Part shown: piece by piece, positions 1 to 64,000 of the stretch
Numbering within the stretch: position 1 is the stretch's first letter
Layout: each line of letters starts with the position of its first letter
DNA from: Eledone cirrhosa
Taxonomy: Eukaryota
DNA: 64,000 bases
Direction of reading: 5' to 3'
Assembly (NCBI GenBank): GCA_964016885.1
Contig: OZ024740.1
Coordinates: 110,546,001 to 110,610,000, forward strand
Notes under the pieces: model-generated
Databases searched by the model: none
What the model was told of the DNA's origin: nothing
The model's input: the letters and a program-made list of their open reading frames with translations, nothing else
Translations under genes and position numbers: made by a program

Positions 1-14565: not shown

Positions 14566-14692
14566 ACTATTATATTCCTTCCATATACTGTACCGATAGT
14601 GTTGTTATTTCTGTTTACCTTTTACATCCCGCCTCCATTTATATATATATATATATCATATATATAAAATCCACCAGCCTCGTGATTTTGCA

Positions 14693-14733
<41 letters not shown>

Positions 14734-14735
14734 CT

Positions 14736-14809
<74 letters not shown>

Positions 14810-15645
14810 GTGTGTGTGTGTGGTTGCGTTCCTTGTTCAATCGGGGGTAACCACAGTTAGTAAGGTACTCAATATAGTAGAGAGTAAACATCAAGTTTAA
14901 TATAGAAATGGCTTCTGCAGCGAAGACGGGTGTCGTTGTAAAGCAGTTGTATATATATATATATGTTTTCTGGTGGTTCGGGGCGGTGGTATTTTGGGGG
15001 ATGGTTTTAGGTCAGTAGCAAAGGGATATATAGTCGAAAATGTAGTTTTCTTCGAGTGATCGGACAAGATTGTGAGCACATTGTATATCTAGCCTGATGC
15101 CTAAATACCCAGGCGCCGAGCCTGCGTGTGGTTACACATAGCCAAACCCTAGGTTAGGTCTTATCGAACAGATATATGATAAAGAGCATTTCAACTGTAA
15201 CCATGCCTTTTTGTAAATAGTAAGGACTTCAATGTAGAACTTGTCATATCTATTTTAAGATTTTATAAAAATCAAACCCATTACACCCATGGACATTTAG
15301 TCTAATATCTTATCCTTTATGGGCGTCTAGTTTGCAACTGCTGCAGTTGGAAAGACATGTGAATGTAACTGTCAGTTGTCATTAATAAACTAACCGAGTC
15401 AGACAAGTGAATATATAAATGTATTAGTTACGGATGTCATTCATTGATTGTACTGTCATGGCTACAGTTAGGCTTCTTGGTTTCTTCCTAGTTCTTCTTT
15501 ATATTGTATCATAGAGACACAGAAATTTGATTACAGCCAAAATCTTGTCAAGACGGATACTATGCATATAGGAGCAACAAAATACGTATATGTATATATA
15601 TATATGCATATATAGAGACACATACACACACACACAACACACAAA

Positions 15646-15714
<69 letters not shown>

Positions 15715-16097
15715 TTGTGTGTGTATAAAACAAATAGTAGAAAGAGAAAAGTTTTCTTCTGTAGAAAATGTTGAAGAGACACTTTTGGTGAAATTTCAAA
15801 ACATTAACTCACCTACAATACCGGTCTCAGCACCAAATGCATCCTCAATTGCGGACATGCACACCGTCTAGAAATCATTAGTTTTTTTTAATGATTGTGA
15901 TTTCAGTACCCCCCCCCCCCCCCACACACACTTTTAAAATAAAGATTCGATCACTGTCGGCTGATTTCTTAAATTAATAATGATGATAATTTTCATAATA
16001 TTGATTAAAAATATCCGGCTTGGAGATATGGTATCAATCAGTATGTGTATATATGTATGTATGTCTAAATGTTCACGGTGAACATTTAGACGTACAT

Positions 16098-16296
16098 ACC
16101 ACCACAACCACGACGACGACGTTGATCGCCACCACCACCACCACCACCACCGCCGCCACAGCCACCACCACCTCCACCACCACAACCTCCACCAACCCAC
16201 CTCAACCACAACGACCACCACGACGACCACCACCGCGACGGCCACCACCGCGACCACCACCACCACCACCACCACCAACCCAGCTCCTCCTCCACC

Positions 16297-16327
<31 letters not shown>

Positions 16328-16382
16328 GCACCACCTCAATCACCACCACCACCACCACCACCACCAAAATCACCGCCACCAC
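16098..16382. repeat. (CAC/CCA)n trinucleotide low-complexity tract
   Basis: Direct reading. Confidence 0.9.
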
Positions 16383-16711
16383 TCCCCAAGAAATAAAACA
16401 GAAATAATATATCGTTATCTGGTCATCCTTCGGACTTTTATTTCTATCAAATATAAATGCCGATAAACTTTTTACATGTCAGACATGTTATTGATATATT
16501 TTTAGTATGAAGTATCTTGACATAATGTTCATTTTAAATATTCATATATTCTTCAGCATCCAGTTGATATTTCACTTCTATAAGAGTTTCCTTCGAAATT
16601 CCGCTTTCATTCATTCAGTCATACATTCATGCGGTCATTCTCTTCCAATTTTCTTTTATTTATTTTAGCTGTGTAACTTCTATATAGATTTTATTTCTAT
16701 ACGTATATATA

Positions 16712-16787
<76 letters not shown>

Positions 16788-17066
16788 TATATACACACAT
16801 ATATATACATATATATCTATTCACATATATATATACATATATATATACATATATATATGTATATATATATACATATATGTGTATATATATATATACATAT
16901 ATGTGTATACATATATACATATATATGTATACATATATACATATATATGTATACATATATACATATATATGTATACATATATACATATATATGTATACAT
17001 ATATACATATATATGTATACATATATATACATATATATGTATACATATATACATATATATGTATAC

Positions 17067-17114
<48 letters not shown>

Positions 17115-17145
17115 ATACATATATACATATATATACATATATATG

Positions 17146-17179
<34 letters not shown>

Positions 17180-17214
17180 GTAATATTAATAAATGTAGAG
17201 GCTTTAATCTGTTA

Positions 17215-17367
<153 letters not shown>

Positions 17368-17739
17368 TTATTTATATATATACATATATATATGTATGGA
17401 TAGATGGATGGATGCATGTATGCATATATGTATATATATGTATGTATATATAAATCGATATGCCCCCACACCCACTGATGAAGTGTTGCAGCGCCCACTT
17501 GTTCAATGTCTGCAGATATTACATAACTAATGTGAATAATAGTTGCACTTATCTGTTATGTACAGAAAATATCGATAGTCCGGGTTTATATGATATATAA
17601 AAATCATGCCCGAGCGCTGCACTTTATTTACTAATTACGAAATTGTCTGCAATTTGAGCCATAGGCATGTATTTCTTGTGTACAAATCATGTCAGTGCTA
17701 TATATATATATGTGTGTGTGTCTGTACATAGATATAGTA

Positions 17740-17775
<36 letters not shown>

Positions 17776-17912
17776 TGTGTGTGTTTGTCTGTCTGTGTGT
17801 GTGTGTGTGTGTGTGTGATGTTTGTCTGTCTGTGTGCGTTAAAAATTATGCTATTATGCTCCTTTCAAAACCGATCAGTCAACGAAAATATACGAAACAA
17901 ATAAGCAAGCTC

Positions 17913-18525
17913 TCAGTTAACTCTCGTTCGACAATCTTCATCGTTTGTATCACTGTTAGTGGATGCATTGGAATTGTAATTACCATTCAACTCTGCTATT
18001 CTCTTTCTCTGTATTTCATTATAATGACGGGTGTAATCACAGTGTTGAGAGCTTTTTTTCTGTGGACGCTGCAGACGTTTTAGTGATTTTTTTCTCATTT
18101 GTTGAGATTTTCGTTTCATAATCATAGGTTTCACTTTTGTGTTTTTTCCTAATCCTCCTCCTTGACTACAATCCTTGCAAGGAAAACGATCAAATTCGAT
18201 GTATGTTCTACCTTGTGGTGAGTTTATGCTAAGCCCAGTAACGGAAGGGCTTAGATCAACTTCCATATAACTTTCCAGCTGGCAGTCTCCACTGTCATTA
18301 TTCTGTGCTTTGTGCTTCTGTTTAACAATTCTTCTTTTTTTAATAACCTTCAAATCTGTATCATTCCCAGATGTGTCGCTATCATTAACAGTGAACGTGC
18401 CAGTATTCTCGATGTAACGACGTGATTCCTTTCCCCCAGTGATCTTAGTAGCTTTGGAACTCTGCTGTTCGTGTTGACATGGCCCCGGGGATACATTCCG
18501 TGTTTTATAGCGGAATTTCATATTT
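17913..18525 (-). CDS. Candidate terminal coding exon of an unidentified host gene (~204 codons; hydrophilic, K/R/S/N-rich)
   Basis: Non-repetitive ORF preceded by the polypyrimidine tract and acceptor TTTGCTTCTTTTCATCTTATATCTCAACAG|A. The two other frames stop within a few codons. No recognisable domain. Confidence 0.5.
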
Positions 18526-18619
18526 CTGTTGAGATATAAGATGAAAAGAAGCAAAGTAAAACCATGTCAAGCAGGCGGGAGTAAATTATAACAAGAGATC
18601 AACATAGCGAATATTAAAT

Positions 18620-19270
18620 AATAATTTCTAATTTGGGCACAAAGCCAGCAAATTAGGAGTAAGTCGATAATATCGATGTTAATATATAATTAGTAATTTA
18701 TTTTATCCACCCTGAAATTATGAAAGGCAAAGTTGGCCTCGGCAGGATTTGAACTCAAAGCATAAAGAGCTGGAACAAATACTACAAAGCATTTGTACGA
18801 CGTTCTAATGATTCCACCAGTCCATCGCCTTAAGGGAACATTAATTTATGTCATCGATACAATGTAACGACAATAAAAATAATACTAAAAACAACAATAA
18901 CATTGCCGTTGCTGAGAATTTCAACTGTCATAAAATCTCAAAACTACCAGAACAGGGAGGACATCTGTAGTACTATCCATCCATACATGTATGTATTCTT
19001 TACTCCTGAGATTGTGGTTGATGTGTTTAAGCCTTTTCCAGGCCAGAACATAACCGATTTCTCCCAGGAAAATAATGAGCGAGGGGGAATTAAAAAAAGA
19101 TGTAGAGAGAAGTATCAATTCCAGTACTGATACTTTATTTATCGACCCATGTATTATGAAAGGCAAATTTGACATGGGTGGGATTTGAACTCAGAGAGTA
19201 AAAAGCCAAAATAAATATACCGCAAAGAATTTCATTGGTTGTTTTAACGACCCTATGAATTCGCCACTGT
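18620..19270 (-). mobile_element. Two diverged copies of the dominant tRNA-derived SINE family (~18620-18830, ~19120-19270)
   Basis: Reverse complement of the gagttcaaatcc..tttgcctttcat..gataaa consensus. Confidence 0.75.
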
Positions 19271-20263
19271 ACTCAATTTTACAGACTGAGTATTAAATAC
19301 ATTCATAACTAATTCGTTAATTTAAGTTAAATTTAAAATGGTTGGGTGTTATAAAATCATAAACCTTATGATAGACAGATCTCAGGGAGATAAATATTAA
19401 AATCATTTCTTTCAAAATACTATACTGTTATTGTTAACACTTTAGACATCAACCAGCTCTGGTTCTAAACTAACATGTTTGTTTTTAAATGTTTATATTT
19501 ATCTAAAATATACTTCCATAATTTGATGTTAATACCGCTGTAAAGTTATGTTACGAACACAAGCTTAATCCTAAAAAGTTAAATAACTAATTCCTTCAAA
19601 ATTCTAGATTATATTCAATATTTATTTGAAAATAAAAGGCAGCGTCTTTCATTAGAAATATGGCAAGGAAAGTCATCGCCGCTAAATATGTCAGTCAAGG
19701 CTATAATGGCTTTCATTTTACCGCTCAACAAACTAACACATAGTATCATACACGCCATCAGATATTCAGGTGGGATATAATCCTCCAAATATTGTGGAGG
19801 TTCAGCAGTTCGGCTGACCTAGGAGATAACTGGTATATAGTCATGAAAAAAGTTATTGTTATTATTGTTTCCTCTAGAATGTATAATATTTGACTTACGC
19901 TCTGATTCTGGTACTATTTATATAGGAATTAAAATATTGTAGCCAATTATTACACCTGATAATTCTTCTTGTGCTAGCCGAAAACTGTTACAACTGCATC
20001 AAACATCCTCCAACATTCTATATAATAGGAAAATAATGTTGAGAATATTTAACTTTATATACATATAGACTACAGAGCAAATGAATAATAACAGTAATGA
20101 TCTATAAGATCTTTTACTAGTTTGTTATTGTAGTGTCTGCAGTCATACGGGAGCAATATATTTTAATATGTTATGTATTATATCGATCTCTATTTGCTGA
20201 ACTGTTCGAAAAGATTGAGAAAGAAGAGAGAGAGGGAGAGAAAGATAGAAAAGGATGAGAGAT

Positions 20264-20340
<77 letters not shown>

Positions 20341-20355
20341 TAGATATAGATAGAT

Positions 20356-20395
<40 letters not shown>

Positions 20396-21764
20396 CGAGC
20401 GAGAGAGTGAGAGAGAGAGAGAAATTGTGTGAGTGAGGATGTGAAAGAGAGGTGAGAGAAAGAGAGAATGAGGGTGTGTAATAGACAGAGGAAGAGACTG
20501 GATAGTTGACCCAATGGTAGCGCTGGTTCAGTTCATTACGAATTAGACAGTTGTGGTTGTGCACTCGTTTACACATGATTACATGGGTTGGACCAAATCC
20601 AGAACTTGTTCCGTTTTCAAAAACATCACAGGGTTAGTCATATTCAAAACGTTGCCCCAGTGTGATGGTGCCATTTTAGGCGCGTCTCGGGCGCATCAAC
20701 TGTCGCTCATTGCATATATAAAGGCAGTGAATTGTGCCTAATGTTTGAAGATGTTTCACTCTAAACATGTGATATAATAATACCCCATTCTTACACAGAT
20801 CATATATTATGATGTAAGAAAACGATTCCTATCTTAACTATCCAATCTCTTACGGTTATACTCTGTTCATATTCAAATCATTTTATAAAGTAATTTAGTT
20901 AAACACAAAAAAGGAGCAGATTGTGAAATCGGGCCAAGAAAATTATGTTTTCATTGGTTCTTCTGGTTGAAATGAAGGGGGATTTCAACTTAGAGCCGGA
21001 AGAGATACCACAAAGCATCCTGTCGGGAAAAAAGCGTAATGAATCATTTAAAGTTATCAACCAAGTAAATTTGAAGTGTGTGTATATATATATTATATAT
21101 ATATATATATAAATAATATATATATATATATATATAAATAATATATGATAAATGATATGTATCTTTACACACATTTGTCGCATCTCCGATCAAATCCTGC
21201 ACTGTTTATGCATAGATATATATTTAAGATATGAATTTTCACTTGGGACTACTTTCTAACTATTTTTTGAAATTTTAAAAGAAATTCATAATCGTTAGAA
21301 TGTCGATAAAATACTCCGGTATTTCTTACGGCGCTCTTCATTCTGTGTTGATATGGTGCCAAGATAAACACTATGTTTATCCTTTCAGTGTCGATAAATA
21401 TATTATCAGTTGAGGGGGCAGTGGATTGACGGAACTGTTAAAGAGTCGAACTACTACTTTGTAATAACTGTTCCATCTCTCTGTCTTCTCACATCGTAAA
21501 ATTGGTTATTCTTCTGTCAGGAGTTGCGACAGGCAGATAGGACCAATGGAATCATAACTAACTTGGTTTGATCAGCTTATCGGTTATAAAATTTTTCGTT
21601 TACTTACCTCAATTTAGAAGTTGAAAAATATGAAGCATCGAAACGAAAAAACTGAAAGTGAACATTTGATGACGAAAAAGCTATTTATGACGTCAGATAA
21701 ACAAAACAGACTTTTTTCTAGATATTTTATTGACGTTTTTGTGGGGATGTAGGGGTGAGATGTC

Positions 21765-22265
21765 GTTGGCGGTGGATTTGCAGTATAAATATAGCGTCGG
21801 TCAATATACTTTACGGCATATACTTACGACACTTCACGTCTAGAGTTCAAATCCCGCCGAGGTTAGCTTTGCCTTTCATCCTTACGGGGACGATAAAATA
21901 TAGTACCAGTAATACACTGGAATCAATTTAATCGACTTTCACATTCCCTTTAAATTGCTGGTCTTGTGCCAAAAGTAGAAAGAATTATTGTTATTGTTGT
22001 CATCATTACTATTTGTGTTGTCAATCTGCAAAGGACTGAGTAGGAAAATAAACGAATTAAAATATATTTGAATATCACAAGAAAAATGTATCATTGTGTC
22101 CCCTCTATTTATGATGGTAAATTGGCAGAATCGTTAGAATGCGAAATTGAAAATGTTTTGTGGTTCCGGCTCTCATCACTCTGATTTATATCCCACTGCA
22201 GTCAACTATATATTTCATCCTTTCAAGGCCGATAAACAAAGTACCAGTCCAGTTCTGGTGTCGAT
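21765..22265 (+). mobile_element. SINE copies (~21765-21990 full; ~22110-22265 diverged)
   Basis: ggcggtggatttgcag..gagttcaaatcccgccgaggttagctttgcctttcatccttacgggg..gataaaata..gtaccag..ttgctggtcttgtgccaaaagtagaaa. Confidence 0.85.
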
Positions 22266-22289
22266 TCTTTCTCTATATCTCTTTTTCAC

Positions 22290-22353
<64 letters not shown>

Positions 22354-22555
22354 TCTCTCCTTCTGTCTCTCCTCCTCCTCCTCCTCATCATCATCTGGAA
22401 GACATCGACTATTCTCAGATCTAGAGGTGGATGAGCTCCTCCATATTCAAATATCGAAGATACGCCGTATGTCACGGGAACGCTTCAACGATTTCATCAG
22501 GCGTTATAGGTTCATACATATATACAAGAGGATTCTTAAGAATCGAGAATCCCCT

Positions 22556-22618
<63 letters not shown>

Positions 22619-22932
22619 GTTGGTTCCGTCGGTTTAAAGGATAAGCATTTAACTCAACATCTAAACGATGAATTGATGTGTAACTGATTCAGTATTCTAT
22701 AAACACGACTACTCTTAGTTCCCCAATATGTAATAAGACTGTATCTGTATCTTGCAATTATAGGTACACTGTATCTGACGCCGTCCACACTGTTTTCGAT
22801 TAAACAATTTCATTAAGAAATCTGTAGCCAGAGTTGATGGGAAAGATCGAACTCGAGACCTCATGATTGCGAAGAGAACTTCTTAACTTAACCATATCTG
22901 CGTCAAGACACACAGACATACACGCACGCACG

Positions 22933-22974
<42 letters not shown>

Positions 22975-23087
22975 CCACCCCTCACCACATGTACATATAT
23001 ATATATATATATAAACACAGACACATACACATATATATAAGTATATATATATATAAACACACATACACACACATATATATTATATAG

Positions 23088-23129
<42 letters not shown>

Positions 23130-23265
23130 TGAAACAGTAAACAAAAAACAACGGGGAAACGAAGAGGCAGTACAAAATGTATATATGTATATATGTATAT
23201 ATATATACATATATATATATACAAAATATATATATATACAAAACATATATATACAAAATATACAC

Positions 23266-23374
<109 letters not shown>

Positions 23375-24362
23375 CATGTATGTATGTATGTATGCATGTG
23401 CCTATCTGTCTTTGCTCCAATATATCTTTTATCCTAATCAAATCTGTTCATTAGTTGATATCTGTACAATTTATGTACAGTAAAAATGTCTTAATTGTTT
23501 TATGCCAATAGAAACGGTTTAAAGCTGCTGCGGTTATTTCTTTTCGCTTGACGTACGGAAGATATTTAATGGAGCATAGCGCCACTATTATAAACGACAC
23601 CATATAGAATCAGGACAATTGTAATGGCTGCTTATTTGATCGCCATTGTGTCCAGTTATTTCGGACACCAATCATCTATTTCTTCACGGTCACCCAGCCC
23701 AAGATTTTATACAATTTTGGTCAATTTCTTTCTCTGTTTTATTAGTTAATTCTAACCTCTCCGAAAGAATAATTACCAACAACGAATTGATCAGTGAGTC
23801 ATGCCAAAGAAAGAAAAAAATAATATGCAGATAAAAAGACAAAACAAAACAAAATAAAAATGGTAAAGTCCAGAAATAATATAAGAAAGTTCTCGGCATG
23901 TGAAATGTCCATGGTTTTTCATTTCGGAAATGACCGTTGGAAATTGTCACTTGGAAAACGTCCTTTCTCACACCAAAAACTACTTGGCCATTTATCCTAC
24001 CCTCTCCTCTTCCCAGCCAGCACCACACTCAAACTTCCCAAATAAAAATAGAAAACCATATAATGTAAACAACTAATAAACATGGTGGAAAATGAGATTG
24101 GTGAAAGGTCGACGTTATAAGTGCAATTCACTGTAAGTGAATATTTCGCAATTCAGTTTGTGGCACGCAATCCGGGTCTAAGCATCCCCCAACCCCATCC
24201 CCATTCCTCTTTAGTCTTTGTTCGGATTCTTTGTGATATTCTGCATTTAGCGAGAATATATATAAGTGTGTTGTGTGTCTCTGTGTGTATATATGTGTGT
24301 GTTTGTGTGTGTGGGTGTGTATGTATATGTTTATGCATGTGAGTATGTATGTATATATGTTA

Positions 24363-24393
<31 letters not shown>

Positions 24394-24417
24394 TGTGTGT
24401 GTGTGTATATATGTATG

Positions 24418-24451
<34 letters not shown>

Positions 24452-24511
24452 TGTGCGTGTGTGTATGTCGTACGTATAAGTGTCAATAAGTGATTTTTTT
24501 TTTTTTTTTTT

Positions 24512-27500
24512 GCGCGGGGACATAGAAATAATCGGGCTGGATGCCCGATCGCGCAGTTAAACCACTGGGAGTGAAGAACGCCTAGCCCTTGTCAGGGCAT
24601 TCTTCTAGGAGAAGGCATCTCAAGAAACTGGGTTAACTCCCACATAAAACCTGCGGCTCAGTAGTTACCGATGATGTTGATCTTTTCTTCTTTTCGGGTT
24701 ATAGCTACTGTCGCTCAGAGAGTGGGATTGGCTCAGTGCACAGTCTTTCCTCACTTTAAAAAATATTCGTCACGCACAGGCATTGCACGAGTGCATTAAT
24801 AATTATTAATAGTGTACCATTAAATGAAATCATTATTATTATTATTATTACTATTATTATTACTTTTTTTTATTTTCCAATTCAATGATGTTCCAGAACA
24901 ATATAAAAGAGATAATTGGCAATTTAGGTTCTGGAACAAAAAAGATCATTGGCAATAAGGGCAGGGGCCCCAGGTTATCACAGCCTGGGCCCGCTCGTCT
25001 TCATGCCATTATAATAGAGCCAAACAAGGCATTTAGTCTTGGCTGCTGGAACGTACGGACGCTGCTTGACAGGGATTCCTTGGGACGTCCTCAACGAAGG
25101 ACCACTCTTGTTGCAAAGGAGCTTCGACGTTACGATCTTGACATCGTGGCTTTATCTGAGACGAGGTTAGCTGGAGATGGTCATCTTACGGAATTTTGTG
25201 GAGAATATACATTCTTTTGGAAAGGAAGAGATGAAGGAACCAGAAGAGAGGCTGGGGTAGGATTTGCTGTTAAGACTGTGCTTGTGAACACATTAGAGGA
25301 ATTCCCAGTAGGGATTAGTGAGCGTCTTATGTCCATGAGAGTTCCGCTGAACAAGGGAAGATATGCTACCCTGGTGAGTGTGTATGCTCCAACTATGAGT
25401 TCTGTCGATGAGGAAAAGGTGTCCTTTTACCATGCCTTGAAAGGTGTTTTAAGAAATATCCCTCAGGCAGACAAAGTCATCGTGCTTGGTGACTTTAATG
25501 CTAGAGTGGGTAGGGATTTTAACACATGGAATGTAATCGGAAGGCATGGGTGGGAAAGTGTAACAGCAATGGTATGCTCCTGCTGCAGATGTGTGAGGAG
25601 CTGGATCTGTGTGTTACCAACACCATGTTCCAACAAAAGATCAAATTCAAGACCACATGGATGCATCCTGCATCTAAGGAATGGCATCTTTTGGACTACG
25701 TCCTAGTCAGGATGCGTGACAGACAGGATGTGCAGTGTGTTCGTGTTCTTCGTGGAGCTGAGTGCTGGACGGACCACCGCCTGGTACGCGCAAAAGTGAA
25801 ACTAATCACTAAATGTAAAATTCGGCCTCCTGGTGTTGTCCTGCCCAAAAGATTGAATGCTGCTCGTCTTAAGGATAAAAATGTGAAGAGGACATTGGAA
25901 GAAGAGATGCAGGCTGCAGATCTTGGTGAGGATTGGCCGACCCTTAAAAAGTCGGTTTATGATGTAGGCAGGCGTGTTCTGGGATTGGCGCAGAGGAAAC
26001 ATCAGGACTGGTTTGATGAGAATGATGTACATATAGAAGACTTGTTGGCTGATAAGAAGCGTGCTCTGTCACGCTACTTGACGGCAAAACCACAGGAGAG
26101 GATTACGTTGCATGAGGAACTCAGGGATGTAAAATCACGTGTTAGGCGGAGTCTTTCTCAGATGAAGGATCAGTGGTGGAGTGAGAAGGCTGGTGAGATA
26201 CAAACTGCGTCTGATTCCAATAACACAAAGCTGTTGTACAGTCTCTTGCGTGAGGTTTATGGACCGTCTTCTTCTCTGGTGACACCGCTTCGCAGCAAGG
26301 ATGGCAAAGAACTTCTTCGTGACTCACAAGGAATTCTACGAAGGTGGCGAGAGCACTTTGATGATCTTTTGAATCAGCCGTCTATCGTCAGTGAAGATTT
26401 CCTCAATCTCATTCCAGAAAGTCCTGTGAAAGTAACTCTCGCAAAACCTCCGACGCTTGTGGAGGTTGCAGTGGCTATTTCGAAGCTGAACAGTGGAAGA
26501 TCTCCAGGTATGGATGGCATACATGCTGAGCTCCTACAATATAGTGGTGAGAGACTCCTGCAACATCTTCACTCTTTGTTTGGCAGGATATGGGCTAACG
26601 AATCCGTACCTGAGGACTTGAGAGATGCAGTAATGGTGGTCTTGTACAAGGGAAAGGGTAACAGGAACGATTGTGGGAACTACAGAGGTATATCATTGCT
26701 TTCTGTCGTAGGGAAAGTTTTATGTAGGGTGCTTCTGGACCGTCTGCTGACACACATTGCAGATTGTGTTCTTCCTGAAAGTCAATCTGGTTTTCGTGCT
26801 GGACGCGGCACTACTGATATGATCTTCTCAGCTAGACAGCTCCAGGAGAAGTGCATGGAACAAGGCTTGGATCTGTATCAGGTTTTTGTCGATCTGACAA
26901 AAGCTTTCGATACTGTTAACAGAGATGCAATATGGAAGGTTCACCAGAAACTTGGTTGCCCTGATAAGTTCCTTGCTTTAGTTAGGTTTTTCCATGACGA
27001 CATGAAGGCTTGGGTTAATGTCGGGGGTAACATGTCGGAGCCTATCTCAGTAAAAAATGGAGTGAAACAGGGGGATATTCCAGCACCGACCCTGTTTGCC
27101 ATATACTTTGTAATGGTTTTCTGTATTGCATTCAGGAAATGCAAGCAAGGTGTTTACATCCGATATCGAACCTCAGGCAGCATATTTAACATCAGGCGCT
27201 TTGCTGCGAAGACAAGAGTATTTACATCAATCATAAGAGACCTCTTGTATGCAGATGATTGCGATCTTGTAGCGCACACAGAGAGAGATATGCAGCACAT
27301 TTTGAATACATTTTCTGATGCTTGCACTGCCCTAGGTCTGACTGTCAGTCTCAAGAAAACCGTCGTCATGTACCAACCTGCCCCTGGTAAGCAGTACACT
27401 GAACCAAACATCTATGCGTATGGCAAACGACTTGGAGTGGTTGATCAGTTTGTCTACCTGGGAAGCACTGTCAATCGATACAGCAACCTTGACAGTGAAA

Positions 27501-28436
27501 TCTCACTTAGGATTAGGAAAGCAAGTGATGTTTTCGGAAAGCTAGAAAGGTGACTCTGGGGTCGGCGAGATATATGCAGGAGGACAAAGGTAAAGGTGTA
27601 CAGGGCATGTGTGCTCCCTTGTCTTCTTTATGCCTGCGAGACCTGGGTCACATATCGACACCACCTTAAGCAATTGGAGCGTTTCCATCAGATGTGTCTC
27701 AGACGGATCCATGGCGTTCACTGGAGGGACCACATCAGTGATGTCGAGATTTTGGAAGGCTCTATGTGTGACAGTATAGAAGCTCTTGTGCTTAAGCAAC
27801 GACTCCGTTGGAGTGGTCACCTTGCCAGGATGAAGGATTCTAGAATACCAAAACAACTCTTTTATGGAGAGTTGGTTAAAGGAAAACGACCGCCGCATAA
27901 ACCAAAAAAGAAGTATAAGTGTTCCTTGAAAGCCTCTCTGAAAGACGCTAACATCTCTGCTGATACATGGGAGAATATTGCTCCTGATCGTAATAAATGG
28001 AGAAAGACTGTATATGAGGGAAAAGTTGCCTTTGAGGCATCTCGAATCGCATACGAGAAAGTAAAGCGGGATGTGAGGAAGGGCATTGCTGTTGCACTTC
28101 CAGACGGCGAGGGTCCTCCTATGGTGCTGACATGCAGCGTGTGTGCGAGACTCTGCCTAAGCAAAGCTGGACTCGAAAGTCATCTTCGCAGTCATAAAGT
28201 AAGACCAGTGGTTGACTACCAGGCTGCTGTTGGAGATGCTACTCATCATGCTTGCTAAACATGTGGTAGAGAATGTAAATCAGCAGGAGGGCTCAAGCGA
28301 CATGCAAAAGTACACGAACTCCAACCACAGCCGACTATTCCCTGTGAATGTTTTGGTTGCCGACTCTGTGCAAGACATTTTAGATCACTGGCTGGGCTAA
28401 AAAGCCACATTCGATCGTAAGCGCTGTTAGTTGCTA

Positions 28437-28506
<70 letters not shown>

Positions 28507-28713
28507 GCTTATGTGTGTGCGTGTGTGTGTATATATATATGTATATGTATATTATTATTGTTGTTGTCGTTATTATTATTGTTGTTATGATTATTATTAT
28601 TATTATTGTTATTAATGTATGCGTGTGTGTATGTGTGTGTGTATGTGTATGTATCTATATATATATATATATATATATTTATTTTTAATTTTATTTTTTT
28701 TTAATTTTATTTA

Positions 28714-28753
<40 letters not shown>

Positions 28754-28830
28754 TGTTTTTTTTCTTTCTCCTCGTGCAATGGCCATACTCGATAACGAGG
28801 GGGCAGCCATCATGTATGTATCTATCTATC
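24512..28830 (+). mobile_element. Near full-length RTE-clade LINE retrotransposon (5' boundary approximate)
   Basis: APE endonuclease plus RT; microsatellite-expanded 3' UTR ending atggccatactcgataacgagggggcagccatca followed by a (tgta/tcta) tail. Confidence 0.9.
24885..28420 (+). pseudogene. RTE ORF: APE endonuclease, reverse transcriptase and three C2H2 zinc fingers; disrupted
   Basis: Motifs WNVRTL, ALSETR, LGDFNARVG, WTDHRLV, NYRGISLLS, FVDLTKAFDTV, GVKQG, LYADD. One frameshift near 25548 and in-frame stops at 27551 and 28256. Confidence 0.93.
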
Positions 28831-28832
28831 TT

Positions 28833-29310
28833 CATTCTAAACATACTTTTGTATGGCGAGCTTTGTAAAGCTAAGACACCAACTTACAAGCCAAGGCTCC
28901 GATTCAAGGCTTGTATAAAGGACTCATTGAAAAAAACTGGTTTGAACGTGGCTGACTACGAGATAGAAGCTCTTGAAAGAGAAACTTGAATGGATTGGTG
29001 AATGATGGGGTCCATAATTTTGAAGACAGACGCATAGAGCAAGAGAAGATCAAAGGGGATGTGCGTAAGCAATGCCCTGGTGTATCTCTCGAAACGATCG
29101 GTGTCTCCATTGAATTGGTATGCCCTAAGTGTGGAAAGATTTGCTTGAGTAAATCTGGTCTCAGGAGTCACCATCGCAACCACGGTCAAAGCGAACCAGT
29201 GAATTATTATCTCCACGGTATTGAAGGTTCACAGGCAACCTGATGCATGACCTGAGGCCAGTGAGATCCATATTTGTCGCCAATCTGCGAAGGAGTGAAA
29301 GTCTCTAGCA
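28833..29310 (+). mobile_element. 3' fragment of a second, diverged RTE LINE
   Basis: LLYGELCKAKTPTYKPRLRFKACIKDSLK and CPKCGKICLSKSGLRSHHRNH align with the C-terminus of the upstream RTE. Confidence 0.85.
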
Positions 29311-42723: not shown

Positions 42724-43481
42724 CGGACTGGTTCATGTACAGGTCATTTTTCGACCTCACTCGATCTTGTGCTAGCTGGCAGATGGCAATATATTTTGCC
42801 GTTCCTGGATTTTTAGCCCTAGGAAAGGAAAATGCTTCTCTGATGAACTTTACTTTTCCATTAGAAATCCTATGGATTTCTAATGTTTTGTAAAGGGAAA
42901 CCGATCGGTAAGACCAACTGAGAGTAGGTAAATATTCAAATTATATTTTTTAATTTATTTAAAATATTGTTTAATTTTTGCTTGTTCTGCTTATCTCAAT
43001 ATTATAGTTATGGTATGTCAAATTAATACCATTGAACAACCCTGTATCATAGACAACCTATATATTTCCAGGGGTACTTAGTACCCGTGGGCATATTAAC
43101 TTCTTTTAATATACTCCGTTATGTAGAGAACAAATCTGTTGTTCTATTTAGCTGCTATTTTTAGTAGTGAAGTAGACAACACGTCTATGTTTACTTCCGC
43201 TTTTGCTACGGACTGGTTCATGTACAGGTCATTTTTCGACCTCACTCGATCTTGTGCTAGCTGGCAGATGGCAATATATTTTGCCGTTCCTGGGACTTTA
43301 GCCCTAGGAAAGGAAAATGCTTCTCTGATGAACTTTATTTTTCCATTAGAAATCCTATGGATTTCTAATGTTTTGTAAAGGGTAACCGATCGGTAAGGGC
43401 TACTGAGAGTAGGTAAATTTTTAAATTATATTTTTTAATTTATTTAAAAAATTGTTTAATTTTTGCTTGTTCTGCTTATCT

Positions 43482-43485
<4 letters not shown>
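42722..43485 (+). mobile_element. Retrozyme-like partial tandem (485-bp monomer, ~1.6 copies, two HHRs) between TA runs
   Basis: tacggactggttcatgtac at 42722 and 43207; CTGATGA at 42840 and 43325. Confidence 0.88.
42833..42916 (+). ncRNA. Type I hammerhead ribozyme motif (second copy at ~43318-43400 has GAAA changed to GTAA)
   Basis: CTGATGA ACTTTAC..CATTAGAAATCC TAT GGATTTCTAATG..GTAAAGG GAAA CCGATCGG TA AG. Confidence 0.75.
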
Positions 43486-43580
<95 letters not shown>

Positions 43581-43735
43581 TATTGTTATACATTGGGAGG
43601 GTCATGTTGCCAATAAGAAACACACGCACCAGTTGTTTCACTTCAATTTATTAAAAAATTAAATTTATAAATTTAGGAATTTATAAATTTCCGGTTGTTT
43701 GGTTGGTTCCACAACCAGACGATTGTTCATATATT

Positions 43736-43778
43736 GTCAAAGTTCTTTCGTCACACATCCTGTGACCTCTTCAGTGAC
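43736..43778 (-). ncRNA. Minimal hammerhead ribozyme motif, left arm of the palindrome
   Basis: Minus: GTCA CTGAAGA G GTCACA GGATG TGTGAC GAAA GAAC TT TGAC. Confidence 0.75.
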
Positions 43779-43896
43779 TGGGGATTCTTTTTTTGTTTTT
43801 GTGCCTCTCCTTTGTTCTGTCCTACGCCATCTTGTTTTTCAAGATGGCGTAGGACAGAACAAGGGAGAGGCACAAAAACAAAGAAAAGAATCCCCA

Positions 43897-43939
43897 GTCA
43901 CTGAAGAGGTCAAAGAATGTGTGACGAAAGAACTTTGAC
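43897..43939 (+). ncRNA. Minimal hammerhead ribozyme motif, right arm of the palindrome
   Basis: GTCA CTGAAGA GGTCAAAGAATGTGTGAC GAAA GAAC TT TGAC. Confidence 0.72.
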
Positions 43940-44166
43940 AATATATGAACAATCGTCTGGTTGTGGAACCAACCAAACAACCGGAAATTTATAAATTTAA
44001 TTTATAATAAATTGAAGTGAAAGCAACTGGTGCGTGTGTTTCTTATTGACAACATGACCCTCCCAAAGTATAACAATACGAGTATCAACACACGTTTTCA
44101 GATAAAGAATCTTGCTAAACAAATTCAGAAACGAAATATATATATATATATACAAATATATATGCA

Positions 44167-44211
<45 letters not shown>

Positions 44212-44229
44212 GAATATATATATATGCAT

Positions 44230-44293
<64 letters not shown>

Positions 44294-44515
44294 TATATAT
44301 ATATATGCGTATATATATGTATATATATATATGTATTTATATATATAGATATGTAAATATATATATATATATATATAGGAAAAGAGTCAGGGCCCCGATG
44401 GTAGAGTTCAAGCCGTCGGGGTCCTGACTCTTTTCCTATTACCCACTCTACTAACCAAAGTATCGAGTACTACGATGCGTTATGGTCCACCTGATTCCTT
44501 ACCACACCTACTTCG

Positions 44516-44569
<54 letters not shown>

Positions 44570-45514
44570 ACATACTTTATTGTATATATACATATATATT
44601 TATCCCGGATTCAATTGGGGGTAACCATAGTAAGGTAATCAATACATACCAGAGTATAAATATTTCATATAGAAATGTCTTCAACTGGAGTAGAACTGTT
44701 TTCTTCGGGAGAAATCATCAGACTGTCAATGTAATATGGTGGTATTCGTTTATTTTCTGGTGGTAGGAGAGGGTGGTGATTGGGATGGTTGGAGGTAATT
44801 GGTTGATGGATTTAAAGAAAGGAAACTCTTTTAAAACTATATTTAGAGAAATACAGAGGCCGGAAAAAATTGACGCTAAGTACCTATAGACAAATACAAA
44901 CACACTGATAAGCATTCCTAATTTTAAAGGTTCATTTATTCCTAACAAACAATGGGTATTCATTGATGAGGTCAGTTAACACAGCCACTTAAATAATTTC
45001 TTTTTTGTCCTTGGCGCCAAAGACCACATCTTAAACAAAAATTCTGAGGCAATTTCGGCTTGGAAACATGAATTGCACAAAACGTTCCTGTATTACAGCC
45101 CCACTTTATACCCTAACGGATAGTACGAACTATACGCGGATATTTTACGTCTGATGTGGTAGCTAAGTATATGTTTTGTTTATACCATTACTTATTTGTA
45201 TAGGTGAGTATTTATTACCTGTATGTTTTGTGAAGGTAAGTATACTTTCTCGTACGTATATTTGCTTGTATATGTTATGGCGTATATATTATATAATATA
45301 TACTGGTACATGTGCATTTGGTTATGTGTATACGTGAGTTTTGCGTCTGTGTGAGTATGCGGGTTCGTACGTATGTAGGGTGTGTGTATATGTGTACGTT
45401 GTGTTTTGGTTGACGTAAGTCTGCGAACATATGTGCATTTAGATGTAGGTATGTGTGTGCGCTTGTTATATACGTATTTATGTGTGTATATTTATATACG
45501 TTTATTTAATGTAT

Positions 45515-45632
<118 letters not shown>

Positions 45633-46248
45633 TTTATGTGTATTTGGTGTATACGTTCGTATGTGTGCGGGTACTGGCGTGGCGTCGGTTCTGTATGTGC
45701 GTGTGTGTTTTTTGTGTACGTGCTTGTTTTTGCATACCCATGGCGAGTGTTTCCGCGTATGCTTGTGTATGTACGTATATGGATGCGTGTTTGTATATAT
45801 TTAATTTCAATTACCGCTGTATTTTATTTACTTTATTCTTAACTCTGAAGCCGAGAATCATTAGGTTTCCTAAATAGAATTTTAGTCTACAACTTCAGTT
45901 ATACCACTTACGTGGTTTTGTATTTGCGTGTAATTGTTTTCACCGGTCCAAATAATGACGTATTATCTTCGTTTGTTCCGTTCTTTGCCAGAGAAAGTTT
46001 CCATGAACCAATTATCGTCTTCCTGTCTTCCTTCTGTTGCAACGTTTTTTGAAATATTTACTTCTGCGTTCACAGATTGACTTCTTTAGTTTCAGAAGAT
46101 TCCGTTAAGGGTGAAAGCAGCGATTTTTTGCTTAAACTTTAATCTGTTATTTTAATAAATATTTGCTCTGCGGTTCTTATATATTTGATATATATTTATC
46201 CTTACCGAGCCCTCTTCGAATTTTAGTCTTCAAATTTATTATTATTAC

Positions 46249-46279
<31 letters not shown>

Positions 46280-46425
46280 TTTTAGTATATGTTGGTTGTA
46301 TACCAACACCTCACTATGCAGATGGAGCACTCGACGAAGTGCGAAGGTTGGTTTGGTTACTCCAGAGTAATGTTAAATAAACTAAAATAAATAAGTCAAA
46401 TATTTAAAATTTGGCTTCGTTTATT

Positions 46426-46480
46426 ATTGCTATATATATTTCGGTGACAGCCATCTTTGGCTGTGACCTCTTCAGGCAGT
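46426..46480 (-). ncRNA. Type I hammerhead ribozyme motif, left arm
   Basis: Minus: ACTGC CTGAAGA GGTCACAGCCA AAGA TGGCTGTCACC GAAA TATATA TA GCAAT. Confidence 0.85.
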
Positions 46481-46700
46481 CCGAATTAGTGTGGTAGAGA
46501 CGAGTGCACATGTTGTTGAGGTGTTTAACTTTGTCAATAATCTGATATGCCCAGTTCCTGGTTGGGTTGTTATTTCACTGAGGAACTGGAATCATATCCT
46601 CAGTGAAATAACAACCCAACCAGGAACTGGGCATATCAGATTATTGACAAAGTTAAACACCTCAACAACATGTGCACTCGTCTCTACCACACTAATTCGG

Positions 46701-46755
46701 ACTGCCTGAAGAGGTCACAGCCAAAGATGGCTGTCACCGAAATATATATAGCAGT
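46701..46755 (+). ncRNA. Type I hammerhead ribozyme motif, right arm
   Basis: ACTGC CTGAAGA GGTCACAGCCA AAGA TGGCTGTCACC GAAA TATATA TA GCAGT; perfect stem I and G-C closing stem II. Confidence 0.9.
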
Positions 46756-46801
46756 AATAAACGAAGCTAAATTTTAAATATTTGACTTATTTATTTTAGT
46801 T

Positions 46802-46858
<57 letters not shown>

Positions 46859-46885
46859 GAAAGTGAACAACACAATATATAACTA

Positions 46886-46952
46886 CTCCATTACCAAAGG
46901 TTTCAGGACCCTAGACAATATTAATATACGTTTAGTTTCTCATCAGATAGAG
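46886..46952 (-). ncRNA. Type I hammerhead ribozyme motif
   Basis: Minus: CTCTAT CTGATGA [imperfect stem II] GAAA CC TTT GG TA ATGGAG. Confidence 0.72.
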
Positions 46953-47069
46953 GGGTTATCGCTTTCTAATTAAATAGCTCTGTTTTATATATAGAACACT
47001 CCCTTTTTCCTATATATATATATATATCACCACTCCCCCTCACACCCTCGGAACTCTTTTCCTTCACAC

Positions 47070-47128
47070 TTTTCTCCTGGTGAAGGGCTTATGCCCGAAA
47101 CGTCCCCCACCACTCTCAAGCGTGAACC
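47070..47128 (+). ncRNA. Degenerate hammerhead motif (core CTGGTGA)
   Basis: CTGGTGA A GGGC TTAT GCCC GAAA CGT..AGCG TG. Confidence 0.5.
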
Positions 47129-47716
47129 TAATACTAACACTTTGTACTGCACTCTTCGTTATTGTTTTTGTTTCTGTTTATATATATATATATATATATT
47201 CATACTGAACCCGGTCACTGAAATGTTCATAGTATAATAAACCTTTTAAGGAACTACATCAGTCCAGCCTTCTATTATTTTATAATAATTAACTCCGTAC
47301 TCACACCACCAACAACACAAACGAAGACGGGTGAGTTGCATTACATCGAGTGCTCTCCCTAATATTACATCAAGGTTGACTATACGGAATGACCAGTGCT
47401 ATCCAATGGTGAACCAACAAACATAAATAAAATATATATATATATTACAATAAGTGTGGTTTCTGTGTGCAAGACGAGATGTTTCAATGTATAACAAATG
47501 TTACACTGTCAGTTCTGTTTCAATGCTGTAGATTTCATGTTTACACACAATTTCCTGGTTGAAGTGGTTTTTGTTGCTACTGGTGTTCACATTTGGCTAC
47601 CAATGCTGGTTGTTTACATTATTGCTTTTGTTGCTGCTACAACTTTATATATACTCACACATACATACATCACGTGCGGCGCGCATACACACACACACGC
47701 ACACGCCCCCCCCCCC

Positions 47717-47760
<44 letters not shown>

Positions 47761-47941
47761 TCAGCAAGAATCGCATTTCGGCGGGTAGAAAAAGCGAAAC
47801 GTAACGCAAATATATATATATATTTAATATAGAAATGGCTTCTACAAGACTAGAACTGTTTCATTCGGGAGAAATCATATATATATATGTTGTATATATA
47901 TATATAAATACATATATACATACATATATAGACACACACAT

Positions 47942-47987
<46 letters not shown>

Positions 47988-48144
47988 ATATATATATATA
48001 TATAAAGGTTGTACATGTTCATAAACATATGTAGCCAAAGTAAGAAAGCCAACCTTACGACCCGCAACAGCTACACCTCTCTCTTTCTTTACTACATACA
48101 CATACATGGAGACACTTAGCCCCCCCCCACACACACACATGCAT

Positions 48145-48177
<33 letters not shown>

Positions 48178-48284
48178 CATATATACTTATATACAAACAT
48201 ACATACGCACTTATATATATACATAAATGCATACATGTATATATGTGCGTGTGCGTCTGCATGTAGCTCTCTTTCTTTCTAACT

Positions 48285-48337
<53 letters not shown>

Positions 48338-48724
48338 ACACACACATACACACATACACACACACACGCACACACATACACACATCCCGTCCAGGGAATG
48401 GCCTGTTATTCTTGTTTATAACAATCATTATTGTTATGCTGGCTGCTTCATTTGTTTTGTTTGTTAAAATTACGAAAACAAAGAACAACCCTAAAAAAAA
48501 AGCCCCAACCAAATCCAACACAGATGTTTTCCTTGTAATCACGTGACATGGTTCTAGTAATGGCGAATATTTCGCACTTATTTTGTTTGGGAAATTGTTT
48601 CTATCTTGCTGTAGGTATATAGAGAAATATTTTGGTCCTGAATTTATAAAACGCGAAACTCAACAATTAATATAAATTTTCAGATTATTTTTATTAAAAC
48701 TTTTATTATTATTTTTTTTTTTCG

Positions 48725-48895
48725 GTGCTGGATTGGCAGTATCGATAGTGAGCCGTGCATACGCTTTTCAGCATAGAGTTAAGGCCCTTTTTGTTCTGAG
48801 ATCAAATATCACCGTGGTTAACTTTGCTTTTCATTCTTACAGGGTCGATAAAATAAAGTACCAGTAAATCGATTTGCCCTCTCCCCTTTGGCCTA
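48725..48895 (+). mobile_element. SINE copy
   Basis: ggattggcagtatcg..ggttaactttgcttttcattcttacagggtcgataaaataaagtaccag. Confidence 0.8.
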
Positions 48896-48905
48896 GTAGT
48901 AATTC

Positions 48906-48942
<37 letters not shown>

Positions 48943-49081
48943 ATATATACATAAATACATAATATATATATATATATACATACATAAATACATAATATAT
49001 ACATATATATACTTATTTATATATACAGGCACACATATATATATATATATTACATTAGTCATCGGCAATCTTATTTTTCAC

Positions 49082-49141
<60 letters not shown>

Positions 49142-49473
49142 CCCCTCTCTCTCTCGCAACACCTCTGTCATATTCCCTCTCATCTTGTTTATCAAATTGT
49201 TTGGTAAGAATATATTTTGAACCCAATCTAAAGCATTTTCCTTTCCGTAATTTCAATGTAGTCTTTTCCAGATGTTTCTAAATCCTGGTGTTAGTTACTT
49301 GTGATCTGTGATGGATTTTGTTTGTGTTTGCTGACTCCCTCTCTCTGTATCTCTGTGTCTCTCTCTGTATATATACACACATATACACCTACACACACAC
49401 TTATATATAGCACATGTATATATAGTACGTATATATATATGTATATATGTATATATGTATATATATATATGTG

Positions 49474-49549
<76 letters not shown>

Positions 49550-49595
49550 AATGAAAAGTATAGAAATTGTTGTAGCGAGAAGCTAACAGTATTCC

Positions 49596-49645
<50 letters not shown>

Positions 49646-49649
49646 TATG

Positions 49650-49688
<39 letters not shown>

Positions 49689-50235
49689 TATATTATATAT
49701 ATTGTTTATATATATATGTATATATACCCATAAATATATAAATATATTTATATACACACACACACACATTCACACACACATATATATATATATATTGAGA
49801 GACAGAAATAAATAAATAGATAGATAGATAGATATATAGGCATGGATATATATGCATACAACTCACACACACAAAAAAGCATGAACAGAAACAGCTGCAG
49901 TAAAGTTAGGAAAACAAGACCGGCATTGAAGACAACAATTACTGGAACAACGACAATATTAACGATAATCTAACCAGCGTGAAAAACAATACAACAAACA
50001 AACAAAAAAACCCACAAAAGTATAAATAAAAACATGATCAACAACTGTGAATACAAAGCTTAGTGGAGCAGTAGCAGCAGCAGCAGCAGCAGCTGCAACA
50101 GCAGCAACAGCAGCAGCAGCAACAGCAGCAGCTGTAGCAGGAGCACAAACAACAACGATAAAATAAACAACGTAAATAACAACAAAATAACGACAACCTC
50201 TTGGTAAATAAGTTGATTAACAACATTACCATAGA

Positions 50236-50690
50236 AATAATTGTTTCTACTTTTGGCACAAGGCCAGCAATTATTCCAGTGTATTACTGGTACTTTATTT
50301 TATCGACCCGGTAAGTATGAAAGGCAAAGTTAACCTCAGCGGGATTTGAACTGAGATCGTAAAGGGCCGTAACTCTATGCTGCAAAGCATGGCGTCCTGA
50401 CTTCTACCGATACTGTCAATAACAATAGCATTAATGTATCGTCTTAGCCTCGCCATAGTCATCGTCATAGTCATCATCATCATTACAAGTAGCCCCCCCC
50501 CCACACCTTTGTCCCTAATCCTCATCATCATCATCTTCACCATATTCACCTTTCGTTCACTTCATTGTCATCGTATTCGTAGTCATCCCCAAGAAGAAGC
50601 TAGATAGATATATAGATATATATTTAGAAATAAAATAAAACACACCCACACACACACACAAACGAACAAACAAACACACACACACACACA

Positions 50691-50785
<95 letters not shown>

Positions 50786-50885
50786 ATATATATTTATTTA
50801 TTTTCAAAAAATAATTTTTTTACGGTTTCCCTTTAAAATTTTTTTTTCCTTTTGCCCTGTTTCGTTCGTTGATTTTTCTAAGTTT

Positions 50886-50920
<35 letters not shown>

Positions 50921-51036
50921 TCTACTTTAGGCACAAGGCCAGCAATTACCAAGTGCATTACTGGTACTTTATTTTATCGACCCCGTAAGGATGAAAGGCA
51001 AAGTCAACCTCGGCGGGATTTGAACTCAGATCGTAA
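50236..51036 (-). mobile_element. Two SINE copies (~50236-50422 and 5'-truncated ~50915-51036) separated by microsatellites
   Basis: Reverse complement of the SINE consensus. Confidence 0.8.
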
Positions 51037-51264
51037 AGTAATATATAGTAATAATAATAAATGTGAAGACTAAAATCCGAAGAGGGCTCGATAAGGATAA
51101 TATATATATAAGGATATTATATATAAAAATATATAAAACCATAGAGCAAATATTTATTAAAATAACAGAAAGTTTAAGCAAAGAATCATTGATATATATA
51201 TATATGTAAAAAGTAATCAGAAATAACAACACAATCGGTACAGTATATGAAAGGAATATATTAG

Positions 51265-51330
51265 GTTAACGCTTGAAATAACAGGAAGAGGGTCATAACA
51301 TTTCGGACGCTAGTCCTTCATCAGAAGAAA
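51265..51330 (-). ncRNA. Hammerhead-like motif (family of 14500)
   Basis: Minus: CTGATGA A GGAC TAGC GTCC GAAA TGTT..AGCG TT; perfect stem II, weak stem I. Confidence 0.55.
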
Positions 51331-51547
51331 GAATGGGAAATAAGATAGATTCAAGGGACGGGCGGGGTGGAATTGGAAAAAAAATGTCTTTAGATAAAAA
51401 TAACAGGTTTATTCATGTTGACAGGTTTATTCATGTTGACTGTTGATGCTGGCGTTTTGAGTATGATTTATTTTTTTAGAAAAGTGGATAATGGAGCGTG
51501 TCTACCTGAAATGGAAAAAAAAAAACGTTTTGTAAAAGGAGCTTATA

Positions 51548-51636
<89 letters not shown>

Positions 51637-52159
51637 ATTTTCAACATGTCCAGACTGTACCACTGGAGTAGTAACACATGCTCACACAATAGCTAATAAG
51701 ATAACGACCGGTGGACACCTTGATTATTCTGGGTTGAGGAATCCACAAAAGGGACTCCTACATTATACCCCATAGATTTAACTCTGATGTAAATATCATA
51801 GACTACTTGAAATTCCAATAGGATCCTTATCCAGAAATATCCGGGAGCCCAGCTCCACAGCTAGTAGTGTGGTTTTAGGACTATAACTGTGGGAAAGCAA
51901 GCTTGTGTGAATCGGTCCGTATTTTTCTATACGCTCCAATTCAATCCGAAACATAATGCATCTCATAACTGCAGAGATAGTTAAACATATAGCGAAGATC
52001 ACACCTTGATTTATTATTCTGTGTTTTACCTACTCTTCCAGCAAGCCGCACTAACGCATTTAGGTAATTTTGACGAATTTCCTAGTTTAGGATCATATAT
52101 TAAAACTCTCATTCCTAATTTCGTGTCCTATATTCACCGATTATTTTGCTCCCGTCAAA

Positions 52160-52312
52160 GGCAGTGGATTGGTAACATCGGTAGGGAGTTTGACGCCATG
52201 CTTTGGAGCAAAGAGTAACGGCCCTTTATGATCTGAGTTCAAATCCCACCTTGGTTAACTTTGCCTTTCATCCTTACGGGGTCGATTAAATAAAACATCA
52301 GTAATACACTGG
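52160..52312 (+). mobile_element. SINE copy
   Basis: gcagtggattggtaac..gagttcaaatcccacc..ttgcctttcatccttacggggtcgat. Confidence 0.8.
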
Positions 52313-52325
52313 ACCTGAACAGCAG

Positions 52326-52934
52326 TCTTTCCATTGGAAATTCTCTGAATTTCCAATCTTTTGATTAGTGAAACCGTCGGTAATGGCAATAGAACAGGTG
52401 AATATTTAAATCGTTTTTTAATTTATTTAAAAGATTGTTTGATGATTACTTGTTCCGCTCATTTTTATAGTTCTGGTATCTCAAATTAGTACCATCGAAC
52501 CACAACTTTTATAAACACCATGCATATTTCTGTAGGTACTTAGTGCCTGTTGGAATATCCATACCCTTTTATATTTATTCTCCTATATGTAGAGAACAAA
52601 ACGTTGTATCGCGCTGCTATTTTTAGCGGCATGATCAATAAGTTTATAATATCCCGTTTTTACTTATGGCCTATTTTTGTGTGTGGGTCACTTTAACGGC
52701 ATGACCACATGCAACGGGCAGGAAGCGATATATTCTCTTACTGTGAAGATTTATACCCTTATAGTACGGAAATAGCTGTCTTTAAATATCTAATTCTTTC
52801 CATTGGAAATTCTCTGATTTTCCAATCTTTTGATTAGTGAAACCGTCGGTAATGGCAATAGAACAGGTGAATATTTAAATCGTTTTTTAATTTATTTAAA
52901 AGATTGTTTGATGATTTCTTGTTCCGCTCATTTA
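52326..52934 (+). mobile_element. Retrozyme-like partial tandem (469-bp period), diverged relative of the 40 kb and 42.7 kb elements; HHR 5' core decayed
   Basis: tctttccattggaaattctctg at 52326 and 52795; GAAA CCGTCGG TA ATGGC retained. Confidence 0.8.
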
Positions 52935-54723
52935 TATATATATACACACTACTGAAATCAGGTCGTTCTTAGCTGCGATGATTGACTTTTTACAGGATCT
53001 TGAACACAAACAACTTTGAAGTATTGAATGACTCATCAGCACCAAATTTGCTACCTCCCCCTTTACCTCTGCCATTACTTTCGTTTTGTCGTCATACTTG
53101 AAGTGATGAGGCGAATGAATGCTGGCTCCGAGTTTTAATCCACAATATAGACAAATGTATTTTATCGTGGCTCTAACATTGCAGGTCCTCTAATTTATGA
53201 GTCAAAGTCGTAGTCATAAAAGCGAAATCTCCCGAGAAAAACGAAAGTAGCCGATCGTCAGACAGAATTAAGGAAATCTGATTTTAATTGATCTTTCTAT
53301 TGCTAATACCTCATACTGGCAGAACGAACAAGGTGAAATAAAATATTTCGCTAAAGAATACAACATACCAATAATAGTACTCACTATCTTAGAAACGTGA
53401 AATACCTACCTTCAAATCTTCCTTAAATTCCGCTATATCGTCTTAAATCATACGTCGGGAATGTACAGTTTCAAAACCTTATGTGGCTCTTTAGCCTATC
53501 TCCTGTTGATTTTAGCTGCTCTAGATTTACTTTATGTTGTATTTCTTTATTAAAATAAAAACCACAATTTTGAGCTGATCATTGAAACCGTTTTAGATGA
53601 GATTCAAAACCAAAAACCGTATTGGGTGGGTAAGAAATATGTGAGCTAAATTCATGTTTTCTTGTATGTAATTTTGTCTATAATATATTACGTGGCTCCG
53701 GCTGTCTAACATATTATTGTTTTAAACTAAAAATGACTCTTTAAACTGAAAACATCAGAAAAAAAAACAAGTATCTTGGCTATAATGAGAATGTATTCTG
53801 AGATAATGTTTCTGAAAACGTGAAATGTTCAGGGTTAGAGAACCTGATACAATGATCATCATTCATAGATGTATAGAGATCTGTTATATGGGTATCAATG
53901 GTCTTATGAAAGTTTCTTTTTTATTTGGTAGGCCTGGAGGAAAGGACTGTCTTCGTTGATTTCATATGTCCCTCGAGACCGGGCAGATGGATGTTCTTAA
54001 TGTTCCGCTTAAGCTGTTGCAAGTCAACTTCTTTTGGAAAGACAAGAACGAAGAAAGTGTTTCAGAGGGCCGACATTCTTGGCAGAAGCGATTAAGCTGG
54101 AATATGGGTAGTGTGAGTTCTATTAGGTTGGGTAGAATATTGTTAATGAGAGGAGAGGTTGGTGATTCAGGAGTCCCTGAATGAAGATGGCATAAGATTG
54201 GCAAGTTCTGAGTAACAGATCATTGTGGAAATATAATAAGAGAGGGAGAGGGAGAGAGGGAGAGAGAGATGGAGATAGGGAGAGAGAGGGAGACAGAGAG
54301 AGAGAGAGAGGGAGAGAGAGAGAGAAAGAGCGAGAGAGAAAAGACTATATAGATATGGGGAAGGGGTGGTTCAAACAATGTTGTTGTTGCTGTTATTGTT
54401 TAACACTTCTAATACAATCCGTCTGAAAGTGACCCCGTTCTACGATACAAAACTATTTATTTTGAAGTTCTTACATTTATCTAAACACCTCTCATCCTAA
54501 CTTTACGTAAGTATCTTTAAGTTATACTTCACACACCAGCTTAATAATGATAAAGTTAGTGATATTACTAAACCTTTCTAAATTTTTGAAAATCGGTGGC
54601 AGTGTTTTTCTTTAGAAATTGGTAAAAAAAATTGTTAAGCCCTTAATCTGTCGGTATTGATCGGAACTGTTATCAAAATCATTCTGGTTATGTACGTATT
54701 GTCTGTTGGCTATTGTAATATAG

Positions 54724-54927
54724 TACGAAGGTCTGCTGAAAAGTTCATAGGGTAACAAATATACTCCCGTGGAATGAACAAATGCGGTATATTTTTCAAC
54801 AAAGTTCCGGGAAAGAAACAATGCAGTTGTATTAAAAAGAAGAGTTGAAATCAATGCATGCAAGATTTTACAGCTCCAGCATCACACCTTCACCGTCAAC
54901 CTGTGAACATTTCAGCCTACCCGCGTA
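54724..54927. mobile_element. Tc1/mariner-type MITE (~200 bp, TA-flanked)
   Basis: TIRs ta-cgaaggtctgctgaaaagttc and gaacatttcagcctacccgcg-ta; related to the 41184 MITE. Confidence 0.7.
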
Positions 54928-55363
54928 CATATAACAGCAACATTTTAAATGTCATCTAAAGTTCCAGTATTCCTCGTTACAAATATATAGTGTGACAACC
55001 CCTTATTATAATTAACATCTCTTTCGGAATATACATATACCCATATAGAATACACAAACACATACAACCATATACATGCACACAGACACACATACACATA
55101 CACACGAACAGACAAACACATAGACACACACACATATACATACAAACATTCATATACACATATATATGTCGATAGATCCATTAAATATTCCATCTATCAA
55201 AAGATTATTTATGTAAAACAAATATATTTATATATCTTATTATATATTCTCACGTACAACACATATTTGTCATTGTCTCACACATATTCATACATACATA
55301 CGCCTATACATATACATACAATACAGATATACCTATACAGACATTCATGTATATATGTATATA

Positions 55364-55419
<56 letters not shown>

Positions 55420-55514
55420 TACCGTAATATATATATATACACATGTATCTCTCACTCTTTTTCTCTCTCTCTATATATATACATACATATATATATATAT
55501 ATATATATTAATAT

Positions 55515-55554
<40 letters not shown>

Positions 55555-55626
55555 GTAAATATATATGCATATATATATATATATACGTATATACATATAT
55601 ACATATACATATATATATACATGCAG

Positions 55627-55658
<32 letters not shown>

Positions 55659-55668
55659 CCACACACAA

Positions 55669-55708
<40 letters not shown>

Positions 55709-55935
55709 GTATGCGTGTGTGTGTGTGAGTGAGTGTATGTATGTATAACTGGCACTGTTAGAGACGGTGAGGTGTAAAGAGGATTGCATCAATTTGTAAT
55801 ATTGCTTTCTCCACTTCTAGCTGCATTAACCAGCAGTCTATTGGTGGCTTAACATTAATCACTGAGGCACTCATACATTGACAATGAATTAAATCATTTC
55901 AATTATCATTATCATCATCATCGTTATCATTTTTA

Positions 55936-64000: not shown

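Follow-up and report, generated by a model that had tools for sequence, protein, structure and literature searches.

The locus at positions 46280–46806 of the window (the whole 64,000-nucleotide stretch of Eledone cirrhosa DNA analysed here) is one 5′-truncated insertion of a Hydra-clade Penelope-like retroelement (PLE) in a (TA)n tract, consisting of two head-to-head, hammerhead-bearing terminal repeats (pLTRs), one of which is tailed. From the sequence of this and sister copies, we lean towards an origin by twin priming from a fixed pair of start sites on a single RNA, which would leave a truncated PLE with a single tailed arm. The palindrome is ordinary, since everything about it has been published for PLEs: pLTRs placed head to head, a tail on one side, hammerheads and (TA)n as the target. 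The family is new, but its kind and architecture are already known.

Layout of the locus and identity of the family

A 432-bp near-perfect palindrome had been described here in an earlier note made from the sequence alone, and that description is borne out: the 210-bp arms (46375–46584 and 46597–46806) are separated by 12 nt and differ at two pairs of positions (46427/46754 and 46413/46768). The locus is larger than the palindrome and asymmetric, reaching about 46280 at the left, where the left arm is longer by about 92 nt of family tail, absent from the right arm (Table 1). Family copies terminate at one of two discrete positions, sites A and B, which are about 92 nt from each other; here the outer end of the left arm (about 46280) is at B and that of the right arm at A. 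In full-length copies, the tail leads into the ORF, whose ATG follows after about 60 nt. What had been taken as a 12-nt loop is 5′ family sequence of the longer left arm, and the arms meet at a junction with a 1-nt overlap. At 46578–46608 the junction gives a chance CUGANGA...GAAA core with a long stem II and no stem I or III, which is probably meaningless. Further high-copy repeats in TA tracts surround the element (46040–46243 and 46855–47030), and reads connect 46162 to 47011 across the TA, probably originating from other copies of a host repeat.

Table 1. Features of the insertion and its target, in window coordinates
Feature	Position	Strand	Reference positions
Left arm, 5′-truncated and tailed pLTR of a Hydra-clade PLE; bounded by site B (outer) and the family 5′-end hotspot (inner)	46280..46597	-	296-615
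Tail, about 92 nt, between end sites A and B	46280..46374	-	
Left-arm hammerhead; stem I disrupted by the 46427 variant, core preserved	46426..46480	-	
Apparent loop, extra left-arm 5′ sequence; includes most of a natural 8-nt palindrome and overlaps the right arm by 1 nt	46585..46597	-	
Right arm, 5′-truncated pLTR without tail, outer end at site A	46597..46806	+	309-523
Type I hammerhead, predicted cleavage after 46750	46701..46755	+	
(TA)n target, left side	46243..46279	.	
(TA)n target, right side	46807..46854	.	

The arm is a dispersed repeat, with 48 matches among the 40 scored of 1,401 candidates, and a 25-mer from the hammerhead has 3,252 exact matches in the genome, against 0 for a control. 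The host genome (3.0 Gb) is microsatellite-rich, and repeat finding in the window was dominated by microsatellites. The first 100 25-mer matches listed included 11 head-to-head pairs within about 4 kb and one tail-to-tail pair, and an inverted partner was present for 53 of 100 arms in a second position-ordered sample; the position-ordered samples cover one chromosome and use exact-match anchors. A tail-to-tail pair in L028 (1000–1719), with both arms tailed around a TA tract with short tail-end repeats, is probably a re-insertion into the same tract.

Copies elsewhere link the arms to a RT-GIY-YIG ORF, and it is this known retroelement that the earlier note missed. L075 contains, in order, a tailed arm, the inversion junction, a truncated RT-GIY-YIG ORF, a 3′ UTR and an untailed pLTR, while L112 and L113 have open ORFs of 891–892 aa that begin about 60 nt past the tail; such ORF-bearing sister copies are about 88% alike in the terminal repeat. 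The ORF protein has RWK, DKT, YRDD, CxCx5C, CxxC..E and CxH motifs and no DKG (in L113, RWK is at 37, DKT at 120, CxCx5C at 752, CxxC at 850 and CxH at 878). The endonuclease CxxC and CxH flank a conserved E and N, and CCHH is absent from the printed C-terminus as judged by eye. Pfam gave no RT or GIY-YIG family match for the ORFs, and the assignment as an EN+ PLE therefore rests on the motifs and on homologues, the two species-named of which are both octopod. RWK, DKT, CxCx5C, CxxC and CxH define the Hydra clade (PMC8557442). As in EN+ PLEs, pLTR copies of the family are inverted and/or in partial tandem and often 5′-truncated, and one end is extended by the tail of about 92 nt; as in the Hydra clade, insertion is into (TA)n, with 203 of 215 A or B outer ends within 30 nt of (TA)4. 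On sequence grounds, the arms are thus the pLTR of a Hydra-clade PLE with a contiguous single RT-GIY-YIG ORF.

The likeness to the Hydra clade (PMC8557442) extends to the C-terminal GIY-YIG, all five motifs, the lack of CCHH, the (TA)n target and a hammerhead near the 3′ end. One of its members, Penelope-13_HM, has a 5′-truncated inverted copy with a hammerhead on each strand (PMC8557442). The Eledone family differs in its longer unit, about 4.2 kb compared with less than 3 kb for the families listed there, in its 892-aa protein with a low-complexity insert, in a repeated 3′ UTR, in a tail of about 92 rather than 30–40 nt, and in a hammerhead unlike that of Hydra-1_oBim (PMC8557442).

End sites, inner ends and the origin of the inverted pair

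Tails follow a strict rule in head-to-head pairs. The pooled, deduplicated set of 104 adjacencies, which includes score-selected loci and counts the near-duplicate L213, comprises 93 A+B, 0 A+A and 2 apparent B+B combinations, with 9 not scorable. Position-sampled adjacencies, with overlapping or duplicated loci dropped, were A+B in 34 of 37 (3 not scorable), and a second set gave 35 of 43 (7 not scorable, one weak spurious match). L107 and L116, at first scored as B+B exceptions, have full-length arms that end at A when traced through the ORF, and the A+A exception L289 was a short weak match, gone at a stricter E-value. No true exception to the rule of one tailed arm was seen among the 104 adjacencies. 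A ends (62) and B ends (57) occur with nearly equal frequency, so that A+B would be expected in half of the pairs if the ends were independent. The same head-to-head arrangement with a single tail is seen in two further families of the window.

In LINE-1 twin priming, the two target strands prime on one RNA, which leads to a 5′ inversion and a join through microhomology; the position of the second priming site is variable there, and the two parts lack any overlap. The Eledone family differs in that neither site varies and overlap between the arms is usual. For PLEs generally, we see an even chance that programmed twin priming, from A and from B of the same RNA, leaves exactly one tail per inverted insertion. 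The RT-endonuclease, probably a dimer, would cut both (TA)n strands, after which one target 3′ end would prime at site B, the end of the tail, and the other at site A, 92 nt upstream of B. Both cDNAs would extend toward the RNA 5′ end, here with run-off at the likely transcript start, and their 3′ ends would be joined through microhomology, with the hammerheads riding along as passengers of the terminal repeat. Short palindromes would then be two run-off 5′-leader cDNAs joined head to head, a proposal for which we judge the odds to be balanced. Priming of one RNA at A and B would account for the one-tail rule, the shared alleles, the correlated inner ends and the junction overlaps.

A PLE protein from another clade than Hydra, Anolis Poseidon PAc, has in vitro properties that resemble this scheme: it is a predicted dimer, it cuts and extends both strands, and reverse transcription starts at two sites bracketing the tail (PMC11167929). 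An AT-rich target and a hammerhead immediately upstream of the ORF start are also shared, but the two sites are not, in the portion of that paper available, tied to the two arms of inverted insertions (PMC11167929). A search of the open-access literature gave no account of twin priming in Penelope, and the mechanism of tandem and inverted PLE insertion is stated to be an open question in PMC8557442.

The inner ends cluster. Among 169 truncated arms, 59 start within 11 nt around a natural 8-nt palindrome, compared with 3 and 5 at control TA sites, and a CCAAT box is located about 50 nt upstream of this hotspot. We infer that the hotspot is the transcript start, in which case the window arms would be run-off cDNAs of the RNA leader. 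Alternatively, it may be a pause or annealing site. Some full-length arms continue upstream of it (L106, L107 and L109), such that not every template starts there. TA microhomology was rejected as the cause of the hotspot; a TA run lies upstream in 9 of the 59 arms.

Four properties of the pairs bear on how the arms were joined. First, of 65 close pairs, 37 have an untailed arm that extends further inward than the tailed one, 20 show the opposite, and in 8 the two are equal, counts that are blurred by early stops. At nine distinct loci, a short tail-only arm barely overlaps its partner (12 listed, minus the full-length arms L105 and L113 and the duplicate L213). Second, partner arms in 64 pairs share 33 rare alleles, where 2.0 would be expected with a random arm and 5.8 with near neighbours; the window arms have two in common, and 262 of 295 rare alleles are confined to one arm. 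Third, inner ends are correlated outside the hotspot, with a median difference of 29 versus 60 nt (P=0.002, n=28 pairs). Finally, 26 of 30 clean junctions have microhomology, with a mean of 2.4 against a null of 0.69 nt, the former inflated by tolerated alleles and calculated without the 37 of 67 junctions that have unexplained bases under a strict rule, many from point mutations.

The closest competitor, which we regard as unlikely although deserving of serious weight, places the same PLE insertion under self-priming, i.e., fold-back of antisense RNA or cDNA with later endonuclease trimming at A, following a published view of inverted PLE copies (PMC3846280, PMC8557442). Small loops, the microhomology at clean junctions, the correlated inner ends, the shared alleles and perfect fold-backs at the natural 8-nt palindrome (L265 and L291) all agree with it, and correlated inner ends and microhomology are indeed compatible with fold-back and twin priming alike. 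A target-primed fold-back, however, needs a longer first arm that contains the second. Simple cDNA fold-back is disfavoured because the tail cannot fall on the shorter arm, yet the untailed arm is the longer in 37 of 65 pairs. Tail-only arms would in addition demand loops of more than 200 nt secured by 1–2 nt, and the one-tail rule requires the additional trimming step. The inverted pLTR Penelope of Adineta vaga, for which antisense-RNA self-priming was proposed, shares the head-to-head pLTRs, a 3′ tail on one of them and junction palindromes; for that element the tail is called "optional", whereas one tail per pair is here a counted rule, and several of our counts oppose a simple fold-back (PMC3846280).

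Doubtful, and less probable than self-priming, is that the dimer copies two separate RNAs during the same PLE insertion, one per target strand and starting at A and B, respectively. Overlapping arms would then need no strand displacement, and the predominance of arm-specific rare alleles would be expected. Two independent RNAs are disfavoured because they would not share alleles or stop together, as the excess of shared rare alleles (33 vs 5.8) and the correlated inner ends indicate that partners do; nor would anything enforce one A plus one B. Twin priming has its own difficulties. For the arms to overlap, the leading cDNA would have to be displaced by the trailing RT, and in only 7 of 52 pairs does each arm have its partner as its closest copy. 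As a whole, we infer that the counts fit twin priming better than the published self-priming idea.

Hammerheads and similarity of the arms

A canonical hammerhead had been claimed for each arm. The claim holds for the right arm on the plus strand, while the left arm, on the minus strand, has the hammerhead without its 5-bp stem I. The right-arm type I hammerhead has a 5-bp stem I, the CUGAAGA/GAAA core and an 11-position stem II with one mismatch; its stem III is short, TA-palindromic and absent from the predicted fold. In the left arm, the mismatch at 46427 is a C-A pair within stem I, which is missing from the predicted fold, and the hammerhead descriptor that matches the right arm finds no match. 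Rfam gave no hammerhead match on the right arm and, on the window, below-threshold microRNA-like hairpins alone among the 150 of 272 matches listed. The ribozyme call is therefore based on the descriptor match and on the hammerheads published for PLEs. pLTR hammerheads have a palindromic helix III and are poorly active as monomers (PMC4209133). The palindrome has two hammerheads because it contains the PLE terminal repeat twice, once as each arm; in this repeat the type I hammerhead is sense to the ORF, and the 5-bp stem I and core are retained in 163 of 206 arms.

Hammerhead cleavage was considered as a source of 5′ truncation and rejected: none of 100 arms anchored downstream of the cleavage site starts at it, so there is no genomic sign of cleaved templates. 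This is consistent with the dispensability of PLE cleavage in vitro reported in PMC11167929.

The near identity of the arms had been attributed to recent formation or to homogenisation. Recent formation is plausible, given an arm divergence of 1.0% compared with a mean of 2.9% over 52 pairs, and together with the two shared rare alleles this divergence fits a young insertion from a single template. Family-wide homogenisation finds no support: most rare alleles are restricted to one arm, and pairs with spacers of 2.4–7 kb are as alike or more so (L112, L195 and L206) and can be identical. Conversion may still have occurred at this single locus.

It is very improbable that the locus is a distinct double-hammerhead hairpin, either retrozyme-like or a host-functional RNA, with its symmetry held by homogenisation. 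The 99% identity of the arms and a predicted fold of −405.8 kcal/mol for the whole locus would suit such an element, but the arms are the terminal repeats of a PLE with an ORF, copies differ in where they are inverted, the left stem I is broken and the rare alleles are mostly arm-specific. A read-through transcript would, according to the fold model, make one long hairpin burying both predicted ribozymes. The reads mapped to the locus are mostly from other copies, and neither a read nor a contig spans it, which would accord with an assembly artefact from a read fold-back chimera; that possibility is negligible in view of flanks that differ by side, two differences between the arms, a tail on one arm alone, and some 90 further loci that share this layout.

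Other families in the window and significance

The earlier proposal that several families share a mechanism gains support, the palindromes at 43.8 kb and 40.2 kb being other dispersed families with the same head-to-head, one-tail layout. The first (43581–44135) belongs to another hammerhead family; its right arm, but not its left, has a tail, of 57 nt. Among 30 loci of this family selected by the tail, 15 inverted partners end at the untailed site, and one distant partner (L311) is tailed. The second (39961–40887) represents a third family, whose non-coding unit of about 525 nt has a hammerhead-like core near 40697 and frequently forms direct tandems, of as many as about six units in L329. Its two end sites, separated by 111 nt, are each used once per inverted pair; it is a retrozyme-like non-autonomous PLE.

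Non-LTR retrozymes also have a type I hammerhead related to PLE pLTRs and, in the available part of the source, are direct tandem non-coding units (bioRxiv 10.64898/2026.07.22.740005), whereas the present locus is an inverted, truncated copy of an ORF family. It was rejected as a non-LTR retrozyme, since its arms are inverted and ORF-linked.

Other retroelement sequences also occur in the window. A 5′-truncated RT-GIY-YIG fragment at 36169–37155 is another PLE, with 33% identity to the L113 ORF over the C-terminal part. A relaxed scan gave further hammerhead-like cores at 10004(−), 12419(−), 13758(+), 14200(−), 42840(+), 44721(−) and 51324(−), likely the ends of other PLE families. A LINE fragment with AP-endonuclease and RT in several frames, which we take to be RTE-like, is found at 24828–28258, and a short palindrome with 45-bp arms at 35586–35716.

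The locus is one of probably hundreds that are similar, and no special function is needed to explain it. As a warning for annotation, palindromes rich in hammerheads, where they occur in microsatellite-rich genomes of animals, are the ends of PLEs and should be mistaken neither for microRNA hairpins nor for new RNA elements. With thousands of young copies, a strict one-tail rule and open full-length ORFs, the Eledone family makes models of the mechanism distinguishable, and twin priming, fold-back and copying of two RNAs can be separated by genome-wide counts and an existing in vitro assay.

Follow-up and report, generated by a model that had tools for sequence, protein, structure and literature searches.

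A dispersed non-coding repeat of Eledone cirrhosa keeps a type I hammerhead fold and was probably copied into (TA)n by a Penelope-type enzyme

The element at positions 52326 to about 52934 of the window (the whole 64,000-nucleotide stretch of Eledone cirrhosa DNA that we analysed) is a decayed copy of an abundant, dispersed and non-coding 460–525-nt repeat with a type I hammerhead fold. The stems keep the hammerhead RNA structure by selection, which acts in the source lineages of the family, and it is likely that the family was copied into (TA)n by a Neptune-type Penelope enzyme, as a non-LTR retrozyme with a hammerhead fold.

RESULTS

The three copies of the window belong to one abundant repeat family

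The window holds three copies of the repeat, A, B and C. Subfamily A is represented by a head-to-head insertion (39961..40890; locus L061) with an intact CTGATGA core at 40698, and subfamily B by a plus-strand insertion of 1.6 units between (TA)n tracts (42723..43483; locus L031), its sequence having cores at 42840 and 43325, the second with GGTAA instead of GAAA. The subfamily C copy is the element described above. All motifs that the original prediction had quoted from the three copies were found in place, and its periods of 524, 485 and 469 were confirmed for A, B and C, respectively. The three monomers are homologous, as it had supposed: identity is 78% for A-B, 73% for A-C and 73% for B-C, and their alignments score 219–407, as compared to a shuffled maximum of at most 19.

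The genome searched comprises 3.0 Gb. Similarity searches with the A, B and C copies returned about 1,800–2,500 candidates each, the best 40 of which were scored, and a 29-nt motif common to the three has 699 + 696 = 1,395 exact matches (reversed control: 0). The 133 distinct monomers that we took from 160 family loci and locus L152 group into 6 clusters when the identity threshold is 80%, and into 28 when it is 92.5%. The simple three-way split implied by calling the copy at 52.8 kb the third subfamily therefore does not hold. The longest ATG-initiated ORF among the family monomers is 63 aa, and circular folds of the monomers have z-scores of -3.9 to -6.6. The copies are dispersed, reach up to 3.3 units in length and lie in (TA)n, within which target duplications are unreadable; 41 of the 94 arms picked by motif are longer than one unit. 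No second family with the same ribozyme was seen among the 6 loose-end matches listed of 61.

Other repeats were also noted in the window. More hammerhead-like motifs, of other repeat families, lie at 13758-13820 (+), 10004 (-), 46475 (-)/46706 (+), 40965 (-) and 14200 (-), and several of them recur in other loci. A very abundant 205-bp SINE-like repeat, which we take to resemble octopus tRNA-derived SINEs, is found at 33981-34411, 56841-57393 and 52150-52315. The twelve letters between this last copy and the 5' end of the subfamily C element (52314-52325) are loosely like the core of another subfamily, and are probably filler or chance. Finally, positions 2084-7985 are taken up by a tandem array of 281 copies of a 21-bp unit, the strand skew of which is extreme.

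The subfamily C copy of the window is a damaged product

The subfamily C insertion (52326..~52934, plus strand) is 5'-truncated, comprises 1.3 units with a period of 469 and has no coding capacity, the longest ATG-initiated ORF in the subfamily C monomer being 42 aa. It opens with a first, truncated hammerhead (52326..52387, plus strand; assigned by sequence and alignment A1), which comprises inner stem II, the 3' arm of outer stem II, GAAA, stem III, GTA and the 3' arm of stem I, with a predicted cut after 52382. End mapping then places a 'tail' of about 110 nt (52465..52570, plus strand) between two fixed 3' ends, site 1 near 52464 and site 2 near 52570; a family-wide motif lies inside it at 52475-52503. 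The alignment fold predicts two body hairpins at 52578..52630 (plus strand), namely TTCTC/GAGAA, which includes tatgtagagaa, and GCTGCTA/TAGCGGC, with 91% and 95% of the cells paired.

A conserved GGAAA (52768..52772, plus strand) is the predicted pseudoknot partner of TTTCC in the internal loop of stem II (52797-52801). The complete type I hammerhead fold, with a damaged core, was assigned by alignment and covariation to 52775..52856 (plus strand). It has stem I GCTGT/ATGGC, a T.T at the base of stem II, outer stem II CTAATT/GATTAG, inner stem II at 52802-52826 followed by GAAA, and stem III ACCGTCGGT, and its cut is predicted after 52851. The 3' end of the insertion is at site 1 (CTTGTTCCGCTCATTT), where the sequence runs into the (TA)n target (52918..52945, plus strand), and this junction recurs in a unique-depth contig.

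The core of the complete hammerhead reads CTTTAAATA (52780-52788), and the window copy itself departs from the hammerhead consensus CUGANGA...GAAA...NUH. This damage is private to the window copy: 39 of the 46 other subfamily C ribozymes with native upstream sequence keep CTGAAGA, which lies between stem I GCTGT and AC(A/G)GC. ATGGC occurs in both units of the window copy and is absent from 58 other subfamily C ribozymes. The earlier statement that CTGATGA is destroyed in this copy was therefore right about the damage and wrong about the motif, as the core of the subfamily is CTGAAGA. The window copy is a catalytically damaged, dead product, and selection applies to the source lineages.

Compensatory changes in the family support a hammerhead RNA structure

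The ribozyme alignment has 85 members, namely the window copy A and the 84 distinct rows left from 88 clusters (3% divergence) once short and duplicate sequences had been dropped. The core is intact in 71 of the 85, the cut sites are all GTH (GTA, GTT or GTC), and the three stems, with II and III closed, have covariation support. In the 28-pair structure 89.8% of the cells are paired, as compared to 81.9% after shuffling and 28–46% when the structure is slid, and there are 242 double-change cells against 107 in the shuffled alignments, although two of the five measures do not clearly exceed the shuffles (24/500 for the number of pairs having a double change and 102/500 for that of further pair types). 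Stem I, which the original prediction had not included, covaries too, with four pair types at one position. The GTAAAG quoted for outer stem II of subfamily A is present but not typical of the subfamily: its G-T is a variant of the window copy, and most A copies have GCA...

Since counts of this kind are inflated by kinship, events on 25 pairs were mapped onto a tree of the body sequence outside the ribozyme. Its internal branches carry eight double changes that preserve pairing, whereas the null, our own R-scape-like simulation of 1000 runs, has a mean of 0.69 and a maximum of 4, and was exceeded in 1000/1000; the significance asked of the covariation is thereby borne out. The nine catalytic bases have a ratio of 1 internal to 15 terminal changes, as compared to 581:772 in the body (p=0.0035). 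The keep/break ratios of internal and terminal branches do not differ significantly (p=0.11). Furthermore, the stems contain 163 G-U cells and 32 A-C cells, an excess that points to RNA pairing on this strand and argues against DNA palindrome repair. The RNA structure is thus selected, as had been claimed; the three window copies are not in themselves the direct evidence that they were said to be, since the whole family and a tree-aware null were needed.

By its core and stems the family is a type I hammerhead, for which we predict self-cleavage. RNAalifold found stems II and III, not stem I. For the isolated motif, the hammerhead fold is 2–14 kcal/mol less favourable than the MFE structure in the copies listed, and there is an alternative fold in which the core and stem III are paired. 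An all-pairs covariation scan gave 178 candidates, mostly single-event noise, with helix pairs making up four of the top 7 (three hammerhead, one body). The body helices have few double changes (0–2 each), and it was a fold of this very alignment that supplied them; the body structure therefore rests on wobble bias and fold z-scores. Stem III variants whose third position is a purine were sought by pattern, with 0 matches. The Rfam hammerhead models gave no match, even in short windows, nor were they among the best 150 of 272 matches, those listed being microsatellite-driven miRNA only; the miss is likely due to the long stem II. The subfamily series also amounts to natural mutagenesis of a hammerhead that escapes Rfam and has a long stem II.

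A pseudoknot is predicted between stem I and stem II

Stem II is about 50 nt long with a pyrimidine internal loop, and positions 10.1–11.1 at its opening are unpaired in 66 of 84 copies. The TTTCC of this loop is complementary to GGAAA just 5' of stem I, and both words are present in 165 of 194 copies. With 1 internal and 16 terminal changes, these ten bases are constrained like the catalytic core. Covariation between the two words is nearly absent: in one subfamily there is one double change in 41 copies, next to three single changes. On the strength of complementarity, conservation and this one double change we predict that GGAAA/UUUCC forms a stem I–stem II pseudoknot.

Insertions end at two fixed sites

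Among the 224 arms in the 160 loci, 130 end at site 1, 76 at site 2 and 18 elsewhere, frequencies that are biased because the loci were chosen by similarity (90) or by tail motif (70). Site 1 lies 80–115 nt behind the cut and site 2 about 110 nt further; the 3' ends are thus away from the ribozyme cut, and the 5' ends are scattered round the unit. Nearly all fixed ends (196/206) run into TA, and the two sites carry ATAT or TATA within the unit itself. On the 5' side, TA is present in 77 of 97 non-inverted arms.

There are 60 head-to-head pairs, 47 with both ends classed and 13 with one end unclassed. All but one of the classed pairs (46/47) combine site 1 with site 2, and within the motif-picked subset the ends are mixed in 24 of 25 pairs. 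The A copy of the window obeys this rule, its inverted arm stopping at site 2 and its forward arm at site 1. The exception (L205:1161-2127) is the only inverted insertion that has site 2 twice, and one of its ends is without a TA tract.

A second hammerhead repeat family was noticed at L161:2300-3500 and L211–L230 (2398 candidates), with a unit of about 690 nt as judged by eye. Its copies are 96–99% alike, it has two ends about 123 nt apart, and 5 of 6 loci with both strands have mixed ends. Two hairpins distantly resembling those of the retrozyme body are present in it as well (ATCTC/GAGAT; GCTGC/GCAGC).

Neptune-type elements of the same genome have the same two-end pattern

The genome contains 10,596 GIY-YIG candidates, and the ORFs that we read from GIY-YIG loci have RT and GIY-YIG domains and the CX4CxxC linker, which marks the Neptune and Nematis clades of Penelope-type elements (PLEs) as described in PMC8557442. 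At least six Neptune-type families have a minimal hammerhead a short way before their end in (TA)n. Three of them have two alternative ends about 40–65 nt apart and mixed ends in loci with both strands, adjacency not being confirmed for each; family N1 was left out of this two-end scoring, as a TA run opens its tail. Comparison of the monomer with the UTRs of about 7 PLE families revealed no homology in 50 of the 10,596 candidate loci.

According to Frangieh et al. 2024 (PMC11167929), the PLE protein nicks and extends both strands in vitro, and its RT starts at two internal RNA sites flanking the genomic tail; the tail is often at one end only in the account of Craig et al. 2021 (PMC8557442). 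The footprint of PLE insertion, that is, a tail between fixed ends, an inverted 5' copy and a partial tandem, is present in the repeat family. The matching two-end pattern, taken together with this biochemistry, suggests that the retrozyme works like a PLE terminus without the ORF.

A Neptune-type ORF in L152 was considered as the parent of the adjoining subfamily C copy and rejected because its own 3' end and TA tract lie between the two. The retrozyme copy there is a separate insertion into the terminal TA tract of the PLE, and the sole co-located copy. The Neptune-type terminal hammerheads (3' UTRs of L151, L152, L157, L167 and L170) have TTGAnAA for CTGAnGA, with the 3-8 pair changed on both sides, and stem III ACCGGT, which the retrozyme stem III resembles with 3–4 bases added. 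In Neptune N2 and N3, family D and E-type retrozymes, a word ACCTC(A) followed by pyrimidines precedes the outer end, and this word may be a shared priming signal.

The template was either a circle or an uncut multimer

Arms longer than one unit imply that the RT passes the cut site, and hence that the template would be a circle or an uncut multimer. Private variants common to both units of an insertion number 41, as compared to 9 in the control (65 arms), a count inflated by undersampled lineages (L049 gives 7 and L096 is counted twice). Divergence within an element is 0.028, against 0.027 when the element is compared with its closest other locus. 5' ends joined to TA are about 2.4 times as frequent immediately behind the cut as immediately in front of it (30 and 13, respectively, on the minus strand, at equal pattern sensitivity). 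In the hazard table this excess is weak (14/118 versus about 7 expected, in one of 16 bins), and the enrichment is confounded by TA microhomology.

DISCUSSION

The observations can be combined into the following model. A source copy longer than one unit would be transcribed, and the hammerhead, probably docked by the GGAAA/UUUCC pseudoknot, would cut out a monomer, which could then be circularised. With the structured tail as its binding site, a Penelope-type RT-endonuclease would nick both strands of a TA tract, and cDNA would be primed at the two internal sites flanking the tail, via ATAT/TATA microhomology. One cDNA would yield a simple truncated copy and both a head-to-head copy with one end of each kind; an RT passing the junction would leave a copy longer than one unit. 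Compensatory changes would have built up in the source lineages because only working folds spread, and inserted copies would decay.

If the repeat were satellite-like, covariation might also come about with no selection on RNA, by gene conversion or by palindrome repair at the level of DNA. Stem III and inner stem II are indeed short quasi-palindromes, and the subfamilies are related, their cells not being independent events. However, stem I (with a span of about 80 nt) and outer stem II covary as well, the catalytic bases outside the helices show conservation on internal branches, the observed count exceeds every run of the tree-aware null, G-U cells far outnumber A-C cells, and the copies are dispersed and at most 3.3 units long; we consider this origin of the covariation extremely unlikely. 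Somewhat less remote, though still improbable, is a SINE-like passenger of a LINE (RTE, L1 or Tx1 type), the inversions of which would be due to twin priming. LINEs likewise show 5' truncation, inversion and microsatellite targeting, with which the features of the family are compatible, and the 50 GIY-YIG loci yielded no PLE with a homologous terminus. Such a passenger does not account for arms with overlapping sequence, each starting at one of two fixed internal sites, for the mixed ends of all classed pairs but one, for the same two-end pattern in the Neptune-type elements of this genome or for 3' ends that are not at the ribozyme cut, all of which favour copying by a Neptune-type Penelope enzyme.

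As to what this enzyme copied, we regard the case for a circular template as evenly balanced. Penelope-type mobilisation could instead have proceeded from an uncut linear multimer, with the hammerhead acting at another stage of the cycle, or only when aided by protein, and the circle unnecessary, a course of events that we think possible and rather doubtful. It agrees with the in vitro system described in PMC11167929, in which hammerhead mutants left insertion unaffected and cleavage needed protein, with 5' ends occurring all round the unit and with the likeness of intra- and inter-locus divergence. The excess of shared private variants, on the other hand, agrees with repeated passes over a single template, 5' ends are modestly enriched just past the cut site, and known retrozymes accumulate as circles according to PMC7229834. 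Taking the circle together with the other parts of the model, we tentatively propose, with a little less than even confidence, a circular-RNA parasite with a structured tail of 110 nt by which it recruits a PLE dimer of Neptune type, the two fixed sites being where this dimer primes both nicked strands, and with a ribozyme that is a new hammerhead variant docked by a pseudoknot onto the internal loop of the 50-nt stem II. Were this proposal true, the rule of one end of each kind would be a genomic read-out of PLEs moving retrozymes in trans, and a defined cis element would be available for testing.

Judged by its sequence, the family is a new member of the non-LTR retrozymes, having non-coding units of a few hundred bases, each with one type I hammerhead, in tandem and as dispersed copies. 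We found no published description of it in a search for octopus and cephalopod hammerheads or retrozymes, although Repbase, subscription papers and supplements may hold one. The metazoan non-LTR retrozymes, as described by Cervera and de la Pena 2020 (PMC7229834) and by Li, Clavereau and Pollet 2026, are likewise non-coding and low in GC; their units measure a few hundred bases, contain a single type I hammerhead each and form partial tandems, with a high degree of self-pairing, and PLEs occur alongside them. For axolotl HHR_Amex2, the base of stem II is described as having a U.U pair, which corresponds to the T.T seen here. The present family differs from these descriptions in its units (460–525 nt as compared to about 170–400 in PMC7229834), in its stem II of about 50 nt with an internal pyrimidine loop and in arrays that reach 3.3 units only, and its two fixed ends, 110-nt tail and strict end pairing set it apart from the retrozyme descriptions that we compared. 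According to Perreault et al. 2011 (PMC3088659), about 40% of hammerheads, across the three types, are predicted to have a Watson–Crick contact that links the side of stem I with that of stem II. The predicted GGAAA/UUUCC pairing would be a contact of the same kind, with the difference, relative to the hammerheads described there, that the partner is a stem II internal loop with an 11-bp hairpin beyond it.

Like the Neptune and Nematis PLEs of PMC8557442 and PMC11167929, the family has partial tandems, an inverted 5'-truncated copy, a tail at one end, AT-rich or (TA)n targets, a hammerhead shortly before the end and two internal RT start sites flanking the tail. Unlike these elements it has no ORF, its tail measures about 110 nt as compared to 30–40 in the accounts of those papers and about 40–65 in the PLEs of this genome, and its hammerhead is full-size with a 3-bp stem III, whereas PLEs are described as carrying the minimal form. 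The enzyme that moves animal retrozymes is treated as a hypothesis in PMC7229834, and the link to PLEs is drawn by Li, Clavereau and Pollet 2026 (10.64898/2026.07.22.740005) from co-occurrence and pLTR homology; 21/57 of the Xenopus-family matches reported there are to PLEs, whereas no pLTR homologue was found here in the 50 GIY-YIG loci compared. In the present family, it is the insertion scars themselves that match the Penelope mechanism, and they point to two specific priming sites and to a tail, all of which the published in vitro PLE assay could put to the test. To the known systems our analysis thus adds a tree-aware covariation test, an end rule that has an in-genome PLE control and a testable pseudoknot.
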